A DNA stretch of 64,000 bases from an uncultured Spirochaetota bacterium. Its GTDB lineage: Bacteria; Spirochaetota; Spirochaetia; SZUA-6; Fen-1364. The notes under the pieces were generated by a model. The model made no database searches. It had not been told where the DNA came from and was given only the letters and a program-made list of their open reading frames with translations. Made by a program: the position numbers and the translations under genes. The DNA lies in contig CAWGAA010000002.1 in assembly GCA_963820525.1 (NCBI GenBank), positions 492,568 through 556,567 on the forward strand. The letters are read 5' to 3'. This document shows positions 1-64,000 of this stretch, in pieces. Position 1 is the stretch's first letter; each line of letters begins with the position of its first letter.

Positions 1-912
1 TCCAAGGATATAGGACATGCCAAGCTCGTCACTTTCAAGTTTCTCGATCGTCTCTGCGCTTATCATCCCTCGGTCGGCCACCACGCAGACCGAGGCGATG
101 GCGAAGCGGCTCTTCAGTCGCTCGACCACCGGGATAAGGGAGGTGACATCGGTGAGGTTCCCTGGCCACAGCTCGCAGCAGATCGGCCGCCCAGCGCCGT
201 CCAGCACCGCGCCGACCACCATCTGTTTCAGGTCGGGTCTGTGGTCCTTGCTGTGCCCGTACTGTCCCAGGCTTTCTCCCCCTTGCCCCTCGAAGTACAG
301 GCTCGTGGTGTCGAAGAACACCAGCTCCAACTCGCTGAACAGATCGCGGTTACGGCGAAAAAGCTCCTCTTCGATGAGGTCCTTTCGGCATCGCAGGCTT
401 CGCGCATCATGGCCGAGCTGGATGCTCTGTTCTCCCAGCCAGCCCATGGCGCGGTAGAGGTGATGAAGCTCGATTCCCTCTGTCCCGCTGATCTGGAAAT
501 CCTCTTTCCAGCGCTCTGCCGCGCGGTCGCTTCCCGGATCGAAGAGGCGGTGCAGCACGGTGAGGAAGATCGCCCGTTCCAAGGAGAAGCGCCATGGGCG
601 AGCGGCCACTTGGCCCTTTATCGCCTCTTTGATCCCCAACTGCTGCCACAATCGGTCGAAGAGAAGGGCGGGACCGATGGACAGTGTGCGGTGCGCTTGG
701 ATGGTGCCCTCGCGGTGAGCATCGATGATCGTTCGAATCGAGGAGAACTTCGCCAGCGATCGGGTGAGGGCATCGATCTTGCCTGATGCGGTGAGTGCAT
801 CCAGTTGGCCGAGGGTGGTGAGGACACGTTGTTTGACCTTTTTTCCCTCACGCTTGCTTTCAACGATCTGAAGGTACTTGTATCCGTGCGAGTTCTTGAT
901 GCGGACGAACAT
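1..912 (-). CDS. IS1634-family transposase (N-terminal part; runs off window start)
   Basis: Hand translation from ATG at 912: MFVRIKNSHGYKYLQIVESKREGKKVKQRVLTTLG...LVFFDTTSLYFEG...GHSKDHRPDLKQ...VVADRGM, typical IS1634 DDE motifs. Absent from the ORF track because it has no stop in the window. Confidence 0.9.
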   Translation of the reverse strand, partial: MFVRIKNSHGYKYLQIVESKREGKKVKQRVLTTLGQLDALTASGKIDALTRSLAKFSSIRTIIDAHREGTIQAHRTLSIGPALLFDRLWQQLGIKEAIKGQVAARPWRFSLERAIFLTVLHRLFDPGSDRAAERWKEDFQISGTEGIELHHLYRAMGWLGEQSIQLGHDARSLRCRKDLIEEELFRRNRDLFSELELVFFDTTSLYFEGQGGESLGQYGHSKDHRPDLKQMVVGAVLDGAGRPICCELWPGNLTDVTSLIPVVERLKSRFAIASVCVVADRGMISAETIEKLESDELGMSYILG

Positions 913-1094
913 TGCCTGCCCCCCCTCTACGGATACTACCATGAAGAGGACATCTATGCAAGTATTCTCTTCATAAATTGCCAATTCGGTGGCACTACAT
1001 AAAGCGGTCCAGTTGTAAAAAAACCTTCAAATTCCCTGCAAATTCGAGGGGTACGGCTTCCTGGAGACGCTCAAAGTGTCGAAGATGGGTCTAG
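1..1094 (-). mobile_element. IS1634-family insertion sequence, 5' end (boundary approximate)
   Basis: Transposase plus AT-richer upstream segment ending ...GTGTCGAAGATGGGTCTAG. The other end is outside the window. Confidence 0.65.
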
Positions 1095-1181
1095 CACACT
1101 GGCCTTGGCAGCAGTCTCGACGAGGCTTTCGAGTGTGGCGTCCGCGTTGACGCCGTATGGGCTGCGTGAGAGCCAGCTGTC

Positions 1182-1243
1182 ATGTCCAGCGAGCGGCGGG
1201 TCCGGGCGCACATCTTCGTGGCGGCGTTGGCGGGGCTTTCTAG
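1182..1243 (+). pseudogene. Short remnant of a second IS1634-type transposase (C-terminal motif)
   Basis: Peptide ERRVRAHIFVAALA matches the IS1634 C-terminal 'RvrAHifv' motif, in the opposite orientation to the upstream transposase. Confidence 0.5.
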
Positions 1244-1273
1244 GAGGCACTGCGCGACCATCTGCTCAGCCAC

Positions 1274-2053
1274 TCACCCCAAGTATTCCCTCTCAATGAA
1301 CGCCATCAGGTCCGCCGGAGCCATGACGGGGATCTTGCCGCCGGAGAGCCACTCCGGCTTGACGTATCCCCACGAGGCCAGGAAGACCTCGACGTTGGGA
1401 TTGGCATTCTCCTTGAGGTGGTCGATTTGATCGTCCACAAACACGGCTCGGGGGAAGCCGCCTTCGACGCGCAAGGCCTCCACCCGCGCGAGCTTCTCGC
1501 GGGCCGCGCTTTCGTGGATGTGGCCCGCCGGGAGCCGTATCTGCGCGTGCATGAGTATCTCCGCGATGAACTGCGCCTTCTTCGTGGAGAGGATGTGCAC
1601 GGGGGCTTCCTGGGGGAGCCGGGCGAACATCGTGAGGATGTGGGGATAGACCGGGTTGAGCGAGAGCCAGAACTCCCTGTCCCGGGCCAGAAGATCCGTG
1701 CGGGCTTTGATGAAGAGCTCCCTGAAGAGGCGCATTTTCTCGGGGCCTGCCGCGGCGATGAGCTCGTCGAACCCGGCCTGGTCCGACACGGCCTTTCCCT
1801 CGTGGAGGATTTCCTGGATCAGCATGTAGTCCTCCGCCGTTCTGATGAACGGCCGAAGCCGGGCAAAGTCGTTTCGAAGCGTCACGGGAACGTGGGGGGG
1901 ATGGATGCCTTTGGCGAGGCTGAAGTACCCGATCCAGGAGCTGATGAAACACTCGTCCAGGGAATCGCAGATCACCCCGTCGAAGTCGAGGACGAGCAGA
2001 GGCAGCGCCCTTCCCGCGACGCCCTTCTCCGGTCCGCCGAAAACCATTTTCAC
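1274..2053 (-). CDS. HAD-superfamily hydrolase
   Basis: LVLDFDGVICDS motif I, LSTK motif II, FVDD motif IV, LASWGY. Confidence 0.85.
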   Translation of the reverse strand: MKMVFGGPEKGVAGRALPLLVLDFDGVICDSLDECFISSWIGYFSLAKGIHPPHVPVTLRNDFARLRPFIRTAEDYMLIQEILHEGKAVSDQAGFDELIAAAGPEKMRLFRELFIKARTDLLARDREFWLSLNPVYPHILTMFARLPQEAPVHILSTKKAQFIAEILMHAQIRLPAGHIHESAAREKLARVEALRVEGGFPRAVFVDDQIDHLKENANPNVEVFLASWGYVKPEWLSGGKIPVMAPADLMAFIEREYLG

Positions 2054-2198
2054 TCCTCCTCCAACGGTCTCCCGTTTTTAAGGTACTACGGGCGGGTGTG
2101 GCGATGAAAGGGGAGGGGGCGAACACCGGCTTACGCCATCCGTGCCCGTTGTTTCATCACGTGTACCTCGCCGACCTTTTTTCAGCTATGATGAGTCC

Positions 2199-3575
2199 AT
2201 GGCGGATTTCACTTTTCAGGACTTCCTCTCCCGCTTCGACGCCGCGGGCCGCCTCGACTGCTCCTGCGGCATGGTCCATCGGGTGGCGGCTCGCGAGGTC
2301 ATTGTAGGTGATGCCGCCATCGACGAGTCGGCCGAGGTGCTGAGGCGGATCTACGGAAGAGCCCCTGTCATCTGGGTCTTGAGCGACGAGAACACGGAAG
2401 CCGCCGCCGGCAGCCGGTTCAAGTCCGCCGTGCGGGATTCCCGAATCGTCTCGCGGATCCTCCCGGGGTCCCCCAAGCCCGTGCCAAGCCAGGAGTTGGT
2501 GAACGAGCTGGCGGGCGACGCGCGGAGGGCTTCGCCCCGCCTCCTTGTCGGAGTGGGAAGCGGCGTGATCAGCGACCTGGTGAAGAAGGTCTCCCTCGAC
2601 TGCGGAGTGCCGAACTGGAGCGTGGCCACGGCGGCATCGGTTGACGCATACAGCTCAGCAACCTCCGCCATCCGCGTTGGCGGCTACCACAAGGCGGTGC
2701 CCGCCGCCCCCTCCCAGGCCATCATCTGCCCGCTTCCCGTCATCGCGAATGCGCCGCGCCTCCTCGTGCTGTCGGGCCTGGGGGACCTGCTCGCCAAGCT
2801 CATCGCGCACCTGGATTGGAACCTCGGCAGGCTCATTACGGGCGAGCATTACTGCCCCCTGATCGCCGCATTCGCGCTTGAGGCGGCGCGAAAGGCGCTC
2901 GCGGCCGCGCGCTCGTCCGAAAGTGACGCGCGGGAGGCGGCCTACTGTCTCACGGATGCCGTTCTTGTCTCGGGGTTTGCCATGCAGGCGTCGGGCGGGT
3001 CGCGGCCCGCGGCTTCGGCGGAGCACACAATCGCCCACTTCTGGGAGTCGGCGCTCGCCGTGGGAAAAGAGGAGTATGACTTGCATGGGATCCTCGTCGG
3101 CGCGGCGAGCAGGCTGGTTTCCAGCGCCTACTCTTCGTTCTACGACGCGCTCTCCCGGGACGGGCCGCACGTAGCCGCGGCTGCGACGGCTGAAAGGCTT
3201 GCCTCCTTCGAGCGAGAACTGCCGTGGGTGGAAAGCCTAGAGGAGGGTCTGCGGCCGTTTGAAGCGGGCATCGCCGAGGTCATGCGAAAACGGGTTCTTG
3301 ACCGGTCCATTCTTACCTCAAGGATCGAAGCCTTCGGCAGGGCGGGCAAGGAGATCCTCGATCTCGCTCTCCCCCTCCTGGCCGAGCTGGGCAAGGCGAT
3401 CCGAGTCCTGGACGGCCTCGGCTTCCCCTTCAGCCTCGACGAGCTTGGAATCTCCGAGCCGCTGCGGCTTCTTCCCGTTCGCAATGTGCGCCTATTGAGA
3501 GACCGCTACACGACCTTCGATCTGGCGTATGAGCTGGGACGTGAGGGGGAATTGACGGGAGGGGGCGCCCCTTAA
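2199..3575 (+). CDS. sn-glycerol-1-phosphate dehydrogenase-like (AraM/EgsA family)
   Basis: N-terminal CSCGMVH, GVGSGVISDLVK, TAASVDAYSS, SRPAASAEH, LHG metal ligands. Confidence 0.8.
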   Translation: MADFTFQDFLSRFDAAGRLDCSCGMVHRVAAREVIVGDAAIDESAEVLRRIYGRAPVIWVLSDENTEAAAGSRFKSAVRDSRIVSRILPGSPKPVPSQELVNELAGDARRASPRLLVGVGSGVISDLVKKVSLDCGVPNWSVATAASVDAYSSATSAIRVGGYHKAVPAAPSQAIICPLPVIANAPRLLVLSGLGDLLAKLIAHLDWNLGRLITGEHYCPLIAAFALEAARKALAAARSSESDAREAAYCLTDAVLVSGFAMQASGGSRPAASAEHTIAHFWESALAVGKEEYDLHGILVGAASRLVSSAYSSFYDALSRDGPHVAAAATAERLASFERELPWVESLEEGLRPFEAGIAEVMRKRVLDRSILTSRIEAFGRAGKEILDLALPLLAELGKAIRVLDGLGFPFSLDELGISEPLRLLPVRNVRLLRDRYTTFDLAYELGREGELTGGGAP

Positions 3576-4027
3576 TCTATGCGATCCTGCTTCTGCAGGG
3601 ACGACTCGGATTTCCGGCCGCCGTTTTTTTCCATGATGTCGCTCAAGCTGATTTTACTGAAGTAATCCCCGATGCGATCATAGAGCCCCGTCCAGATTTC
3701 ATGGGCCGGGCAGGCCTCGGTTCGCGCGCAGAGCACCTTGCGCCTCAGGGTGCAGGGAGTCAGGCCGCCGGTTTCTCCCACGGCATCGAGGATGTCCTTG
3801 ACGGTGATTTCCGCCGGCTTGCGGTTCAGGACGAATCCCCCGCCGGGGCCCCTGATCGAGCGGATGAGCCCCGCTTTCTTCAGCTTGAAGAAGATCTGCT
3901 CGAGGAACTCCGATGAAACTTTCTCGCAGTCCGCGATGCTGCTGATGGAGACGGGCTTGTCGCTTCTCGCCATCGCGAGGTTTATGACGGCGCGAAGCCC
4001 GTAGCGGCCTTTTGTCGTGATTCTCAT
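3572..4027 (-). CDS. Rrf2-family transcriptional regulator (three Cys, probably Fe-S binding)
   Basis: MRITTKGRYGLRA, FLEQIF, SIRGPGGGF, C-x6-C-x5-C-x2-H. Confidence 0.92.
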   Translation of the reverse strand: MRITTKGRYGLRAVINLAMARSDKPVSISSIADCEKVSSEFLEQIFFKLKKAGLIRSIRGPGGGFVLNRKPAEITVKDILDAVGETGGLTPCTLRRKVLCARTEACPAHEIWTGLYDRIGDYFSKISLSDIMEKNGGRKSESSLQKQDRID

Positions 4028-4111
4028 TCCAGGCTCGGCTCCATTCAGTTTATATTAGTATTTATGTAATATATATTCAAGAGGGAACGCTCGACGTTTT
4101 CTTCGCGATGA

Positions 4112-4140
4112 TTGACCCTCGGGGGAGCGGCAACTATAAT
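4112..4140 (+). promoter_or_regulatory. sigma70-type promoter for the gltX-glyQS-tyrS operon
   Basis: TTGACC-17 bp-TATAAT. Confidence 0.75.
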
Positions 4141-4172
4141 CGATCAACTTTCGTGAGGAGGTCTCTTCCACT

Positions 4173-5641
4173 TTGAACGTCCGCGTCCGCTACGCGCCCT
4201 CTCCGACGGGGCTTCAGCACATCGGGAGCGTGCGCACCGCGCTCTATAACTATCTCTTCGCCCGATCCCAGGGGGGAAAGCTCATTCTCCGCATCGAGGA
4301 CACGGACAGGACCCGCATCGTGGAGGAGGCGCTCCAGGACATCTACGACAGCTACTCGTGGCTTGGCTTCCATTGGGACGAGGGGCCCGACGTGGGAGGC
4401 CCCAAGGGGCCGTACTTCCAGTCCCAGCGCGTCGAGCTGTACCGCTCTCATGCAGAAAAGCTCATCGAGAAGGGCTTCGCGTACCGCTGCTACTGCTCGC
4501 CGGAGAGGCTGGAGAAGCTGCGGGAAGAGCAGGCCGCAAAGAAGCTGCCGATCGGCTACGACGGGCACTGCCGCACCCTCACGGAAGCGGAGCGTCGGGA
4601 GGCGGAGGACAAGGGCATCCGGCCCGTGATCCGTCTCAAGGTCCCGCGGGATGAAAGTACGACGTACCCCGATCTCCTTCTGGGCGAGATCACCGTGGCC
4701 AACAGGGACGTGAATCCCGATCCGGTGATGATCAAGTCCGATGGGTTTCCCACCTACCACATGGCGAACGTCGTTGACGATCACCTCATGGAGATCACGC
4801 ACGTGATGCGGGCCCAGGAGTGGCTCCCGTCGACGCCCCTTCACGTCATCCTCTATCGCGCTTTCGGCTGGGAGCACCCCAACTTCTGCCACCTGCCCCT
4901 CATCCTGGGCAAGGACGGCCAGAAGTTGTCCAAGAGGCATGGCGCCACGAGCCTGCGCGAGTTCATCCGGCAGGGGTATCTGCCCGAAGCGCTGATAAAC
5001 TACCTTGCCCTTCTGGGTTGGGCCTACGACGACTCGACGCAGTTCTTCAGCCTGAAAGAGCTGGAGAAGCTCTTCAGCCTCGAGCGGCTGAACAAGGCGC
5101 CCGCCGTTTTCGACTACCAGAAGCTGGAGTGGTACAACGGGAGCTATATCAGGAAGAAGAGCGCGGAAGAGCTCGCCGCCTCCATCCGGCCGCTGCTCAC
5201 GGAAGCGGGGTTCCTTATGGGGGCCCTTCCCTGGAGGAGAAGGTAGCGGGTATCGTCCCCCTTGTTCGGGAGCGCGTGAAGCTGCTCTCGGAGGCGCCGG
5301 CCATGGTCCGCTTCATCTTCCAGGACATCCCGGTCCCTCCGGCCGATGAGCTGATCCCCAAGAAGGCGGACCCGTCGAAGATGGTGGAGGCGTTGAAGAG
5401 GGCCGACGAGCTTCTCCAACGCTTCTCGGACAACGACGCGGAAAACGAGGAGCGCTTCAGGGCCCTGGCCGAAGAGCTGGGGATGAAGCTCGCCGACCTT
5501 CTCATGCCCCTGCGCGTCGCGGTGACCGGATCGCGCGTCTCGCCGCCGCTTTTTGCGAGCATCCGCCTCGTGGGAATCGCGAGGAGCAGGGCGCGGGTGG
5601 CCGGGGCGATCGAGGAACTGGAAAAAAGGACAAGGAGCTAA
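4173..5641 (+). CDS. gltX: Glutamate--tRNA ligase (one-base frameshift at the G run 5219-5223, probably an assembly error)
   Basis: [17 protein letters not shown] motifs. The C-terminal anticodon domain (PLRVAVTG...SPPLF) continues in the -1 frame, and adding one G restores a single ORF. Confidence 0.93.
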
Positions 5642-5644
5642 TTG

Positions 5645-6982
5645 ATGGCCGAGCAGCTTACGATGGATACGCTCGTCTCCCTCTGCAAGAGGAGGGGATT
5701 CGTCTTTCAATCCAGCGAGATCTACGGGGGCCTCGCCTCGGCGTGGGACTACGGGCCCATGGGCGTGGAGCTGAAGAAGCGGATCCAGGAGTTCTGGTGG
5801 CGGGAGATGACGCAGCTTCACGACAACATCGTGGGCCTTGACGCGGCCATCATGATGCACCCCAGGGTCTGGGAAGCCTCGGGCCACGTGGAGAACTTCA
5901 CGGACCCCCTGGTGGACTGCAAGAAGTGCAAGAACCGCTTCCGCGCGGACCAGATTCCCGAAGAGAACATGAAGGCGCACAAGTGTCCCGAGTGCGGCGG
6001 GGAACTGACGGACGCGCGCATGTTCAACCTCATGTTCAAGACCCACATGGGCCCCCTGGAGGACGAGGCGTCCCTGATCTACCTGAGGCCGGAGACGGCC
6101 CAGGGCATCTACGTGAACTACAAGAACGTCCTTCAGACCGGCAGGGTGAAGATCCCCTTCGGCATCGCGCAGGTGGGAAAGGCCTTCAGAAACGAGATCA
6201 CGACCAAGAACTTCATCTTCCGCACCTGCGAGTTCGAGCAGATGGAGATGCAGTATTTCATCCACCCCTCCCAGGACGAGAAATGGTTCGAGCACTGGAA
6301 GGAGAAGCGGCTCCAGTACTACCTGGATCTCGGCATCAGGAAGGAGAAGCTCCGATTCCACCAGCACGGCCCCGGGGAGCTTGCCCACTATGCCAAGAAG
6401 GCCTTCGACATCGAGTACGAGTTCCCCTTCGGCTGGAAGGAGCTGGAAGGCATCCACAACAGGACGGACTATGATTTAAAGCGGCATACCGAGTACTCCG
6501 GCAAGGACCTCACCTACCTGGATGACCAGACCCGGGAGCGCTACATCCCCTATATCATCGAGACCTCAGCGGGCCTCACCCGCACCGTCCTCGTGGTGCT
6601 TGCGGATGCCTATGACGAGGAGGAGGTCGAGGGGGAGAAGAGGGTTGTGCTGCGCTTCCATCCCCGGGTGGCGCCGGTCACCGTCGGGGTATTCCCCCTG
6701 GTGAAGAAGGACGGCCTCGCCGAGCTTGCCGGAAAGCTGGAGGAGGAGCTCCGCGGCGAGTTTCGGACCTTCTATGACGAAAGCGGGGCCATCGGCCGCA
6801 GGTACCGCCGCCAGGACGAGGTGGGAACCCCCTTCTGCGTCACGGTGGATTACCAGAGCAAGGAGGACCACACCGTCACCGTCCGCTTCCGCGACTCCAT
6901 GGAGCAGGTGCGCGTGGCCATGGACCAGGTCGGCCCGACGGTGAGGCAGGCGATCAAGGACTACACGAGGAAAGGCGCGTGA
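5645..6982 (+). CDS. glyQS: Glycine--tRNA ligase (homodimeric type)
   Basis: CKRRGF, LRPETAQGI, FRNEIT, EFEQME, IGRRYRRQDEVGTP. Confidence 0.96.
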   Translation: MAEQLTMDTLVSLCKRRGFVFQSSEIYGGLASAWDYGPMGVELKKRIQEFWWREMTQLHDNIVGLDAAIMMHPRVWEASGHVENFTDPLVDCKKCKNRFRADQIPEENMKAHKCPECGGELTDARMFNLMFKTHMGPLEDEASLIYLRPETAQGIYVNYKNVLQTGRVKIPFGIAQVGKAFRNEITTKNFIFRTCEFEQMEMQYFIHPSQDEKWFEHWKEKRLQYYLDLGIRKEKLRFHQHGPGELAHYAKKAFDIEYEFPFGWKELEGIHNRTDYDLKRHTEYSGKDLTYLDDQTRERYIPYIIETSAGLTRTVLVVLADAYDEEEVEGEKRVVLRFHPRVAPVTVGVFPLVKKDGLAELAGKLEEELRGEFRTFYDESGAIGRRYRRQDEVGTPFCVTVDYQSKEDHTVTVRFRDSMEQVRVAMDQVGPTVRQAIKDYTRKGA

Positions 6983-8211
6983 GCTCGGCATTCGACACGC
7001 TCAAGGAGCGCGGGTTCGTCAGTCAGTGCTCCGACGAGGAGGGGCTTCGGAAGCTCCTGGGCTCGGAGAGGGTGACCTTCTATATCGGTTTCGACGCGAC
7101 GGCGTCCAGTCTCCACGTGGGACACCTCCAGCAGCTCATGTTCATGGCCCACCTCCAGCGCGCGGGGCACAGGCCCATCGCCTTGGTGGGCGGAGGCACT
7201 ACGCGCATCGGCGACCCGACGGGGAGAACGGAGATGCGAAAGATCCTTCCCGTGGAAACCATCGCCTCCAATGCGCTGGCCTTCAAGAAGCAGATCTCGC
7301 GCTTCCTGGACTTCTCCGAGGGCAAGGCCCTCATGCTGGACAACGCGGAGTGGCTGGCGCCGCTGAACTACATCGAGTTCCTGAGGGACATCGGCAGGCA
7401 TTTCTCGGTGAACAGGATGCTCAGCTTCGAGACGTACAAGATGCGCCTGGAGACGGGGCTCTCCTTCATCGAGTTCAACTACCAGCTCCTTCAATCCTAC
7501 GATTACCTCATGCTCTACCAGCGCTACGGCTGCCGCCTGCAGATGGGCGGCGACGACCAGTGGGGGAATATCGTTGCGGGCATGGACCTGATCCGCCGGG
7601 TGGAGGGGGCGGAAACCTTCGCGCTCACCTCTCCCCTGGTCACGCGATCCGACGGCAAGAAGATGGGAAAGTCCGAGGGCGGAGCCCTCTTCCTCGATCC
7701 CGAGATGGTGAGCCCGTACGAGTTCTACCAGTTCTGGGTGAACGTGCCCGACGCGGACGTCGCGCAGTTCCTCAAGCGATTCACCTTCCTTCCCCTGGAT
7801 GAGATCGCGGCGCTGTGCTCGACGGACGGGGAGGGGATCAACAAAGCCAAGCGGGTCCTGGCTCTCCGGATCACCGCCATGGTGCATGGGGAGAAAGCCG
7901 CCCGCGATGCCGAGGAAGCCTCCCGTGCCGCGTTCGGCGGAGGAGAGGCGGCGGATCTCTCGGGAGTCCCGTCCATGGAGATACCCCTGGCCGAGTTGAA
8001 AGACGGCATCAATATCGTGGAGCTGTTCGTGCGCGCCGGTCTCTGCGGGACCAAGAGCGATGCCCGCCGGCTGATCGCGCAGGGCGGGGCATATATCAAC
8101 AGGAAGAACATCACCGATATCGATGCCGGGGTGACGGCCGACATGGCGGAAGACGGCGCCCTGCTCCTGCGGGCGGGGAAGAAGAGGTATTTCAGGCTCA
8201 TCGTGAGGTGA
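6979..8211 (+). CDS. tyrS: Tyrosine--tRNA ligase
   Basis: GFDATASSLHVGH, QMGGDDQWGNI, KMGKS, C-terminal S4 domain. Confidence 0.96.
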   Translation: MSSAFDTLKERGFVSQCSDEEGLRKLLGSERVTFYIGFDATASSLHVGHLQQLMFMAHLQRAGHRPIALVGGGTTRIGDPTGRTEMRKILPVETIASNALAFKKQISRFLDFSEGKALMLDNAEWLAPLNYIEFLRDIGRHFSVNRMLSFETYKMRLETGLSFIEFNYQLLQSYDYLMLYQRYGCRLQMGGDDQWGNIVAGMDLIRRVEGAETFALTSPLVTRSDGKKMGKSEGGALFLDPEMVSPYEFYQFWVNVPDADVAQFLKRFTFLPLDEIAALCSTDGEGINKAKRVLALRITAMVHGEKAARDAEEASRAAFGGGEAADLSGVPSMEIPLAELKDGINIVELFVRAGLCGTKSDARRLIAQGGAYINRKNITDIDAGVTADMAEDGALLLRAGKKRYFRLIVR

Positions 8212-8234
8212 AAGGAGGACGCGGCGCCGGCCGC

Positions 8235-8798
8235 GTGAATGTGGCGCTCTGGGCAGCGAATCTGAGAAAGTATCTGCGCGCTATCGGCGCGTCGATCCAT
8301 CCCCTCCGGGCCGCCTACGAAGTCTGCGCGACACTCGTCGTATGCGTCCCGTTCCTTGTCGCGTATGTCGTGAACAGGACGGCCCCCCTCTATGTCTACC
8401 TCCTGTACCCCGCGCTCTTTCTCGTATCGCACCTGGTCTGGTTCCGGCTGCCGTTCGTGGACCGCAGGGTGCGCTGGGGCCTCTTCTGGTTCACTCTCAG
8501 CATCATCGTCGCCCTCGGTGCGGGCTTCCTCTACGCGAACTACAGGGAGTCGACGGCTCTGGCCGGGCCTCTCAGGCCCGAGGGGATCCTCTGGATCCCC
8601 CACTGGGTGAACGAATCCCTCGACGTGCCCTTCCCCACGGTGGCGGCGGTTTTCCTGATCCCTTCGGCCTGCGCGGCCGCGCTCTACTGTCTCGTTCTCG
8701 CCCTCTTCCTCGGGGCGTACCGGTCTTACAGGCAGGCAGAGCGGCGGCGCCGGGAGGGAAAGCGGACGCCTCCCGAGAACGGACCGACTCCGCCCTAG
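8235..8798 (+). CDS. Hypothetical membrane protein (about 4 TM segments; start uncertain)
   Basis: Hydrophobic 3' part of ORF 7815-8798, filling the gap after tyrS. Confidence 0.6.
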   Translation: MNVALWAANLRKYLRAIGASIHPLRAAYEVCATLVVCVPFLVAYVVNRTAPLYVYLLYPALFLVSHLVWFRLPFVDRRVRWGLFWFTLSIIVALGAGFLYANYRESTALAGPLRPEGILWIPHWVNESLDVPFPTVAAVFLIPSACAAALYCLVLALFLGAYRSYRQAERRRREGKRTPPENGPTPP

Positions 8799-9274
8799 TA
8801 TTGGCCGCGGAACGGAGTGTGACAGGCTCCGCAGGCCGCCTGGACCTTGGCGAACTGGGCCTGCGTCGCCGCCTTGTCCCCGCCGTCCGCGATTGCCATC
8901 AGGCTCTCGGCGGCGGCGTTGAGGGCCGCGGCCCCGGCCGTCACATCGGCGATCGCCGCTCCCTTGAAGAAGAACTTGTCTCCCGCCACGGGGTACACAT
9001 CGGAATAGGTATCCTTGAAGAGAATGGGAATGAAGAGAGAAGTGGCCGCGATCCCCCGCGCGCTTGAAACGACCGCCTTCACGTTGTCCGCATTGAGCTT
9101 TGCCGCGATGTCGCCCGCCAGCGCGCCCTGAGTCCCCATCAGGAACTTGCGGACGGTGACATACTGCTTGGGCGAGGCGGTATCCGGCAGGAGCGGGTCG
9201 GTCGCGAACAGGGTGGATGCCGCTCCGGCAAGCTGAACGGCCGCGAGCGCCGCCAGGATGAAACCTTTTTTCAT
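8795..9274 (-). CDS. Class II cytochrome c (cytochrome c'/c556-like), exported
   Basis: Signal peptide, helical Ala-rich body, C-terminal CGACH, N-terminal RKFLM, RBS GGAGG. Confidence 0.82.
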   Translation of the reverse strand: MKKGFILAALAAVQLAGAASTLFATDPLLPDTASPKQYVTVRKFLMGTQGALAGDIAAKLNADNVKAVVSSARGIAATSLFIPILFKDTYSDVYPVAGDKFFFKGAAIADVTAGAAALNAAAESLMAIADGGDKAATQAQFAKVQAACGACHTPFRGQY

Positions 9275-9386
9275 ACGGACCTCCTGCAAAATGGAACGTT
9301 TCTTTCTCTTTTTTCAATATACTGGCGGCGGGCGCCGGCGTGACCGACGATTGCGCAACCTCTTGCCATTGCCGTATCTTCTCTTC

Positions 9387-11447
9387 GTGAGCTCCCCCCA
9401 CGCGCGTCAGTCATCCGCCATTAGGTTCGCCGGACTCGCGCTGCTGGTCGTGCCCATTCTCCTCATGGCCACGTTTCGAAAGTCCGCCTTCAGCATCTCC
9501 GACCTGCTGTATGCCGGGCTGCTCGCGCTGCACGCGGGATGCGCGCTGTCTTTTCTCGTCCGCGGCCTGTCGCGCGGCGGGCTCGCCGTGCACCGCAGGT
9601 CCTTTTTTCCCGTGCTCTACAGGGCCCCCGAGGTGCTCCTGACGGTTTCCCTCGTCTTCCTGCTCTTTGTCTATATCTACGCGACAAACGCCAATATGAG
9701 CTACGTGCAGAGGTTCATTGCGACGGGAGGCAACCTGGGCCTGGCGCCGAACAGCGACCAGGAGCGGCTGGCGGCTGCGGTGAGGTTCCTGCCCCTCCTG
9801 GCCGCCGACTTTTCCCTGTTCGTCTTTTCGCGCCTCTTTGCAGGAGCTTCCCCGGTGCCCGCGGCTGTAAAGCAGTTCCCGGTCCTTGCGGCCGTCCGGC
9901 CATGGGCCCTTCCCCTATGCATGCTCTCCGGCGTCCTCTACGCCCTCTGCTTTCCGTCGTTTCTCTCGGAGGACGGGTTTCCCGCGCTCGGATACGTCTG
10001 CCTCATTCCCCTTCTGGTCGCCCTTCAGGCCGAGGACGCGGGCTGGGGCGTCTTCCTCGGCACCGCGTTCGGGCTGATCCAGTCGATGATAACCAACTAT
10101 TGGCTGGGGACTTTCGACCTGGTGTCGCTTCAGTTCCAGACCGGGGTTTCCCTGGTCGAATACCTTCCGTTCATGGCAATTACCCTGCCGCTGGCTAGGC
10201 GCGCGGGAAAGCTTTCTTTCCTGGTTTTCCCCGCCGCCTGGACCCTCTTCGACTATCTCAAGAGCCTCGGGTTTCTCGGCTATCCCTGGGACATGCTCGG
10301 CACCTCCCAATACAGGGCGATACCGTTGATCCAGATCTCTTCCATTACGGGGGTCTGGGGCGTTACGTTCCTCCTCACGCTCTTCAACGCGGCAGCCGCC
10401 GAAGCGATAGCGACCCTGGGCGCCGGAAAACGGCCGCGGACCATGCCGTTCGCCGTCGTGGCTGCTACCTTTTGCGCGGCCCTCGCATGGGGGGCGGTCC
10501 GCATCGCGGCGGTGGACTCCGTGCTGGCCTCCGCCGGAACGCCTGTCGTGAGGCTCGCCCTTGTCCAGCAGAATGGGGACCCGCGAAAGGACGACTACAG
10601 AAGGGACTTCGAGACGCTCGAAAGGCTCACTGACCGCTCGCTTTCCTCCACGCCGGACCTCGTCGTGTGGTCGGAGACCGCGTTCGTCGCCAACATCAGA
10701 CGGTGGAGCGCCGAGGACCCGGCCAAGGAGCCGCTCGCGGCGCTGGTTCGGGATTTCCTCGCATACCAGAAGTCGATTGGGACCTGGCTGCTCACGGGCA
10801 ACGACGACTACGAGCTTGTGGCGGGCCCTCAGGGAGAAAAGAGGCTCGACTACAATGCCGCGGTTCTCTTCTCTCCCGATGGCCGCAGGGTGGAAACGTA
10901 CCACAAGATCCATCTCGTCCCCTTTACCGAGTACTTCCCCTACGCCAAAGAGCTCCCTCAAGTAGCCGCCCTTTTAAAAAACTTCGACGTGCATCTGTGG
11001 GAGCCGGGAAGACGGCGCGTGGTTTTTCGTACCCCCTCCTTTTCATTCTCCACGCCGATATGCTTCGAGGATGTCTTCCCATCGGATGTCCGCGCCTTCG
11101 TCGCCGCCGGGGCGGATGCCATCGTCAATCTCTCCAACGACTACTGGTCTCTCACCCACGCCGAGGCCATGCAGCATGCCGTGAACGGACTTTTCCGAGC
11201 TGTGGAAAACGGCAAGCCCCTGGCCCGCGCCGCCGCCTCGGGGCTCACCTGCCTCGTGGATCCGCTGGGCAGGATCACGGCGCGCGCTCCCCTGTACGAA
11301 CAGGCGCTCCTCACGGTGGACATGAAGCTCCCGCACCTTGCGCCCACCCCCTATGCACTGCTGGGAGACTGGTTCCCTTGGGTGATGGCCGCCCTGCTCA
11401 TCCTGACCGCCGGCATCGCCGCGAGGCGGTCCCGGGAAAGCCGCTGA
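9387..11447 (+). CDS. lnt: Apolipoprotein N-acyltransferase, paralog 1, with extra N-terminal TM region (start uncertain)
   Basis: VVWSETA, YHKIHLVPFTEY, TPICFED, NLSND, RAVEN catalytic motifs. Confidence 0.9.
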   Translation: MSSPHARQSSAIRFAGLALLVVPILLMATFRKSAFSISDLLYAGLLALHAGCALSFLVRGLSRGGLAVHRRSFFPVLYRAPEVLLTVSLVFLLFVYIYATNANMSYVQRFIATGGNLGLAPNSDQERLAAAVRFLPLLAADFSLFVFSRLFAGASPVPAAVKQFPVLAAVRPWALPLCMLSGVLYALCFPSFLSEDGFPALGYVCLIPLLVALQAEDAGWGVFLGTAFGLIQSMITNYWLGTFDLVSLQFQTGVSLVEYLPFMAITLPLARRAGKLSFLVFPAAWTLFDYLKSLGFLGYPWDMLGTSQYRAIPLIQISSITGVWGVTFLLTLFNAAAAEAIATLGAGKRPRTMPFAVVAATFCAALAWGAVRIAAVDSVLASAGTPVVRLALVQQNGDPRKDDYRRDFETLERLTDRSLSSTPDLVVWSETAFVANIRRWSAEDPAKEPLAALVRDFLAYQKSIGTWLLTGNDDYELVAGPQGEKRLDYNAAVLFSPDGRRVETYHKIHLVPFTEYFPYAKELPQVAALLKNFDVHLWEPGRRRVVFRTPSFSFSTPICFEDVFPSDVRAFVAAGADAIVNLSNDYWSLTHAEAMQHAVNGLFRAVENGKPLARAAASGLTCLVDPLGRITARAPLYEQALLTVDMKLPHLAPTPYALLGDWFPWVMAALLILTAGIAARRSRESR

Positions 11448-12169
11448 TGGCAGAGCGCAGAATCCGCATGCTCTATTCGATCCTCCTGGAAGCCTACGGC
11501 CATCAGGGCTGGTGGCCATTGGCTTCCTGCGTCCGGCGGAGAGGCTTCGACGAGCGCGGCTACCATCCCGGAAACTACCGGGTGCCCGCCACACCGGCCC
11601 AAAGGCTGGAGATCATCTTCGGCGCCATCCTCACCCAGAACACCGCCTGGGCGAACGCTGAAAAAGCCCTCATGCGCATGTTTGACGCCGAAATCCGCAC
11701 GCCGGGAGATTTGAAAGCCTGCACATCCAGAAGACTTGCCCGGCTCATCATGCCCTCGGGGTACTACAACCAGAAAGCCCGCAAGCTGAAAGCCCTCGAG
11801 CCGCTGCTGGAATCTCCCGGTGCGCTTACCGGGCGCGCGCCCCCGTCGCGGAACGGCCTTCTCTCCATCTGGGGAATTGGGGAGGAGACGGCGGATTCCA
11901 TCCTCCTCTATGCCTTCCACCTGCCGTTCTTCGTCGTGGATGCGTACACCCGGCGCCTGCTCCAGCGCATCGGGATCCTCCACGGCGGTGAGAGCTACGG
12001 GGACATCCAGCGGATCTTCCAGGCCGCCCTTGCCCCCGACCACGAGCTTTCGAACGAGTACCATGCCCTCATCGTGGAGCACGCCAAGAGGCGCTGCAGA
12101 ACCAGGCCGCTGTGCGAAGGCTGCCCCGTTCTCATCTGCCCTTCCCGAATCGAGCCGAAGGGGACGTGA
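11447..12169 (+). CDS. Endonuclease III-related HhH-GPD glycosylase
   Basis: QGWWP, GAILTQNTAW, GIGEETADSILLYA, FVVDAYT, C-terminal Cys cluster. ATG overlaps the lnt stop. Confidence 0.88.
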   Translation: MAERRIRMLYSILLEAYGHQGWWPLASCVRRRGFDERGYHPGNYRVPATPAQRLEIIFGAILTQNTAWANAEKALMRMFDAEIRTPGDLKACTSRRLARLIMPSGYYNQKARKLKALEPLLESPGALTGRAPPSRNGLLSIWGIGEETADSILLYAFHLPFFVVDAYTRRLLQRIGILHGGESYGDIQRIFQAALAPDHELSNEYHALIVEHAKRRCRTRPLCEGCPVLICPSRIEPKGT

Positions 12170-12256
12170 GGCTTCGGGGAGCCCCTTGGCATTCGGCCTC
12201 GCCTCGACCGATGCCCGGCTTGAATTCAGGCCCGTTCTGGATCACCATTTCAGGCC

Positions 12257-13447
12257 ATGGGAAACGGGAGCGCGCAAGGCTTCATCGTGGTGAGCGGGCA
12301 CCTCTGCCTCGACATCATCCCGGCATTTCCCTATTCTGAAAATCCGCACGAATACTTTCGTCCGGGAAGGCTTTCCGTTGTCGGGCAGCCCGTCGTCTCC
12401 ACGGGAGGCGCGGTTTCCAACGTGGGCATCAGCCTGCACAGGCTCGGCATTCCCGCCAGGCTCCTGGCCAGGGTCGGAAACGATTCTTTCGGCAGGCTCG
12501 TCCTCGAGCACATCGGGCGTCAGGGCGAAGAGCTCTCGCGGTGGATCTCCCAGGTTGAGGGCGAGACAAGCTCCTACACGGTCGTGCTCAGCCCCCCGGG
12601 TGTAGACCGGATCTTTCTGCATTGCCCCGGTTCCAACGATACCTTTACGGAAAGGGACGTGAGCGACGCGGCGCTCCAGGGCGCCCGGATATTCCATTTC
12701 GGCTACCCGCCTCTGATGAAGGGGATCTATTCCGACGGCGGGCGAGGCCTCGGCGGCCTGTTTAGAAGGGCGAAAGCGCGCGGCGCGCTCACGTCACTCG
12801 ACCTGAGCCTTCCGGATCCCGACAGCGATTCAGGCCGCGTGGATTGGGAAGCATTCCTCGCCCAGGTGCTCCCACAGGTAGACATCTTCGTGCCGAGCAT
12901 CGAAGAGCTTGCTTTCATGCTCGACCGTCCGCTGTTCCAGCGGCTCTCCTCCCGAGGGGGCGCGGACCCGATCGGCGGGGGGGTCCTGCTCGGCGAGCTT
13001 GCAGAGCTTGCGCGACGGGCCCTCGACTTCGGCGTCCGCGTCGTCCTGATAAAGCTGGGAGCCCGGGGCGCGTACCTCCGCACGGGAAGCGGGGGATTGC
13101 GTGATGGAGGCGGATGGATGGACAGGGAGCTGTATGCCCCCGCATTCGCCGTCGATCGGCCGGCAGGGACGACGGGGGCGGGGGACGCCGCCATTGCGGG
13201 CTTCCTCGCGTCGATTTTCAAGGGCATTCCGGCAGACCGTGCTCTCACAATGGCTGTCGCGGTGGGAGGATGCTGCGTGGAGGCTCCCGACGCCACCTCA
13301 GGCGTGGGAACCTGGGAAGAAACCCTCGCCCGCGTGCAGGGGGGATGGAGGCGCGTACCCGCGGAGGTCACGGAGACCGGCTGGCGCCGCGACAGAGACG
13401 GCACCTGGGCGGGGCCAGGGGACAAGGGCGAGCCGGGCTGCTACTGA
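12257..13447 (+). CDS. PfkB-family carbohydrate kinase
   Basis: GGAVSNVG, VGNDSFG, TTGAGDA. Confidence 0.9.
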   Translation: MGNGSAQGFIVVSGHLCLDIIPAFPYSENPHEYFRPGRLSVVGQPVVSTGGAVSNVGISLHRLGIPARLLARVGNDSFGRLVLEHIGRQGEELSRWISQVEGETSSYTVVLSPPGVDRIFLHCPGSNDTFTERDVSDAALQGARIFHFGYPPLMKGIYSDGGRGLGGLFRRAKARGALTSLDLSLPDPDSDSGRVDWEAFLAQVLPQVDIFVPSIEELAFMLDRPLFQRLSSRGGADPIGGGVLLGELAELARRALDFGVRVVLIKLGARGAYLRTGSGGLRDGGGWMDRELYAPAFAVDRPAGTTGAGDAAIAGFLASIFKGIPADRALTMAVAVGGCCVEAPDATSGVGTWEETLARVQGGWRRVPAEVTETGWRRDRDGTWAGPGDKGEPGCY

Positions 13448-14979
13448 CCTGAATCGAAGATGGTCTTTCCGACCTCGAAGGATTTGAGATCCACTTTTTT
13501 TCTATATTCCTCGACATCGGCCAGCTCGCGCTCAAGCTCGGTGAACCGGTAGGCGAAAGCCCCGTCAGCCTGTTGGACGGGCTCGGCCGACTTCAATGCC
13601 GCAAAGCGGCGGACGATCCTGTCCCTCACCCGATCGTATCTCTTCGGCGTGGACTCGGCGCCGTCCGGGCCGATGTTCCTGGGATCCACGTGCGAAGGAT
13701 TGGCCAGGATGTGGGAGTAGATCCGCTTTTTCAGATTCTCCTCCTGGATGGTCTGGTTCTGCCGGTCCAGGCGGATCTTGCGCAGAAGGGGGATCAGGAA
13801 GAAGAGCACGGAGAAGGCAACCGGCACGATGCCCAGCGCAATCGAGATGAGCGGGACAGGGTTCGCGACGCCGAGGCTTTGAAGCCCGTGGTAGGTGATG
13901 TAATACAGGAAAGTGAGAAAATCGGTCCGGCCCTGAGATTCGGGGCCGATGCCGACGACGAAGGACATGCCCGGGGTCAGGGGGAAGAAGAGAAACACGG
14001 ACCCGAAGAGGAGATTGAAGGCGTTGAAGAAGCCGATCCACCCATTGGTCCTCTTCTTGTTGGCCGAGAAGGGGACGGGAGACTTTTCAATGGGGCTTGA
14101 AAGGGAGACCGAGCCGAAAGACTTCTGCTCGCTCTCCGTTGTCCGCAGCAGCTCGGGGAACGCAAAGATGATCGTCCCGTCGTCCGTGACCCTCGGCTCT
14201 CCCTCGAACTCCAGCAGGTAGCGGTTGATGAGGGCCTGCGCCTCCTCGCTGTCCCTGCCGGTGAGGGTCATGAGCTCCTCGATCGTCATCACGCCCCGCT
14301 TGCTCCTGATGTAGGAGATGACGTGGGTTTTTTCAGCCGTGTCCCACCCCAGGTTCGCCTCCCCTTCGCCGAACACGAAACCGAAGACCGACTTGTAGAA
14401 TGGCCTTCCCGGCGGCCTGCGCTGCCGCGAGCCTTGAACCCCCTGGAGCAGGCTCGAGGTGAACCACATCCGCAGCACCAGATCGAACAGCCGCATGACG
14501 AGGAACATGGCCCCGAAGCCGTCGCCGCCCCGCCGCGAGCGGCCGCCCCTGTCCCGGCTCCCCGCCGCGCTCGCCGCCATGGAAGCCACGACAGCCAGCA
14601 CCACCAGCGCAACGAAGACCAGGAAGTAGCCGACGAGCATCACGACGATCCAGATCTTGAACAGGAATGAGAGCACCCGCGCCGCGGCAGAGAGGAAGCT
14701 CTTCAAGAATCGCCTGGCGGCGGGGCCGAAGCCGCGTTTCGTGCTCCGCATTCCCGAGGGGAACGAGTAGAGAAGCTCGCCCGACTCCGTCACTTTCAGC
14801 TGCCCGGCATACTCGTCGAGAGCCACCCTGGCCGCCCGCTCCACCTGGTACTTCGGCAGTCCCGTGCCCGCAATCATGTCTGCGATTGTCGACTCGTTTC
14901 TCCGTCTCTTGAGGAAAGAGACGAGCTGGCCTTCGACTCTTTCCATGGGAAAATCGTAGACTTTGCGGGTGCTCACCAC
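13441..14979 (-). CDS. Conserved membrane protein with three repeated soluble modules (resembles the At5g03900/cyanobacterial family)
   Basis: Repeats LKVTESGELLYSFP / PRVTDDGTIIFAFP / PVQQADGAFAYRF separated by TM pairs; FVFGEG motif. Confidence 0.75.
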   Translation of the reverse strand: MVSTRKVYDFPMERVEGQLVSFLKRRRNESTIADMIAGTGLPKYQVERAARVALDEYAGQLKVTESGELLYSFPSGMRSTKRGFGPAARRFLKSFLSAAARVLSFLFKIWIVVMLVGYFLVFVALVVLAVVASMAASAAGSRDRGGRSRRGGDGFGAMFLVMRLFDLVLRMWFTSSLLQGVQGSRQRRPPGRPFYKSVFGFVFGEGEANLGWDTAEKTHVISYIRSKRGVMTIEELMTLTGRDSEEAQALINRYLLEFEGEPRVTDDGTIIFAFPELLRTTESEQKSFGSVSLSSPIEKSPVPFSANKKRTNGWIGFFNAFNLLFGSVFLFFPLTPGMSFVVGIGPESQGRTDFLTFLYYITYHGLQSLGVANPVPLISIALGIVPVAFSVLFFLIPLLRKIRLDRQNQTIQEENLKKRIYSHILANPSHVDPRNIGPDGAESTPKRYDRVRDRIVRRFAALKSAEPVQQADGAFAYRFTELERELADVEEYRKKVDLKSFEVGKTIFDSGQ

Positions 14980-15148
14980 GAGGCGCCTCCTGGACTCGAT
15001 GTTTCATATCAATGGTACACCACAATGCCGCTAAAGGGAACCCGGCGGCTTCGGGGGGCTTGACACCTGCCGCCATCTTTTGATAGGTTTATAAATCGTT
15101 GTTTGCGAAACAATTGGATGAACCCCACGGGGCGATTTCGGGAGGTAC

Positions 15149-15421
15149 GTGTCTTTGAGCAGAAACTTAGCCGCAGAAAAGAGCGATAGGCAGAGCGAGA
15201 AGCGGCGCCTGCGCAACAGGATGATCAAGAGCAAGGCCAAGACCCTCGTCAAGGAACTGATCGATCTGGTGAACGAGAAGAAAAAGGACGAGGCGAAGAA
15301 GGCCTACGTCGAGCTTTCCTCTTTCCTCGACAAGGCCGTCACGAAGGGCATCTACCACAAGAACACGGCCTCGCGCAAGAAATCGCGGATGAACGTCCTG
15401 CTGAACACTTTGGGAGCATAG
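15149..15421 (+). CDS. rpsT: 30S ribosomal protein S20
   Basis: SEKRRLRN, LDKAVTKGIYHKNTASRKKSR. Confidence 0.96.
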   Translation: MSLSRNLAAEKSDRQSEKRRLRNRMIKSKAKTLVKELIDLVNEKKKDEAKKAYVELSSFLDKAVTKGIYHKNTASRKKSRMNVLLNTLGA

Positions 15422-15433
15422 CGGGTTATCATC

Positions 15434-15733
15434 GTGGCCAGGGAGAAGCTTTCCAAGGCCGAAATCGTCGAGAATATCTACCCTTTGGTCAAGGTCAGCA
15501 AGAAGAGCATCCACAGGATCATCGACATGTTCTTCGATCAGATCAAGATGGGGCTTCTTTCGGACCGCATCATAGAGCTTCGGGGGCTTGGCACCTTCGA
15601 GATACGAACACGCAAGGGCAGAAAAGCGCGCAACCCCAAGACGGGTGATTCTGTCATGGTGAGAAACCACGGAGTGGCGCATTTCAGGCCGGGCAGGGAG
15701 CTCAAGCAGAAGGTCTGGGACCTTCGCAGTTAG
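15434..15733 (+). CDS. HU/IHF-family DNA-binding protein (Hbb-like)
   Basis: IELRGLGTF, ARNPKTG, FRPGRELK. Confidence 0.92.
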   Translation: MAREKLSKAEIVENIYPLVKVSKKSIHRIIDMFFDQIKMGLLSDRIIELRGLGTFEIRTRKGRKARNPKTGDSVMVRNHGVAHFRPGRELKQKVWDLRS

Positions 15734-15734
15734 C

Positions 15735-17431
15735 ATGACTCCGAGAGCCGGCTCCTCTCCTGCTGATCGACGGCGCCGAGCGGGCGGCGGTCGCGGGGAG
15801 GCGAGCCTTTCGCGGATTGCGCGCCGCAGTCCGCTCGTCAAGGTCCTCGCGGACCTCGGCCTTCTCTCTCTCGCGGCGCTGCTGTTCTCGCTGTCGTTTC
15901 CGAGCTTCCTCTCGGATTGGGGATGGCCTCCCCTGGCTTTCTTCTGCCTCGTCCCGCTCTTCATTGCGGCTCATCGGGCGTCGTGGCCCGCCGTTCCATT
16001 CTACGGGATCTTTTTCGGGTACGTGAGCTACGCGATATTCAACTACTGGCTGGGCAAGTTCCATCCCCTGACGCTCCTGGTGGTCCCGCCGATCTACGCA
16101 TCATACTTTCTCGTCGTGCTGCCCGCGATCAAGCTCGCCGACACATTGCTTCCCGATTACGGCTTCCTGGTCCAGTCGGCCCTCTGGGTCTGCTACGAGT
16201 ACTTTCTCAAGTCCAACGGCTTTCTCGCATACACCTATGGGAACATGGGCTACTCGCAGTACCTCTTCCTCCCCTTCATCCGTATTTCCAGCCTTTTCGG
16301 GGTCTGGGGGGTCTCGCTTCTCGTCGTGCTTCCATCGGCGATCATTGCGGCCGTGTTTCGAAACGGAGCGGCGGGCGCCCGCGCGAGGCTGAAGATGCAC
16401 GCCCCCGCCATGGCGGCGTACGTCGTGGTGTTTGTCGGCGTGATCGCGTTCGGCCTTGCCACGCGGAGCGACCTCTCCGGCGCCCGGCAGTGGAAGGTGG
16501 CCCTCGTCCAGCAGAACGTTGACCCGTGGAAGGGGGGGTATTCGGCGTATGCCCAGTCCCTCGATGCCGATATCCGCCAGAGCGAGAAAGCGATGGCCGA
16601 GAAGCCCCAGATCGTGATCTGGTCAGAGACATCCTTCGTGCCGGCGATCGATTGGCACACCCGCTACCGCACCGACGAGCAGACCTACGCCCTGGTCAGG
16701 CGGCTGATCGATTACCTCGGCTCCCAGAGCGTTCCCTTCGTCGTGGGGAACGACGATGGAGAGCTGAAGCGGCGGGAATCGGGGCAGGAGGAGCGCGTCG
16801 ACTACAATGCGGCCATCCTCTTCGACCACGGCAGGATGGTGGACACCTACCGCAAGCTCCACCTCGTGCCCTTCACAGAATACTTCCCCTACGAGCGTAC
16901 CCTGCCGTGGGCCTATGCATGGCTGAAGAACGCCGACACGCATTTCTGGGAGAAGGGTGAGGTGTACACGGTCTTCCAGGCCGCCGGGGTGAAGTTCTCC
17001 ACTCCCATCTGCTTCGAAGATACCTTCGGCTATCTCTGCAGGGGCTTTTTCATCCACGGGGCCGAAGTTCTCGTCAACATCACGAACGACGCTTGGTCCT
17101 TCTCCGTCCCCGGGGCCATGCAGCACATGAGCATGGCCGTGTTTCGCGCGGTGGAGAACAAGAGGTCCGTGGTCCGTTCGACCAACGGAGGAATCACCTG
17201 CATCATCGATCCCAACGGCAGAATAACGCGGATCCTCCCCCCTTCGTGGAGTCGAACCTCGTGGGAGATGTCCCCGTGTACACGCGGGAGACGACCCTCT
17301 ACACGCTCTGGGGCGATTGGCTGCCCTGGCTCCTTTTCGCGCTGTGCGCGGGAGGCCTCATTGCGGGGGCGGCGCGGACAATCCGGGCAAAAAGAGGCGC
17401 GGGGGCCTCCGGGAAACACGGCGCCGATTGA
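15735..17431 (+). CDS. lnt: Apolipoprotein N-acyltransferase, paralog 2 (one-base frameshift at the C run 17237-17242)
   Basis: WSET, YRKLHLVPFTEY, ICFED, TNDAW, RSTNGG. Adding one C gives the normal ending ILPPFVESNLVGDVPVY...TLYTLWGDW, with the stop at 17431. Confidence 0.88.
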
Positions 17432-17456
17432 CAGGACCGCGAAACTGGGCCAAAAT
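17428..17456 (+). promoter_or_regulatory. Probable sigma70 promoter for the response regulator gene
   Basis: TTGACA-17 bp-CAAAAT. Confidence 0.55.
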
Positions 17457-17483
17457 GTGCGCGGGATCGGGGAGAAGCAGAAT

Positions 17484-18230
17484 ATGAAGCTGAAAGGGAA
17501 AATCCTCATCGTCGACGACGAGCCGATCAACCTCGAGTTCTTCGATGTCATGCTGAGCAAGCTCGGCTTCGAGGTGGACAAGGCCATCGACGGGGAAGAA
17601 GCCCTCGAGAAGGTTCAGAGCGGAAATCCCGATCTCATCATCCTCGACAACATCATGCCCAAGCTCTCGGGATGGGAAGTGACCCGGCTGCTCAAGCAGG
17701 GCAAGGAATACCGCAAGTACAGGAACATCCCGATAATCATGTTCTCCGCCATGAACGAGGTGAAGGACAGGATCGACGGTTTCGAGCTGGGCGTCGACGA
17801 CTACATAACCAAGCCCTTCAACTTCTCCGAGGTTCTTGCCCGCATCCGCGCCGTGCTCAGAAGCCGCGAGCTCACCAAGCAGCTCATGCGCCGGGAGAAG
17901 AGGATCGCTGTTGTCGAATCCCTCAACAACTCGCTGGTCTTCTTCACGCAGCACATCAAGAAACCGATCTCCGAGCTTCTCGAGCTCGCGGAGAAGACCA
18001 AGAGCGGGGACGGCGGCGCCGTGGAAGCCCTCATCGAGAAGATCCGCGCCGAAGGGCGGGAGATTCTGGCCACTATACGGGGGCTGGAGGACGAGGTGGA
18101 AGAGCTGCAGAGCAAGGGAGAGAAGCTGCGGCGCGGAGATCTCTCCCTCGAAGACCTCGAGAGGAAGCTCCGCAAGCATCTTCGAAACTGGAAGAAGAGG
18201 CAGGAAAAACTCGAAGGGGTGGGCAGGTGA
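17484..18230 (+). CDS. Response regulator (REC domain plus coiled-coil/HisKA-like tail)
   Basis: ILIVDDE, IILDNIMP, DYITKPF. Has its own RBS and ATG; the fusion to lnt in the ORF track is a frameshift artefact. Confidence 0.9.
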   Translation: MKLKGKILIVDDEPINLEFFDVMLSKLGFEVDKAIDGEEALEKVQSGNPDLIILDNIMPKLSGWEVTRLLKQGKEYRKYRNIPIIMFSAMNEVKDRIDGFELGVDDYITKPFNFSEVLARIRAVLRSRELTKQLMRREKRIAVVESLNNSLVFFTQHIKKPISELLELAEKTKSGDGGAVEALIEKIRAEGREILATIRGLEDEVEELQSKGEKLRRGDLSLEDLERKLRKHLRNWKKRQEKLEGVGR

Positions 18231-18448
18231 TCAGCCAGGAAAAGATGTCGGTCCTCGAGCTTTTCGCGGAAGGCAGGAAGCTCTACAAGCTGATGAAGTT
18301 CGAGGAAGCGCGGGATGCTTTCGCAAAAGCGCTCAAGATAGATCCCGAGGACGGCCCATCGAAGGTCTACTACACGCGCTGCAAGCACTATATCGAAAAC
18401 CCGCCTCCCGAGGATTGGGACGGCGTGTTCGTGATGAAGACGAAGTAG
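18227..18448 (+). CDS. Small TPR protein
   Basis: FEEARDAFAKALKIDPEDGPSKVY...PPEDWDGVF, resembling the C-terminal TPR module of class III adenylate cyclases. Confidence 0.8.
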   Translation: MISQEKMSVLELFAEGRKLYKLMKFEEARDAFAKALKIDPEDGPSKVYYTRCKHYIENPPPEDWDGVFVMKTK

Positions 18449-18455
18449 GTTTCCC

Positions 18456-18869
18456 ATGGCCAAGAACGAAGATCACAAGGGAATCGAGAAGATCTCCACG
18501 ACTCTCGGCAAGGAGACGACCTTCAACGGCGTCATGCGCTTCAAGGACTCGCTGAAGATCGACGGAGTTTTTACCGGGGAGATCGTTTCCACGGGGTTCC
18601 TCTACATCGAGAACGGGGCCATGGTCACGGCCAACATCAAAGTGAACTCCATCGTCATCGGCGGCACCATCAAGGGCAACGTCGAGGCCACCGAGAAGCT
18701 GGAGATGCTGGCCACGGGCAAGGTTTTCGGGAACATCAGGACGGCGAAGCTGAAAATCGCCGATGGGGTGGTCTTCGAGGGCAAGTGCGAGATGATCAAG
18801 AACCCCCAGGCAGTGAACATCTTCTCTGGGCCGGTGGACCAGCTGAAAAAAGCCGCTCAGAGTGTCTGA
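18456..18869 (+). CDS. Bactofilin (polymer-forming cytoskeletal protein)
   Basis: LKIDGVFTGEI, IGGTIKGNV, GKVFGNI, GVVFEGKC beta-helix repeats. Confidence 0.93.
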   Translation: MAKNEDHKGIEKISTTLGKETTFNGVMRFKDSLKIDGVFTGEIVSTGFLYIENGAMVTANIKVNSIVIGGTIKGNVEATEKLEMLATGKVFGNIRTAKLKIADGVVFEGKCEMIKNPQAVNIFSGPVDQLKKAAQSV

Positions 18870-20103
18870 CCTTGGAACTGCCACCATCCTCTGCGTCGGA
18901 AGCGAGCTGACCGAAGGGATCGTCCAGGATACCCATGTGCGCTTTCTCTCCTCCGAGCTCACCGCCCTCGGCTTTTCCGTGAGCCGCGGGGAGCAGGTTC
19001 CCGACGACGAAGCGGTTTTCCGCGAAGAGATCATCCGGGCGGCCTCGGGGAGTCAGATCGTCATCGTGACGGGCGGGCTGGGCCCGACCTCCGACGATCT
19101 CACCCGCGAGGTGGTCGCCGAGGCCGCGGGCATGCCCCTGGAGTTTCATCCCGAGGTTTGGGAGGCTCTTCAGGCTCGATTCGCCGGCGCTCGGATCCCG
19201 GAGGCGAACCGAAAACAGGCAATGGCGCCAAGAGGTTTTACCCTCATTGCCAATGAGCATGGGACGGCGCCGGGGTTCTATGGGAAGGTGAAGCGAGCCC
19301 TCGTGATAGCCCTTCCGGGCCCGCCGGGCGAGCTTCGGCCGATGTTTTCCGAGCGCGTGATGCCCCTGATAGCGCAGAGGTTCGCCGCGGAGAAGGGGAG
19401 CGAGGCGCTTCGCGCAACGGCTCTGCTCGTGCCGGAATCGAGCCTCGAGGAGGCGCTCGGCGCGTGCCGAAGGCAGGGTGTGAGCTGGGGAACGCGCGTG
19501 GACGAGGACCGCATCGCCTTCAGTCTCCGGGGAGGATCCGCGGCGGAACGAGATGCCGTGCTCGACGGCCTCATTGCGCTGCTGGGAGAAACCCGCGTGC
19601 GAAGGAGCGAGGTCAAGCCCGCCCAGCTGCTCACGGATGTCCTGCTGGAGCGCGGCCTGATGCTCGTGACGGCTGAATCATGCACGGGCGGGCTTTTGGG
19701 CAAATGGCTGACAGATCTTCCGGGAAGCTCTCGCGTGTACTGGGGCGGATTCGTCACCTACAGCAACCAGGCGAAGAGCGGGCTCCTGGGAGTCGGCGCG
19801 GCCCTGCTGGAGGAGCATGGAGCGGTGTCGGAACAGGCCGTGAAGGCCATGGCGCGCGGAGCGCTGGAGGAATCCGGGGCGGACGTGAGCATCGCCGTTT
19901 CAGGCATCGCCGGCCCCGATGGCGGAACTTCGCAGAAACCGGTCGGCACGATCTGGGTGGCCGTGGACATGAGAGGGAAAGGGGCAGCCGTTCACCAATT
20001 CCTTTTCGCGGGAAGCCGGGACGCGATTCGAAGGAGGACCGCGGTGGCTTCTTTCCTCTTCGCCGAGTCCTGGATTCTCGGGCGGGATTTCTCGATCGGG
20101 TGA
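18862..20103 (+). CDS. cinA: CinA competence/damage-inducible protein (MoCF domain plus NMN deamidase PncC)
   Basis: VGSELTEG, TGGLGPTSDDLT, TAESCTGG, SGIAGPDGG. Confidence 0.92.
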   Translation: MSDLGTATILCVGSELTEGIVQDTHVRFLSSELTALGFSVSRGEQVPDDEAVFREEIIRAASGSQIVIVTGGLGPTSDDLTREVVAEAAGMPLEFHPEVWEALQARFAGARIPEANRKQAMAPRGFTLIANEHGTAPGFYGKVKRALVIALPGPPGELRPMFSERVMPLIAQRFAAEKGSEALRATALLVPESSLEEALGACRRQGVSWGTRVDEDRIAFSLRGGSAAERDAVLDGLIALLGETRVRRSEVKPAQLLTDVLLERGLMLVTAESCTGGLLGKWLTDLPGSSRVYWGGFVTYSNQAKSGLLGVGAALLEEHGAVSEQAVKAMARGALEESGADVSIAVSGIAGPDGGTSQKPVGTIWVAVDMRGKGAAVHQFLFAGSRDAIRRRTAVASFLFAESWILGRDFSIG

Positions 20104-20109
20104 GGCGCC

Positions 20110-20138
20110 TTGACACCCTGACGAAGTGGTACTATATT
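20110..20138 (+). promoter_or_regulatory. sigma70 promoter for rho
   Basis: TTGACA-17 bp-TATATT. Confidence 0.8.
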
Positions 20139-20238
20139 ACATATAAAGATTCGTAGTCGTCCTTTAGCCCGGTCGGTCCTCCTATCCGGAAAGCACATTC
20201 AACGGAAAGAATGATTAGTTTAGACAACGGAGCACTAC

Positions 20239-21933
20239 ATGGGAACAAAAGACCAGGAGAATGAGTCCCTCCAGTCCTCAATGGAGCCCTCTGAGCCGTC
20301 CCGCGATCTCGAGCTCACCAACGATTCGCTCTACAATCAGGAGAACGGAGGCGGTGAGGCCCAGAGCCCTCCCGCTGCCGGCAGGCCCGATTCAGCCGGG
20401 CTGAACAGGCCCAAGCGGATGATCAAGCGGCGGAAGATCCGCGTCGAGCTGATCAAGGATTCGGGCACCGATCGGAGGGAAGAGAAGTCGGAGGCTTCCA
20501 CAACCGCGGAAGAAGCAGCTTCCCCGGCACCCTCGGCGGATAGTCTCGCCGCCGTGGGGGGTGATACCCGAAGGCCTGAGGCCGCGGGCCGCATCCCCGG
20601 CAATGGGACTCCGCCCGTCGAGGCCGGCGCCAAGCCGCCCGTCATTGTCGGCAACGAGAACAAGCTCCAGATCAACGATCTCTCCCAGATGAGCATGCCC
20701 GACCTTCGCGGTTTGGCCACCAAGATGGGCGTAAGCCACGAAGCGCTGATCTCCATGAAGAAGCAGGAGATCATTTTCCAGATCCTCAAGGCGCATACGG
20801 AGAGGGGAGGAGTCATCTACGCCTTCGGCGCGCTGGAGATCCTTCCCGATGGATACGGCTTCCTCCGGTCTCCCAACTACAGCTATCTGCCGGGACCGGA
20901 CGATATCTACATATCGCCGTCGCAGATACGCCTGTTCAACCTCAAGACGGGCGACACGGTTGCGGGGCAGATCCGCTCGCCCAAGGAAGGGGAGCGGTTC
21001 TTCGCGATGCTCAGGGTGGAGACGGTGAACTTCGATCCGCCGATGGTTGCCCAGACCCGCATCCCCTTCGACAACCTCACCCCGCTGTATCCCGACGAGA
21101 GGCTGAACCTGGAGACTTCCACGGAGGACATCTCGACGCGAATGATCAATCTCTTCTGTCCCATCGGAAAGGGCCAGAGAGGGCTCATCGTGTCGCCGCC
21201 CAGGACGGGAAAGACCATCCTGCTGCAGAAGATCGCCAATGCCATCACCGCCAATCATCCCGAGGTGGTGGTCATCGTCCTTCTCATCGACGAGCGCCCC
21301 GAGGAAGTGACGGACATGCAGAGGAACGTCAAGGGCGAGGTCGTATCGTCCACCTTTGACGAGCAGTCCACCCGTCACGTTCAGGTGGCGGAGATGGTCA
21401 TCGAGAAGGCCAAGAGGCTGGTGGAGCACAAGAGGGACGTCGTCATCCTTCTCGACTCCATTACGCGGCTCGCGCGCGCGTACAACCAGACGGTCCCCAC
21501 CTCGGGGAAGATCCTCTCCGGAGGTGTCGATTCCAACGCGCTGCACAAGCCGAAGAGGTTCTTCGGTGCCGCCCGCAACATCGAGGAAGGCGGCAGCCTC
21601 ACCATCGTGGCGACGGCGCTCATCGAGACGGGCAGCCGCATGGACGAGGTCATTTTCGAGGAGTTCAAGGGCACCGGCAACATGGAGGTGAACCTGGACA
21701 GGAAGCTCTCCGACAGAAGGCTGTATCCGGCCATCAACATCAAGAAATCGGGGACCCGCAAGGAAGAGCTGCTCCTGGGCGAGGAGGAGCTGCAGAAGCT
21801 GTGGGTCCTGCGCAGGGTGATCAACCCCATGGACGACGGGGAGATCATCGAGCTCCTGATTGACAGGATGCGCAAAACCAAGAATAATGAGACATTCCTG
21901 AGATCGATGAACACATCGACGGTGGAAGCATAG
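20239..21933 (+). CDS. rho: Transcription termination factor Rho, with a low-complexity N-terminal extension
   Basis: [48 protein letters not shown]. Confidence 0.97.
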
Positions 21934-21985
21934 AGCACGAAAGCCCTGCGCAGAGCTGCGGGGCAAAAACCGAGAGGGAAATCGC

Positions 21986-22186
21986 ATGAAGGCTGATATA
22001 CATCCCCATTACCAGTTGACGACCATTACCTGCGCCTGCGGAAACGTCATCGAGACCAAGTCCACCTCCAAGGACATCAAGGTGGAAATCTGCTCGAAGT
22101 GTCATCCCTTTTTCACGGGCAAGCAGAAGCTCGTGGACACGGCGGGTCGCGTCGAGCGCTTCAAGAAGCGCTACAACATCAAGTAG
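21986..22186 (+). CDS. rpmE: 50S ribosomal protein L31 (zinc-binding type)
   Basis: [27 protein letters not shown]. Confidence 0.97.
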
Positions 22187-22254
22187 AGGACTGCCAAGCC
22201 CGGTTTTCCACGCGGCACGGGGCCGGGGTCGGCCCCGTCTTCCGCGAACGCTCA

Positions 22255-23003
22255 TCACACGACATCGCGCCCCAACACCTCGCTGGCGAGCCTCTTGAGC
22301 CTCTCCCAATGGGCCCCCCGCCAGAAGACCCTGCGGCAGGCGGGGCAGCGGGAAAACTCATCGTAGAGCATCCCGACGAGGGGGGGAGCTCGGCGAGAAC
22401 GCTCTCCTTGCTGGCCCGCACGAGCGGCTCATTGCATGCGATGCACCGGGAAAACGGCTTCGCCAGCCTCGAAAGATCGAATCTGCGAAACACCTCGGCC
22501 AGCTGGTCGCGGGGACGAGTCGTTCTGATGAGGAATCCGTGCACGACGTATCTCCTCTTCAAGAGGCCCCTGTCGCGCGTCAGGATGATCCTGCCGTCGG
22601 AGCGGGAAACCGCCTCCAGCTCCTCGTCGTCGAAGCCGTTGTCGTACAGAGCATCGAAACCGAAGAGCCGCAGCATCCCCGCGAGTTTCCCGAGGTGCAC
22701 GTCGCAGACGAATCGGGGATGCCGGAGGGGCTCCGGGCGGACCTTCGTGAGGCCCGCGATGTCCCATGACTCGAAGGCGGGGTACACGGAAAGCCGGTCT
22801 CCGTCCTGGAGCCGGTAGGAGAAGCCGACCGACTCGCCGTTGGCGAGGATGAGATCCACCTCCGTATGGGGGACGCCGAGGTCTTCGATGATCGCCTTTG
22901 CCGTGCAGCCTTCACGGAACTCGACATCGAAAGAAAGCTTGCGCCTGGATGAGGGGAGCAGATCGTTGAGCTCCTCGTAGAACCGGATTGAAATTTTGGC
23001 CAT
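22255..23003 (-). CDS. Mut7-C RNase (PIN) domain protein with N-terminal ubiquitin-like domain (one-base frameshift at 22380-22386)
   Basis: RFYEELND, GVPHTEV, FVCDVHLGKLA, ILTRDRGL, RCIACN. Adding one C restores CPAC...FWRGAH and a stop at 22255. Confidence 0.85.
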
Positions 23004-23120
23004 CCCCATGTCCGCGGCGGCCTCAATGCGTATGGCCCTTCGGCCCCCGCTTGTGTAGTATAGGCGCATCGGCCGCCGGGGAAAAGATCGACGCCGGCCC
23101 GCAGGGGGGAACGGTCCATC

Positions 23121-23570
23121 GTGAACGAGAAACCGATCGTGAAGAAGCTGGAGGACAAGAGAGGAGCCGTCTATTTCACCATATACTGGTCCCCGCTTCG
23201 AAAGTCCGAGAAATACGAGATCATCGGCTCCGTGCCTTCGGAGGCCGGAATCTACGAGCTGTACTTCATGGACTTCAAGGGCAAGCTGAACCTCTTCTCC
23301 ATCGGCAAGTCCTGGTACGGCGGGCTTCGAAACGAGCTTCGGCTGCACACGGATCCGGAGCTGGAGCCCGATCTCGAGCGCCGCGCCACGCTTGAAAAGC
23401 ACGACTGCTATTACCGCTATACGCTGGTGGGCAGCAATGACGACATGTCCGACATCCTGTTCTTCTTTGCCCGGACTTATTTCCCGGGCTCACAGAAGTA
23501 CAGGCCCTCCGGCAGGCACGAAAACATCTACGTCAAGGAAATCTCAAGCGACAAGATCGTCACGATTTGA
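23121..23570 (+). CDS. Hypothetical protein, possibly a degenerate GIY-YIG fold
   Basis: PSEAGIYELY...SIGKSWYGGLRNELRLH; host-like codon usage. Confidence 0.7.
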   Translation: MNEKPIVKKLEDKRGAVYFTIYWSPLRKSEKYEIIGSVPSEAGIYELYFMDFKGKLNLFSIGKSWYGGLRNELRLHTDPELEPDLERRATLEKHDCYYRYTLVGSNDDMSDILFFFARTYFPGSQKYRPSGRHENIYVKEISSDKIVTI

Positions 23571-23662
23571 ATGAGCGCCGCGCCCGGCGCCGCGGACCCG
23601 CTTTCGGCGGCGCGCTCTCTTTGAATCATCGCTTGAGCCGGCGCCGTGGACCGCTTGAGGCC

Positions 23663-24082
23663 CTAGAGGTGAGAAAGCTTCTCCACCATGAGCTTGATGC
23701 GGCGGGCAAGCGAGACGAGAAGCCGCCGCGTCCACATCGGGCTCGCCGCATAGATGTCCGCGAAGTTCTCCCTGCTGAACTCGAGCACCCGCACGTCGCC
23801 CTTCGCGATGACGGTGGCCGAGCGCACCGATTTGTCGAAGAAGCTCATCTCTCCGATGATCTCTCCCTTGCCGAGGGTCGTGAGCACCTTGTACCTGTCC
23901 TCGAGCTTCCTCGTGATATACACTTCACCCTCGAGGATCCAGAAGATCTTCTGCTGGATATCGCCTTCCCTGATCAGGACCTGCTTGTCGCGGAACCGCT
24001 TGCCGAACTTCTCGATCACCTTCTCGTCCAGCGCCTCTTCGGCCTGGAAGGCGATCCTCATGATCTCGTTGTAGTCTCCCAT
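23663..24082 (-). CDS. Stand-alone cyclic nucleotide-binding domain protein
   Basis: LIREGD, ILEGEV, IIGEMS, RSATV. Confidence 0.88.
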   Translation of the reverse strand: MGDYNEIMRIAFQAEEALDEKVIEKFGKRFRDKQVLIREGDIQQKIFWILEGEVYITRKLEDRYKVLTTLGKGEIIGEMSFFDKSVRSATVIAKGDVRVLEFSRENFADIYAASPMWTRRLLVSLARRIKLMVEKLSHL

Positions 24083-24477
24083 CAGGACTTGCTCCGCAGC
24101 CGCTCGCCGAACTCCGCGTTGAGGATCCGAAGCTCCCGCGTGAGCCCCGTCGTTGCCGCGAGGGCCAGCTCCCAGGAGACTTCGGCGGCCGTGAAGAAGC
24201 TCTCCAGGTCCCAGCGATACACGATGGTCTTCTCCAGCGAGAGGGCGGAGCAGAGCCTGCCTGATTCCGCGAGGGGCTCCACGAGGCCGAAGATAGCATC
24301 GGGAGTCGCGTAGAGAGGGAGCCGGTCCTCGCCAAATCGGTACTCGATCTTCACAAGACCGGCGATGACGTAGAACACCGGCTTGTCGTCGGGAACGTCC
24401 CCCGGCGAGTACATGAGAGTCCTCTGGGGGACGACGATCTGCTCGCCGTACTGAAGGTAGCGGGGAAGCGCATCCAT
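24082..24477 (-). CDS. Divergent cNMP-binding (Crp N-terminal-like) protein
   Basis: YSPGD, YVIAGLVKI, IFGLVE, RLCSA; coupled to the downstream cNMP gene. Confidence 0.7.
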   Translation of the reverse strand: MDALPRYLQYGEQIVVPQRTLMYSPGDVPDDKPVFYVIAGLVKIEYRFGEDRLPLYATPDAIFGLVEPLAESGRLCSALSLEKTIVYRWDLESFFTAAEVSWELALAATTGLTRELRILNAEFGERLRSKS

Positions 24478-24511
24478 TCTATCTATTTCTCGACATTTCG
24501 CTCGATTTTTA

Positions 24512-24540
24512 TTGAATTCTTTTCATTTTTCCTCTATAAT
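24512..24540 (+). promoter_or_regulatory. sigma70 promoter for galK-surE-TPR
   Basis: TTGAAT-17 bp-TATAAT. Confidence 0.7.
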
Positions 24541-24582
24541 CGTTTCCATCCTCGAAAGCGCATCTTCTTGCGGGAGTTATTC

Positions 24583-25737
24583 ATGGATCCGGTCAAACAA
24601 AGCCACGTCGAGGAGTACGGCAGAGCGCCGGAGGTGATTGCCGCCGCTCCCGGAAGGGTCAACCTTATCGGCGAGCACACGGATTACAACGATGGCTTTG
24701 TGTTTCCCATGGCGATCGACTTCACGGTCAGGGTCGCCGTCTCCCGCCGCAAGGACAGTCACGTACACTTCTACTCCGTCGACTTCAAGGACCGAAAGCG
24801 CGCCGCGCTTCCTTCCCTCCGCTTTCGCAAGGAAGATCGCTGGGCAAACTATCCCAAAGGGATAATCAATGCGCTCGCCGCGCGCGGACACCCCATGAGC
24901 GGAATGGACATCACCATCCACGGCGACATCCCCCAGGGGGCGGGCCTCTCCTCCTCTGCGGCCCTCGAGATCGCCACCGCTCTCGCCGTGCAGACCCTCT
25001 ACCACATCGAGATCGGCAGGGAGGAAGCGGCGCGCCTCGCCCAGGAGGCGGAGAGCGAGTTCGTCGGCGTGAGGCGCGGGATCATGGACCAGTTCATCTC
25101 GCGCCTGGCCAAGGAAGGCCACGCCATGCTCCTCGACACGAGGACCCTCGTCTATCATTACGTTCCCCTCACGTTCAAGAGCGCCAAGATCCTCCTCACG
25201 AACTCCAAGGTTCCCCACGGCCTGGCGGATTCGGAGTACGCCAAGAGGCGCGAGGAGTGCGCCCGCTGCGTGCAGATCCTCTCCGCGAAGAAACCGGGCA
25301 CCGCCCTGCGCGACTATACCCCCAGCGACGTGCGCGACAGCTTGGGACTCATCCCCGAGGCCACGCGCAAGAAATGCCTCCACGTGGTGGAGGAGAACCA
25401 GAGGGCCCTTGACGCCGAGGAGGCGCTCAAGAAGAAGGATCTGGTCACCTTCGGGAAGCTCATGAACCGCTCCCATGAGAGCCTGCGCGACCTCTATGAA
25501 GTCTCCTGCCCGGAGCTGGACTGGCTGGTCAAGAGGGCCTGGGAAACCGAGGGGGTATACGGTTCGCGGCTCACGGGGGCGGGCTTCGGCGGCTGCACCG
25601 TCACGTTGATCGAGGAAGAGGCCATCCCGCGCTACCGCGAGCATATCGCGCCCTATGAGAGGATTTTCGGTTTTCGCCCCGAGGTCTATATCTGCAAGCC
25701 CTCCGGGGGGGCCCGGATCGTGGAGAGCAAGGTCTGA
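24583..25737 (+). CDS. galK: Galactokinase
   Basis: APGRVNLIGEHTDYNDG, PQGAGLSSSAA, GIMDQ, RLTGAGFGGC. Confidence 0.93.
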   Translation: MDPVKQSHVEEYGRAPEVIAAAPGRVNLIGEHTDYNDGFVFPMAIDFTVRVAVSRRKDSHVHFYSVDFKDRKRAALPSLRFRKEDRWANYPKGIINALAARGHPMSGMDITIHGDIPQGAGLSSSAALEIATALAVQTLYHIEIGREEAARLAQEAESEFVGVRRGIMDQFISRLAKEGHAMLLDTRTLVYHYVPLTFKSAKILLTNSKVPHGLADSEYAKRREECARCVQILSAKKPGTALRDYTPSDVRDSLGLIPEATRKKCLHVVEENQRALDAEEALKKKDLVTFGKLMNRSHESLRDLYEVSCPELDWLVKRAWETEGVYGSRLTGAGFGGCTVTLIEEEAIPRYREHIAPYERIFGFRPEVYICKPSGGARIVESKV

Positions 25738-25749
25738 GAGGCTCAGGCG

Positions 25750-26493
25750 ATGCGAATCCTCCTGACCAATGACGACGGCATCGAAGCCCTGGGCCTGAAG
25801 GCCCTGCTGGACACGCTTTGCGACCAGCACGAGGTGTGGGTCGTGGCGCCGGAAAACGAGAGAAGCGGCAGCTCCCATTCCATCACCCTCAGGGATTCCA
25901 TCCGCATACGAAAGATCGGGCAGAGGATCTTCAGCTGCCGGGGGACGCCGGCGGACTGCGTGATGATCTCCCTGCTGGGGCTCCTCCCCAAGGGTATCGA
26001 GATGATCATCTCGGGGATCAACCACGGTCCCAACCTCGGCACCGACATCCTGTACTCGGGGACCGCGTCGGCGGCAAGCCAGGCGGTGCTGATGGGAGTG
26101 CCGGCGGTCGCGCTGTCGATCGGCACCTATGCCCCGCCCTTCGACTTCCGCTGCGCCACCTCCTTCACGGCGAGAAACATGGAGATTTTCAGACGGCTCT
26201 CCGACTCGGATCACTACCTCAACATCAACTTCCCCAGCGCCGAGAAGCCCACGGGAAAGCCGATGGTGACCTTCCCCACGCACAGGATCTACAGGGATGA
26301 GCTTCATACCTACACGGCCCCCAACGCGGACATCTTCTGTTTCATGGGGGGAGCCACCCCGGATTCGCACCTCGAGGAAGGCTCCGACTACCGGGCCCTC
26401 TCTGAGGGCCTCATCTCGATCTCTCCCATCAACGTCCATCCCACGAACAGGGATTCCATTGAGGAGCAGTACCGCTCAGCGAGTTTCCTATGA
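25750..26493 (+). CDS. surE: 5'/3'-nucleotidase SurE
   Basis: ILLTNDDGI, GTPADCV, SGINHGPNLG, YSGT. Confidence 0.95.
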   Translation: MRILLTNDDGIEALGLKALLDTLCDQHEVWVVAPENERSGSSHSITLRDSIRIRKIGQRIFSCRGTPADCVMISLLGLLPKGIEMIISGINHGPNLGTDILYSGTASAASQAVLMGVPAVALSIGTYAPPFDFRCATSFTARNMEIFRRLSDSDHYLNINFPSAEKPTGKPMVTFPTHRIYRDELHTYTAPNADIFCFMGGATPDSHLEEGSDYRALSEGLISISPINVHPTNRDSIEEQYRSASFL

Positions 26494-27164
26494 ACAAGCA
26501 ATTCGAAAACGGCGTCAAGCTTTACCATTCCCACCGCTACGAGCAGGCCTTGAAGGAGCTGCGCGAAGCCGAAGAGGAGATGCCGCCCACCCCCGAGCTC
26601 GACTACTACATCGGGCTGGCGCTCACCCAGCTGGAACGCTACGAGGAGGCGCTTCTCTCCCTGGAGAAGGTCGTCACCTCTCATTTCAGCTTCCTGCACA
26701 TCATGCAGGCCCGCATGGTGCTGGGATACATCTATGCCATCACCGGCAGGTACAAGCTCGCAGAGTTCGAATTCACCAAGGTGCGCGAGTTCGGCCTCCA
26801 GTCATCCCAGGCGCTTGCCGCCCTGGGATTCGTGTACTACTCCCAGAAGAACATCACGGAAAGCATCGATGCGCTGAAGAAGGCCCTGGAGATCGACCCG
26901 AAGAACGCCAACGCCCTCAACTCCCTCGGGTTCATATACGCGGAGGAGAAGAAGGATCTTTCCCGGGCCGTATCCCTGTGCAAACAGGCCGTTGAGGCGA
27001 ATCCCAAGAACCCCGCGTACCTCGACTCCCTGGGCTGGGCGCTCTTCCGGCAGGGAAGCTATGAAGAGGCCAGAGGCTGCTTCCGCAAGGCCCTCGACCT
27101 TGCGCCAGGGAACAAGGAGATCGCCACCCACATGCGTCAGCTCCTCGACAAAATGAAAGGATAG
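26490..27164 (+). CDS. Tetratricopeptide-repeat protein
   Basis: Multiple TPRs (ALEIDPKNANALNSLG, AYLDSLGW). Confidence 0.9.
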   Translation: MNKQFENGVKLYHSHRYEQALKELREAEEEMPPTPELDYYIGLALTQLERYEEALLSLEKVVTSHFSFLHIMQARMVLGYIYAITGRYKLAEFEFTKVREFGLQSSQALAALGFVYYSQKNITESIDALKKALEIDPKNANALNSLGFIYAEEKKDLSRAVSLCKQAVEANPKNPAYLDSLGWALFRQGSYEEARGCFRKALDLAPGNKEIATHMRQLLDKMKG

Positions 27165-27259
27165 GCCTGCGGCGGCGCTCCTCCGCGCCGGGCCGGGGCA
27201 TTTTTCCCCTTATCACCCCCCGAGTTTACGTCGAAATTTCAAGATGAGGAGTATGGACT

Positions 27260-27421
27260 ATGAAGGTCGAGAGCGTCATCGTGCCTCGAAAGCCCGCCTC
27301 GCCGACGGATGACCTTCCCATCATGAATGCGGAAGAGATCAAGACCATCCTCTACCTGGGGATCCGCGGCGCAGTCGAGCTTGAGACGGACAAGAAGCAC
27401 TCCGTAGATATGCTGGCGTGA
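27260..27421 (+). CDS. Small 53-aa protein (below the ORF-track cutoff)
   Basis: RBS GAGGAG; MKVESVIVPRKPASPTDDLPIMNAEEIKTILYLGIRGAVELETDKKHSVDMLA; host-like codon usage; fills an intergenic gap. Confidence 0.7.
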   Translation: MKVESVIVPRKPASPTDDLPIMNAEEIKTILYLGIRGAVELETDKKHSVDMLA

Positions 27422-27440
27422 TTTCCGTATACTGTCCGGC

Positions 27441-29450
27441 GTGAAGAAACCCGCCCTAGCCGCCTGCCTCCTTGCCGCGTGCGCGGTGGGGCTTGCGGCG
27501 CAGAATATCGACATCCAACAATCCCGATCCAACGATCAGCTGCGCTGGGGAATCCAGGCGTACCACAGGGGCTTCTACAGCGACGCGCTGGTATCCCTGC
27601 AGAAAAGCCTCAGCATCATGCCTTCCAATATCCTCGCCCAGACGTGGCTGGGAAGGGTGTTCTGGAAGTCCGGTTTCGAGGGGGAGGCGCTCCGCACGTG
27701 GGAGCGGCTGGATGCTTCCGGCAAGGCCGACAACACGATCCGTGACTGGATCCAGGAGCTCCGGCTTCGAAACGGCACGGCCCGCGATGTTCCGCGGGAT
27801 CCTCTCTTTGTCGTGAGCGCGGAGTTGGGCGCTGCAACAACGGGAGGGTACCCCTTCAAGCGGCCCGCAAGCGTTCGGCCCCGCGCCGACGGAAGCTTCT
27901 ACCTCGTTTCCTTCGGCACGAACGAGGTTCTCCGCTATGACACGAACTTCCGCCTGGTGGAGAGCCTGCGGGGCGGCCTTGCCGGCCTGGATCGTCCCTT
28001 CGACGTGCTGGAAGCCGCCGACGGAACCCTGTTCGTCTCGGAGTACGGCGCCGACAGGATCACCAGGCTTTCCGGCAAAGGCGACAAGATCTCCAGCTTC
28101 GGCCGAGCGGGCAGGGACGACGGGGCTCTCCTGGGCCCTCAGTACATGGCATCCGACGCTCACGGTTTCCTCTACGTCACGGACTGGGGCAACTCGCGGG
28201 TGAACAAGTACGATCCCGACGGAAACTTCATCCTCGCGATCTCCGGCCTCTCCGGCCCATCCGGAATCGCGGTCAGGGAAGAGAGCCTCTTCGTGTGCGA
28301 GAAAGCGGCCAAGAGGATCTCCATCTACGATACCAACGGCAACTACCTGCGGTCCATCGGAGATGGCACGCTCCAGGCTCCCGAGGGGATCTCCTTCACA
28401 TCCGAGGGGAAGCTCCTCGTGGCGGATTCGAACAAGGTCTGGGAGGCCGACGTCGAATCGGAGCAGTGGCGCGTGAAAGCCGATACGAGCGCCTTCACGA
28501 CGCGTCTCGTCCAGCAGGCGGAAACGCCAAACGGCGACCTGCTGGGTGTGGATTTCGACGGAAACGGCCTCGTGCTTCTCTCGGATCCGGTTTCCCTGTA
28601 TTCCGGGCTCACCGTGCGGGTGGACAGGGTCAACTCCGTGCGCTTTCCCGAGGTATTCGTCGACGTGTCTGTCCAGGACCGCCTTGGGCGGCCGGTAGTG
28701 GGGCTGGAGATCAATAACTTCATATTCACCGAAGCCAGGCGCTCGGTGGGGCCGACCTCGATGGTTCGAACCAACACCGACGCCAACTCCATCGACGTCG
28801 CCCTGCTCATCGAGAGCTCTCCCGCCATGGCCTCGATGCGCTCCACCGCGGAGCAGGCGGCGGCTGACCTGTATGCCCGCGCCGTCCAGGGCGGTCGCAT
28901 CAAGGCGATTTCGGCGGGAGAGATGCCGGTCAAGGAGACTGATTTCGGGGAGCCGCGCCTGAAGTTCCTCGCCGCGGCCTTCACGGCGCCCCCGTCGGCC
29001 AGGTGGAGGTTCGACGTGGGAGCCAGGGTGGCGGGAGAGGAGCTGATCACCGCGGCGGGAGGCGCCAAGAGGGCCATCGTGTTCCTCACGTCCGGCGCTC
29101 TGGGCCCGCGCGCGTATTCGACATATTCCCTGCTGGATCTCGCCGCCTTCATGCGCAACAATGCGATCGCCTTCTATCCCATCTCCTTCGGTTCCAAAGG
29201 CCTCGACGAGGATCTCGCTTACCTTGCATCGGAAACGGGTGGCAGGGGCTACGCCGTGTTCACGCCGGGGGGGATGGGTGAGGTCATCGGCGCCATCCGC
29301 GCGCGAACGACGCCCTTCTACTCCGTGAGGTACAGCTCGCCGTCGGCGGCCGATTTCGGGGAGGCCTACATTCCCCTGGAGGTGGAGGTCACCCGACAGA
29401 AGCTGAGCGGGAGGGACCAGTGCGGCTACTACGCCCCCCCGTCACCGTAG
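27441..29450 (+). CDS. Exported TPR + NHL beta-propeller + vWA-like protein (possibly related to the Borrelia BB0236 flagellar collar protein)
   Basis: Signal peptide, N-terminal TPR, NHL repeats (LYVTDWGNSRV, PSGIAV, PEGISF), C-terminal vWA-like region. Confidence 0.8.
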   Translation: MKKPALAACLLAACAVGLAAQNIDIQQSRSNDQLRWGIQAYHRGFYSDALVSLQKSLSIMPSNILAQTWLGRVFWKSGFEGEALRTWERLDASGKADNTIRDWIQELRLRNGTARDVPRDPLFVVSAELGAATTGGYPFKRPASVRPRADGSFYLVSFGTNEVLRYDTNFRLVESLRGGLAGLDRPFDVLEAADGTLFVSEYGADRITRLSGKGDKISSFGRAGRDDGALLGPQYMASDAHGFLYVTDWGNSRVNKYDPDGNFILAISGLSGPSGIAVREESLFVCEKAAKRISIYDTNGNYLRSIGDGTLQAPEGISFTSEGKLLVADSNKVWEADVESEQWRVKADTSAFTTRLVQQAETPNGDLLGVDFDGNGLVLLSDPVSLYSGLTVRVDRVNSVRFPEVFVDVSVQDRLGRPVVGLEINNFIFTEARRSVGPTSMVRTNTDANSIDVALLIESSPAMASMRSTAEQAAADLYARAVQGGRIKAISAGEMPVKETDFGEPRLKFLAAAFTAPPSARWRFDVGARVAGEELITAAGGAKRAIVFLTSGALGPRAYSTYSLLDLAAFMRNNAIAFYPISFGSKGLDEDLAYLASETGGRGYAVFTPGGMGEVIGAIRARTTPFYSVRYSSPSAADFGEAYIPLEVEVTRQKLSGRDQCGYYAPPSP

Positions 29451-29454
29451 CGGC

Positions 29455-30093
29455 TTACGATCTGAGGAATGCCTTGAATTTGTCGGAGGCGCTCGCGGCG
29501 TCCGGCGCGTAGCCGTCGGCCCCGATCTCCTTGGCGAACGCGTCCGTGAGGGGCGCGCCTCCTACCATGAACTTCACTTTCTTTCTCACCCCCTCCTTCT
29601 CGAAACGCTCGATGACGTCCTTCATGCCCGTCATGGTCGTCGTGAGGAGGGCAGAGATGCCGATGGCCTTCGCGTCGGGATTCTCCTTGTACGCCTGGAG
29701 GAACTTGTCCGCCGAAACGTCTATGCCCAGGTCCAGCACTTCTATTCCGGCGCCCTGGGCCATCATCTTCACGAGGTTCTTGCCGATGTCGTGGAGGTCT
29801 CCCTTCACCGTGCCGACGATGATCTTGCCGATCGGCTTGACGCCGGCCTTCACCAGCTCCGGCTTCAGGATGTCCATGGCCGCGTTCATCGCCCGGGCGG
29901 CGATGAGCACTTCCGGAATGTAGATCTCGTTGCACTTGAACTTCTGGCCGACCTTTTCCATTCCGTCGAGGAGGCCCCTGTTGAGGATGTCCGCGGCCGA
30001 GTTCTTTTCCGCGAGCAGCGCCGAGGTGAGCTCCTTTGCCAGAGGCGAGCTTCCCTTCTGAATCGCTTCCGAAAGCTGCCGAAACGTCGCCAC
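29455..30093 (-). CDS. Corrinoid (B12-binding) methyltransferase protein, MtbC/MttC-like
   Basis: GTVKGDLHDIGKNLV, ISALLTTTM, MVGGAP, IGADGY; GTG start with RBS. Confidence 0.92.
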   Translation of the reverse strand: MATFRQLSEAIQKGSSPLAKELTSALLAEKNSAADILNRGLLDGMEKVGQKFKCNEIYIPEVLIAARAMNAAMDILKPELVKAGVKPIGKIIVGTVKGDLHDIGKNLVKMMAQGAGIEVLDLGIDVSADKFLQAYKENPDAKAIGISALLTTTMTGMKDVIERFEKEGVRKKVKFMVGGAPLTDAFAKEIGADGYAPDAASASDKFKAFLRS

Positions 30094-30164
30094 CGCTCGC
30101 CCTCCTTCGCTGTAATTGACGAAAATGCCGCCTTCTGCGAGTATCATGTTCAAGGAGTTTTTCG

Positions 30165-30398
30165 ATGTCAAGAGGAAGGCCCGAGATCGATCGGGAGAAA
30201 TGCAAGGGTTGCGCTTTGTGCGTGGGCGCGTGCCCCGAGGAAATACTTCGGATGAGCGGAAACACCTTCAACAGGCAGGGTCTGCCGTTCGCCGTCTGCT
30301 CGGACGAGTCGAAATGCACAGCGTGCCTCTCCTGCGCCATCATCTGCCCCGATACGGCCATCAGGATCCTGAAGCTCGCGGTTGCGGCGGGAGAGTGA
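30165..30398 (+). CDS. 2x[4Fe-4S] ferredoxin (delta) subunit of a 2-oxoacid:ferredoxin oxidoreductase
   Basis: CKGCALCVGACP and CTACLSCAIICP. Confidence 0.92.
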   Translation: MSRGRPEIDREKCKGCALCVGACPEEILRMSGNTFNRQGLPFAVCSDESKCTACLSCAIICPDTAIRILKLAVAAGE

Positions 30399-30401
30399 GT
30401 C

Positions 30402-31460
30402 ATGGCAGAGAAGATCCTCATGAAGGGAAACGAGGCCATCGGCGAGGCCGCCATCATCGCCGGATGCCGGTTCTACTTCGGCTACCCCATTACGCCGCAG
30501 AACGAACTGCCCGCCTACATGGCGCTCCGCCTTCCCCAGGTGGGAGGCACCTTCATCCAGGCGGAGAGCGAGCTGGCGGCCATCAACATGGTGTTCGGAG
30601 CTTCAGCCGCCGGCGCCAGGACCATGACATCCTCCTCCTCCCCCGGCGTGAGCCTCAAGATGGAGGGCATCTCCTATCTCTCGGGCGCTGAGCTTCCCGC
30701 CGTCGTGGTGAACATGATGCGGGGGGGACCGGGGCTGGGCAACATCGCGGGAGCCCAGGCCGACTACTTCCAGGCGGTCAAGGGCGGCGGGCACGGCGAC
30801 TACAGGTGCATCGTGCTGGCCCCCGCCACTGTGCAGGAGCTTGCAGACCTCACCATCAACGCATTCGATCTCGCGGACCGCTACCGTATGGTGGTGATAC
30901 TCCTGGGAGACGGTTTCCTCGGCCAGATGTCGGAGCCCATCGAGCTGCCGCGGGCCTCCGGTGAGAGCTTCGACAAGAGCGCGTGGGTGCTCTCCGGGGC
31001 CGAGGGACGGGATCCGCACATCATCATGTCCATGCGCTTGAACCCCGAAGACGCGCTGGAGAAGCTCAACCTCAAGCTGCAGGCGAAATACAGGGAAATA
31101 GAAGAGAGCGAGTGCCGTTGGGAGGAGCTGGAGACGGCGGATGCCGACTACCTGGTGGCGGGCTTCGGGCTGGCCGCCCGAATCTGCCGCTCGGCGGTCC
31201 ACGCCCTTCGAAAGGCGGGGATCAGGGCCGGGCTCTTCCGGCCGGTGACCGTGTGGCCGTTCCCCTCCCGCCAACTCGCCGATGCGGCGCGGGGGAAGCG
31301 CCGCGTCCTCGTCGTGGAGATGAACGCGGGCCAGATGGTCGAGGACGTCAAGCTTGCGATTGAAGGCTCGGTGCCCGTCGATTTCTTCGGCACTCTCGGC
31401 GGGGCCACGCCTCAGGTCGACGACATCGTGGAAAGGGTGAAGGGATATGCAGGTAGGTGA
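30402..31460 (+). CDS. vorB: 2-oxoacid:ferredoxin oxidoreductase alpha subunit (VorB-like)
   Basis: [34 protein letters not shown]. Confidence 0.88.
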
Positions 31461-32202
31461 AGCGGTTGAGAAGGTCGTTTATCAGAGGCCGGAGAGCCTG
31501 ACTTCCCGTCCCACGCATTACTGCCCCGGCTGCGGGCATGGGATCATCCACAAGCTCATCGCGCAGGCCATCGACGAGCTGGGCATCCGCGAGAAGACCA
31601 TCGTCATTGCCCCCGTGGGCTGCGCCGTGCTCGCCTACAATTACATCCTGGTTGACGGCTGCGAGGCCGCCCACGGGCGGGCCCCGGCGGTGGCCACGGG
31701 CATCAAGAGGGCGGCGAAGGACAAGGTCGTCATCTCCTATCAAGGGGATGGAGACCTGCTCGCGATCGGCACCGCGGAAACCGTCCATGCGGCCAACCGC
31801 GGCGAGAAGATCACCGTGGTGTTCGTGAACAACGCCATCTACGGGATGACGGGCGGACAGATGGCGCCGACGAGCCTCAATAAGCAGAAAACAAAGACAA
31901 CCCCATACGGCAGGGACCCCTCCGACGTGGGAAGCCCGATCCGGGCGTGCGAGCTGCTCAATACACTGGAGGCTCCCGTGTTCATCGAGCGATGCGCGGT
32001 GAACAGCGTGAAGAGCGTGCTGAAGACCAAGCGCGCCATAGTCAAGGGCTTGAAAAACCAGATCGCGGGCAAGGGGTATTCCTTCATCGAGGTGCTCTCG
32101 ATGTGTCCCACGGGCTGGGGGATGACGCCGCCGGATGCCGCCCGGTGGATCGACGAGGCGATGATCCCCTACTTCCCGTTGGGGAACTTCAGAGACAGGT
32201 AG
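31447..32202 (+). CDS. 2-oxoacid:ferredoxin oxidoreductase beta (TPP-binding) subunit
   Basis: [26 protein letters not shown]. Confidence 0.92.
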
Positions 32203-32213
32203 GGGAGGGCATC

Positions 32214-32750
32214 GTGTACGAGGGAATCTTCTTTGCCGGCTTCGGCGGACAGGGCGTCATCCTCGCGGGGAGGCTTCTCTGCCTCGCTGCCATGAAGGAA
32301 GGAAAGTTCGTCTCCCATATCCCTTCCTATGGCGCCGAGGTCCGCGGGGGCACGGCGAACTGCTCCGTTGTGGTATCCGACGAGCAGATCGCTTCTCCCC
32401 TGGTGGCGCATCCCAGCATCTGCGTCGTGATGAACTCCCCGTCGTTCGTCAAGTTCCAGCCCTTCGTGAAGCCGGGAGGGCTTTTCATCTACAACTCCTC
32501 CCTTATTGAGCTTGAGCCCGAGCGCGCCGACATCGAGGCGCTGCCGGTGAAGGCCAACGCCATCGCCGAGGAGATCGGCTCGTACAGGGCCGCCAACATG
32601 GTCGCCCTGGGGCTGCTCCTGAAAAAGAGGCCGGTGGCATCCCTGGAGGCCGTGCTCGCGGCCCTGGACGAAGCGGTCTCCGCCAGAAACCGCGCGCTCA
32701 ACGAGATCAACCGCAAGGCCCTCAGGAGAGGGTTCGATGGGGCAGCCTGA
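32214..32750 (+). CDS. 2-oxoacid:ferredoxin oxidoreductase gamma subunit
   Basis: AGFGGQG, SYGAEVRGGTA, NMVALG. Confidence 0.92.
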   Translation: MYEGIFFAGFGGQGVILAGRLLCLAAMKEGKFVSHIPSYGAEVRGGTANCSVVVSDEQIASPLVAHPSICVVMNSPSFVKFQPFVKPGGLFIYNSSLIELEPERADIEALPVKANAIAEEIGSYRAANMVALGLLLKKRPVASLEAVLAALDEAVSARNRALNEINRKALRRGFDGAA

Positions 32751-33435
32751 CAGGTCCCACTACAGATTCCTGTTCTGGCGCACCGACTTCGTCGGGGTCG
32801 CCATGATCCTGAGCGGCCTGTTCTTCATCCTGGTCAATTTCAGGGTAATCCCGGTAAGCGACTTCGTGCTTGCGCGCGTTCTGGGGATCCTCTTCATCAT
32901 TGGAGGGCTGATCTTCGTTTTCTTCACGGGCGCGGGCGGGTGGCTCTCCTGGTTCGTCATTCCCGCGGGGGTCCTCATCACGGGCGGGGCCACGACCCTG
33001 ATTCTCGGCGCCTCGCTGTTCATCAGCATCACCTCCGCCATCATCTGTTCCACGGGGATGGGGCTCACGTTCCTGTTCGTGTTCGTGACGCGAAAGAACA
33101 ATTGGTGGGCGTTGATCCCGGCGTGCACCTTCTTCGGCCTCGCCGGATGGGCGCTCTTGTCCAAGAGCTTTCCCTCCATCGGCTACCATCCCGTGTTCCT
33201 GATTTTCGCAGTCGGGGCCGCCTTCCTCATCATCTACCTCAACTCATTCCAGAAAGCGCAGATGCGCTGGAGCCTGTTCACCGGGACTCTCATCGTGACG
33301 GTATCGCTGGTCTACTTCCTCGTGATCCTGCTCTCCCGATGGAGCGTTCTCTGGCCGGCGGTTCTGCTTCTCATCGGCTTCCTCCTCCCCGCCGGGCTCG
33401 TGATAGCGGAGAGGCGCTTCCGAAGGAAGGAATGA
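32737..33435 (+). CDS. Multi-pass membrane protein
   Basis: About 8 hydrophobic segments with repeated W-x-IPA motifs. Confidence 0.75.
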   Translation: MGQPDRSHYRFLFWRTDFVGVAMILSGLFFILVNFRVIPVSDFVLARVLGILFIIGGLIFVFFTGAGGWLSWFVIPAGVLITGGATTLILGASLFISITSAIICSTGMGLTFLFVFVTRKNNWWALIPACTFFGLAGWALLSKSFPSIGYHPVFLIFAVGAAFLIIYLNSFQKAQMRWSLFTGTLIVTVSLVYFLVILLSRWSVLWPAVLLLIGFLLPAGLVIAERRFRRKE

Positions 33436-33546
33436 TGCCGCCGGCGCGCGGGTGATCCTCTCTCCCCGCTGCCGCTCCCCGGCACGCCAGGCTTGCAAAC
33501 AGCGCCGCGACGGGCGTATACTCGAAAGAGGAAAGGGAAAGTGCCT

Positions 33547-33900
33547 ATGGCCGAACGAAGAAAAACGAACCGCAGGGCGCTGCTCGTCACCACGATCATC
33601 AGGAAGGCCGCATCCGGCGGGTCCAAGGATTTCGAGATCATGGAGTTCCGCACCCACGACATGTGCAGTGGCGGGATCTTCATCTCCACGGAGGATCTTT
33701 CCATCTTCGACCTCGGCGAAGAGGTGGAGATCCTCGTTGACGACAACGGCACGCGCTACTACGAGGGCAAGGCCCGCGTCGTGCGCTCGGCGCGAATCTT
33801 CACCGAGGAAGGAAACCCGGTTGAAAGCGGCTTCGGGATGATGTTCATGTCTCCCGACAACGAGTTCATGGGCATGATCTCCCGAAAGCTCAAGGACTGA
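33547..33900 (+). CDS. PilZ-domain protein
   Basis: ERRKTNR (RxxxR) and DMCSGG (DxSxxG-like) motifs, ARVVR, FGMMF. Confidence 0.8.
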   Translation: MAERRKTNRRALLVTTIIRKAASGGSKDFEIMEFRTHDMCSGGIFISTEDLSIFDLGEEVEILVDDNGTRYYEGKARVVRSARIFTEEGNPVESGFGMMFMSPDNEFMGMISRKLKD

Positions 33901-33906
33901 AAGGCC

Positions 33907-35349
33907 GTGGCCGCCGACAGCGCGCCTTCCGTCAGCTTTCTGGGCGCTGCGCGCAGCGTGACCGGATCGCGATATCTCCTGCAGGCGGCCGGCAGGTGCA
34001 TTCTTGTCGACTGCGGCCTGAATCAGGAGCGCGACCAGGAAGCCCGCAACTGGGAGCCATTTACCGTCTCACCGGACGCAATCGATTGCCTCCTGCTCAC
34101 CCATGCCCACCTCGACCACTGCGGTCTGATCCCTCGTCTGGCCAAGGAAGGCTTTCGCGGGACGATCTTCAGCACGGGCCCCACCGCGGAGATCGCGCGG
34201 ATCGTGATGCTCGATTCGGCGCGCCTGCAGGTGGAGGACGTGGAAAACAAGAAGAAGCGGCACCAGCGGGAGAACAGGGAGGCGCCGCATCCCCTCGTCC
34301 CCCTGTACACGGAAGCCGACGCGGAAAAAGCGGCGTCCCTTTTCAGGACGGTCCGCTTTGGAGAGTCGGTGCGCATCGGCGACGGCATCGAGGCCGATTT
34401 CACGGAAGCGGGCCATATCCTCGGCTCCGCTTCCATCAGGGTTCGCGTGGCCGGGGGGGATGGAGGAGCCCGCCGCCGTGGCGGGCCTGAGCGGAGCATT
34501 GTTTTTTCCGGAGACATCGGAAGGTGGGACAAGCCCATCCTGAAGGACCCCAACCCCTTCGACCGGGCCGACTACCTCCTCATGGAGTCCACCTACGGGG
34601 ACAGCGTGCACGAGGGAGAAGGAGAGATCCAGTCTCGCCTGCGCGAGATCATCACCTCCACCGTGAAGGCGGGAGGCAATGTCGTGATCCCCAGCTTCGC
34701 CATCGAGCGGTCGCAGGAGGTTCTCTTCTACCTCAACAAGCTTCTCATGGCGAACGAGATTCCCCATCTCCTCGTCTTCCTCGACAGCCCCATGGCCACC
34801 CGCGTGACGGAGATCTTCGGCCGCTTCCCCGAGTTCCTCGACGCGGAGACTCTGGAGCTGATCCGCCGAAAGAGCTCCCCCTTCGACATCCCGGGGCTCA
34901 TGACGACGAGGAGCGCGGAGGATTCGAAGGCGATCAACCGCATCACGGGCAGCGTCATCATCATCGCGGGGGCAGGAATGTGCACGGGCGGCCGCATCAA
35001 GCACCACCTGGCCAGGAACATCGAGCGGCCCGAAAGCGCCATCCTCTTCGTTGGCTACCAGGCATCCGGGACGCTGGGGCGGGAGATCCAGGATGGGGCG
35101 AAAGAGGTGCGGATTCTCGGGGAAAACCACCCCGTGCGGGCCCGCGTGTTTCGCATCGGCGGCTTCTCGGCCCATGCGGACAGGAACGAGCTTCTGAGGT
35201 GGGCGGGGTATCTGAAGGCCGCTCCGCGGGGCGTGTTCATCACGCATGGCGAGCCCGAGACGGCGCAGCATTTCAGGGATTTCCTCGCCGCGGAGAAGGG
35301 CTGGGAAGTCTCGGTTCCCTCGCCGGGACAGGTCGTCCAGCTCGCCTGA
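33907..35349 (+). CDS. MBL-fold beta-CASP ribonuclease
   Basis: GAARSVTGS, THAHLDHCG, AGHILGS, FSGDIG, ESTYG, FSAHAD, HGE. Confidence 0.92.
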   Translation: MAADSAPSVSFLGAARSVTGSRYLLQAAGRCILVDCGLNQERDQEARNWEPFTVSPDAIDCLLLTHAHLDHCGLIPRLAKEGFRGTIFSTGPTAEIARIVMLDSARLQVEDVENKKKRHQRENREAPHPLVPLYTEADAEKAASLFRTVRFGESVRIGDGIEADFTEAGHILGSASIRVRVAGGDGGARRRGGPERSIVFSGDIGRWDKPILKDPNPFDRADYLLMESTYGDSVHEGEGEIQSRLREIITSTVKAGGNVVIPSFAIERSQEVLFYLNKLLMANEIPHLLVFLDSPMATRVTEIFGRFPEFLDAETLELIRRKSSPFDIPGLMTTRSAEDSKAINRITGSVIIIAGAGMCTGGRIKHHLARNIERPESAILFVGYQASGTLGREIQDGAKEVRILGENHPVRARVFRIGGFSAHADRNELLRWAGYLKAAPRGVFITHGEPETAQHFRDFLAAEKGWEVSVPSPGQVVQLA

Positions 35350-35420
35350 ATCGGGCTTCGGCCGGCGCGGCGCCGCCCTGGCCTCGGTCTAGGCCCGTGC
35401 GGCGCCGCCGTGCCCCCGCT

Positions 35421-37079
35421 CTAATAGCTGAACTCGCTTTCCCCGATGAACTCCCGAAGGATCGAAGTGGGGGGAACCCACCGCGGATGCAGGGGCGCGA
35501 AGTTCGCCAGGAACGACATGAGCGTGCGGGCGTCCTGATATTCGGGGGTGTCGGGCTTCACCGTGGCCAGGAGAGGCTCCGCGTATACCTTGAGCACGGC
35601 CAGCTCGTAGTCCAACGCCGAGTTGAAGGCAGAATCCGCCATGTTCTGGAAGGGGAAGATGTTCCTGTCCTCTCCCCGACGGACCGACGGCCACATGGAA
35701 AGGGTGGTGAGCGCGGAATGCCCGCGGAACTGGTTGTCCCTCACCAGCCGGCGCAGGAGCCTGTTATCAGTCGTTGCGATGCGGTTGTGGTCGTCGAGGT
35801 TGAGCTGGGTGAGGGCGGACACGTAGATCTTGTACTTGGTCTCCCTGTCGATCAGCGGCGTGAGCGCGTCGTTGAGACCGTGGATTCCCTCGAGGATCAG
35901 CATGGCGCGCTCGGGAAGCTTCAGCGGCTTGCCCTTGGGCTTGCGGGATCCGCTCATGAAGTCGAAGGAGGGTATCTCGACCTCCTCCCCCTTGAGAAGC
36001 GCCAGTATATGCTGGTTGAGCAGCGTGACATCGAGTGCTTCCAGTGCTTCGAAGTCGTAGTTGCCTTCCGCATCGCGGGGGGTGCGCTCCCGCTCCTGGA
36101 AGTAGTCGTCCAGCGAGATGGTCACGGGGTTCCTGCCCACGACGCGCAGCTGGATCATCAGCTTCTTGGAGAAGGTGGTCTTGCCCGACGAGGAGGGCCC
36201 CGCGATGAGAACGACGCGGACCTGCCCCCGCTTCTCCGTTATCCTGTCCGCCATCTGGGCGATCTTCTTGTCCTGGAGCGCCTCGGCCACCTGGATGAAC
36301 TCCTTGATTCTCCCCTCGCGGATGAGCTCGTTGAGGCTTCCCACGGAGCTGATTCGAAGTATCTTCCCCCAGTTCTTGTATTCCCTGTATATGGAGAACA
36401 GGACGGGGTTCTCCTCGAAGGGGGCGAGGGAGGCGGGGTCATCAGCGGGAGGGTAGCGCAGGAGGAAGCCCGGCGGATAACCTTTGATGCCGAACACGGA
36501 GAGGATCCCGGTTGAGGGCACCAGCGGCCCGTGCGTGAGGTCGAGGAATCCCTCGCAGGAGTTGAGCCGGATCCGAGGCTCGTTCAGGTTCTTCAGGAGA
36601 AGCAGGGTATCCGGCTGGTTGTTCCTCTCGAAGTAGCGCACTGCGTCGAGGTAGGAGAGAACGATGCAGCGGATGGGAAGGTCCTCGGAAGCGATCTCGC
36701 GCATCCGGCTCTCTATCTTCGCCAGGTCCCTCTCGGCCGCCTCCTCCATCCCGTCGAAGTAGTAGAAGTACCCCTGCCCGAGGGAGTGGCCGATCACGAG
36801 GCGGCGTTTCGGGAAAACCTGCCGGGCGGCCATGGACAGGAGGAAGCACAGCGATTTCCTGTAGATCGACACCCCGGCGGGTGATGCGAGGTCCACCGGG
36901 GCCAGGCTCGTGTTCACTTCCAGCTGATGCTGGAGGTTGACGACTTCACTGTTGGCCAGCATCGCCACCAGCGGAAAGCCTGTTGTCGGGAAGGCGGGAT
37001 CGGAGAGAAGCTCGCCGACGGGCGTGCCGGCACGGACCTCGCGGGCTTCTCCGGAGGGCAGGAGAACCCGGACCGTCAT
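35421..37079 (-). CDS. Nucleoside/uridine kinase with ThrRS-like N-terminal domain
   Basis: IAGPSSSGKTT, ISLDDY, LEGIHGLN; N-terminal TGS/editing-like region. Confidence 0.88.
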   Translation of the reverse strand: MTVRVLLPSGEAREVRAGTPVGELLSDPAFPTTGFPLVAMLANSEVVNLQHQLEVNTSLAPVDLASPAGVSIYRKSLCFLLSMAARQVFPKRRLVIGHSLGQGYFYYFDGMEEAAERDLAKIESRMREIASEDLPIRCIVLSYLDAVRYFERNNQPDTLLLLKNLNEPRIRLNSCEGFLDLTHGPLVPSTGILSVFGIKGYPPGFLLRYPPADDPASLAPFEENPVLFSIYREYKNWGKILRISSVGSLNELIREGRIKEFIQVAEALQDKKIAQMADRITEKRGQVRVVLIAGPSSSGKTTFSKKLMIQLRVVGRNPVTISLDDYFQERERTPRDAEGNYDFEALEALDVTLLNQHILALLKGEEVEIPSFDFMSGSRKPKGKPLKLPERAMLILEGIHGLNDALTPLIDRETKYKIYVSALTQLNLDDHNRIATTDNRLLRRLVRDNQFRGHSALTTLSMWPSVRRGEDRNIFPFQNMADSAFNSALDYELAVLKVYAEPLLATVKPDTPEYQDARTLMSFLANFAPLHPRWVPPTSILREFIGESEFSY

Positions 37080-38248
37080 AGATTGCTTTTCACCTCGCGG
37101 GCCTCTTCGCTGCCCAAAACGCGTACGATCGAGATTCCCTTGCCTTCCATTCCCTCCGAGGTCTGGATGAGGGGCTGCTCCGCCAGCCTCTTGCCCTCGG
37201 GATCGATCGTGACCTTGACCACGGGGCAGCGCGGCTTCTCGGAGTCCGCCTTGATGACCACCCCCTTGCTCTGGTTGGTGAGGAGCACCGCGGTTCCCAC
37301 CGGGTACACGGAGAGGGTATAGACGAGCGCCTTGAGCACGCGGTCGTCGTACTGCTTTCTGTTTTTCTGCAGAAGATCCTTGATGGCGGAATGGCCGTCG
37401 AGACCGGCGGCGCGGAACGGCCGCTTGGAGACGATGGCGTCATAGGAGCAGGCGACCGCGATGATGCGCGCGTACTCCGTGATCTTCTCCCCCATGAGGT
37501 TGCGCGGATAGCCGGTCCCGTCCATCCGCTCGTGGTGCTCGATGGCGGCCAGGGCCACGTTCTCCGGCGCGGAGAACCCCTTCAAGATTCTGTAGCCGAG
37601 CACCGTATGCGTGATGATCACCTTCCGCTCCTCTTCGTTGAGCTTCTTGGCGGAGCGGCGAAGCTCCGCGGGGAGCTTGAGCATCCCGATCTCGTGAAGG
37701 AGGCACGCGTTTCCCAGCTCGATCAGCCGATGGGGGGGAGCCTTGAGGTAGTCTCCGATTATCGAAGCGAGGATGGTGGAGTTGACGGAGTGGCTGACGA
37801 GGTAGTCGTCGACGCTTCCGTCCATCTCGACGGCGCGAAGCAGGTAGTCGCGCCGCTCGCGGACCATCTGAATGGTCTTCTTCACCCACTCGGTGACGGT
37901 GGCGAGATTCAGGGTCCCGTCCGCCGCGAATTGCGTGAAGAGCCCTGCCGTGAAGAGCCGCATCTCGGAATAGAACTTGCGCGCCGTTATGAGGTGCTCG
38001 CGCTCCTTGATGTCCTCGTCGAGGGTCTGGGAGGTGAGGCTCAGGTGATCCGCTCCGGAGAGATAGCTCGGGATGTCCTTGGCCTTTCCCTCCGTGAGCA
38101 CCTGGAGGTATTTCCACTTCTTCAGTCTCTTGATCAGGTCATCCGTGACGGGGGAGTCGGGTGTGAGCAGGATGTAGTTCTCGTCGAGGAATACGGGCTG
38201 ATCGAAGTAGAGGTTGGCAGACAGCGTAGAAACCGCCACTGTGTTCAT
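37076..38248 (-). CDS. HD-GYP domain protein (degenerate HD motif)
   Basis: HSVN, LLHEIG, HHERMDGTGYP, AVACSYDA. Confidence 0.88.
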   Translation of the reverse strand: MNTVAVSTLSANLYFDQPVFLDENYILLTPDSPVTDDLIKRLKKWKYLQVLTEGKAKDIPSYLSGADHLSLTSQTLDEDIKEREHLITARKFYSEMRLFTAGLFTQFAADGTLNLATVTEWVKKTIQMVRERRDYLLRAVEMDGSVDDYLVSHSVNSTILASIIGDYLKAPPHRLIELGNACLLHEIGMLKLPAELRRSAKKLNEEERKVIITHTVLGYRILKGFSAPENVALAAIEHHERMDGTGYPRNLMGEKITEYARIIAVACSYDAIVSKRPFRAAGLDGHSAIKDLLQKNRKQYDDRVLKALVYTLSVYPVGTAVLLTNQSKGVVIKADSEKPRCPVVKVTIDPEGKRLAEQPLIQTSEGMEGKGISIVRVLGSEEAREVKSNL

Positions 38249-38321
38249 TCAATTTCACTCTCTTTGGTTGACTGGCAAGGGGCATTTCCCCTACACTCAG
38301 GCTCTATTATAGGAGTTTTTG

Positions 38322-39284
38322 ATGAAATTGAAAGCGATATTCGCCCTTTTCAATGGGGTTCTGCTCGCATCATTTCTCCTGATCTTTTTCATGCCGCTGT
38401 TCCTCCTTGGCTCCGACTACTTCCTCCAGTTCTGGGCAAGCAAGAACTGGGCTATCGCCGCCGTATTCCTCATCACCCTGGGCCTTCTCAACGCGTATTT
38501 CATCATGAACTGGGGCCTGTTCAAGCACCTGGAGCGCGAGGATTGGCCGGCGCTCGTCTCGTACCTCGAGGAGCGCATCCTCGGCCGGGGCATGGTCCGG
38601 CCGATGTATGTGCGGATGATCCTCAATGCCTACCTCATCACGTCCAACACGGAAGGGATCCTCGCCCTGGAAGCGTATCTCAAGAGCAAGAAGCCGAGGC
38701 TCATCGCCAGGTACGGCCTTCAGTTCGGGATCCCATACTTGTTGATGAAAGATCCGGCGGTCTCCGAGGCCTTCTTCGCCTCTCTTTTGGCGAACGCGCG
38801 GGTTTCGGACCGGGACTGGGTGCGATGGAACCATGCCTTCAGTCTCCTCCAGCAGGGCAGGAGCGAAGATGTGAAGAGCGAGCTCGCGGGCCTGCTGGAA
38901 TCCGCGCGCGACCCCGTGCTGCGCATGCTCACCCTGTACCTGCTCGATGTATTCGGCCAAGGCGACGCCCAGGTGGGACGCCGGGTGACGGAGGGACGGG
39001 AACGCCTCACGGGAGAGCTCACGGCGGGCGAGATGAACCGGAGAATCGAAAAGTCGGGAGAGAACATGGAAGTCGTCGTGCTCTCCAAGATCGTCTCGGA
39101 TGCTCGGGATTGGCTCTATTCGCCGCGCGCCGGCGCCGCAGGGCTCCCGGCCGCGAGCGGCGCGGGCGATCCCGCATCCGCCCAGGCAGGCGCTGATGTC
39201 GGATCCGCTCCGACCGGCAGCGATGCCGGACCCGCCCCGGCCGACGATTCCGGGTCCCCGACCGGCGGCGGTCAGCCACGCTGA
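38322..39284 (+). CDS. Hypothetical membrane-anchored protein
   Basis: Two N-terminal TM helices, helical body, Pro/Ala/Gly-rich tail; upstream TTGACT/TACACT promoter-like element. Confidence 0.75.
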   Translation: MKLKAIFALFNGVLLASFLLIFFMPLFLLGSDYFLQFWASKNWAIAAVFLITLGLLNAYFIMNWGLFKHLEREDWPALVSYLEERILGRGMVRPMYVRMILNAYLITSNTEGILALEAYLKSKKPRLIARYGLQFGIPYLLMKDPAVSEAFFASLLANARVSDRDWVRWNHAFSLLQQGRSEDVKSELAGLLESARDPVLRMLTLYLLDVFGQGDAQVGRRVTEGRERLTGELTAGEMNRRIEKSGENMEVVVLSKIVSDARDWLYSPRAGAAGLPAASGAGDPASAQAGADVGSAPTGSDAGPAPADDSGSPTGGGQPR

Positions 39285-39859
39285 AACAGGTCTCGCGGCT
39301 CGTTGAGGGTCTGATAACCGATCTCGTTTCCCATGCGGATAAGGACGGGCGCCCATAGGCTCTGGGAATAGTAGAACCCCAGAGCGCACAGGATACCCAT
39401 CGCCGCGGAGCCGATCCAGACCAGGGGCTTCCGCGAAGAGACGACCGTCAGCATCGTGGAAAGGGCGGTGGAAATCACGATCGCCGTGAAAGTGCCCCAG
39501 ATCGACGTCAGGCGCGCGAAGAAAACTCCCCTGTAGAAGATCTCCTCCACGGGAACGAAGAAGAAGAGGATGAGTAGCTGGGAGAGGATGAATGTCCTGG
39601 TCAGCGTCGCCGCCGCGATGCGCGCTCCCCGGAAGTGCAGGAGCTGGACCGCCATGCACGACACCCCGACCCCCGCTCCCGTGATGAGCCCTTTCGGGGT
39701 GGGAGCCAGGAAAGCGGGAGACGAGGTGAGGATGATAGCCAGTGCGAAGGCGAGCTGCACGAACCCCACAATTGAATCGATGAACAGGTTCTTGAACGAG
39801 TAGGGCAGCGCCCACAGGTGGATCATGAAGGCGAGCGAAAGGATCAACAGGTCGAACAC
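39272..39859 (-). CDS. CPBP-family intramembrane glutamic endopeptidase-like protein
   Basis: EEIFYRG motif and multiple TMs. The usual His residues of later motifs appear to be missing. Confidence 0.72.
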   Translation of the reverse strand: MFDLLILSLAFMIHLWALPYSFKNLFIDSIVGFVQLAFALAIILTSSPAFLAPTPKGLITGAGVGVSCMAVQLLHFRGARIAAATLTRTFILSQLLILFFFVPVEEIFYRGVFFARLTSIWGTFTAIVISTALSTMLTVVSSRKPLVWIGSAAMGILCALGFYYSQSLWAPVLIRMGNEIGYQTLNEPRDLFQRG

Positions 39860-39993
39860 GAGGTTGAAGGCTAAAGGCTTGGTCTCCGGAAGTCAAGCAG
39901 ACGTTTGACGCCGCGCGAATCCTCCGTGACGGCGGAGCCGCCGGATGTTGACAGCTGTTGCGGGAGGCGGGTATCATCGCATCCACTCTCGAG

Positions 39994-40944
39994 GTGGCAG
40001 TACTGAAAACCGGCGCTCTCCTCCTGCTTTTTATGCTCCTGTCGGTGTCTGGAGCGCTTTGCCAGGAGCAAGGCTTTCCGCGGACGGTTGCCGACGATCT
40101 GGGCGGGACCCTCACGTTGCGGGAAAAGCCGCGGCGGATCGTCTCCGTCACGCTGCCCACCGACGAAATCCTCCTTTCCCTCGTGGGCAGGGGCCGGCTG
40201 GTTGCCGTGACCCCCTTCTCCCATGATCCCGGCGTCTCCAATGTCGCCTCCGAAGCATCCGACATCCCTCAGGCGACGCTGAACGTCGAGCTCATCGTCT
40301 CGCTCAAGCCCGACATGGTGTTCGTGGCTGATTGGAGCGATGCCGGGAGCGTCTCCCAGCTCAGGGGAGCCGGTGTTCCCGTCTACCTTTTCAAGAGCCC
40401 AACAACGGTGCGCGAGGTGGAAGAGAGCATTACGCGGATCGGCACGGCGGTGGGCGAGGAGACGAAGGCTTCCCTGCTTGTGCAGGGGATGGAGGGGAGG
40501 CTAGCCGCCGTAGAGCGGCTTACCGGGAAAATTCCGCACGCCAAGCGCTTCACCGTCATTGATTACGGGGCTTCGGGCATTTCGATGGGGAAGGGCTCTT
40601 CATGGGATGAAATCGTTCTCCGGGCCGGCCTTCGCAACCCCGTTGACGATCTGGCATCCGACAGGTGGGGTCAGGTGCCCGTCTCGAAAGAGGAGCTTCT
40701 CAAGCTCGACCCCGATATTCTGGTCCTCCCCGACTGGGTTTACGGAAATCCGAAGGGATCGGATTCGCTGTACGCCGCCGTGGTGGCTGATCCAGCCCTG
40801 AGGGGATTGAAAGCCGTGCGGGACGGCAGGGTGTACCGGATGCCCGCCCGCCTCATGTCGAGTACGGATCAGTACATCGTCTCTGCCGTGGAGGAGCTTT
40901 CGCGCCTGGCGTATCCCGGGCTCTTAAGGCCGGAGTCGCCGTGA
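39994..40944 (+). CDS. ABC transporter substrate-binding protein, cobalamin/Fe-siderophore type (BtuF-like; start uncertain)
   Basis: PRRIVS, TDEILL, VELIVSLKPD, LKAVRDGRVY. Confidence 0.85.
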   Translation: MAVLKTGALLLLFMLLSVSGALCQEQGFPRTVADDLGGTLTLREKPRRIVSVTLPTDEILLSLVGRGRLVAVTPFSHDPGVSNVASEASDIPQATLNVELIVSLKPDMVFVADWSDAGSVSQLRGAGVPVYLFKSPTTVREVEESITRIGTAVGEETKASLLVQGMEGRLAAVERLTGKIPHAKRFTVIDYGASGISMGKGSSWDEIVLRAGLRNPVDDLASDRWGQVPVSKEELLKLDPDILVLPDWVYGNPKGSDSLYAAVVADPALRGLKAVRDGRVYRMPARLMSSTDQYIVSAVEELSRLAYPGLLRPESP

Positions 40945-41972
40945 AGCTGAAGACGCCGCTCACCTTCTCGGCTCTCATCGCGGCCCTTGCCATCGCGATC
41001 GTTGCCGCCGCCGGCATCGGCGCCGTCGCCGTTCCTCCCCTCACGTTTCTCAGGATGATTCTATACGGCATCGGCGTCCACTCCGTCGGGCTTCCCGCGC
41101 CCATTGACGTTACCATCATCGTGATGCTTCGGCTCCCCAGAATCGCGGCTGCCCTGCTTGTCGGCTCGGCGCTCGCCATGTGCGGTGCGGTCATGCAGGG
41201 ATTGTTCAGAAACCCCATGGCCAGCCCCGAGGTTCTCGGCCTCTCCGCCGGCGGAAGCCTCGGAGCGGTCATCGCAATCACGTCAGGGCTGGGAAGCGCG
41301 AGCCTTTTCTCCCTCCCTCTTTTGACGGTCGTGGGCGCCCTCTTTGCCGCGGCCGTCATCTACTGGATCGCCAGCCTGAAGGGGGCCACCTCGCTTCTGT
41401 TCGTGGTGCTTGCGGGCATGGCCGTCTCCTCGCTGTTGGGTGGAATCACGTCGGCCCTCCTCTTCTTATCGCGCGAGCAGGAGGTGAGCCAGTTCGTGTT
41501 CTGGACCATGGGGGGGCTGGATGGGCGGACGTGGCGGCATGTCCTGCTCGCGGCCCCCGTCCTCATACCCGGCATGGCGGGGCTCGCCCTGTTCTCCCGC
41601 GAGCTGAATGTCTTCAGCCTCGGAGAGCAGAGCGCCGCTTCCCTCGGGATGAGCGTGGAGAATACCAAGCGCGCGCTCTTGGCCCTCTCGGCCGTCGTGA
41701 CGGGAACCGCGATAGCGGTGAGCGGGCCCGTCGGTTTCATCGGGCTTCTGATCCCGCACTTCTTCCGCCTCATTTTAGGGCCGGATCACAGGACTCTCCT
41801 TCCCGCATCTGCCCTCGGCGGAGGCCTCTTCCTCATCGCCTCCGACCTCGTGGGCAGGGCCATCGCCCCGCCCTTCGAGATCCGCGTCGGAATCATAACG
41901 GCCATCCTGGGAAGCCCCTACCTGCTCTTCCTCGTTGTGCGCTCGCAGAAACGGAGGGCAGCCCCTCAATGA
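40941..41972 (+). CDS. FecCD/BtuC-family permease
   Basis: RLPRI, QGLFRNPMASP, GFIGLLIPH, GIITAILGSP. Confidence 0.92.
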   Translation: MKLKTPLTFSALIAALAIAIVAAAGIGAVAVPPLTFLRMILYGIGVHSVGLPAPIDVTIIVMLRLPRIAAALLVGSALAMCGAVMQGLFRNPMASPEVLGLSAGGSLGAVIAITSGLGSASLFSLPLLTVVGALFAAAVIYWIASLKGATSLLFVVLAGMAVSSLLGGITSALLFLSREQEVSQFVFWTMGGLDGRTWRHVLLAAPVLIPGMAGLALFSRELNVFSLGEQSAASLGMSVENTKRALLALSAVVTGTAIAVSGPVGFIGLLIPHFFRLILGPDHRTLLPASALGGGLFLIASDLVGRAIAPPFEIRVGIITAILGSPYLLFLVVRSQKRRAAPQ

Positions 41973-43219
41973 ACGGCAGGGAGGATAAAACGCGGCTCCT
42001 GGAATCCGATGGAATGGGCTTTTCAGTCGGAGAGAAGCGCATTCTGCATGATGTGAGCTTCAGCCTGGGGAGGGGAGAGCTTGTCGGCGTCATCGGGCCG
42101 AATGGGGCGGGGAAGACCACGCTCCTGCGCCTCGCGAGCGGGCTGCTTCCTCCTTCCTCCGGCAGCGTCTCTTTTTCGGGAGAGAAGCTCGCCGCCCTGC
42201 GCCCGCGCACGAGGGCGCGTCTTGTATCCTTCATGAGCCAGGACATACCACAAGAGATCTCTTTCTCCGTGCTCGAGGTCGTGCTCATGGGGCGCTATCC
42301 CCACCTCGCCCGGTTCCAGAGGGAATCCGCCGAAGACATCGAGAAGGCGCGCCGCATGCTCGCCTACGTCGGGCTATCCGGCTTCGAGGAAAGGCCCTTC
42401 GGCGAGCTTTCAGGGGGCGAGCGGCAGCTGGCGCTCTTCGCCCGCGTCCTGGCGCAGGAGGCGGAGCTTGTCGTGCTCGACGAGCCGAGCTCGCACCTGG
42501 ACTTGCGTCATGAAGACGCAATCTTCTCCATGGCCCAGGAGCTCGCGCGGGAAGGCCGGGGGGTGCTCGCCTCCGTGCACAACCTCAACGTCGCCTCCCA
42601 CTACTGCGGGCGCTTGATTCTACTGGACAGGGGCATGGTCGCCGCAGCTGGAAAGGCCGAGGAGGTGCTCGCGCCGGCGCTCCTCCAGCGGGTCTATGGG
42701 GTGAAGGCCATTGTGTCGAGAAGCGCGGCCACGGGAAGCGTCATGGTGAGCGTTGTGCCCTTGCGAGTGGAGGGCAGGGGCGTCCGCATTCACCTCATCG
42801 GCGGGGCGGGCTCCGCCGTGAACCTCACGCGCGAGCTCTACCGTCTGGGATTCGCTCTGACCGGCGGAATCGCTCACGCCCGAGACTCGGATGAAGCGCT
42901 GTGGAAGAGCCTGGGGATAGAGTGCTTCTCCGTGGACGCGTTCTCACGGATCTCGGATCGCGATGTCGAGCACGCGGCCGCCCGTGTCGAAGCGGCGGAG
43001 CTGGTAATCCTGTGCGCTTTTCCCATAGGGTTAGCAAACGTGGCAAACCTGAGGCTCGCCGCGCGGGCCCGCCGGCTCGTCATTCTGGAGCCGGGCCCCG
43101 GTGACCTGCAAAGGAGCTATTTCACGGACGACGCAAGCCGACTTTTCGAAGCGCTTGGAAAGTCCGCGGAAACGAGGAAGCAGAACGAGCTGGTTTCAGA
43201 GCTTGTCGGCGGCGCGTAG
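41969..43219 (+). CDS. BtuD/FecE-type ABC ATPase with C-terminal extension
   Basis: GPNGAGKTT, LSGGERQ, LDEP; extra domain IHLIGGAGSA. Confidence 0.9.
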   Translation: MNGREDKTRLLESDGMGFSVGEKRILHDVSFSLGRGELVGVIGPNGAGKTTLLRLASGLLPPSSGSVSFSGEKLAALRPRTRARLVSFMSQDIPQEISFSVLEVVLMGRYPHLARFQRESAEDIEKARRMLAYVGLSGFEERPFGELSGGERQLALFARVLAQEAELVVLDEPSSHLDLRHEDAIFSMAQELAREGRGVLASVHNLNVASHYCGRLILLDRGMVAAAGKAEEVLAPALLQRVYGVKAIVSRSAATGSVMVSVVPLRVEGRGVRIHLIGGAGSAVNLTRELYRLGFALTGGIAHARDSDEALWKSLGIECFSVDAFSRISDRDVEHAAARVEAAELVILCAFPIGLANVANLRLAARARRLVILEPGPGDLQRSYFTDDASRLFEALGKSAETRKQNELVSELVGGA

Positions 43220-43310
43220 CAGGCCCGCTAGCGGCGACCCGCTTGCAGCTTGCCCGGGACGGCGCGGAGCGGCGCCCCGCTTGCCACATCGGTTTTGTCA
43301 CAAGACAGGC

Positions 43311-43367
43311 TGCCGGAGACGGGACTTGAACCCGTACAGCCCTTGCGGGCCGGGGGATTTTAAGTCC
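43311..43367 (-). repeat. att site: 57-bp exact copy of the tRNA-Leu 3' portion
   Basis: TGCCGGAGACGGGACTTGAACCCGTACAGCCCTTGCGGGCCGGGGGATTTTAAGTCC is identical to 51946-52002. Confidence 0.95.
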
Positions 43368-43547
43368 GTTTTCAATTCCCCACGCGCATACCCCTATTTA
43401 CTTATGTATACTATTGATATAGAATTAACGCAGTAGGATAAATCGTGGTATGTCTAAAAAGATGAGAATAGAAAAGGTTCTTCTCAGAAATCATCTCATT
43501 TTTCCAGGTATTAAGAGGTAGAGAATCAAGCAATAAGGGCGAGAAAT

Positions 43548-45674
43548 ATGATGAAACTCAAGAGGTTTCAAGTAACCGGCTTCCGATCAGTTAGCGATAG
43601 CGGCCCAATCGAGACCGATGACGTGACGGCGCTTATCGGAACGAATGAAGCGGGCAAAACCAACATTCTTCTGCCGCTCTGGAAATTAAGTCCTGCAAAG
43701 GAAGGCGAGATCGTGCCTACCGCGGACTACCCGAGAAAACTCTACAACATTCTTAGAAACCAAAAGCCGAAACCTGTGTTCATAAAAGCCGTATTCGAGG
43801 CTGATGACGCGGTCGCACAAGAGCTTTCGGCCAAGACTGGGATGCCAAAAGACGCCATGAGCGAGATAGAGGTTTCCCGCCGTTTCGATACTGAGTACGA
43901 AGTGGATTTTCCGAACGCCAATCCGCTCCGATCGATCAACACAGAAAGGGCCGCAACGATCATTCAGGGCGGAGAGAGGGAAATCGCTGCCATGGCAGCG
44001 GTCGAGGGTGAGAGCGATCTCAAGACGCTCATCGTGACCTCCCTTCGCACTGCGAAGGAGTCTTTTGGCAACAAGACTGAGGTCAACGCGGCCGATCTGG
44101 ACAGTGCTCTTGCCGTTATGGGGGGCGTGAAGATCGACGCCGCTCCAGCAACAAGCACTATTGCGCCTAGATTTCGCCAAGTGCAAGAGCAGATCGGCGA
44201 ATTGCGAAAAGGAATTTCTCGGCCTCACCCGCGAGAAGTCGATGCTGCTGTGAAGATCGTTCTAAAGAACATGCCCAAGTTCGTATATTACTCAACGTAC
44301 GGAAACCTGGATTCCGAAATCTATCTTCCCCATGTGATCGCAAACCTCAAGCGGTCTGACTTGGGCTTAAAGGAACAAGCCAAGGCAAGGACACTTAAAG
44401 TGCTTTTCGAGTTCGTGAAACTCCAACCGGAGGAGATCCTTGAATTGGGCCAAGATTTCAAGGTTACGAACCGTCAGCCCACGGAAGCCGAGATAGCAGC
44501 GATCGCCGAAAAAAAGAAACAAAGGAGCATCCTACTTCAATCCGCCTCAACTCTCCTAACTACTCAGTTTCGAGAATGGTGGAAGCAGGGGGAATACAGA
44601 TTCAGGTTCGAAGCGGATGGTGACCACTTCCGGATCTGGGTCTCGGATGATAAGCGGCCGGAGGAGATTGAACTCGAGGGCCGCAGTACAGGGCTTCAGT
44701 GGTTCCTGAGTTTCTACCTCGTCTTTCTGGTTGAAAGGGCGGATGCCCATGAGCAGGCCATCCTCTTGTTGGATGAACCAGGACTGTCCCTACATCCACT
44801 CGCACAACGCGATCTTTCGCAATTCTTCAATGGGCTCGCGAGCGACAACCAACTCATATACACGTGCCACTCGCCATTCTTGGTCGATGCTGACCGCCTG
44901 GATCGGGCGCGAAAGGTGTATGTTGGCAACGACGGCACTAGCAAGGTCACTCCTGATCTGAGAGCATCTGACGATCCGCCAGGGCAACGGGGTGCTGCAT
45001 ACGCAGTTCACGCTGCACTAGGGCTGAGTGTAGCCGAGAGTTTACTTCTTGGATGCGAGCCCGTTGTAGTGGAAGGTCAATCAGATCAGCACTACCTCAC
45101 TGCAATCAAGAACCTTCTCATAGCCGCAGGCCGGTTAAAGCCCGGGCGAGAGCTAGTATTTCCGCCTGCGGGGGGTGTCAAGGGAGTAAAGGCGGTTGTG
45201 AGTATTCTCGGAGGGCGAGACGAAGAGCTGCCCGTTGCTCTATTTGATAGCGATGAACAGGGCCATGCTACGGCGCAAGCGCTTCGAATAGGTCTCTACA
45301 CTGCCTGTCCAGAACTGGTGTTGGAAATGAAGGACTATGCGGGGTTCGAACATGCTGAGGTGGAGGACTTGATCCCACCCGAGGTGATAGCTCGGCAGCT
45401 TGATCGTTGGCAGCGAGGCGCGGAAAAGCCATTTTCTGAGACGGTGAGACAAGGGGAACCCATTGTTGCTCAAATTGAGGCGTGGGCGAAGAACAACCGT
45501 GTCACCCTTGAAGTCCCAGGTTGGAAGGTCGAGCTCTCAATTCGGGTCAAGCGGCAGATGCTATCTGACGGGCCAGCGGCCATTAAGGCTGAAGTTGCGG
45601 ATAAATGGGTGAAGTTATTCGAGACGTTTCGGGATTCTCGGGCAACTGCCCGGGAGCGACAGGCGGGAGAGTGA
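43548..45674 (+). CDS. OLD-like ABC-ATPase + TOPRIM nuclease
   Basis: FRSV, Walker A GTNEAGKT, signature RSTGLQW, Walker B LLLDEPGLSLHP, H-loop TCHSPF; TOPRIM VVEGQSD and LFDSD. Confidence 0.85.
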   Translation: MMKLKRFQVTGFRSVSDSGPIETDDVTALIGTNEAGKTNILLPLWKLSPAKEGEIVPTADYPRKLYNILRNQKPKPVFIKAVFEADDAVAQELSAKTGMPKDAMSEIEVSRRFDTEYEVDFPNANPLRSINTERAATIIQGGEREIAAMAAVEGESDLKTLIVTSLRTAKESFGNKTEVNAADLDSALAVMGGVKIDAAPATSTIAPRFRQVQEQIGELRKGISRPHPREVDAAVKIVLKNMPKFVYYSTYGNLDSEIYLPHVIANLKRSDLGLKEQAKARTLKVLFEFVKLQPEEILELGQDFKVTNRQPTEAEIAAIAEKKKQRSILLQSASTLLTTQFREWWKQGEYRFRFEADGDHFRIWVSDDKRPEEIELEGRSTGLQWFLSFYLVFLVERADAHEQAILLLDEPGLSLHPLAQRDLSQFFNGLASDNQLIYTCHSPFLVDADRLDRARKVYVGNDGTSKVTPDLRASDDPPGQRGAAYAVHAALGLSVAESLLLGCEPVVVEGQSDQHYLTAIKNLLIAAGRLKPGRELVFPPAGGVKGVKAVVSILGGRDEELPVALFDSDEQGHATAQALRIGLYTACPELVLEMKDYAGFEHAEVEDLIPPEVIARQLDRWQRGAEKPFSETVRQGEPIVAQIEAWAKNNRVTLEVPGWKVELSIRVKRQMLSDGPAAIKAEVADKWVKLFETFRDSRATARERQAGE

Positions 45675-45699
45675 CCGCCCTTAGAATAGGAGCAAGTCT

Positions 45700-45990
45700 A
45701 TGCCAACTTCGGTGAGGAACGTAGCAGGAACCGCAGATCTTTCCTGCAAATGCGGTTCGTGGATCAAGCATTGGGAGAGAGGATCTGGCAAGAGCGCTCT
45801 TGGATGTGGAGTTGTCGGATGTACCGGTCCTGCTGAAGTTGGCGCGCATGTCACGAAGGTGGGATCTCAAGACAGGGGCAGGTACATAGTGCCGATGTGC
45901 ACAACCCACAATTTCTACACTTCTATGGACTTATCGATCAAGGACAGCGTGCCACTCATTTCGGTCAATTGGCAGAATACTTGCGCGTGA
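45700..45990 (+). CDS. 96-aa Cys/His-rich protein, possibly HNH/His-Me-finger-like
   Basis: RBS AGGAG; CKC..W..HW, CGVVGC, GAHV, IVPMCTTHN. Confidence 0.75.
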   Translation: MPTSVRNVAGTADLSCKCGSWIKHWERGSGKSALGCGVVGCTGPAEVGAHVTKVGSQDRGRYIVPMCTTHNFYTSMDLSIKDSVPLISVNWQNTCA

Positions 45991-46308
45991 GGATCCTGTG
46001 GCGGGAATCGCACTCGCCACCTCACAGAGATTGAGACGCACTTTCGCCAACACCTGCGCGGTTTCCCGCCTCAGCGATCTCCTCAAGGGGTAATCGCCCG
46101 CCGAAGGCCTCCGATAGCACGCCTGCCACCTGAACCGCCCCGGCCTCGGCATGAGCACTGCCAGGGGAAGGCCTGCTCCATCATGAAGGAGGCGGACCGT
46201 GCGGTTCATCAATTCGCCGCCCATGCCTGAGCTTCCGCCCGATTGAGCTGCATGAGCAGCCGTGGCCGGGGAGCGTGCCCGCCATCCCGGATGGCCACCA
46301 GGAGCCAA

Positions 46309-46881
46309 GGGCTTTATAAAGGTGAACTACGAGCAACCGAAAAGCATTTAGCGAAAGGTGCGCTAATGTATTTCGTTCGCCTTCAGATGGCACATCTCAC
46401 TGAAGGAATGAAGGTTCTTCAACAGCTTGAAACTGTTCCCAGTTTTAAAAGAGTCTTTTCTTCCTGTCGCTCATCTGCGCAAGAAGCATATAAGCGTTTA
46501 ATACCTTTCACTCAACCAGGACCAGAAAAAACGTGGTTCGATAATAATGTCGCTACTACGCGTAGTAACTTGACTTTTCACTATCATGAATCAGGAAAAT
46601 GGATAAACTGGGCATTAGCAGATAGGGCTTCCAGAGCAGTGGCAGAGCGATCATCAATAACATACGGTGATCACGGACATCTCTGGCGTTTCCATATTGC
46701 AGACAATATTCTTGATAGTATTATGTGTCGTAAAATCTGGAAAATACCCAAATCATCTGATGTACAGAAAGAAGCAGATATAGTAATCAGCAAAATCTAT
46801 AATATCTATCGCAACTTTATCAACTTTGCATTAGTATTTATGTTAGAATATTTGAAGCAGACTATTGTAGCCTTGAAATAA
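46309..46881 (+). CDS. 5'-truncated cassette gene, HEPN-like (R-x5-H)
   Basis: AT-rich part of ORF 46243-46881; RSNLTFHY motif in a helical protein; followed by an attC-like site. The 5' boundary is approximate, set by the GC shift. Confidence 0.55.
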   Translation, partial: GLYKGELRATEKHLAKGALMYFVRLQMAHLTEGMKVLQQLETVPSFKRVFSSCRSSAQEAYKRLIPFTQPGPEKTWFDNNVATTRSNLTFHYHESGKWINWALADRASRAVAERSSITYGDHGHLWRFHIADNILDSIMCRKIWKIPKSSDVQKEADIVISKIYNIYRNFINFALVFMLEYLKQTIVALK

Positions 46882-46888
46882 TCTTGGC

Positions 46889-47003
46889 GTCTAGCATGCT
46901 GTTGGAGTGACAGAATAGGCTGTCGCCGTGACTTATAGTTACATGAGTTATGACCTTTTGTACTTAGATGATTCGGGGCGGCAACTCAACAGCGTCGTTG
47001 CAC
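46889..47003 (+). repeat. attC-like site 1
   Basis: R'' GTCTAGC, L'' GCTGTTGGAGT, L' GCAACTCAACAGC, R' GTTGCAC; arms complementary with an extra G. Confidence 0.8.
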
Positions 47004-47053
47004 GCATTTAGACAAGGTGATGTAATACTCCAGTATCATGCGGGAGGTTATGA

Positions 47054-47953
47054 ATGAACAATAGATTCGATGAAGTAAAAGAACATCTCAGGAAACTTTC
47101 AATAATCAAAGAAGCACTGCAAGCTCTTATCCATTTCAACGAAGAGGCAATAAGTTCTTTGTCGTGGCAGAATCGGTTCCTGGGTAATAGTTTGATAAGC
47201 ACATCCTTCGCGATCGATCTATATGGCTCTCTTGTTGAACCAAAAGTGAATGAGATGTCGGAAACTGACTTCAGAGGGATGATGAATCCACTATCGAACA
47301 TGGTCCGGTTTGGAACTACGTTCATCACGCTCCATAGAACAAAAGACGTAAAGAGCTACTTGCAGACATTTGAGGCAACTGCAAGCGGTGGCTCAGCAGT
47401 TTTCTCAGCATCAGTGGCAGATAGCACTGTCAATTTCATTGGATTTACACACCCCCAAGAACCGGAGAGAGCTAGAATTCAAGGTCTGCTTGAAACATAC
47501 TTCAGCCAGCTGAAACCAGAAGAAGACATTAGGTATATTGAAGAAAGGCTTCCGAAGATTCTCCCAAACGTTGCTGAAGACTTCAAGCACTTCCTTGCCA
47601 ATTACTACGCGTCAAAGCAGAATGAACTCAAGTATCAGGAACTGATTGCATTCAGAACCATCTTTTTTATGAAACTAGTCGAGGAATTTGCGAAATTGCA
47701 TGGATGTCCAGATTCTGTATCACGGAAAGAGAAGATTACGTTTTTTGCATTCAAATCTTCGAAAACCACCGACCCCAATGCAGAGAAAATAGCCGAGGCC
47801 GCATTCTCTTTATGGAAAACGCTATCTACTCAAGATAGCTCGGCTTTAAGCGTAAAGATGGGAAACGTCACCGCCAGTTATATCGATTTGCTATTTCACA
47901 ATGTTCTTATCGTGGCAGCTACGCTCCTAAGGCAAAATGAGAACTATTGGTAA
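47054..47953 (+). CDS. Cassette-encoded hypothetical protein (299 aa)
   Basis: RBS GGAGG; AT-rich ORF exactly filling the space between attC-like sites 1 and 2. Confidence 0.8.
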   Translation: MNNRFDEVKEHLRKLSIIKEALQALIHFNEEAISSLSWQNRFLGNSLISTSFAIDLYGSLVEPKVNEMSETDFRGMMNPLSNMVRFGTTFITLHRTKDVKSYLQTFEATASGGSAVFSASVADSTVNFIGFTHPQEPERARIQGLLETYFSQLKPEEDIRYIEERLPKILPNVAEDFKHFLANYYASKQNELKYQELIAFRTIFFMKLVEEFAKLHGCPDSVSRKEKITFFAFKSSKTTDPNAEKIAEAAFSLWKTLSTQDSSALSVKMGNVTASYIDLLFHNVLIVAATLLRQNENYW

Positions 47954-47968
47954 TATGAACACAAATGC

Positions 47969-48064
47969 GTGTAACATGCGATTGGAGTTGTTCGCCAAGT
48001 CTACGCGTGTTGAATCATTTACACATAGATGATTCGGGGCGGCAACTCATCAGCTTCGTTAGGT
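47969..48064 (+). repeat. attC-like site 2
   Basis: R'' GTGTAAC ... R' GTTAGGT; shares TAGATGATTCGGGGCGGCAACTCA with site 1. Confidence 0.85.
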
Positions 48065-48077
48065 GGTCATAGATTCA

Positions 48078-49085
48078 ATGACATTCGCCCAGCTGATAAA
48101 CCGTATCCGCACTGAGACCAGATACAAGTCCTGTTTCGTTAGTGATTCCTCTTGCTCAACAAGAATAGTTAGGTCGCATTCCATTCAGAATTCTCGGATA
48201 CTTAGGCGTATTTCCTTGAACGGCATGGTCTTAACTATTCAAGCATCAGATCGGATACTCGGCTTTTCTTCCGTTGGCCGCAAGACCGCATCGACCTTTT
48301 CGGGATTCTGCTCGTTTCACGACGATAAGATTTTCAAACTGATAGAGACCGACGATTTCTCTCCTATTGATGCCCACTTCGTACGGCACGCTTACAGGGC
48401 ACTCGCTCTTGAATACAACAAAAAAACTTCAATCCTCAGAATGTACACTAAAATTCTTGAGTTGATGGAAACAAAACAATGGCAGAGATACCTTCGTGAC
48501 TGCACAGATATAAAACCTTCGCGCGCAAGTCCCGCCGAAACTTACAGAGATGTCGTTTCATACATTACTGGATCTCAGATTGAACTCGACAATATGAATA
48601 GGTTCCGAGCGCTGTTCGATGTTTTCTTTGAGACCTCCCACAACGACTTCTTGTCTTCCTTCTCAGTATCCTTTCCCTCTGAGTATCCCATCGCTGCCAC
48701 ATCGTCGATAACGATTGAGCATGACTTTCGAGGTAACCCAGTAAACGTTTTCCCTAAATCGGACATCTGCGATGAATCGAAACCGCTCTATCTAACTATT
48801 TTTCCACAAAACGGGCGTACACATGTTCTCCTCTCTCACTATGAAAGGGACCGCGACACCTACCGACCTTTAAGAAATGATCTGAAGAGTATGCGCATTA
48901 GAGATCTGAAGGTTGCAGTGACAAATTTGATTGCAAATCACATTGAGAACTTCTATGTCTCACCGGTTTATTGGAAGAGACTGGACGAACAAACAAAAGT
49001 CCATTTTCTCGAGGTTTTTCGGCAAACGCTTTTTTTCGCTGGGAGCGACTTGGCTCAACTTAAAGATATCAATATCTTCGTCTGA
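48078..49085 (+). CDS. Cassette-encoded protein with Zn/HNH-like N-terminus
   Basis: C-x6-C, SHSIQ, ASTFSGFCSFHD motifs; lies between attC-like sites 2 and 3. Confidence 0.7.
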   Translation: MTFAQLINRIRTETRYKSCFVSDSSCSTRIVRSHSIQNSRILRRISLNGMVLTIQASDRILGFSSVGRKTASTFSGFCSFHDDKIFKLIETDDFSPIDAHFVRHAYRALALEYNKKTSILRMYTKILELMETKQWQRYLRDCTDIKPSRASPAETYRDVVSYITGSQIELDNMNRFRALFDVFFETSHNDFLSSFSVSFPSEYPIAATSSITIEHDFRGNPVNVFPKSDICDESKPLYLTIFPQNGRTHVLLSHYERDRDTYRPLRNDLKSMRIRDLKVAVTNLIANHIENFYVSPVYWKRLDEQTKVHFLEVFRQTLFFAGSDLAQLKDINIFV

Positions 49086-49087
49086 CC

Positions 49088-49114
49088 GTCTAGCATGCTG
49101 TTGGAGTTGACCGC
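49088..49114 (+). repeat. attC-like site 3, left arm only
   Basis: GTCTAGCATGCTGTTGGAGTTGACCGC is near-identical to the site 1 left arm; no matching right arm found. Confidence 0.7.
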
Positions 49115-49386
49115 TTAAGCTACCTGTCTTTAGGCCGCCCTTGACCAGTCGGGCTCGGAGCTAAAGTTTCAATGAGTTTCGATTTGCATGGAATGCTCTG
49201 ATTGAGTTGTTTAGAAGACAGATATAGAAGGTGTATCAATCTGGAGTTCCCCCGATTTCGTGGACACCCTGAATTGCACCTGCGTCTCGGTTTCGGGGGG
49301 GTATCCAAACACCACCTGCCTTCCGAAAACGCAACCACGGCCCTCTACGCGCAAGGCTTTTTCCTCACTCTGGCTTGGATCGTCAA

Positions 49387-50256
49387 TCATGCCGTCTTCC
49401 GCTCCTCGAGCTCCTCATATTCGGTCGGTGTGAGGTAGCCGAGGTACGAGTGAAGCCGCTTGCGATTATAGAAGATCTCCACGTATTCGAATATTGCTCT
49501 CCTGGCCTCCTCTCTGCTTCGGTAGATCTTGTCCCGAATCAACTCTGCTCTCAAGGTCTTGAAAAACGTCTCCGCGCACGCGTTGTCCCAACAGTCGCCC
49601 TTACGGCTCATGCTTTGAATGAATCCGTGCCCTTTGGCAAACTTTTCAAACTGACCGCTGGTATACTGCACACCGCGATCGGAATGAAACAACAGTCCCC
49701 GCGGCGGGCGGCGACGAATCGCGGCCATGACTACCGCCGTCAGCACCAGCTCGGCACTCAGCTCGCAGCTCAGCGACCAGCCCGCCACTCGACGTGAGTA
49801 CAGATCCAGTACGATGCATAAATACATCCACCCTTCGGCTGTCGCAACGTAGGTTATGTCGGACACCCACACGCGATTCGCCGCGGAGGCTTCGAAGTTC
49901 CTGTTCACTATGTTTTCGGCCACTTCCTGGCCGTCTTTCGAGTGCGTGGTCACTACAAACCGCCTCTTCGGCTGCGGCCCAAGGGCATTCTCTCTCATGA
50001 TTCGGGCAACTCGGTTCTTCCCCACATGCCGCCCACGCCTCAGCAGTTCTTCCCGCATGCGCGGGCTTCCGTAGCTGTGACGCACCTCGCCCTGGATCTT
50101 CCGGATCTGCTCGATCAGCTCCTTCTCCTCGAGTGCTCGTGCACTCTCTTTACCGTCGAGCCAGGCATAGTACCCACTGCGCGCTACTCCCAATACTTCC
50201 GCCATCTTCTCCACGCCGTGGGTTCCCCGCTGTTTACTCATGATCTGGTACTTCAT
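49387..50256 (-). CDS. IS3 transposase OrfB (DDE)
   Basis: YGSPR, WVSDITY, FHSDRGVQY, DNACAETFF. Confidence 0.95.
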   Translation of the reverse strand: MKYQIMSKQRGTHGVEKMAEVLGVARSGYYAWLDGKESARALEEKELIEQIRKIQGEVRHSYGSPRMREELLRRGRHVGKNRVARIMRENALGPQPKRRFVVTTHSKDGQEVAENIVNRNFEASAANRVWVSDITYVATAEGWMYLCIVLDLYSRRVAGWSLSCELSAELVLTAVVMAAIRRRPPRGLLFHSDRGVQYTSGQFEKFAKGHGFIQSMSRKGDCWDNACAETFFKTLRAELIRDKIYRSREEARRAIFEYVEIFYNRKRLHSYLGYLTPTEYEELEERKTA

Positions 50257-50543
50257 CTCGGGGGTCTGGAGAAGATGGCTGTTGCTTTTCTTAGGATGTC
50301 CCGTTCCTCACGCAACTCCTTGTTCTCTTTGCGCAAGGCGGCCAATTCCTCGTCACGGGACCTGCCGTTGCCTGGGAAAGCTCGTGTCCCGTCCTCACTG
50401 AATTGCTTCCTCCAGCGGTAGATCTGTCCGCTGCCGATTCCCAGATCCCGTTCAATCTCATGTCCCGGCTTTGTCCCTGACTCCAGGAGCCGGATGGCAT
50501 CGAGCTTGAACTCTTTGGTGTATTTCTTCCTCGTGTCTGCCAT
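50253..50543 (-). CDS. IS3 OrfA (HTH)
   Basis: KYTKEFKLDAI, YRWRKQ, EERDILRKA; ATGA overlap with orfB. Confidence 0.95.
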   Translation of the reverse strand: MADTRKKYTKEFKLDAIRLLESGTKPGHEIERDLGIGSGQIYRWRKQFSEDGTRAFPGNGRSRDEELAALRKENKELREERDILRKATAIFSRPPR

Positions 50544-50813
50544 TGCCTTTCCTTACCCCTCTAAAATACTGCTTAACCATGTGTCTATGAAATCGGGGTA
50601 GGTCCAATCTCTACCTTGGCAGCTGAAGATCAAGAGATATTAAAGACAAATAGTGACTTTTATGTCGTGTTCTCTCTGCTATCTTTGGCTACGGTCGCAT
50701 CCTCAGCATATGCGATGTCTACATGGAACGCAACCTTTCAATTCTTCGGCTTGCATTCTAGCCCTTTCTTCCACTAAACTCAACAATTATCAGAAAGCAA
50801 GGAGGAAACGTTT

Positions 50814-51803
50814 ATGTCTAAAGGCGTGATTGACAGACCTATTCTTGAAACCCCCATCGCGATCATCGACTTCGAGACAACGGGGCTTGCACCTGGGCCA
50901 GACCGCGTCGTGGAAGTCTCCGTGGTCCGTGCTGAACCTGGAAAGGAGCCTGTTCTTGTTCTCGATACGCTAATCAATCCTGATCGCCCTATGGCAGCCA
51001 CGGAAATCCATGGAATTACAGATCGTGATGTTGTTGACGCTCCCAGGTTTTTCGAGATAGGCGGCGACTTTATTAGGGCGATCTCTGGCTGTGTTGTTGC
51101 TTCCTATAATGTCTATTTCGATATTGGCTTTCTTACCTATGAGCTTCGTAAAATTAGAGTTGCTTGCGTGCCGCCCCATGTTTGTCTTATGTATTTAAGG
51201 CCACTACTTGAAATGGGAAAACGCTGCTCCCTATTTACAGCTTGCTGTGAGTCAGGGATCCCGCTTCCTCATGCTCACCAATCCGCCGCTGACGCATTCG
51301 CGTCAGCACAACTTTGGAAAATATATCTGAGTGCCATGGAAGAGCATGGGATGCAGAAGTTCAAGGATCTTTCCCAAAAAAAACAATACAAATTTCTTAA
51401 TAGTCTTGAAGCGGATCCGCTATCACCGCCAACCGAAGCTGAAATGCCCCATCTGGCCAACGTAAAATCACGTTCTGTGAAGATGCAACAAGAGTATCAT
51501 AGAGGCGGAGCTCAGCCGCCCACACAAACAGTTGACAGGCATGATGTTATCCACCGTTACTGGAGTGAGCTCACCACAGTCCTCTCAGATTTAGAACTTA
51601 CTCGTGATGAAGCCAATGGACTCGCCAAGCTGAGGAATCAACTGAAGTTGACACAAGAAGAAATCAAAGGAATGCATGCTCGCGTTTTTGCGGATCTTCT
51701 ACTTCTTACGATCGAAGACAGAATCATAAGCGCTGACGAACAAAACCAGATTCAGCGCCTCTATAGGTGCCTCGCGAAGCTCGGATGGGCACCGGGACAG
51801 TAA
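50814..51803 (+). CDS. DEDDh 3'-5' exonuclease with C-terminal TerB-like helical repeats
   Basis: IDFETTG, YNVYFD, HQSAADA; tail repeats SDLELTRDE / EDRIISADE; RBS AGGAGG. Confidence 0.85.
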   Translation: MSKGVIDRPILETPIAIIDFETTGLAPGPDRVVEVSVVRAEPGKEPVLVLDTLINPDRPMAATEIHGITDRDVVDAPRFFEIGGDFIRAISGCVVASYNVYFDIGFLTYELRKIRVACVPPHVCLMYLRPLLEMGKRCSLFTACCESGIPLPHAHQSAADAFASAQLWKIYLSAMEEHGMQKFKDLSQKKQYKFLNSLEADPLSPPTEAEMPHLANVKSRSVKMQQEYHRGGAQPPTQTVDRHDVIHRYWSELTTVLSDLELTRDEANGLAKLRNQLKLTQEEIKGMHARVFADLLLLTIEDRIISADEQNQIQRLYRCLAKLGWAPGQ

Positions 51804-51945
51804 AAGCCATAGTTATCTCCGTACGTGCATCCCAGTCGTCAAAGTAGGCTTGAGAGATTCACTGTCGATCGATTGACCCTATCGTTGCACTAAATCTGGC
51901 GTTTATGTGATGCGGAGGAGCGACTTTATATTATAAAGAATTGTA

Positions 51946-52031
51946 TGCCGGAGACGGGACTTGAACCCGTACAGCCCTTGCGGGCCGGGGGATTTTAAGT
52001 CCCCTGTGTCTCCCAATTCCACCACTCCGGC
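51946..52031 (-). tRNA. tRNA-Leu (anticodon TAA), 86 nt, CCA not encoded
   Basis: Acceptor stem GCCGGAG/CTCCGGC, D-loop GG, anticodon arm GGGGA-CTTAAAA-TCCCC, long variable arm, GGTTCAAGTCC. Confidence 0.96.
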
Positions 52032-52120
52032 GCATGGACGTGCAAGGGCGGCCGAGACAAGGATGTCGGAAGGCCGCCCCGACGCATGGACGTGCGCGTG
52101 CGCTGCAAGCCAAGGATGGC
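52031..52120 (+). repeat. Cluster of four short hairpins with ANGGAN loops
   Basis: CGC-ATGGAC-GTG (52031 and 52083), GAC-AAGGAT-GTC (52056), GCC-AAGGAT-GGC (52109); outer stem GGGCGGCC/GGCCGCCC. Confidence 0.6.
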
Positions 52121-52346
52121 GGTCTGCGGTGGCCCGGCGCATTCAACTGATTGCAGTAAAGAGAGTTAGCCGCCCGCCAATTCCTCCAACGTCATGTAGT
52201 CTTCCATCGGTTCATCAATGTGTCAAGCTTCCTATTGCAGAATCTTGTGATCAAGGATTCATGCCCCACAGAAAGTCTTACCCTATATGTGATTATAGTA
52301 TATACCCAATGTAGCTACATGATACGGGGGCAACGGGAGGAATGCG

Positions 52347-53165
52347 ATGGCAATAAAGGGTGAATGGATTCGCTACGAGGATCAGACAGGCTACTTTGCG
52401 GTGCCCGACCGCGCGGCGGAGCCGCTGCCCGCTGTCGTGGTCATCCAGGAAGTCATGGGGGTGAACGAGCATATCGAGGACGTGACCCGCCGCATCGCGG
52501 CGGCCGGCTATGCGGCCCTTGCTCCGGATCTTTTCGCGGTCGGGGGGGCGCGACCGGCGCCTCTCACGCGGGAGCGGATCGCGGAGAGCATGGCTTTCGG
52601 CGCCAGGCTCCCTCCTGGCGCGGCGTTTGACCCGGCCAGGAGGCAGGAGGCGCTTGCGAAGCTTCCCGAGGCGGAGCGGATTCGAATAAGCGAGACGTAC
52701 CAGCAGATGTTCGGGTCTGCCGCGCCGGGGCGGATGGAAACCCTGGTGGCCCCTTTGAAAACCGCCGTTCGCCACCTGCTCACGCGGCAAAAAGAAACAC
52801 GCGGGCAGAGGGTCGGCTGCGTGGGCTTCTGCATGGGAGGCGGGCTTTCAGCTCTCCTGGCCTGTGAAGAAGAGGATCTCTCCTGCGCCGCCGTCTATTA
52901 CGGAAACACGCCTGCCCCCGAGAAGATCGCAAAGGTCCATTGCCCGGTCATCGCCTTCTACGGCGCCGCTGACCAGCGGGTCAACGCGGGCATTCCCACT
53001 TTCCAGGAAGGGATGAAAAAGGCAGGCAAACCTTGCGAGCATCACATCTATGAAGGAGCCGGCCACGCGTTTTTCAATGACTCTGCGCCTTCGTATAACG
53101 TGAAGGCGGCCAGGGATTCCTTTTCGAGACTGCTTGCCTTCCTCCTGAAGAACCTCAGCGGGTAG
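52347..53165 (+). CDS. Dienelactone hydrolase family protein
   Basis: VIQEVMG, GFCMGG nucleophile, GAGHAF. Confidence 0.92.
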   Translation: MAIKGEWIRYEDQTGYFAVPDRAAEPLPAVVVIQEVMGVNEHIEDVTRRIAAAGYAALAPDLFAVGGARPAPLTRERIAESMAFGARLPPGAAFDPARRQEALAKLPEAERIRISETYQQMFGSAAPGRMETLVAPLKTAVRHLLTRQKETRGQRVGCVGFCMGGGLSALLACEEEDLSCAAVYYGNTPAPEKIAKVHCPVIAFYGAADQRVNAGIPTFQEGMKKAGKPCEHHIYEGAGHAFFNDSAPSYNVKAARDSFSRLLAFLLKNLSG

Positions 53166-53173
53166 GCGGGGAG

Positions 53174-54325
53174 GTGAGTCTCCATCGCGAATGCCTTGTG
53201 ATGGCAAAGCCCGCGGGCCCCCTCTGCAACATGCGCTGCCGCTACTGCTATTACCTGGGCAAGGAGTCCCTGTTCCCCCGCGGATTGGGCCGGATGGATG
53301 ACGACCTTCTGGAGAGGTACATCAGCCAGCGGCTGCAAACCTCGCCCGGGCCCGTCACTCATTTCGAGTGGCACGGCGGGGAACCGACCCTCCTCGGGCT
53401 CGAGTATTTCGGGAAGATTGTCAATATCCAGAAAAAATGCCTCCCGCCGGGACGAACCGTAACGAATGGGCTTCAGACCAACGGCCTGCTCTTGGATGAA
53501 CAGTGGGCCGGCTTTCTTGCCCGTGAGGAATTCTCCGTAGGCTTGAGCCTGGATGGCCCCGCCGGGCTTCATGACGTGTACAGACGGACCGCGGAAGGAG
53601 CGCCCACCCACGACCGCGTTGTGACAGCCTTCAGATTGCTCAAAGTGCGCAAAGTCTTTTGTAACGTGCTCTGCGTTCTGCATGCCAAAAACGCATCGAA
53701 ACCGGATGAGCTCTACGACTTTTTCAAGAGCATCGGTGTGACGCATTTGCAGTTCCTTCCTGTCGTCTCTCCCATGGCACGAGGCGGCGTGAGCCCCGTG
53801 ACAGCCTCACCTGAGGTGATCGGGGCGTTCCTCTGCAGGATCTTTGATCGATGGATACAGCGGGATGTGGGACGGATCGTGATTCAGAGCTTTGACGAAG
53901 CTCTGCGCCCAATCTACGGCGTTCCGCACGCCCTCTGCGTCCACAGGGAAACGTGCGGAGATGTCGCCGTATTGGAGCACGATGGAGGATTCTATGCCTG
54001 CGATCATTTTGTCGATTCCCGGCACTTCATCGGGAACCTGCGGGAACGAAGCCTGGCCGAATTGGCCTCCGATCCACGGATGATCCAATTCGGCAAAGCC
54101 AAAAAAGACTCGCTTCCCCGGGTCTGCCTCGGATGTGACGTCCTCTCTTCGTGCAACGGAGGCTGTCCCAAGGACAGGGTGATGATGTCCCCTGACGGTG
54201 AGGCCGGGCTGAACTACCTCTGCCCTGCATACCAGAGGTTCTTCCGCCACAGCAAACCGATCCTCACTCGCCTGGCGGCCCACATGAAGGCGGGACTGCC
54301 CCTGAGGGAATTTTCCACCCCGTAA
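53174..54325 (+). CDS. Anaerobic sulfatase maturase-type radical SAM/SPASM enzyme
   Basis: CNMRCRYC, WHGGEP, QTNG, SLDG, YACDH, CLGC...CNGGCP. Confidence 0.9.
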   Translation: MSLHRECLVMAKPAGPLCNMRCRYCYYLGKESLFPRGLGRMDDDLLERYISQRLQTSPGPVTHFEWHGGEPTLLGLEYFGKIVNIQKKCLPPGRTVTNGLQTNGLLLDEQWAGFLAREEFSVGLSLDGPAGLHDVYRRTAEGAPTHDRVVTAFRLLKVRKVFCNVLCVLHAKNASKPDELYDFFKSIGVTHLQFLPVVSPMARGGVSPVTASPEVIGAFLCRIFDRWIQRDVGRIVIQSFDEALRPIYGVPHALCVHRETCGDVAVLEHDGGFYACDHFVDSRHFIGNLRERSLAELASDPRMIQFGKAKKDSLPRVCLGCDVLSSCNGGCPKDRVMMSPDGEAGLNYLCPAYQRFFRHSKPILTRLAAHMKAGLPLREFSTP

Positions 54326-54489
54326 GGACTGATATTTCGGAGCGTCGGCTCCGTGAACTGGGTCATTATAGTTCCTCTCGGCGGGCTGGCAAGCGGTGGC
54401 GGGACGGCCGAGAATGGGTACAGGCTGGGCGGCGAGGCGCCCAGTCAAGGCTATATCGTTAATCGCCGAACATAAACGTAGGCTTTTCC

Positions 54490-55326
54490 ATGGACAGCCG
54501 TATCATAAGAATAGTGCTCATCGTCTTTCTCACGCTCCCTGCGGCGGGCCTCTCCGCCGAAACCTCGACCTATACCATTCAGGAGGGTGAAACCCTCTTC
54601 GGCATCGCGAAAAAGATCCAGGTGCCTGTCGAGGTCCTGTGCGCCTACAATGCGATTGGAGATCCGAGCCGCGTCAAGGCCGGCGCCGTCGTGCGCCTTC
54701 CCCGGGCCTACAGCGTAAGGAAGGGCGATACACTGTTTTCCATCGCGCGCTCTTTTTCCGTGCCGCTCGACGAGCTTTTGGCCCTCAACAAGATGCGCGA
54801 GTCCTCGCGCATCAAGCCGGGGACCAAGCTGTTCATTCCCGGTCCCAACAGGCAGGCGGCCGCGGCTTCCGAGCAGGTCAAGGGAGGGGAGGATCCCGGG
54901 CAGACGCGGGCTTCGTCACGTGCCGCCGCTCAGGATGGCGCGCCTGCCGTCGCGGACGATGCGAACGAGCGCATTGTCTGGCCTCACCCCGGCAAGCGGG
55001 AGCCGTTCTCCGGGAAGATCTCCGGGCTGGTATTCCATGGAAACAGGGGGGACAGGGTCGTCTCCGCGAGCGGCGGAGAGGTGAAATGGGTGGGACCATA
55101 CTGGGGGTGGGGCAAGACGATCATCGTCAGGGACGACGGGGGCCTGCTCTTCATCTACGCGGGAAACGAAGACCTGATGGTGAACGTCGGAGACCGCGTG
55201 AAGCCCGGAACCGAGATCGCCAGGCTCGGCGCGAGCCCCCAGGACGGCGCGGCGCGGCTGTATTTCAGCATCCAGCAGAAAAACGGACAGGCCTTGAACC
55301 CGGAGAAGTACGTCTCCAGGGGCTAA
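54490..55326 (+). CDS. Exported 2x LysM + degenerate M23 protein (NlpD-like)
   Basis: YTIQEGETLFGIA, YSVRKGDTLFSIA; M23 region lacks the HxxxD and HxH ligands. Confidence 0.85.
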   Translation: MDSRIIRIVLIVFLTLPAAGLSAETSTYTIQEGETLFGIAKKIQVPVEVLCAYNAIGDPSRVKAGAVVRLPRAYSVRKGDTLFSIARSFSVPLDELLALNKMRESSRIKPGTKLFIPGPNRQAAAASEQVKGGEDPGQTRASSRAAAQDGAPAVADDANERIVWPHPGKREPFSGKISGLVFHGNRGDRVVSASGGEVKWVGPYWGWGKTIIVRDDGGLLFIYAGNEDLMVNVGDRVKPGTEIARLGASPQDGAARLYFSIQQKNGQALNPEKYVSRG

Positions 55327-55345
55327 GATAGGGGTGAGGGTAGAT

Positions 55346-56338
55346 ATGGGAAGGAACCTGTACAAGGGGGAAGCGGGAGCCTTGGTCGACGTGTTCGAGA
55401 GGCAGGAATCTCCCGAAGAGAAGGATCTCCTTGCGATGTACATCAAGCAGATCGCGCGATACCCGCTGCTCACCGCTGCCGACGAGCAGGAGATCGGGGA
55501 GGGGATCCAACGGACCCGGGAAGGGCTCTCCAAGCTGGACAGGGAGGGCACGGCCGGAAAGATCCAGCGCCGGGCGTTCCTGGGCAAGAAGACCGCCGCC
55601 GAAAGGTCCCTGACCCTATTGAAAAACAGGCTCATCATGGGAAACCTGAGACTGGTGGTTTCAGTTGCCAAGAAGTACCAGCACCGCGGGGTATCGCTTC
55701 TGGACCTGATCGATGAGGGGAATATCGGTCTTATCGAGGCCGTGGAGCGCTTCGATTACAGGAGGGGATGCCGGTTTTCAACCTATGGCACCTGGTGGAT
55801 CAAGCAGGCCGTGATCAAGGCGCTGGCCGAGAATGGAAAGGCGATCAAGATCCCCATTCACCTCCTCAACACGATCAAGAAGTGCTTTTCCATTGCCCGC
55901 CAGCTTACCCAGGAGCTGGGGCGGGAGCCCAGCAAGGCGGAGATAGCCAAATACCTCCGCGTCCCCACGTCCAAGGTGGAGGAGCTGATCAACCTCTCCA
56001 GCGAGCCGACTTCCCTTGATATGACTGTGGCGGGGGAGAACCCCACCAAGCTTTCGGACCTCATCAAGGATGAGAACACTGAAGAGCCGTTCGAATCCGC
56101 GTTCGCCATCGCGCTCCAGGATACCCTCTGCATGGTGCTGGACAAGCTCAATGAGCGCGAAATGCGGATCATAAAGCTTCGATTCGGGCTGGATGGGGAA
56201 GGTCCCTTCACTCTCGAGGAGACGGGGAGAATCCTGGGGATCACCCGCGAGCGGGTTCGGCAGATCCAGGAACGGGCCATCTTCAAGCTGAAGCAGCTTC
56301 ACCTTTCCCGCGAGCTGAAAGACTTCATGCAGGTATGA
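55346..56338 (+). CDS. Sigma-70 family factor without region 1.1 (RpoS/group 2-like)
   Basis: NLRLVVSVAKKY, DLIDEGNIGL, RFSTYGTWWIKQ, TRERVRQI. Confidence 0.9.
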   Translation: MGRNLYKGEAGALVDVFERQESPEEKDLLAMYIKQIARYPLLTAADEQEIGEGIQRTREGLSKLDREGTAGKIQRRAFLGKKTAAERSLTLLKNRLIMGNLRLVVSVAKKYQHRGVSLLDLIDEGNIGLIEAVERFDYRRGCRFSTYGTWWIKQAVIKALAENGKAIKIPIHLLNTIKKCFSIARQLTQELGREPSKAEIAKYLRVPTSKVEELINLSSEPTSLDMTVAGENPTKLSDLIKDENTEEPFESAFAIALQDTLCMVLDKLNEREMRIIKLRFGLDGEGPFTLEETGRILGITRERVRQIQERAIFKLKQLHLSRELKDFMQV

Positions 56339-56382
56339 AGTGATGACTGACCGCCGTCATGCCGATACTCTAGGCGGAAAGC

Positions 56383-56411
56383 TTGACATGCGGCTATGCC
56401 GAATTTACAAT
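56383..56411 (+). promoter_or_regulatory. sigma70 promoter for the amidohydrolase-cNMP operon
   Basis: TTGACA-17 bp-TACAAT. Confidence 0.8.
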
Positions 56412-56437
56412 AGGCTTGCATCTCAGAAGGAAAATGC

Positions 56438-57673
56438 ATGCTCAACTCCTATGTGATGAGCGGTCTTACTATCGTCACCCCCGATACCGTCATTCCAGCT
56501 GGAAGCGTCCAGGTGGATCAGAGGAAGCTCGGTCGTCTCGGTGGCAAGAGCAAGCACGACATACGCTTCTCCTCGGGATATGCCGCGTTTCCCGCCCTCA
56601 TCAACCTCCATGACCACTTCAACGGCAACTATTTGCCGAAGGTCGGTCCCCAGCCGGGGGAGTATTACCTGAACTGGGCCTATTGGGACAAGGATTTCAA
56701 GAACTCCCACGTGATCAGGAACGAGCGGTCGAAGATCAGTGTCGACGATCGCTACTTCCTGAGCGCCTACAAGAACCTCTTCGCGGGAGTCGTGACGGCG
56801 AACGATCACTTCCCCCACGAGTTGAACGAGCCTTTCATCCCGCGCATGCCCATGCGCGCCATCCGCAACTACTGCCTGTCTCACGCCTGCTCCTCCTTCG
56901 ACCTGAAATGGGGAGACGGGTTCGAGATCGAGCACCAGAGGGCGAAGGAAAGCGATTTCCCCTTCATCACCCACCTGGAGGAGGGCTTCGACCCGGAGAC
57001 GATGAGGGGAGTCGAGACCCTGGATGAGAAGGGATGCCTCGACGAGTACGACATTCTCATACACTGTGTCGCTTTCTCCGACGAGGATATCGAGAAGGTG
57101 AAGAGGGCGGGGGCCACGGTGGGCTGGTGCCCCAACTCCAACGTCTTCATGTACAACCTCACCTGCAAGATCAAGAAGATCCTCGCGGCGGGCATCAATG
57201 TGGGGCTGGGCACCGACTCGACGGCAACCGGCTCCGTCAACCTCCTGGAGGAGATGCGCTTCGCCCGGGAGATCTATCGCGCGATGTACGCGGAAGAGCT
57301 TTCAGCGCGGACGCTTGTGGACATGGTGACGGTGAACCCCGCGCGGGCGTTCCGCATGCAGAAGGAGATCGGAAGCCTGTCCGAGGGGAAGCTGGCCGAC
57401 GTGCTGATCATCCGCCAGACCAGGGACGATCCCTACGAGTCGCTGGTGGAGCTCAGATTCGAGGACATCGAGCTTCTCATTCAGGAGGGCACGCCCATCT
57501 TCGGCGCCAAGACCCATGAGGAGCTTTTCGTATCCCGTGAAGCGCAGTGTAAGGCCGTGAAGGTCAAGGGGAGGGACATGCTGGTGAAGGGCGATCCCGC
57601 CGCTCTCATGGAGAGGGTGCGCGCGGCGGTCGGTTTCCGCAAGTTTCTTGATTTCATTCCCCTCGATACATAG
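56438..57673 (+). CDS. Amidohydrolase-superfamily (deaminase-type) enzyme
   Basis: INLHDH, THLEEG, LIHC, WCPNSN, LGTDS. Confidence 0.88.
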   Translation: MLNSYVMSGLTIVTPDTVIPAGSVQVDQRKLGRLGGKSKHDIRFSSGYAAFPALINLHDHFNGNYLPKVGPQPGEYYLNWAYWDKDFKNSHVIRNERSKISVDDRYFLSAYKNLFAGVVTANDHFPHELNEPFIPRMPMRAIRNYCLSHACSSFDLKWGDGFEIEHQRAKESDFPFITHLEEGFDPETMRGVETLDEKGCLDEYDILIHCVAFSDEDIEKVKRAGATVGWCPNSNVFMYNLTCKIKKILAAGINVGLGTDSTATGSVNLLEEMRFAREIYRAMYAEELSARTLVDMVTVNPARAFRMQKEIGSLSEGKLADVLIIRQTRDDPYESLVELRFEDIELLIQEGTPIFGAKTHEELFVSREAQCKAVKVKGRDMLVKGDPAALMERVRAAVGFRKFLDFIPLDT

Positions 57674-57696
57674 CTTGTTTCAGGAGCGAAGCGAAA

Positions 57697-58731
57697 GTGC
57701 CCAAGCCGATCCAGTATAGAGCCAACTCGATCATCTACTTCAAGGGGGACGTGAGCGACAAGATCTTCGTCCTCAACGCGGGAAAGATCAGCCTGAACTA
57801 CATCGATATCGAGACCGGCCAGGAAGTCCATGACCTGATCAAGATGGGAGAGTTTTTCGGCGTGAAGTCGGCTCTGGGCAGGTACCCGCGGGAAGAGACA
57901 GCCGTTGTCCTGCAGGACTCCACGGTCATGGCCATGACGGTCCCGGAGTTCGAGCTCCTCGCCCTGAAGAACACGCGCATCGTCACCAAGATGATGAAGG
58001 TGTTCTCCAACCAGCTCAGGCGGATCCAGCACCAGGTGCAGAACCTCCTGGCGGGAGACGAGCAGGTCAACCCCGAGACGGGGCTGTACAAGATCGGGGA
58101 GTACTACCTGAAGAACAAGCGCTACGCCCAGGCCCTCCATGCGTACCAACGCTACCTCGTGTACTACCCCAGCGGCTCGTTCGGGGCCGACGTCACGAGG
58201 AAGATCGAAATGGCGGAGGACTTCCTCGCCAAGTACGGGCAGGGGCAGGCGGTGGAAGTACCCCCGTCCCCAGCCCAGGCATGGGCGGCGGCCTCGGAGG
58301 CCCCCAAGGGAGGCCAGGGCGGCTCCGGCGGAGAGCTCTCCGAGCTCGCGCAGCAATACTACAATGCGGTGAGCCTCGTCAGCCAGGAGAAGTACAACGA
58401 AGCCTTCAAGGGCTTCAAGAAGATCGCAGAATCGGGGGGCGACCAGGAATACACGTCGAAAGCCGAGTTCGAGATGGCCAAGTGCCTTTTCTACCTCAAG
58501 CAGTTCGACTCCTGCGTGCGCGGCTTCACCTCCATCATTCAGAAGTTCCCCAAGCACCCCGAGTTGAAGGAAGCCCTCTTCTTCGTGGGCCGCTCCTATG
58601 AGGAGCTGGGAGACAAGGCCAAAGCCGGCGGCCTGTACAAGAAGATCCTCACGATGGCCCCCGAAGACGACCCTGTTGTCCGACGCGCCAGGAAGGCGTT
58701 GAAAGCCATGGAGGGAGGAGAAAAGGCGTGA
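57697..58731 (+). CDS. cNMP-binding domain + TPR protein
   Basis: IYFKGD, GEFFG, PREETA; YbgF/BamD-like TPRs. Confidence 0.88.
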   Translation: MPKPIQYRANSIIYFKGDVSDKIFVLNAGKISLNYIDIETGQEVHDLIKMGEFFGVKSALGRYPREETAVVLQDSTVMAMTVPEFELLALKNTRIVTKMMKVFSNQLRRIQHQVQNLLAGDEQVNPETGLYKIGEYYLKNKRYAQALHAYQRYLVYYPSGSFGADVTRKIEMAEDFLAKYGQGQAVEVPPSPAQAWAAASEAPKGGQGGSGGELSELAQQYYNAVSLVSQEKYNEAFKGFKKIAESGGDQEYTSKAEFEMAKCLFYLKQFDSCVRGFTSIIQKFPKHPELKEALFFVGRSYEELGDKAKAGGLYKKILTMAPEDDPVVRRARKALKAMEGGEKA

Positions 58732-59384
58732 GTCCCGCAGGCCTCGATCTCTCGATGTTCAACCGCTTCCAGGTCACCTTCCACAAGGGGGACATCATCT
58801 TCTGCGAGTACGAGCCCGGCGACACCTTCTACCTCATCCAGTCCGGCAGGGTGCAGATCGTGCGCATCATCGGGGAGCTGGAGAAGAACATCGATATCCT
58901 TTACCCCGGTGAGGTTTTCGGCGAGATGGCCATCCTGGAGGAGGCGCCCCGCTCCGCCACGACGATCGCCCTCGACGACGTGAAGGCGCTCGAGTTCAAC
59001 AGGGAGAACTTCGAGATCCTCATGATGGGAAACCCCCAGATTGCCATGAAGCTCTTGAAGCTCTTCATCAAGCGCATCTACGACCAGAAACGGCGCTTCA
59101 TGATCCTCACCCTGGAAGACGTCGAGGCGAAGGTGGCGGACGTGTTCCTCATGCTGGCCGAGAATCAATCCATAAGCACGACGTCAGCGGATTCCATCGA
59201 CTTCAAGACAACCGTTGACGACATGGCGCATTGGGCGGGCATTCCGCCGGCCCAGTGCAAGGAAGTTCTCAACCACTTCGTCTCCCAGCGAAAAATCGAG
59301 CTTCATCCGGACAAAATCGTCGTAAAAAATATCAACGACATTGCCCGGTTCGTCAACTCCCGCCGGAAACACCAGGAAAAATAA
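58728..59384 (+). CDS. Crp/Fnr-family regulator
   Basis: FYLIQSGRV, FGEMAIL, PRSAT; C-terminal HTH-like region. Confidence 0.88.
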   Translation: MSPAGLDLSMFNRFQVTFHKGDIIFCEYEPGDTFYLIQSGRVQIVRIIGELEKNIDILYPGEVFGEMAILEEAPRSATTIALDDVKALEFNRENFEILMMGNPQIAMKLLKLFIKRIYDQKRRFMILTLEDVEAKVADVFLMLAENQSISTTSADSIDFKTTVDDMAHWAGIPPAQCKEVLNHFVSQRKIELHPDKIVVKNINDIARFVNSRRKHQEK

Positions 59385-60168
59385 GGAACTCAAGCAGCTT
59401 TTCCGCGAAGTCCACGGGACTCTCGAGGGCGGGGCTATGCCCGGAGCCGCGCACGATAGCCAGGCGCGCACCGGGGATGAAAGAAAGCGCCCGCCTGGCG
59501 ATGGAGACGGGAACCACGGGGTCGCGCTCGCCCCAGAGCAGGAGCGTGGGCCTTCCGATCTCCCGGAGCCGCTCCGGGGGAATCCTCGGCAGCCCCTTCC
59601 AGCCCGTAGCACGCAGAATCCGACGGGCCAGATTCCTGTCGAACGAAGGCCTTCCCCCGCGTCTCTCCCGGTCGGCAGGCGGGATATCCGCCGGGTTTCT
59701 CCAGAGGATTCGCCGAAGGATGAGGCGGGTCAGGGGGTTGGAAGGCACGACGAAAAGGGCGGCGGCGATCAATCCCAACGGCCTCATGCCGAGGCCGACG
59801 GAATCCGAGAGAACGAGCCGTTCGACGCGCCCGCTTCTTTCGATGGCGAATTGCGCCGCGATGGCGCCGCCGAGCGAATGTCCCACGATGTGGGCGCGCG
59901 AGATGCCCATGGCGTCCATGAAATCGGCAAGCCACGCGGTGAGGGACGGCGCCGGGGACGCCGGCGAAAGGGTGGATGAGCCGAAGCCGGCGATATCGGG
60001 GGCAAGAACGAGGAAGCGCTCTGAAAGTCTTTCCAAGACGGGCTGCCAGAATCCGCCATGAGCCCCCATGCCGTGCAGGAGGATGACGGGAAAGCCGGCG
60101 CCGGAAGTCAGGCAGCTGGTTCGAACGGAGCCTGCCTGGACGAGTCGTCGTTCCGCCGCGGCGCGCAT
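59353..60168 (-). CDS. Alpha/beta-fold hydrolase
   Basis: LLHG, PDIAGFG, GHSLGG, WGERD, GH. Confidence 0.85.
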   Translation of the reverse strand: MRAAAERRLVQAGSVRTSCLTSGAGFPVILLHGMGAHGGFWQPVLERLSERFLVLAPDIAGFGSSTLSPASPAPSLTAWLADFMDAMGISRAHIVGHSLGGAIAAQFAIERSGRVERLVLSDSVGLGMRPLGLIAAALFVVPSNPLTRLILRRILWRNPADIPPADRERRGGRPSFDRNLARRILRATGWKGLPRIPPERLREIGRPTLLLWGERDPVVPVSIARRALSFIPGARLAIVRGSGHSPALESPVDFAEKLLEFLIFPGVSGGS

Positions 60169-60174
60169 GCCGGG

Positions 60175-60879
60175 TCAGACCCCCAGGTACGCCGATTTGA
60201 CCTGGGGATTGTCGGAGATCTCCTTCGCGGTGCCGGACAGAACGATCCTGCCCGTCTCCAGGACGTAGGCCCTGTTGGCGATGGACAGCGCCATTTGCGC
60301 GTTCTGCTCGACCAGCAGGATGCTGGTGCCCTGCTTGTTGATCTCCACGATGATGCGGAAGATCTCCTCCACGAGGATCGGGCTTAAGCCCATGGAAGGC
60401 TCGTCCATGAGAAGAATGCTGGGCCTGCTCATCAGGCCGCGCGCCGTGGCGAGCATCTGCTGCTCTCCCCCGGAGAGGGTGCCCCCGTACTGCTCGGCCC
60501 GCTCCTTGAGGCGGGGAAAGCTCTGGTAGATCCGCTCCAAGGTCTGCTGGATCTCCGCCGGATCCGTGCGGGTGAAAGCGCCCATCATCAGGTTCTCCCT
60601 CACCGTGAGGGGCGCGAAGATTTTCCTGCCCTCGGGGACCTGGCTGATGCCGAGCTGCACGATCTGCTCGGCGTGCACCGTCGTCAATTCCTGGTCCCGC
60701 AGAGTGATGGACCCCGTGCGGGGGCGCAGGAGCCCGGAAATCGTTCGAAGGGTCGTGGACTTGCCGGCGCCATTGGCTCCGATCAGGGTGACGATCTCAC
60801 CCTCATCGACCTGGAACGAGATGCCCTGGAGTGCGTGGATGGCGCCGTAGTAGACGTTCAGGTTCTCAACTCGCAGCAC
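60175..60879 (-). CDS. livF: Branched-chain amino acid ABC ATPase
   Basis: GANGAGKST, VPEGR, LSGGEQQM, LVEQNA. Confidence 0.92.
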   Translation of the reverse strand: MLRVENLNVYYGAIHALQGISFQVDEGEIVTLIGANGAGKSTTLRTISGLLRPRTGSITLRDQELTTVHAEQIVQLGISQVPEGRKIFAPLTVRENLMMGAFTRTDPAEIQQTLERIYQSFPRLKERAEQYGGTLSGGEQQMLATARGLMSRPSILLMDEPSMGLSPILVEEIFRIIVEINKQGTSILLVEQNAQMALSIANRAYVLETGRIVLSGTAKEISDNPQVKSAYLGV

Positions 60880-61669
60880 TTCTGGCCACTCCTTTGCCGA
60901 GGTATGCCTCAATAACGGTCGGGTCGTTCTGGATTTCTTTCGGCGTTCCGCGGGCGATCACCTCGCCGAAGTCCATCACGGTGATCCTCTCGCAGATCCC
61001 CATAACGACGCGCATCTGGTGCTCGATGAGCAGGATGGTGAGCTTGAAACGGTCCCTGATGAAATGGATGAGGTCCATCAGCTCGAGGATCTCCCTCGGG
61101 TTCATTCCGGCGGCGGGCTCGTCGAGGAGGAGAAGGCTCGGGTTGCACGCCAGGGCCCTGGCGATCTCCACGCGCCTCTGCTCTCCGTAGGGGAGGTTTT
61201 TCGCGATCTCCCCCTGGATGCCATCCAACTTGAAGATGGAGAGAAAATCCAGCGCCTGCTCGGTGAGCTCGTTCTCCTTCTTGAAGAACTCCGGAGTGCG
61301 GAGAATCCCGTCCGAAAGCGAATAGCCCGCGTGCGCATGATAGGCAATGCGCACATTGTCCAGCACCGTCAGGTTCTGGAAGAGCCTGATGTTCTGGAAG
61401 GTACGGGCGATTCCTTGTTGAGTTATCTCGAAGGGCTCCAGGCCGTCGATCTTCTGGCCGTGGAAAGAGATCCTTCCCGCCGAAAGAGAAATCAGTCCGG
61501 TGATGAGGTTGAAGACGGTGGTTTTCCCCGCCCCGTTGGGTCCAATCAACCCCCACAACACGCCGCGGGGAAGGCCCAAGGCAAAGTCCTTGACGGCGCA
61601 GAGGCCGCCGAAAAACTTCGTCAGCTCCGTGATATCGAGCAAGGGCTGGTCTCTCTGTTCATCTGCCAT
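60866..61669 (-). CDS. livG: Branched-chain amino acid ABC ATPase
   Basis: GPNGAGKTT, ARTFQNIRLF, LPYGEQR, LDEPAAGMN; true start MADEQ at 61669. Confidence 0.92.
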   Translation of the reverse strand: MADEQRDQPLLDITELTKFFGGLCAVKDFALGLPRGVLWGLIGPNGAGKTTVFNLITGLISLSAGRISFHGQKIDGLEPFEITQQGIARTFQNIRLFQNLTVLDNVRIAYHAHAGYSLSDGILRTPEFFKKENELTEQALDFLSIFKLDGIQGEIAKNLPYGEQRRVEIARALACNPSLLLLDEPAAGMNPREILELMDLIHFIRDRFKLTILLIEHQMRVVMGICERITVMDFGEVIARGTPKEIQNDPTVIEAYLGKGVARSAAS

Positions 61670-61692
61670 CCTGCATACCTCTCTCAAATCTT

Positions 61693-63159
61693 TCAGGGTT
61701 TTACGGGCTCTGAAGCCTGTTTGACGGCTCCGCCGGAGCCCGACGGTCCGCCATCGGCAGATCGGGCCTTGTTGAAGATCCGTCCCGCTTTCAGGAAACC
61801 CCATTCTACGCTGCCCAGGAGACCTTGCGGCCGCAGGAGCATCAAGAGGATCAGCGCGATGGGATACAGCACGAAGCGCCAGGTGGGCGCTTCGGGGCCC
61901 AGCTGGCCCAAAAGCACTCGCAGGAAGCCTTCCAGGAAGAAGATCCATCCAAAGGAGGCGACAATGGTTCCCGTCATGCTTCCCAGGCCGCCGAACACGA
62001 CGATAATGAGCGGGTTGAAGCCGGCAATGAAGCTGAAGGTGCCGGGGCTCAGGAACCCGATGTAATGGGCGTAGACCGCGCCGCCGATGCCCGCAAAGAG
62101 GCTTCCAACCACGAACGCGAGCAGCTTCGACCTCGCCACGTCGATCCCCATGGCCTTGGCCGCCGTTTCGTCCTCGCGCACCGAGATGATGGCCCGGCCG
62201 GTGCTGGAGCGGATGAGGTTCCGCATGATTACGGTCACGATCACCAGAAAGACGAACGCCCAGAGCCAGATGGTGGAGAAGGAAACGGAGGTGAGCCAGC
62301 TCAAGAGCGACCCCTGTTGGACCGGGACATCCCACGACCATATCGGCATCTTGGGGATGCCGATCATTCCCCTTCCTCCCTTCATCTCGGGGAAGGGGAG
62401 GATGGTGTCGGAGTTCACCATGAGGGTTTGTACGACGATTGCGAACCCAAGGGTTGCTATCCCGAAATAGTCGGAGCCGAGGGTGAGCACGGGGAGGCCG
62501 AAGAGAAAGCTCACCTCCGCTGCGAACACGCCGGCAATGATGACCGACAGGAAGAAAATGACCTGCTGGACGGCGGGGGACAGGAACCACCCCGATACAT
62601 CTGCCGTGCCGAATCCGGAGGCCAGAAGCGGCGCAATGGCATTGCCCGCGATCACCGCGATGACTCCCGCCGCGATTGCCGCGATCATGTAGAAGGTGAA
62701 GGCTGAAAGGACGGGAATGCCCCTCTTGAGCCGGAGCAGTCGACCGACGCCGATAAGGGCGATGCCGCCGAGAATTACTCCGATGCCGGCAACGAGGATT
62801 CCGCTGGGGTCCCCGTTGGCCCAGCGAAACGTAATGTCGGCCGCGCAGTACGCGCCGATCCCGTAGAAACCCCACTGTCCCAGGCTGAACTGGCCGTTGA
62901 ACCCGTAGATGAGGTTCAGCCCCAGGGCCACCATGGCCATGGTGCAGGATTGGATGAGAAGGCCCTGATCGAAACCCGAGAAGATCTGGAATTCGCCGAA
63001 ATGCAGGGAGAGGACGATCTGGATGACGGCGAACGCGCCGAAGATCCCGAGGGCCTTGACCCATTTCTCCTTTCGACCGAGCACCCAGAGAAGTCCGAAA
63101 ATGTAGGCGAGAAGCGCGCCCATCTTCAGAATTGTGCTGAAAAGGTATGCGAGGTTCAT
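61693..63159 (-). CDS. livM: Branched-chain amino acid ABC permease
   Basis: GQFSLGQ, DYFGIATLGF, SVREDETAA, VFGGLGS. Confidence 0.9.
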   Translation of the reverse strand: MNLAYLFSTILKMGALLAYIFGLLWVLGRKEKWVKALGIFGAFAVIQIVLSLHFGEFQIFSGFDQGLLIQSCTMAMVALGLNLIYGFNGQFSLGQWGFYGIGAYCAADITFRWANGDPSGILVAGIGVILGGIALIGVGRLLRLKRGIPVLSAFTFYMIAAIAAGVIAVIAGNAIAPLLASGFGTADVSGWFLSPAVQQVIFFLSVIIAGVFAAEVSFLFGLPVLTLGSDYFGIATLGFAIVVQTLMVNSDTILPFPEMKGGRGMIGIPKMPIWSWDVPVQQGSLLSWLTSVSFSTIWLWAFVFLVIVTVIMRNLIRSSTGRAIISVREDETAAKAMGIDVARSKLLAFVVGSLFAGIGGAVYAHYIGFLSPGTFSFIAGFNPLIIVVFGGLGSMTGTIVASFGWIFFLEGFLRVLLGQLGPEAPTWRFVLYPIALILLMLLRPQGLLGSVEWGFLKAGRIFNKARSADGGPSGSGGAVKQASEPVKP

Positions 63160-63167
63160 GGGCTCTC

Positions 63168-64000
63168 CTAGGCTTTTTCCTTTGCCGGCTCTCCAAAGAT
63201 GCCGGTCGGACGGATGAGCAGCACAATAATCAGTATTGTAAACGCCACTGCGTCGCGCATTGGCGTGGAGATATATCCCATGGTAAGGGCTTCAGCCTGT
63301 CCCATGATGAGGGCGCCGATGAAAGCTCCGGGGATGCTCCCAATCCCGCCAAGAACCGCGGCCACGAAGGCCTTGAGGCCCGGCAGGATCCCCATCTGCG
63401 TGTTGATCGAGCTGTAAGCGATTGCATAGAGAACCCCGCCCAGACCGGCGAACGCCGATCCAATGGCGAACGTGAAGGATATGATCCGGTCAACGTTGAT
63501 CCCCATGAGGCGCGCCGTGGGTTTGTCGAAGGAAGTGGCGCGCATGGCGACGCCGATTTTCGTCCTGTGCACGATGAATTGAAGGATTATCTGGACCACG
63601 ATGGAAGCGATCATGATGAAAACGAGGATGTTCGAGAAAGTGATGGAGTTCGCCGGCGCTTCCACTCCCGGCATGATGCGCTGGATGCCGGCGCTCGAGG
63701 TGTACCACGCCACCACGTCGAAGGGCCTCTGGTAGGGAATGAAGCGGGGAGAAAAGACGAAGTACAGGGCGCCGAAGAACTCCAGGAAAAAGGAGACGCC
63801 GATCGCCGTGATGAGCGCGGCAATGCGGGGGGCATCCCGCAGGGGCTTGTAGGCCACCCTCTCGATGGTGACCGCCAGAAGCACGCACACGAGCATGGAG
63901 AGCAGGATGACGGTCAGGGAGCCGACAATAATGGATATTCCCATGGGCACGCCGGGGAAAAGAGCCTCGGGCCACCGATGGAGGTTGAAACGCGTCACGG
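63168..64000 (-). CDS. livH: Branched-chain amino acid ABC permease (5' end outside the window)
   Basis: IERVAYKPLR, GVAMRA, KAFVAAVLGGIG, RPTGIFG. Confidence 0.9.
   Translation of the reverse strand, partial: VTRFNLHRWPEALFPGVPMGISIIVGSLTVILLSMLVCVLLAVTIERVAYKPLRDAPRIAALITAIGVSFFLEFFGALYFVFSPRFIPYQRPFDVVAWYTSSAGIQRIMPGVEAPANSITFSNILVFIMIASIVVQIILQFIVHRTKIGVAMRATSFDKPTARLMGINVDRIISFTFAIGSAFAGLGGVLYAIAYSSINTQMGILPGLKAFVAAVLGGIGSIPGAFIGALIMGQAEALTMGYISTPMRDAVAFTILIIVLLIRPTGIFGEPAKEKA

Follow-up and report, generated by a model that had tools for sequence, protein, structure and literature searches.

An integrase-less island with defence-type cargo at the tRNA-Leu(TAA) gene of an uncultured Spirochaetota bacterium

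Overview

The window, i.e., the whole 64,000-nucleotide stretch of DNA analysed, contains an island at a tRNA-Leu(TAA) gene, which is probably the decayed remnant of a CIME-type integrative element, assembled in layers and carrying cargo likely to be anti-phage. The island is a known sort of decayed mobile island and not a new system. An exact direct repeat of the tRNA 3′ part encloses 8,578 bp (43368-51945), with six non-IS ORFs and one IS3 element (Table 1).

Table 1. Features of the island and of its two ends, with positions in the window
Feature	Position	Strand	Basis
attL, tRNA-Leu(TAA) 3′ 57 nt in a displaced copy	43311..43367	-	100% identical to 51946-52002
Conserved ~150-bp arm, left end of the island	43368..43520	+	72-77% identical to relatives' sequence
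OLD-family ABC-ATPase/TOPRIM nuclease, 708 aa, class-1-like	43548..45674	+	Pfam, PADLOC, PDB
C96, Cys/His-rich protein, 96 aa	45700..45990	+	Homologues; invariant Cys/His
GC-rich (0.658) non-cassette scrap	45991..46300	.	Fused to cassette 1 ORF
Cassette 1 ORF, 5′-truncated, Rx4H motif	46291..46881	+	12 homologues, 137-261 aa
attC 1, complete	46889..47003	+	75-82% identity with many of own chromosomal integron's 113 attC-like sites
Cassette 2 ORF (p299), 299 aa, function unassigned	47054..47953	+	One homologue, 59% identity
attC 2, complete, ends GTTAGGT	47969..48064	+	Repeat and attC matches, hairpin fold
Cassette 3 ORF (p335), 335 aa, large uncharacterised Cys/His family	48078..49085	+	Homologue clusters
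attC 3, 5′ half only	49087..49135	+	Query positions 4-53 alone match integron attC sites
IS3-family insertion sequence, 1365 bp	49242..50606	-	orfA HTH_Tnp_1, orfB rve (Pfam)
DEDDh (DnaQ-like) 3′-5′ exonuclease, C-terminal extension, 329 aa	50814..51803	+	Pfam, PADLOC, NCBIfam, PDB
Functional tRNA-Leu(TAA), attR	51946..52031	-	ARAGORN and Rfam; right repeat formed by its 3′ 57 nt

The Insertion Site

A repeat search returned the two 57-nt copies (43311-43367 and 51946-52002) at 100% identity; they correspond to positions 30-86 of the tRNA, a stretch that begins with the 5′ strand of the anticodon stem and runs up to the 3′ end. The 57-mer occurs at these two places only in the genome, and an exact repeat of this length far exceeds chance. 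tRNA-Leu(taa) is a single gene among the 46 tRNAs of the genome. ARAGORN detected no tRNA at the left repeat; a weak Rfam tRNA-Sec match at 43312-43385 (22 bits, under the gathering score) suggests that a degenerate tRNA 5′ half may follow it. In relatives, the sequence ahead of the tRNA is homologous to the 90 nt upstream of this tRNA-Leu, and the right junction is thus ancestral.

The GC content is 0.492 within the island, as compared with 0.631 in the left and 0.604 in the right flank. Among the 12 loci of relatives that have the ABC gene, seven exhibit an empty site, where this gene is followed 0.1-0.9 kb downstream by a full tRNA-Leu(taa); since the ABC-tRNA-Leu junction is unoccupied in these relatives, the 8.6-kb DNA is an insertion. 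Each island protein is unique within its own genome, and no orthologues were found in 40 relatives, save one 64-aa DEDDh match at a contig end. Pfam analysis of all eight island ORFs revealed no recombinase besides the IS3 transposase, and a six-frame search of the whole genome with PF00589 gave 12 matches, none of which is in the window. The first-pass annotation had described an exact 57-bp repeat running from the anticodon arm to the tRNA 3′ end, AT-richer DNA with five or six non-IS ORFs inside, and no visible recombinase, and had proposed a search for an empty btuD-tRNA-Leu junction as a check; these points are all borne out.

The left arm has a counterpart following a partial tRNA-Leu in five relatives, which belong to five other species. 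Compared with each species' own tRNA, these partial copies are identical at 56/57, 55/57 and 51/57 positions, and one is decayed with a deletion; the fact that they track the tRNA of their own species argues for repeated site-specific events. The "islands" behind the arm in relatives have host-like GC and metabolic genes, and in the three relatives checked (G005, G017 and G010) neither the neighbourhood of the arm nor that of the tRNA contained an integrase. The arm, which has one copy in its own genome, also lies within low-GC conjugative-element DNA at three loci, two of which adjoin relaxase and T4CP genes. There, the copies follow some 15 nt that look like the anticodon stem-loop, with no tRNA 3′ part, and a search within 8-33 kb gave no second repeat; thus, the arm may not be an attP arm. 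A promoter-like TTTACT-17-TAGAAT is present in the arm at 43397-43425, the count of promoter-like sequences in the region being not above chance.

The OLD Nuclease, C96 and the DEDDh Exonuclease

The first cargo gene matches AAA_15 (6e-21) and AAA_21 (7e-15) in Pfam and Old in PADLOC (1.4e-22, residues 398-555), where AriA and GajA are also matched. The alignment with the OLD-family structure PDB 6p74 (3e-8) extends to the TOPRIM glutamate in VVVEGQSD, beyond which a DxD motif (FDSDEQG) is found; the Pfam OLD-like_TOPRIM model gave no match at E<=0.01. No UvrD/PcrA-like helicase gene lies immediately downstream, the next gene being C96. An N-terminal ABC ATPase and a C-terminal TOPRIM with no downstream helicase correspond to class 1 of the OLD family, as the classes are defined in PMC7049728. 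Like the class 1 proteins of phage P2 (Old), Thermus scotoductus (OLD, 6P74) and Vibrio cholerae, the island protein thus combines an ABC-type ATPase with the TOPRIM glutamate and DxD; unlike them, it has a long ATPase insertion within its 708 aa, its similarity is distant (the E value of 3e-8 is that to 6p74), and a small Cys/His gene follows it.

C96 has an AGGAG 6 nt ahead of its ATG and is probably co-transcribed with the OLD gene. Three homologues were retrieved by word index, and 18 loci across diverse phyla contain the gene; it adjoins OLD in one of 18 other loci and is not a regular OLD partner. C16, C18, H24, C36, C41, H50, C67, H70, N71 and C95 are invariant. No family, PDB or fold match was obtained with Pfam, PADLOC, NCBIfam, Foldseek and VIA-align; the best fold Z was 3.9, with no nuclease in the top rows and one of five models confident.

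At the other end of the island, the DEDDh protein matches RNase_T in Pfam (1.3e-18), DEDDh families in NCBIfam, PolC/epsilon exonuclease domains in the PDB and, in PADLOC, DEDDh (2e-27) and PDC-S48; the latter, a single-gene exonuclease candidate, is a full-length HMM match (6.8e-58, residues 15-320). According to bioRxiv 10.1101/2024.01.29.577857, PDC systems were predicted from their location inside BREX, DISARM or type I RM systems, all 145 of them being untested candidates. The name PDC-S48 was found in none of the paper texts searched.

The Integron Cassette Block and IS3

Between C96 and IS3 lies a block of integron cassettes preceded by a GC-rich scrap, which has no similarity elsewhere in its own genome (blastn, tblastx) and whose 125-aa minus-strand ORF has no family match. 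Homology of the cassette 1 protein begins at RSQG (~46300), the conserved N-terminal MMACNDMxLAN being replaced, and the gene, being truncated, may be dead. R46 and H51 (R46-x4-H51) are invariant in 11/11 sequences; a HEPN assignment requires an Rx4-6H motif in an all-helical domain. Profile searches, including Pfam and NCBIfam, gave no match, while in the Atlas the protein scored 0.93 to unnamed clusters and 0.85 to HEPN_AbiU2, a label carried by 35% of that cluster. For the cassette 2 protein no family was found in Pfam, PADLOC, NCBIfam and PHROGs, the best Atlas score being 0.82.

The cassette 3 protein, p335, belongs to a family of 2146 representative clusters (E<=1e-3), 45 members of which gave no Pfam matches. 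Its AF2 model (pLDDT 92.6, pTM 0.92) has no fold match in PDB or BFVD by Foldseek and VIA-align (best Z 5.7, no nuclease in the top rows), and C19, H34, C78, H81, D82 and N291 are invariant. For p335 as for C96, an HNH or His-Me finger assignment would call for a beta-beta-alpha-metal fold with a catalytic His. Thus, of the nuclease-like labels given by the first-pass annotation, ATPase-TOPRIM is confirmed by Pfam, PADLOC and PDB 6p74, and DEDDh by Pfam, PADLOC, NCBIfam and PDB, whereas HNH-like and HEPN-like are putative, motif-based labels, with no match in profile searches or, for the HNH-like proteins, in fold searches.

The genome contains two integrons on another contig, with 113 and 4 attC sites and each accompanied by an IntI gene (TIGR02249, 410 and 449 bits). 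The attC calls in the island are based on likeness to these sites and on hairpin folding, without the IntegronFinder covariance model. attC 1 and attC 2 fold as hairpins and share 75-97% identity with portions of the 113 and 4 sites; that of attC 1 is imperfect, with GCTGTTGGAGT pairing with ACTCAACAGC. For attC 3 there is no hairpin partner. As judged from sequence, the attC sites of the cassettes are of the same family as those of the host integrons. The block has two complete attC sites after ORFs and no IntI nearby, as in an integron cassette array or CALIN, which is defined by two or more attC sites in the form of imperfect hairpins with R''/L''-L'/R' boxes; its ends are not at the attC/attI crossover points (G|TT) that IntI leaves, the left one lying inside the first ORF and the right one in a half attC. 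Consequently, the proposal of integron cassettes stands as regards kinship of the attC sites, but the block, broken at both ends, is not a clean IntI product.

IS3 carries overlapping orfA (HTH) and orfB (DDE rve), 26-nt terminal inverted repeats and ATC on both sides, as a 3-bp target duplication; in this family target duplications are of 3-4 bp. Three other copies are present in the genome at 98-100% identity. The duplication, together with a 100% identical copy elsewhere, agrees with the earlier view of IS3 as the latest layer.

Defence Cargo

PADLOC defence models match two of the six cargo genes (OLD and DEDDh), PDC-S48 being only a candidate model, and two further genes belong to families found among defence genes in other genomes; for p335, homologues in the phylum have defence genes nearby in 6/7 cases. 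The idea of a defence cargo, put forward at first pass, therefore holds in part, the PDC-S48 assignment referring to an untested candidate. The genes probably act as independent single-gene anti-phage modules: OLD would nick or cut DNA in an ATP-dependent manner, and DEDDh would degrade it in the 3′-5′ direction. We infer all of this defence activity.

Origin of the Island

In the preferred reading, site-specific recombination in the anticodon arm, or close to it, would have placed an integrative element in the single tRNA-Leu(TAA) gene; the 3′ 57 nt would have been duplicated in the process, so that tRNA-Leu remained intact. The integrase, together with any genes for transfer, would later have been lost from the element, which retained both att repeats. 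The first layer would consist of the conserved left arm with OLD and C96, and may include DEDDh as well; the second would be the 2.8-kb cassette-array fragment, its attC sites being of the same family as the host's integrons, and this fragment, since both its ends are broken, was joined by illegitimate recombination or trimmed later; the third would be the recent insertion of IS3. Of the succession island, cassettes and IS3 proposed earlier, the last position of IS3 and the attC kinship stand, while we infer the integrase mechanism and the order of the first two layers.

The features of the island can be compared with those of CIMEs, as defined in PMC6323972: its direct repeats of the tRNA 3′ part are identical at 57/57 positions, and it has no integration/excision or conjugative-transfer genes (Pfam on all 8 ORFs; PF00589 in the window); a further criterion is mobilisation by a related ICE using the same att site. 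Like the CIMEs of Streptococcus thermophilus mobilised by ICESt3, the island has intact attL/attR direct repeats at a tRNA-type site, lacks integration and transfer genes, and carries accessory cargo and one end related to conjugative-element sequence. Unlike them, it has no cognate ICE or integrase found in its own genome, its cargo holds an integron-cassette fragment, and its mobilisation is putative. It also resembles tRNA islands with a P4-like integrase, in that the repeat is the tRNA 3′ part from the anticodon arm, the GC is lower, the cargo is of defence type and relatives have the empty site; however, the adjacent integrase is missing, and a DEDDh exonuclease gene lies beside the tRNA in its place. 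The block of two complete and one partial attC sites, each after a promoterless ORF and with no nearby IntI, is comparable to a CALIN, with attC sites of the same family as those of the host's sedentary chromosomal integrons, but is broken at both ends (5′-truncated ORF, half attC) and sits in a tRNA island on a contig other than that of the integrons.

Alternative Explanations

The locus might instead be an integrase-free exchange hotspot, where the partial tRNA with the arm and the tRNA are old landmarks of the bacterial family, cargo is swapped by homologous recombination, gene conversion keeps the 57-bp identity, and the 8.6 kb were never integrated site-specifically. This would agree with a tRNA/arm junction common to two genera whose ABC genes are ~67% identical (arm 72-77%), with cargo behind the arm that is wholly different between genomes, and with the lack of an integrase in or beside the islands of the window and the three relatives checked. 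It seems unlikely, because a plain ABC-tRNA junction that lacks the arm is seen in seven relatives, of which five share a genus with arm-bearing species, and vertical inheritance would thus need repeated precise loss; moreover, partial copies ranging from 57/57 to decayed with a deletion fit events of differing age better than steady conversion, and the presence of the arm within conjugative elements away from any tRNA-Leu indicates that the arm itself is mobile. A separate and quite unlikely reading would make the arm a portable module (oriT or integrase landing pad) common to conjugative elements and, in at least six species, to the tRNA-Leu(TAA) junction, with integrase-less islands mobilisable in trans, a family-wide exchange hotspot recruiting giant-integron pieces, and p335 as a widespread, structurally novel defence family.

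That the island is still an active hitchhiker, excised and integrated by an integrase in trans and with the arm as origin of transfer for the relaxase of related conjugative elements, appears distinctly unlikely. In its favour, the two att repeats are identical and intact, arm homologues lie 0.2-1.0 kb upstream of relaxase genes at two conjugative-element loci, the 12 tyrosine-recombinase matches elsewhere in the genome could act in trans, and mobilisation in trans is known for CIMEs and IMEs (PMC6323972). Against it, the relaxase and coupling protein of one such element (G021:C28) had no match in the island's own genome (tblastn, E<=1e-5), and the arm is single-copy there, so that no helper of the related conjugative-element type is present. 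Neither the 43310-52003 junction nor a circle junction was in any contig of the read-set assemblies compared. As for an assembly artefact, e.g., a chimeric join at the repeated tRNA fragment, the genome has metagenome-type read sets and some short contigs from the runs end within the 57-bp repeat; however, the genome is in 4 contigs, the one with the window being 718 kb long, contigs from three runs of one study cover island parts at 99-100% identity, from the ABC gene into the left repeat (42932-43340) included, and five independent genomes have the same junction architecture, making an artefact highly improbable.

Significance

The probable CIME-type remnant leaves current concepts unchanged, as CIME-like islands, CALINs and defence cassettes have already been described. 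Its probable history is that of a tRNA island which lost its mobility genes, gained a fragment of the host's integron array and then received an IS. In this way tRNA islands and integrons, gene-capture systems usually treated apart, are linked in one island, while p335 and C96 represent uncharacterised families that accompany defence systems in other phyla. The island thereby exhibits the pile-up of likely defence genes in a little-studied environmental lineage.

Boundaries of the island and its target site

The only tRNA of the window, according to both ARAGORN and Rfam, is tRNA-Leu(taa), located at 51946-52031 on the minus strand and single-copy among the 46 tRNAs of the genome. A repeat search of the window recovered a direct repeat of 57 nt, 100% identical in its two copies (43311-43367 and 51946-52002), which covers nucleotides 30-86 of the tRNA, starting at the 5′ strand of the anticodon stem and running to the tRNA 3′-end; outside these two copies, the 57-mer occurs nowhere in the genome. 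GC content is 0.492 within 43368-51945, compared with 0.631 in the left flank and 0.604 in the right flank. The exact tRNA-derived repeat enclosing AT-richer DNA, as described in the first-pass annotation, thus stands as written (57/57 positions), and the island is a real, well-delimited feature. A second direct repeat, of 29 nt and 79% identical (52022-52050 and 52074-52102), lies in the upstream region of tRNA-Leu and may serve this gene as a promoter or regulatory element.

The site in related genomes

Forty relatives were searched with 41200-54300, and 12 loci were taken, each holding a homologue of the ABC-ATPase gene that ends at 43219. In 7 of these loci (genomes G014, G001, G013, G018, G024, G004 and G007) the ABC gene is followed, after 0.1-0.9 kb, by a complete tRNA-Leu(taa) called by ARAGORN; judging from this gene order, these loci represent the empty site, the junction anticipated by the first-pass annotation, and the island is an insertion. 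Homology to the sequence preceding the tRNA in G014, G013 and G001 extends over the ~90 nt upstream of the window tRNA (52032-52122), so that the right junction of the island is ancestral. Synteny with the relatives stops within about 300 bp of tRNA-Leu, which is a synteny breakpoint. In all relatives having both, the dienelactone hydrolase and radical-SAM/SPASM genes (52347-54325) are located on contigs other than that of the ABC-tRNA-Leu locus.

Cargo carried by relatives as core genes, which had been named as evidence against an island, was not what the comparison revealed: homologues of the island proteins are absent from the relatives' loci examined, and the OLD-family protein (OLD) has distant, partial matches only, in 3 of the 40 relatives. 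Each island protein is encoded only once in its own genome.

The conserved left arm

In the remaining five loci (G008, G006, G017, G010 and contig 2 of G005) no tRNA is found beside the ABC gene; they contain the 3′ part of tRNA-Leu and then, at exactly the same position as in the window, ~150 nt sharing 72-77% identity with window 43368-43508. This sequence at the left end of the island is here called the arm. The DNA behind it in the five loci is unrelated to the window and host-like in GC, and its genes, where Pfam names them, are metabolic or regulatory (29 selected ORFs scanned). In G005 the complete tRNA-Leu is found 34 kb beyond this point; G017, G010 and G008 carry theirs on a different contig. 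Compared with the tRNA of its own genome, the partial copy is identical at 57/57 positions in the window, 56/57 in G010, 55/57 in G008 and 51/57 in G017; that of G005 is decayed, with a deletion.

The arm, devoid of the tRNA 3′ part, is also present in three low-GC regions (contig 28 of G021, contig 4 of G005 and contig 9 of G019), where tRNA homology at the arm is confined to ~15 nt of the anticodon stem-loop. In two of the three, its far side carries genes for a MobA/VirD2-type relaxase and a VirD4/TraG coupling protein; the region in G005 (G005:C4, 712600-797000) belongs to a tract of low-GC DNA, at least 85 kb long, which begins at tRNA-Arg(cct) with an adjoining tyrosine integrase. From these comparisons we conclude that the arm is a sequence of a conjugative-element family; it could serve as an attP arm, as an oriT or as a promoter region. 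No second core repeat or tRNA 3′ part was found near the arm of the conjugative elements, within 37, 12 and 19 kb. A promoter and terminator scan gave counts no higher than in shuffles. Rfam across repeat and arm (43312-43385) returned a sub-threshold tRNA-Sec match of 22 bits, and nothing else on the arm.

Some further observations concern the same sequences. The arm start, just past the 57-bp repeat, is a degenerate look-alike of the D-arm region of the tRNA, and the arm may have originated as a captured tRNA copy. In the large low-GC conjugative elements of the relatives (G005:C4 and G021:C28), the arm is located between the relaxase/T4CP genes and a variable cargo, comprising a KAP NTPase, DUF5131 and a DEAD/MZB helicase. 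A different insertion of ~12 kb, without the arm, occupies the same tRNA-Leu in G021 (G021:C35:106000-124000), accompanied by a decayed partial tRNA of 45 nt (37/45 identical).

Nuclease genes and their neighbour

Features of the island, in window coordinates
Feature	Coordinates	Characteristics
OLD-family protein (OLD), 708 aa	43548-45674	Pfam AAA_15, AAA_21; PADLOC Old 1.4e-22, AriA, GajA, HEC-01A
C96, 96 aa	45700-45990	Good Shine-Dalgarno sequence; Cys and His residues invariant
GC-rich scrap	45991-46300	GC 0.658; no relatives found
attC sites, one behind each cassette ORF	46889-47003, 47969-48064, 49087-49135	
IS3	49242-50606	orfA and orfB; 26-nt inverted repeats; ATC on either side
DEDDh exonuclease, 329 aa	50814-51803	Pfam RNase_T; PADLOC PDC-S48 6.8e-58

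Among PDB entries, OLD is related only to the OLD-family nuclease 6p74 (E 3e-8), in an alignment that enters the TOPRIM glutamate (VVVEGQSD); a DxD motif (FDSDEQG) is found further on. Together with the profile matches, these residues confirm the ATPase-TOPRIM motifs recognized from the sequence alone, and the matches of the last ORF do the same for the DEDDh assignment. No helicase gene is present downstream of OLD, which is therefore class-1-like by the downstream-helicase criterion set out in a section of PMC7049728; anti-phage defence has been demonstrated for class 1 OLD proteins, according to portions of PMC12392090 and PMC13261556. PDC systems are 145 candidates predicted by their embedding in other defence systems, as stated in an excerpt of bioRxiv 10.1101/2024.01.29.577857; the name PDC-S48 is absent from the paper texts searched. 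Among the 40 genomes, the sole close relative of the DEDDh protein is one match of 64 aa, 86% identical, at a contig end of G003, with a different upstream context.

C96, the small Cys/His protein encoded after OLD, has no family or profile match in Pfam, PADLOC or NCBIfam. AF2 gave a pLDDT of 79 in 1 of 5 models only; Foldseek found 0 PDB matches at E<=0.001 and the VIA wide search a best Z of 3.9; the family profiles of C96, of the cassette 1 protein and of the cassette 3 protein (p335) had 0 matches among PDB sequences at E<=1. In a scan of one genome per species, the C96 family was found at 18 loci in very diverse phyla, one archaeon included. PADLOC matches at E<=1e-15 lie within 3.5 kb at 8 of the 18 (113 neighbouring ORFs), one of these neighbourhoods being Cas12f/TnpB-like and doubtful; one locus is located between prophage capsid and portal genes (Pfam on the nearest 38 of the 113 ORFs). 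A two-gene OLD-C96 system as a rule was rejected, given that an OLD-family gene adjoins only 1 of the 18 other C96 loci.

A fragment of the host integron

The attC sites of the window match 113 sites on C1:683767-823560 of the same genome (GC 0.443; median spacing 888 bp), in an array whose start is 0.4 kb away from the gene of an integron integrase (TIGR02249, 410 bits), and 4 sites adjoining a second integron integrase (449 bits). The 113 and the 4 sites are all in a single orientation, and the genome has no further such attC-like sites except the three in the window. The larger integron is a very large sedentary chromosomal one (C1:682089-823560) of ~140 kb, with a GC content of 0.443 against 0.604 for the genome; the second extends over C1:1954217-1963689.

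Both attC1 and attC2 fold as the imperfect hairpins expected, and attC3 consists of the 5′ half only. The small family of the cassette 1 ORF (12 homologues) has a nearly invariant N-terminal MMACNDMxLAN, which the ORF of the window lacks; homology begins at RSQG, at ~46300, where the GC content switches. Since cassette 1 is truncated and attC3 is halved, the cassette block represents a fragment with two broken ends; the layering proposed in the first-pass annotation (island, integron cassettes, IS3) holds with this correction. The GC-rich scrap was considered as an intI or attI remnant and discarded, having no similarity anywhere in the genome and no family. According to part of bioRxiv 10.1101/2024.07.02.601686, many anti-phage systems are encoded by integron cassettes, and integrase-less attC clusters form a recognized class.

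The cassette 1 protein carries an Rx4H motif, invariant in its family; a HEPN assignment found no profile or fold support, and ESM Atlas matches (0.93) are to unnamed clusters only. The cassette 2 protein (p299, 299 aa) has one homologue, and ESM Atlas values of 0.82 or lower. A much larger family includes p335, which has 335 aa from the ATG at 48078 (48078-49085) and matches 2146 representative clusters, defined at 50% identity, at E<=1e-3. No Pfam match was obtained in any of 45 family members, nor any NCBIfam, PADLOC or PHROGs match for p335; C19, H34, C78, H81, D82 and N291 are invariant. The predicted structure is confident (pLDDT 92.6), with no match in Foldseek PDB or BFVD and a best Z of 5.7 in the VIA wide search, on a helical hairpin. 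The family occurs in 7 of 300 other genomes of the phylum, and at 6 of the 7 loci, in four genera, PADLOC matches at E<=1e-12 lie within 6 kb (nearest 61 of 79 ORFs scanned): immediately adjoining restriction genes of type IIG and type II, Kiwa and Ppl, one copy being inside a type I R-M operon. We regard p335 as a candidate new defence gene.

IS3 has three other copies in the genome, 98-100% identical, one of which, 100% identical to that of the window, is 2 kb past the last attC of the second integron. It is a simple recent insertion that deleted nothing.

Mobility and nature of the island

Pfam analysis of the eight island ORFs revealed no recombinase other than the IS3 transposase, and a six-frame search of the genome with PF00589 gave 12 matches, 0 of them in the window, in agreement with the earlier remark that no recombinase is visible in the island. 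Loss of an integrase by IS3-mediated deletion is ruled out, because IS3 is flanked by an ATC target duplication of its own. The islands of G005, G017 and G010 are likewise devoid of PF00589 matches, both inside and alongside, and the nearest to an integrase beside the arm is a sub-threshold PF00589 fragment of 69 aa, 4 kb from it, in G005:C4. The main rival explanation, an integrase-free hotspot with conserved flanks, has to be weighed at these loci, which share the arm and have unrelated DNA behind it; the different ages of the partial tRNA copies and the species-specific variable arms are more readily explained by repeated site-specific events than by a single ancient one, and the tRNA-Leu site appears to have received elements of more than one kind. 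A tyrosine integrase probably made the island junctions.

It may also be that the island is a live hitchhiker, mobilized in trans. The arm is shared with conjugative elements of the relatives and is single-copy in the own genome, where the relaxase and coupling protein of the arm-bearing conjugative element have no tblastn match at E<=1e-5. Excision joints were sought on 41500-53500 in contigs of 4 metagenome runs (17 runs found), and none connected 43310 with 52003, or 51945 with 43368. Because rare forms do not show up in contigs, the missing joints say nothing for or against excision. One X3 contig stops at 43311 with 8 unlike letters, and is not interpretable.

CIMEs retain the att sites and have lost the integration and transfer genes, as defined in part of PMC6323972, and the anatomy of the island fits this definition. 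We infer a defence activity for cargo of the island and an order of its OLD, DEDDh and cassette layers. As a CIME-like tRNA island carrying defence cargo, the element is of an ordinary kind, with one uncommon ingredient, a fragment of the host's own integron; the p335 family, the C96 family and the conserved arm are by-products of interest for bench work.

Follow-up and report, generated by a model that had tools for sequence, protein, structure and literature searches.

Among the systems that the locus described here resembles are P2 Old, a protein of 586 aa, and Septu, in which an ATPase (PtuA) is paired with an HNH nuclease (PtuB). Class 1 OLD systems have been described as single genes that are defined by their genetic context (PMC10568477). 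Vc OLD of Vibrio cholerae was reported to nick DNA, phage replication being blocked (PMC12392090), and P2 Old to cleave the anticodon stems of tRNAs (PMC12445682); E. coli YbjD/OldB, another of the Class 1 OLD family nucleases, is the subject of PMC13261556. The 708-aa OLD protein studied here is like these three and like Ts OLD (Thermus scotoductus) in that it has no conserved partner and is carried on mobile DNA.

In the window, the 64,000-nucleotide stretch of DNA that was analyzed, the OLD gene and a small gene directly downstream of it were found on an 8.6-kb island of low GC, inserted at the 3' end of a tRNA-Leu gene. Since the two genes do not regularly accompany each other at other loci, a single-gene OLD system is most likely, and we read the locus, with a probability of about 0.7, as a stand-alone Class 1-type OLD nuclease beside an independent small gene. 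The features of the island are as follows.

43311..43367, minus strand: 57-nt direct repeat that duplicates the 3' part of tRNA-Leu (100% identical to 51946-52002); left end of the island (att remnant)
43548..45674, plus strand: OLD-family gene for an ABC-ATPase with a predicted TOPRIM nuclease, 708 aa, Class 1 (single-gene) type by homology, motifs and neighbor comparison
45675..45699, plus strand: 25-nt spacer between the OLD and the small gene, with AGGAG at 45688-45692, 7 nt ahead of the ATG
45700..45990, plus strand: 96-aa Cys/His protein, predicted from its family profile and model to bind zinc and to have a ββα element (HNH-like, putative)
45991..46242, no strand: GC-rich (0.65), noncoding-looking segment that separates the small gene from the first cassette ORF, unique in the genome (composition, genome comparison)
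46243..47003, plus strand: integron-type cassette; its ORF, of up to 212 aa, matches no family; attC-like site at 46888-47003
47054..48066, plus strand: integron-type cassette; its ORF, of 299 aa, matches no family; attC-like site at 47968-48066
48063..49130, plus strand: integron-type cassette; its ORF, of 340 aa, matches no family; partial attC-like site from 49087
49242..50606, minus strand: IS3-family insertion sequence with orfA (50253-50543), orfB (49387-50256) and 26-nt inverted repeats (Pfam HTH_Tnp_1, rve)
50814..51803, plus strand: DEDDh 3'-5' exonuclease, 329 aa (RNase_T, 1.3e-18), in the PADLOC candidate defense family PDC-S48 (6.8e-58)
51946..52031, minus strand: intact tRNA-Leu(taa), at which the island integrated and which forms its right end (ARAGORN; Rfam tRNA, 56.2 bits)

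The island was assigned as an insertion on the basis of its low GC, the 57-nt tRNA repeat, the empty site in relatives, and the absence of the OLD from all 24 other genomes of the host's family. The empty site was seen in two of the five relatives examined (G806 and G809), in which both flanks adjoin the tRNA directly, with nothing inserted. In an Rfam search of positions 42500 to 52500, the tRNA alone was found.

The OLD gene ends in a TGA stop codon (45672-45674), and its database copy (P0004) is 707 aa long, starting at the second ATG. The N-terminal part was identified as an ABC-type ATPase from Pfam matches (AAA_15, 6e-21; AAA_21, 6.8e-15) together with conserved motifs, comprising Walker A (GTNEAGKT, residues 31-38), a signature-like motif (STGLQW, 380), Walker B (LLLDEPG, 406) and the H-loop (TCHSP, 439). 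The TOPRIM motifs were located at residues 507 (VVEGQSD) and 565 (LFDSDEQG). In an alignment of 43 sequences, D409, E410, H441, E509, G510, D567 and D569 were invariant, and K37 was at least 90% conserved. The PADLOC Old model matched residues 398-555 (1.4e-22), the best solved-structure match was the Class 1 OLD of T. scotoductus (PDB 6p74, 3.1e-8), with the VVEG of the 708-aa protein paired with LVEG, and hhalign placed residues 361-540 onto residues 251-418 of the OLD-family protein at another locus, L113, extending into its Pfam TOPRIM region (Prob 87.8, E 3.3e-6); the DxD region falls beyond all three of these TOPRIM alignments. The Pfam OLD-like_TOPRIM model matched neither the full-length protein nor its C-terminal 239 aa alone. 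The first-pass annotation had described an OLD-like ATPase with TOPRIM acidic motifs, and Pfam, PADLOC, 6p74, the invariant residues and hhalign all agree with that description.

The 708-aa protein compares with the individual OLD-related systems as follows. Ts OLD has 528 aa against 708 aa here, and the similarity between the two is low, covering only the C terminus of the ATPase and the start of TOPRIM. GajA models of Gabija matched the OLD at 5e-11 to 1e-8 and the GajA structure at 6.6e-4, but every GajA model was outscored by PADLOC Old on the 708-aa protein, and the UvrD/PcrA-type helicase of Gabija was absent from the island and from beside the 80 OLD homologs. The AriA model of PARIS matched the ATPase part (4.5e-21); unlike in PARIS (Class 4), the ATPase and TOPRIM motifs are fused in one 708-aa ORF. 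Retron-linked OLD (Class 3) differs in that no RT domain was found in the island and no retron RNA was found with Rfam. The lack of a helicase or RT partner had been noted from the sequence, and Pfam analysis of the island ORFs and the Rfam search confirmed it. The order of an ABC-type ATPase followed by a putative HNH gene is like that of Septu, PtuA models (2e-10) and PtuA structures (2.8e-4) both matching weakly. Unlike in Septu, however, the 708-aa protein bears a predicted TOPRIM nuclease of its own, the small protein has no match to PtuB, and the pair is not conserved.

A total of 4,481 relatives of the OLD were found at E<=1e-10, of which the best 120 are 58 to 100% identical to it and about 700 aa long. 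Judging by these sequences, the OLD falls into a separate subfamily, which spans many phyla with unusually strong conservation (58-100% identity). In the 80 genome loci at which the subfamily was inspected, the genes downstream of the OLD varied from locus to locus; an all-against-all comparison of the loci found no ORF recurring beside the OLD in more than four of them, and the small-gene family was present at none of the 80, at least six of which are uninformative, their sequence breaking off no more than about 250 nt beyond the OLD stop codon. The pattern of Class 1, a single gene with no conserved partner, was thus found for the OLD across its 80 homolog loci. The small family was also absent from five genomes with OLD homologs. 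The closest relative of the OLD, P0005, is 89% identical, with an intact C terminus, and lies on a 38.8-kb contig. Since no homolog of the small protein of more than 74% identity was found in a collection of 5.8 billion proteins, P0005 is apparently without the small gene, as judged from this database look-up rather than from its DNA.

The small ORF had been described in the first-pass annotation as starting 25 nt after the OLD with its own AGGAG and with Cys/His motifs, and both coordinates and sequence agree. The motifs are CKC (residues 16-18), CGVVGC (36-41), GAHV (48-51) and PMCTTHN (65-71). With its short length and with no family for it in Pfam, NCBIfam or PADLOC (the last including the PtuB model), the ORF could be taken for a chance open frame rather than a gene. 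That is extremely improbable, given that its profile matched 1,938 cluster representatives at E<=1e-3 (842 of them at E<=1e-10), that Cys, Trp and Gly columns are invariant across 79 sequences, that AF2 models the protein with confidence (pLDDT 88) and that the RBS is correctly spaced. The family amounts to about 1,900 clusters at 50% identity, and its matches in the ESM Atlas are solely unnamed "hypothetical protein" clusters. Its members are stand-alone proteins of about 95 aa, the best 150 of the 1,938 representatives all having 236 aa or fewer; the longer ones are tandem duplications or carry unannotated extensions. Across the 79 sequences, C16, W21, C36, G48 and C67 are invariant, and C18, H24, W25, C41, H50, P65 and C95 are at least 90% conserved. 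Residue 70 is H or C by turns, the behavior expected of a zinc ligand, and N71 is invariant in four close homologs and the consensus residue in the broad 79-sequence alignment.

The AF2 model of the small protein has strands at 47-53 and 61-66 and a helix at 68-72, forming a predicted ββα element that bears H50 and C67xxH70-N71. This element is like that of small zinc-stabilized HNH/ββα-Me enzymes (phage HNH, P1 Ref, Hpy99I), with a His predicted to end the first strand and a CxxH/C-N motif to open the helix. HNH domains have been described as having a [CxxC]2 zinc site (PMC3592412), and the Cys pairs of the small protein are similarly placed. Unlike known HNH enzymes, the protein is only about 95 aa long and has an extra site made up of an N-terminal CxC, a His and a C-terminal Cys, and some family members are without the His and Asn. 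Foldseek with the model found nothing at E<=0.001 in PDB or BFVD and no significant structural match in the three libraries searched, the best E value of a PDB profile search was 0.44, and hhalign gave no significant alignment of the family with a bona fide HNH family (Prob 0.8). Pfam HNH matched none of the 79 members, while weak matches were obtained to Pfam RecA_dep_nuc in six (best E, 0.0063) and to PHROG HNH families in three. A Zn-bound ββα-metal fold had been proposed from the motifs alone; these do fit the confident AF2 model, but no significant sequence, profile or Foldseek match accompanied it, and the fold is considered a plausible candidate. A TT_ORF2-like match (50 of the 79 members; best, 0.0018) covers only the CxC-x5-H stretch and was set aside as a shared zinc-knuckle pattern.

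The neighborhoods of the small family were assessed at 80 metagenome loci (69 distinct proteins) found with an alignment of close homologs, 23 of the 80 contigs being shorter than 2 kb. Most loci had no ATPase neighbor. Seventy-nine of 105 immediate neighbors had no Pfam family; the annotated ones included an Eco57I methylase, an AbiU2 HEPN protein, ThsB and CAP12 TIR proteins and Schlafen, besides an integrase, RepA, S24 repressors (four times) and housekeeping enzymes. In one genus the small gene follows an M.TaqI/Eco57I-like methylase, with variable cargo thereafter. The family was carried by 21 of 400 other genomes of the phylum, with this OLD within 1.5 kb of the small gene at none of the 21 loci, and by none of 401 genomes in a Pseudomonadota sample (E<=1e-8).

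An orthologous OLD next to the small gene was found at only one of the 80 metagenome loci, L082. The gene order there is identical to that in the window, with 75.4% identity over 171 aa for the OLD and 74% for the small protein. With its order conserved and its divergence matched, the pair has persisted under purifying selection. The intergenic gap differs (117 nt in L082, 25 nt here), so that the coupling is not conserved. At two further loci the small-family gene adjoins an unrelated OLD-family gene, with a 38-nt gap in L113 and as part of Gabija in L187. The three OLD adjacencies, in about 90 distinct loci, are more than a naive genome-wide rate would give, although all three lie in defense islands. 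Three separate changes were needed to account for OLD adjacency on a tree built from 91 small proteins, and the nearest relatives of the window and L082 small proteins (at L083 and L098) are without an OLD. In runs X1 to X3, from one study and possibly from the source sample, identical pieces were found, one of 407 nt spanning the OLD end and the small gene, and in run X4, from another study, the match was limited to the 3' part of the small gene and a further 64 nt; these runs are no independent support for the pairing. The OLD + mini-HNH architecture that the first-pass annotation had put forward was not supported as a general one, the two families co-occurring at 0 of 80 OLD loci, 1 of 80 small-family loci and 0 of 21 same-phylum loci. 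What survives the gene-neighborhood check is a narrow clade, comprising the window and L082, that keeps the pair at about 75% identity, while the homologs otherwise largely do not co-occur. The recurrence of the small protein is not evidence for a new OLD architecture, and a term-based search of open-access papers found no literature on an OLD gene paired with a Cys/His protein of about 95 aa.

Two other accounts of the small gene were weighed against the preferred reading. The OLD of the window/L082 lineage might have taken on the mini Zn/HNH-like protein, expressed together with it, as an effector, a sensor adaptor or a regulator, in a lineage-specific system in which defense requires both genes. 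The arrangement of the genes on the same strand, with a 25-nt gap, an RBS for the second gene and no terminator-like site between them in a terminator scan, would suit this, as would their shared composition (GC, 0.537 for the OLD and 0.522 for the small gene; GC3, 0.574 and 0.557), which is distinct from that of the cassettes (0.42-0.44) and the host flanks (0.60-0.65). The pair retained in L082, the adjacencies in L113 and L187 and the precedent of ATPase + HNH pairs in Septu also speak for it. However, L082 and the window may derive from one island, their likeness then being identity by descent with no independent support, and the gap differs between them. In L187 it is the methylase that is the fixed neighbor of the small gene, Gabija being one among several alternative cargos. 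With the small gene missing from all 80 OLD loci and apparently from beside P0005, with no conserved neighbor in the OLD family, and with no ATPase neighbor at most small-family loci, such a two-gene system is unlikely, and the small protein is probably not an obligate OLD subunit. A broader version, by which the family of about 95-aa Cys/His proteins would be an undescribed, widespread, minimal zinc/ββα nuclease-like module of defense islands that serves various ATPase and methylase immune systems and has become a functional second OLD component in the window/L082 clade, is quite doubtful; if true, it would constitute an OLD + mini-HNH system beyond OLD classes 1 to 4.

The small gene could instead be a free-standing selfish (homing-type) or otherwise autonomous mini HNH nuclease gene that enters sites among unrelated genes, its position after the OLD being incidental. 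Its contexts are scattered and include housekeeping loci (IleRS/PadR, GrpE), a viral contig (L186) on which the gene lies on the opposite strand between the capsid and portal genes, and plasmids and phage records in which it is annotated merely as hypothetical. Close relatives such as the small proteins of L113 and L085 have different neighbors, and a ββα element with a conserved His and Asn, together with the weak HNH matches noted above, would fit a nuclease. Yet HNH homology was significant in no test, the protein of 95 aa has no separate DNA-recognition domain, the putative catalytic His and Asn are missing from the tandem-duplicated members, and the viral contigs amount to a single locus; this account is rather unlikely.

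On the preferred reading, of a stand-alone OLD with an independent neighbor, the 708-aa OLD would have been acquired horizontally on the 8.6-kb island, now integrase-less, in the 3' end of tRNA-Leu. By homology, its ABC-type ATPase would control a C-terminal TOPRIM two-metal nuclease, which, as in other single-gene OLD systems, may cut nucleic acid during phage infection; the precedents for such cleavage would be the DNA nicking of Vc OLD and the cutting of tRNA anticodon stems by P2 Old. The 96-aa gene belongs to a separate, large, unannotated family with a predicted zinc-binding, ββα (HNH-like) core. Members of this family occur singly in many variable settings, among them mobile elements and defense islands, where restriction-modification and TIR genes lie next to them; they are also found in a phage head-gene region and at housekeeping loci. 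The 96-aa gene is probably co-transcribed with the OLD directly upstream and would most likely be co-resident cargo of the island, with an activity of its own in nucleic-acid binding or cleavage. The locus would then supply a further horizontally mobile member of Class 1 OLD, the biology of which is just beginning to be worked out, the main distinction of the subfamily being the strength of its conservation across phyla. The small protein may be the more useful by-product, as a member of a large family with no annotation in the libraries searched and a confident predicted fold, and its recurrence beside restriction-modification, TIR and OLD genes makes the family a reasonable candidate for functional screens.

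The segment that follows the small gene was also considered. A minus-strand ORF at 45931-46308 had no Pfam match, and the proposal that 45991-46242 was left over from an integrase gene, such as lies downstream in L082, was rejected, as the match to that integrase extended over only 15 nt. Beyond it, an imperfect-palindrome repeat with pairing outer stems follows each of the three ORFs after the small gene, as in integrase-less attC clusters (CALIN). The attC-like repeats begin at 46888, and none were found in 43368-43547 or 45675-45699. With no attC before or between them and with a different GC, the OLD and the small gene are neighbors of the cassettes rather than demonstrable cassettes. The core of the attC-like repeat of the island was found in 82 copies elsewhere in the genome, in one orientation and beside an integrase.

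The first-pass annotation had called two adjacent ORFs of 708 and 96 aa, and both were recovered at the same positions and on the same strand, as follows.

43548-45674, + strand: putative OLD-family ATPase-nuclease, 708 aa (ORF, Pfam, PADLOC, motifs)
Between the OLD gene and the small gene, + strand: intergenic spacer, 25 nt, with AGGAG 7 nt ahead of the small-gene ATG (sequence)
45700-45990, + strand: small Cys/His protein, 96 aa (ORF, profile family, AlphaFold2)

The 708-aa protein matched AAA_15 (6e-21) and AAA_21 (6.8e-15) in Pfam, and PADLOC ranked the Old model at the top (1.4e-22), followed by the AriA, AbiLi and GajA models. Its sole clear solved relative was 6p74, the Class 1 OLD of Thermus scotoductus (3.1e-8; 1.2e-9 with a profile). 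The catalytic motifs were intact, as had been claimed, with Walker A, signature-like, Walker B, H-loop, TOPRIM Glu and DxD motifs all found. In an alignment of 43 homologs, D409, E410, H441, E509, G510, D567 and D569 were invariant and K37 was at least 90% conserved. Since Pfam OLD-like_TOPRIM gave no score on the whole protein or on its C-terminal 239 residues alone, the TOPRIM call rests on the motifs, on the alignment to PADLOC Old and the T. scotoductus OLD, and on an hhalign alignment that places residues 361-540 on a different OLD protein, whose TOPRIM domain Pfam does recognise (Prob 87.8, E 3.3e-6). Judged by its sequence, the protein belongs to the OLD family and has a probable C-terminal TOPRIM nuclease domain.

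For the small protein, a word-based search returned just three relatives (74, 56 and 50% identity), and a profile search across 1.84 billion representative sequences gave 1,938 matches at E<=1e-3, of which 842 reached E<=1e-10. The best 150 profile matches were nearly all 90-140 aa long, with a maximum of 236 aa. Among 79 aligned family members, C16, W21, C36, G48 and C67 were invariant; C18, H24, W25, C41, H50, V51, P65 and C95 were at least 90% conserved; and position 70 was His or Cys, as for a zinc ligand, with N71 next to it. The small ORF is judged to be a true gene. In tandem two- or three-domain small proteins (P0124 and P0125, also P0126 and P0127), the conserved His was replaced by Lys, Arg or Val and the Asn by Ala; these may be inactive, binding-only derivatives.

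No curated library names this family. Searches of Pfam gave TT_ORF2-like and RecA_dep_nuc, both below threshold, PHROGs assigned HNH families to 3 of the 79 members, NCBIfam and PADLOC had zero matches for the small protein, and the ESM Atlas matched it only to clusters labelled "hypothetical protein." AlphaFold2 with the family alignment produced a confident model (pLDDT 88, pTM 0.76), in which H50 and C67xxH70-N71 are borne on a β-β-α element made up of strands 47-53 and 61-66 and helix 68-72. Foldseek found no match to the model in PDB or BFVD, and an hhalign comparison with an established HNH family aligned just 17 columns, in a sensible register (C67/H70/N71 onto CxxCH) at a probability of 0.8%. 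The HNH assignment was not confirmed by either fold search, and the Zn-bound ββα-metal fold proposed earlier is therefore plausible but unproven. The small protein most likely binds two zinc ions, at a predicted first site (C36/C41/C67/H70) round the ββα element and a predicted second site (C16/C18/H24/C95) joining both termini.

The gene neighborhoods were searched from both sides, and homologs of the two genes were found mostly apart, counter to the proposed two-gene system. The OLD protein had 4,481 relatives at E<=1e-10, the best 120 being full-length and 58 to 100% identical. In a sample of 80 genome loci from many phyla, taken with 4-kb flanks, the genes downstream of OLD varied, and an all-against-all comparison revealed no ORF family beyond the OLD gene itself in more than 4 loci. 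A six-frame profile search detected the small family in 0 of these 80 loci, at least 6 of which are uninformative, their sequence ending too near the OLD stop codon. The nearest OLD relative, P0005 (89% identity, on a 38.8-kb contig), has an intact C-terminus, and there was no small-protein homolog above 74% identity in a collection of 5.8 billion proteins, from which we infer that its locus lacks the small gene. In P0005 the N-terminal 38 residues, Walker A among them, are missing and 16 residues of unrelated sequence stand in their place, which may reflect decay of this copy or a mis-called start.

On the small side, the best 80 loci of 218 metagenome relatives were sampled (69 distinct proteins; 23 contigs shorter than 2 kb), and only one of them, L082, had an OLD ortholog upstream. 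This OLD is 75.4% identical over the last 171 residues, the accompanying small protein is the closest relative (74%), 117 nt separate the two genes, and downstream of them is a tyrosine-recombinase gene in convergent orientation. At L113, the small gene is followed after 38 nt by an unrelated 585-aa Old-type gene and then by type III R-M genes. No Pfam family was assigned to 79 of 105 immediate neighbors, and 5 of the 105 had PADLOC matches at E<=1e-8. The assigned neighbors were mixed: Eco57I-type methylase, AbiU2 HEPN, ThsB and CAP12 TIR, Schlafen, DUF6119, HNH, integrase, RepA, S24 repressors (n=4) and ordinary metabolic genes. The family was present in 21 of 400 other genomes of the phylum, with this OLD within 1.5 kb of the small gene in none of the 21.

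In genus g42 of the same phylum, loci L187-L192 carry an M.TaqI/Eco57I-like methylase (TaqI_C domain, 400-514 aa), the small gene and then variable cargo, namely Gabija (L187), a RES-domain gene (L189), a STAND NTPase (L190), a NACHT-like gene (L191) and a type IIG enzyme (L192). This looks like a defence hotspot, and a functional link of the small family with gamma-class N6-adenine methylases is possible. At L085, an Eco57I-type methylase directly follows the small gene. In four related metagenome loci (L119, L120/L122, L128 and L132), the small gene is divergent from an adjoining S24 (LexA/CI-like) peptidase-repressor gene of ~210 aa. The sole small gene on a viral contig (L186) lies on the opposite strand between major capsid/Mu gpT-like and lambda-type portal genes.

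The OLD plus mini-HNH architecture of the first-pass annotation was not sustained, as none of the 80 OLD loci had the small gene and only L082 repeats the pair on the small side. We favor, at a probability of about 0.7, a stand-alone OLD gene with the small gene as an uncharacterised neighbor. That the two form a lineage-specific functional pair is unlikely, although they are co-oriented across a 25-nt gap with no terminator-like site between them, and their GC/GC3 values are close (0.537/0.574 for OLD, 0.522/0.557 for the small gene; cassettes have GC 0.42-0.44 and host flanks 0.60-0.65). The pair is also kept in L082 with matched divergence, and three OLD adjacencies in ~90 distinct small-family loci are more than would be expected from a naive genome-wide rate; however, each of the three is in a defence island, a setting in which genes of this sort are clustered. 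A phylogeny of 91 distinct small proteins joined the window protein to that of L082 with support; OLD was absent at L083 and L098, the nearest relatives of this pair, and OLD adjacency mapped as three separate changes.

OLD classes are defined by genetic context, and on that definition (PMC10568477) the locus is Class 1. It differs from Class 2, which has a helicase, and from Class 3, which has an RT and ncRNA, as none of these is present; the absence of helicase and RT had been noted correctly before. Class 4 is split, whereas this OLD is not. Septu was rejected on two grounds: no PtuB model matched the small protein, and the two genes are not conserved together. Term searches of the open literature turned up no account of OLD being paired with a small protein of this type. 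The locus adds a member to a known kind of OLD, beside an uncharacterised gene; the more intriguing by-products are the small family, which lacks annotation, and the very large integron described below.

The analysis itself shows the gene structure, the conserved motifs, the insertion of the island and the absence of a conserved partner gene. By analogy with its family, the protein would act as a single-gene OLD nuclease, in which the ABC ATPase would gate a two-metal TOPRIM nuclease via ATP binding or hydrolysis. Vc OLD (Class 1) nicks DNA and blocks phage replication, P2 Old severs tRNA anticodon stems, and the phenotypes of YbjD are ATPase dependent. The small protein would bind or cut nucleic acid independently; next to OLD it probably plays an incidental part, or an auxiliary one at most.

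Both genes lie in an island of 8.6 kb, with a GC content of 0.42-0.55 versus ~0.62 outside, inserted at tRNA-Leu. Its other features are as follows.

43311-43367: left end, 57-nt copy of the 3' part of tRNA-Leu
45991-46242: GC-rich segment (0.65, host-like), 252 nt, unique in the genome, between the small gene and the first cassette ORF
46243-49130: three cassette-like ORFs (212, 299 and 340 aa), each followed by an attC-like imperfect palindrome
After the cassettes and before the exonuclease: IS3 element
50814-51803: DEDDh exonuclease with C-terminal extension (PADLOC candidate defence family PDC-S48, 6.8e-58)
51946-52031: right end, intact tRNA-Leu(taa)

The left flank, tRNA and right flank were contiguous in 2 of 5 relatives examined, and the OLD gene was not found in 24 other genomes of the family. 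Two relatives (L197 in G810 and L198 in G811) carry another insert at the same tRNA-Leu site, and its first 137-140 nt are 72 to 75% identical to the island start, which suggests that islands using this att site form a family. The island has no integrase. Neither the minus-strand ORF overlapping the GC-rich segment (45931-46308) nor, in Pfam, PADLOC or NCBIfam, the three cassette-like ORFs had a family match. The third attC-like repeat, before the IS3 element, looks truncated, and the exonuclease is at the tRNA-proximal end. The OLD and small genes were rejected as integron cassettes, having no bounding attC sites.

A large array of such sites lies outside the window, on contig C1.

C1:682089-823546: very large chromosomal integron including the recombinase (attC cores and tyrosine recombinase)

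In this genome, 82 copies of a 22-nt attC core (<=3 mismatches) lie in a single orientation at C1:683842-823546, and just ahead of the first is a divergent 410-aa tyrosine recombinase (Phage_integrase 1.5e-42, Phage_int_SAM_4 7.3e-24), so that the genome carries a chromosomal integron of ~140 kb. A reversed control pattern had 0 matches in the genome. Outside the array, the core occurred once at C1:1959418 and twice in the island (46967-46988 and 48028-48049), and on this sequence evidence the island has borrowed cassettes from the ~140-kb integron.

Follow-up and report, generated by a model that had tools for sequence, protein, structure and literature searches.

An integron array fragment, probably from the family of a resident chromosomal integron, stranded in a tRNA-Leu island of an apparently uncultivated spirochaete

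Integron integrases (IntI) fold the bottom strand of an attC site into a hairpin, with paired R and L boxes and two bulged bases, and recombine it at G|TT. [quoted passage not shown] Stranded arrays are an already known kind of element, of which the locus described here is a clean further example. CALINs were described in 2016, as was the fact that they occur alongside integrons and near insertion sequence (IS) elements, and that study places rearrangement of array parts and insertion at secondary sites among their origins (Cury et al. 2016, PMC4889954). Integron cassettes have also been presented as stores of anti-phage defense genes (bioRxiv 10.1101/2024.07.02.601686 and 10.1101/2024.07.02.601719).

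The locus lies in a 64,000-nucleotide stretch of DNA (the window; coordinates are window positions unless a contig is named) on a 718-kb contig, C2, of what appears to be an uncultivated spirochaete. With a probability of roughly 80%, positions ~46291 to 49133 are a CALIN, a 2.8-kb stranded piece of an integron cassette array, and it is just as probable that the fragment descends from the attC family of the same lineage's sedentary chromosomal integron. It comprises the 3' part of cassette 1, the whole of cassette 2, and cassette 3 cut within its attC, with two full attC-type sites and a third of which only the left 46 positions remain, each directly 3' of a + strand open reading frame (ORF). 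The features of the fragment and its surroundings are:

43311..43367, - strand: distal boundary of the island (distal att site), a direct repeat of 57 bp that is 100% identical to 3' tRNA-Leu sequence (51946-52002)
43548..45674, + strand: OLD-family ATPase-nuclease-like gene, 708 aa (Pfam AAA_15, 6e-21; AAA_21)
46291..46881, + strand: cassette 1 remnant gene, 5'-truncated; its family comprises helical proteins of ~225 aa that carry an Rx5H motif
46889..47003, + strand: attC site 1, full length, degraded (covariance model 71.9 bits, E 2.5e-21)
46998..48058, + strand: cassette 2, complete, 1061 bp, with boundaries at the G|TT of sites 1 and 2
47969..48064, + strand: attC site 2, full (covariance model 62.7 bits, E 2.7e-18)
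48059..49133, + strand: cassette 3, cut within its attC; ORF 48078 (or GTG 48063) to 49085, 335-340 aa
49088..49133, + strand: left half of attC site 3 (matched by nhmmer over model positions 3-46 of 117 with a genome-wide E of 1.8e-6)
49242..50606, - strand: IS3-family insertion sequence (Pfam rve, HTH_21, HTH_Tnp_1)
50814..51803, + strand: DEDDh exonuclease gene (PADLOC PDC-S48, 6.8e-58; Pfam RNase_T, 1.3e-18)
51946..52031, - strand: tRNA-Leu(TAA), the integration target of the island (ARAGORN; Rfam tRNA, 56.2 bits)

All site calling rests on a family covariance model built from 52 nonredundant sites of a big cassette array on contig C1 of the same genome. Across these 52 sites, the stem with its two bulged left-arm columns was paired in 97.8% of 1,040 cells, and 7 of the 20 stem pairs showed compensatory changes, a result matched by 0 of 500 shuffles (slid controls, 29-58%). 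The geometry of two unpaired bases, which a preliminary description of the window had proposed as attC-like, is real for this family. The bulges share the top-strand arm with the AAC triplet, matching the description in PMC5027507; they are spaced 5 bp apart and the first is a C on the bottom strand, whereas the class 1 and Vibrio attC sites described there have a spacing of 6 bp and a G. With both strands of the window searched and filters off, the model returned only the three sites, everything else having an E value of at least 0.83; partial site 3 scored 11.2 bits (E 0.39) in this search of the 64-kb window.

That these are three related elements placed just after stop codons was borne out, their R'' boxes beginning 8, 16, and 3 nt past the stops at 46879-81, 47951-53, and 49083-85. 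A repeat search gave three copies of the left arm (at 46888, 47968, and 49087; 100, 81, and 100%) and two of the right arm (46957-46999 and 48018-48060; 88%). As had been claimed, the left arm GCTGTTGGAGTTGACCGC is complete in site 3 only (49097-49114); the right arm GCGGCAACTCAACAGC is present in site 1, where the R boxes are R'' GTCTAGC (AGC replacing AAC) and R' GTTGCAC, and its counterpart in site 2 is GCGGCAACTCATCAGC, with canonical R boxes (GTGTAAC ... GTTAGGT, fitting RYYYAAC / GTTRRRY). Site 3 has R'' GTCTAGC and the complete left arm and is missing the right arm and R'. With all filters off, no right half of site 3 was found, nor did extra attC remnants turn up before 46889 or beyond 49133, including after in silico excision of the IS, and attC parts had no blastn match in 40 relatives.

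A genome-wide search for a parent integron or intI, suggested in the preliminary description, located both. Two integron integrases, both on C1, scored 448.6 and 410.7 bits against the TIGR02249 cut-off of 265 bits, and C1 holds ~184 sites of the same family. Among 190 nhmmer family matches in the genome, 178 fell in C1:683.7-824.4 kb and 6 in the second integron (C1:1954-1967 kb); the remainder comprised the 3 at the window locus, 2 on contig C3 beside an integrase-like gene, and a solo site on the window's own contig (C2:53993-54092). The family is accordingly no general repeat unrelated to ORF ends, since 184 of the 190 matches belong to two integrons. The big integron consists of a gene for a 411-aa integrase followed by a ~140-kb array whose 178 sites of ~115 nt all lie on the + strand, 3' of intI, with a median nearest-neighbor identity of 99.1%. 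AAC was present in 174 of 174 covered sites and R' GTT in 134 of 134; AAC was likewise found in 5 of 5 sites of the second integron. The C3 locus (825.8-831.1 kb), where an integrase-like gene scoring below cut-off is accompanied by two sites, one of them bearing AGC and TTT, looks like a decaying integron. The nearest IntI homologues (55-58%) came from Spirochaetia metagenome-assembled genomes (MAGs), and the best of 29 attC-like matches around such homologues reached 45.2 bits (80 loci; 978,847 bases).

In its intI, its ~140-kb length, its 178 sites of ~115 nt, and its low GC relative to the host, the C1 parent resembles sedentary chromosomal integrons, whereas the window fragment lacks intI, attI, and Pc. 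GC content is 42.5% in the fragment, 44.3% in the big array, and 60% in the genome. We class the fragment as a CALIN because an integron integrase is absent from its contig: as noted earlier for the window, no intI is present, and a six-frame search extended this to all of C2, where TIGR02249 had no match and the sole tyrosine recombinase (PF00589) match lies ~520 kb away. A CALIN is defined by two or more attC sites separated by <4 kb and the absence of a nearby intI, which fits the three sites here (C2:539.4-541.7 kb; spacings of 1080 and 1119 nt), and the layout of a complete integron, with intI adjoining the array and an attI, was not found here; sequence upstream of the fragment showed no similarity to the attI region of the big array. 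With the CALINs of PMC4889954, the fragment shares its small size, the unknown function of its cassettes, the presence of complete integrons elsewhere in the genome, and an adjoining IS, all of which are common there. What sets it apart is that it is cut at both ends, at points that are not recombination points, that its sites show measurable degradation when compared with 130-178 sisters, and that it lies within a tRNA-bounded island.

The island is 8.6 kb long, lacks an integrase, and is bracketed by a perfect 57-bp repeat (43311-43367 = 51946-52002) whose proximal copy is the 3' 57 nt of tRNA-Leu(TAA), in agreement with the description of the array as nested in a tRNA island. Its cargo includes the OLD-like gene upstream of the cassettes (PADLOC matches Old, 1.4e-22, AriA, and GajA) and, proximal to the tRNA, the DEDDh gene, whose PDC-S48 match is to a candidate defense family. 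All island genes are on the + strand save the IS transposase genes. The IS3-family element, 108 bp right of truncated attC site 3, is a simple insertion with a 3-bp target duplication, ATC (49239-49241 and 50607-50609), and has three other copies in the genome (98-99.9% identity), one of them within the array of the second integron; IS ends and target duplications were compared over three full copies. The flanks at 45675-46400, 49126-49242, 50607-50830, and 51800-51950 match the rest of the genome only in chance words of 15-17 nt. No empty island site was found among the 40 relatives, all of other genera, which match only the tRNA, the IS, and ~200 nt at the distal end of the island. A 34-kb interval between such matches in one relative (G005) was rejected as an island, its GC being host-like (57-68%) throughout a 37-kb stretch.

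The gene of cassette 1 had been described as 5'-truncated, and its product indeed lacks ~35 N-terminal residues. The start of the array, placed at 46309 in the preliminary description, moves to ~46291, the codon at which BLASTP homology begins (residue 36 of P0015, residue 9 of P0012). The 199 relatives found at an E value of at most 0.001 are mostly ~225 aa long, with residue 1 of the query aligning near their residue 60. The HEPN superfamily comprises helical bundles with a conserved Rx4-6H motif; among 92 sequences of the cassette 1 family, R126 of the Rx5H motif is nearly invariant and H132 is invariant. The AF2 model is all-helical (pLDDT 97.2) and gave VIA-align Z scores of 9.8 to the integron cassette protein 3JRT and of 7.7, 7.5, and 7.3 to 5YEP_B, 1JOG, and 1YLM, values for which, being below about 13, a common helical-bundle arrangement may account; Foldseek gave no significant match for folds of this family, and the best hit of a PDB profile search had an E value of 0.42.

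Cassette 2 encodes a 299-aa protein (47054-47953, preceded by a GGGAGG ribosome-binding site and followed by attC site 2) that has a single homologue (301 aa, 59% identity) in 5.8 billion clusters. The cassette 3 protein has eight homologues of similar length (21-55% identity), falls only into unnamed clusters in the ESM Atlas, and has distant matches (24-33% identity) in 7 of 400 other genomes of the phylum; its AF2 model (pLDDT 80.7) matched nothing in the PDB at an E value of at most 0.001 by Foldseek, and the best VIA-align Z, 4.8, was to a helical hairpin only. No paralogue of any of the cassette genes was found elsewhere in the genome at the DNA or protein level, so that no candidate donor cassette emerged. 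In having an OLD-like nuclease gene on one side and a PDC-S48-like exonuclease gene on the other, and in the possibly HEPN-type Rx5H of the cassette 1 family, the window cassettes resemble those of integrons described as defense-gene stores; they differ in that none of the three proteins has a family match in PADLOC, Pfam, NCBIfam, or PHROGs. A defense role for them is a guess.

The two ends of each cassette had also been held to be mutually complementary. This stood for cassette 2 (9 of 10 informative positions); cassette 3 reached only 7 of 10. When cassette ends of the big array were paired at random, 9/10 was reached in 6.4% of cases and 7/10 in 26%, and chance inverted repeats of 12-13 nt are numerous in the region, so that such complementarity is meaningful only through its exact seat on the R' and R'' boxes.

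The G|TT crossover point is at neither junction of the fragment. The left cut lies inside the cassette 1 gene, with ~35 N-terminal codons and the cassette's own 5' boundary gone, and the right cut lies inside attC site 3, the halved third attC of the preliminary description, at model position 46 of 117. The neighboring IS has an intact target duplication and so is not the cause of the right-end cut. Because neither end is at G|TT, we infer illegitimate or rearrangement-type recombination rather than a clean IntI reaction: the cassette units would originally have been built and moved by IntI in the parent integron, on attC sites of ~115 nt, and the fragment would have reached the island, or been trimmed, through ordinary recombination of that kind. 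Later deletions might, in principle, have erased clean IntI junctions. The earlier suggestion that a different mobile element captured the fragment may describe its arrival.

Were IntI to have acted in trans, excised cassettes could have been placed at a noncanonical island site (through attC x attG or other secondary-site recombination), with deletions then removing 5' sequence from cassette 1 and, from the last attC, its right half. The two intI genes in the genome are intact, the attC family of the window is identical to that of the resident integrons, and the solo site at C2:53993-54092 indicates that off-array events occur; efficient attG insertion has moreover been demonstrated, and proposed as the origin of SALINs and small CALINs, by Loot et al. 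(bioRxiv 10.1101/2022.09.11.507474). Like those insertions, the fragment consists of resident-family cassettes off the array with IntI in trans; unlike them, it is multi-cassette, with truncated ends and junctions off G|TT. The signature of attG insertion, G|TT at both junctions and a complete last attC, was not found at the locus, no hybrid-site remnant was detected upstream with all filters off, and the positions of the junctions, ~35 codons into coding sequence on the left and mid-attC on the right, mean that this route requires two extra deletions, which leaves it unlikely in our view. A far smaller chance attaches to decay in situ, whereby an integron at this locus would have been stripped of its integrase and of most array cassettes: loss of intI is listed as one origin of CALINs (Cury et al. 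2016, PMC4889954), and C3:825.8-831.1 kb resembles an integron decaying in this manner. However, a search of C2 in all frames gave no intI pseudogene, and the nearest tyrosine recombinase is ~520 kb from the locus, which sits inside an 8.6-kb island with perfect 57-bp tRNA repeats and unrelated genes on either side; moreover, the fragment begins upstream with a cut cassette gene, where no similarity to the attI region of the big array was seen.

Dyad repeats after stop codons can also be terminators or REP elements, and the source is a metagenome-type assembly of 4 contigs, which raises the thought of a general intergenic repeat family or of chimeric junctions. Within the reach of the tools used, this is refuted by the genome-wide distribution of the attC family, of which 184 of 190 matches make up two arrays, each immediately following an integron integrase gene and with all sites in a single orientation, and we regard it as scarcely credible. 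The compensatory changes back an attC hairpin with bulged bases, an Rfam search of the region returned nothing but tRNA, and a terminator scan was at chance level (9 found versus 9.0 expected). Short-read contigs of public run X1 bridge both junctions (46142-46437 and 49044-49229) with 0 differences, although, as X1 is possibly the source sample, this is not independent support.

The stranded sites are degraded, their stems being partly broken, with nonstandard pairs marked in the covariance alignment. Site 1 has a 1-nt deletion and a left-arm CCGCC changed to CAGAA; in site 2, three of the six outer pairs of the stem are disrupted, and the nhmmer alignment shows a 20-nt deletion between CTACGCG repeats. 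Bottom-strand minimum free energies are -11.9 (site 1) and -13.2 kcal/mol (site 2), compared with -29.6 to -14.8 (median -21.5) kcal/mol in the big array, where none of 130 full-length sites is as weak. Nearest-neighbor identities are 82.6% (site 1, to its nearest big-array site) and 72.2%, against the array median of 99.1%. Some big-array sites, members of divergent subfamilies, score just 36-60 bits with the family model, so a low score alone does not indicate decay. The AAC-to-AGC change reported earlier for two R'' boxes is present in sites 1 and 3, two of the three window sites, at a triplet otherwise invariant in the big array. In the class 1 system, however, recombination stayed close to the wild-type level when one partner site carried a single change at the second or third position of the triplet (Frumerie et al., PMC2811028), so that AGC by itself proves nothing.

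Outside the array, where attC shape would no longer be maintained, the sites are probably decaying, and from their sequence and predicted folds we judge them poorly recombinable or not recombinable; the two intact genes would accordingly be fixed cargo of the island. If expressed, they would probably be so by read-through, given that all island genes but the IS transposase genes are on the + strand; a promoter scan was at chance level (7 found versus 7.6 expected). Site 2 has canonical R boxes, and the genome carries two intact intI genes in trans, observations that speak against immobility.

AGC occurs in 3 of 6 family sites outside both complete integrons (two in the window, one on C3) and in none of the 179 covered sites within those integrons, and the change converts the quasi-palindrome ACATGC into the perfect palindrome GCATGC. 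A speculative and rather doubtful reading is domestication: given IntI in trans, persistence off the array would be limited to cassettes with a disabled attC, AAC to AGC would be a recurrent, structure-driven change, and the intact ORFs would be selected as parts of a defense island. The palindrome-perfecting step would then be what template switching within the hairpin is expected to produce, a suggestion to be held equally tentatively. If domestication were true, the OLD-like nuclease, the cassette genes, and the PDC-S48-like exonuclease would form a composite defense island.

General knowledge of integrons is unchanged by the window fragment. As a probable stranded array piece, it offers a well-resolved natural case of cassettes leaving an array and becoming fixed genome content, and having parent array and fragment in one genome allows a site-by-site measure of decay relative to 130-178 sisters. 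The genome also holds a very large integron, ~180 cassettes in ~140 kb, which represents a big pool of unexplored genes, and the three rare cassette protein families are candidates for phage-defense tests.

Between about positions 46290 and 49133 of the window, GC content is 39-46 %, against about 60 % genome-wide, and members of one repeat family lie 3-16 nt 3' of each of three co-oriented ORFs:

46243/46366-46881, + strand, ORF of cassette 1 (ORF call)
46889-47003, + strand, attC site 1, full length
47054-47953, + strand, ORF of cassette 2 (ORF call)
47969-48064, + strand, attC site 2, full length
48063/48078-49085, + strand, ORF of cassette 3 (ORF call)
49088-49133, + strand, attC site 3, left part only
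49242-50606, IS3-family element, 108 bp right of site 3

The attC arms quoted in the preliminary description were found in the window sequence, and GTT at 46997-46999 and 48058-48060 bounds a 1061-bp unit. Contigs from public freshwater-sediment runs cover the left junction (46142-46437), site 2 (47954-48242), and the right junction (49044-49229), all with 0 differences, and the left IS end is bridged by a contig from a further run (49158-49425); as far as can be told the junctions are no assembly artefact, the best-matching run being possibly the source sample, so that contig agreement is not independent support.

The family was characterized from the big array, a ~140-kb attC array following intI on contig C1. 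The 101 sites taken from it gave 53 representatives (<93 % identity), of which 52 were aligned and one, spanning a locus boundary, was left out. A hairpin of R box, 6 bp, bulged base, 5 bp, bulged base, and 5 bp was paired in 97.8 % of 1,040 alignment cells, with compensatory changes in 7 of its 20 pairs (e.g., TT/AA to CA/TG, G-C to C-G). None of 500 shuffles reached the observed values, and sliding the partner by 1-3 columns as a control reduced pairing to 29-58 %; the proposed hairpin with two unpaired bases is therefore borne out at the family level. A covariance model built from this alignment, scanned against both strands of the window with filters off, scored 71.9 bits at site 1 and 62.7 bits at site 2, with a weak partial match at site 3 and noise only (E at least 0.83) in the rest of the 64 kb. 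The two integron regions (180 kb) yielded 192 matches at E <= 0.01, a count that takes in a small number of echoes on the reverse strand and of sites that a locus end divides, with a top score of 133.4 bits.

A six-frame, whole-genome search for integron integrases (TIGR02249, cut-off 265 bits) and a whole-genome nhmmer scan with the attC family (190 matches) gave the following:

C1:682092-683030, intI over the cut-off, 410.7 bits
C1, big array, all on the + strand, 178 nhmmer matches
C1:1954228-1955157, intI over the cut-off, 448.6 bits
C1, second integron, 6 nhmmer matches
C2, window locus, 3 nhmmer matches
C2:53993-54092, solo site, 1 nhmmer match
C3, beside an integrase-like gene with a weaker, split TIGR02249 match, 2 nhmmer matches

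The search found no integron integrase on C2, the contig of the window, in agreement with the earlier statement that no intI is present. Forward copies of a 17-nt right-arm motif numbered 89 genome-wide and reverse copies 1 (reversed-pattern control, 1 and 1), nearly all within C1:683.8-823.6 kb. As 184 of the 190 nhmmer matches fall in the two integrons, the repeat is integron-specific and no general intergenic repeat unrelated to ORF ends.

The larger integron (C1:682092-824376) is a very large sedentary chromosomal integron whose ~140-kb array has 178 family sites, a GC content of 44 % in a 60 % genome, and a median distance of 692 nt between consecutive full-length sites; its intI, divergent from the array, encodes a 411-aa protein extended by ~90 aa at the N terminus. 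The second complete integron (C1:1954228-1967487) has an intI of 323 aa and about 6-7 sites of the same family. At C3:825829-831145, the integrase-like gene, below the TIGR02249 cut-off, matches positions 3-178 and 238-312, with the middle segment missing. Two family sites come after it, and of these the second has AGC in R'' and TTT replacing GTT; this locus looks like an integron in decay. The solo attC on the window's contig (- strand, outside the window, 36 bits) retains AAC and GTT, has partly broken stems, and sits in a 41-44 % GC patch as a SALIN-type stranded cassette.

The closest IntI homologues, from Spirochaetia and Spirochaetaceae MAGs, share 55-58 % identity at best. The model gave 29 matches at E <= 0.001 (best, 45.2 bits) in 978,847 bases of 80 loci around them, and blastn of the window attC parts against 40 relatives of other genera gave no match. 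Judged from these sequences, the attC family is the lineage's own. The window cassettes have a GC content of 42.5 %, versus 44.3 % in the big array. There, the first and last 10 informative cassette bases are complementary at 8 or more positions in 89 of 128 adjacent pairs, a level reached by 863 of 5,000 random cassette-end pairings. The mutual complementarity claimed for the window cassettes holds for cassette 2 (9/10) and is weak for cassette 3, whose 7/10 is also reached by 26 % of random pairings.

Both ends of the fragment are cut, and G|TT, the crossover point, is at neither. Most members of the cassette 1 protein family (199 representative clusters at E <= 0.001) are about 225 aa long, and the residue encoded at 46366 lines up with about position 60 of these. 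When the frame is extended, BLASTP homology begins at the codon at 46291, corresponding to residue 36 in a member of 225 aa and to residue 9 in the closest relative (197 aa). Because the alignment starts internally and the N-terminally conserved LMMAFND block is absent from the cassette 1 protein, the cassette, by family comparison, lacks about 35 codons and its own 5' boundary, which bears out the 5' truncation proposed in the preliminary description. The sequence upstream (61 % GC) is unrelated and resembles nothing else in the genome, the attI region of the big array included. Site 3, described earlier as halved, ends at model position 46 of 117, and neither switching the filters off nor deleting the IS in silico brought up a right arm. 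The IS, with inverted ends, is flanked by a duplicated 3-bp target (ATC), and two sister copies likewise have duplications (AAC, GCT). It thus went in later, as a simple insertion into the region upstream of the next gene, and did not cause the cut. A sister copy, 99.85 % identical, lies inside the second integron's array (C1:1965736-1967100); the IS does visit arrays, and nothing ties it to this fragment's event.

The sites themselves are decaying. The R'' triplet is AAC in 174/174 covered big-array sites (4 not covered) and 5/5 covered second-integron sites (1 of 6 not covered), whereas window sites 1 and 3 have AGC, in keeping with the change described earlier for two R'' boxes. Other changes in site 1 are the loss of 1 nt and, in the left arm, CCGCC to CAGAA; in site 2, 3 of 6 outer stem pairs are broken and 20 nt are deleted between two CTACGCG repeats. 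Predicted bottom-strand folding is -11.9 kcal/mol for site 1 and -13.2 kcal/mol for site 2; among 130 full-length big-array sites (median -21.5, range -29.6 to -14.8 kcal/mol), none is as weak. Shuffle z-scores for the strands of these two sites are only -0.65 to -1.75. Nearest-neighbor identity is 82.6 % (site 1) and 72.2 % (site 2), versus a big-array median of 99.1 %, with only 3/130 array sites below 85 %. We put the probability that the window sites are immobile at about 60-65 %, a judgement only, since divergent subfamilies inside the big array score 36-60 bits with the same model and the class 1 system tolerates a lone change at the second position of one partner site (PMC2811028). AGC occurs in 3/6 family sites outside complete integrons versus 0/179 inside. 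At each of the three (46889-46900, 49088-49099, and C3:~831036), the A-to-G change turns ACATGC into the palindrome GCATGC, a sequence pattern compatible with recurrent quasi-palindrome template-switch mutation. The changes in sites 1 and 3 may not be independent, because 21/21 bases of their left arms are common.

As described earlier, the fragment is nested inside a tRNA island: a perfect 57-bp repeat of the tRNA-Leu(TAA) 3' part (43311-43367 and 51946-52002) bounds 8.6 kb containing, in order, an OLD-family-like gene, a 96-aa Cys/His-rich ORF, a GC-rich spacer of ~300 bp, the cassette fragment, the IS, and a PDC-S48-like exonuclease gene, the genes all on the + strand except those of the IS transposase. 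No tyrosine recombinase was found in the island, the sole PF00589 match on C2 being about 520 kb off. The OLD-family-like ATPase-nuclease gene (708 aa) and the ORF 26 nt downstream (43548-45990; CxC...HW...CxxxxC...H...C..H, no family match) are possibly a two-gene defense module. The exonuclease (50814-51803; 329 aa, DEDDh, C-terminal extension) matches the PADLOC candidate defense system PDC-S48 (6.8e-58), and its gene adjoins the tRNA, the place expected for an island integrase. The spacer (45991-46290, 61 % GC) has several nested inverted repeats (e.g., 46131-46145/46194-46208 and 46138-46150/46259-46271); it resembles no other part of the genome and matches nothing in Rfam. At the island's distal end, about 200 nt (43310-43508; the tRNA repeat plus ~140 AT-rich nt) have 72-81 % matches in eight or more relatives belonging to other genera; the interval between such matches in one of them (G005) was rejected as an island, being ordinary host-GC chromosome. 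The island repeat is unchanged over 57 nt and the attC sites are at least 17 % from their nearest sisters; this contrast, inflated by homogenization inside the array, suggests that site decay predates the insertion of the island at its present position. The fragment may have traveled with the island.

Among 5.8 billion clusters, the cassette 2 protein has 1 homologue (59 % identity, 301 aa). The cassette 3 protein has 8 (21-55 % identity); the block STFSGFCxxHD is invariant in this family, and a fold search with the AF2 model (pLDDT 80.7) gave no match. Relatives of the cassette 1 protein (P0012-P0161) form an unnamed helical family of ~225 aa (199 clusters at 50 % identity) with conserved blocks LMMAFND, YFxRxxxxHLxE, and RxxxxFHY and no Pfam family; an attC-like match lies directly 3' of a relative's gene in 1/67 metagenome loci (L117, 41.2 bits). 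The family conserves an Rx5H motif, with H132 invariant and R126 nearly so. Its AF2 model is a helical bundle (pLDDT 97.2); the best structural neighbor of this model, 3JRT (Z 9.8), is a cassette protein from a Vibrio integron that its authors relate to the KNTase_C clan (PMC3548836). Next, at Z 7.3-7.7, come the HEPN-type 5YEP_B, 1JOG, and 1YLM; such values are common for helical bundles, so that a HEPN-like assignment is a lead only. In the window copy the first helix and roughly half of the next are missing, so its protein is, on this model, probably dead.

[quoted passage not shown] (2016, PMC4889954), who find about half of CALINs in replicons that encode IntI and IS elements in a fourth of complete integrons, and who name rearrangement or secondary-site insertion as likely origins. 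The attG insertion route for cassettes set out by Loot et al. (bioRxiv 10.1101/2022.09.11.507474) would fit the junctions here only with extra deletions. Slightly new are the side-by-side quantification of a stranded fragment against its parent array and the AAC-to-AGC change, which recurs exclusively outside complete integrons and makes a GCATGC palindrome perfect.
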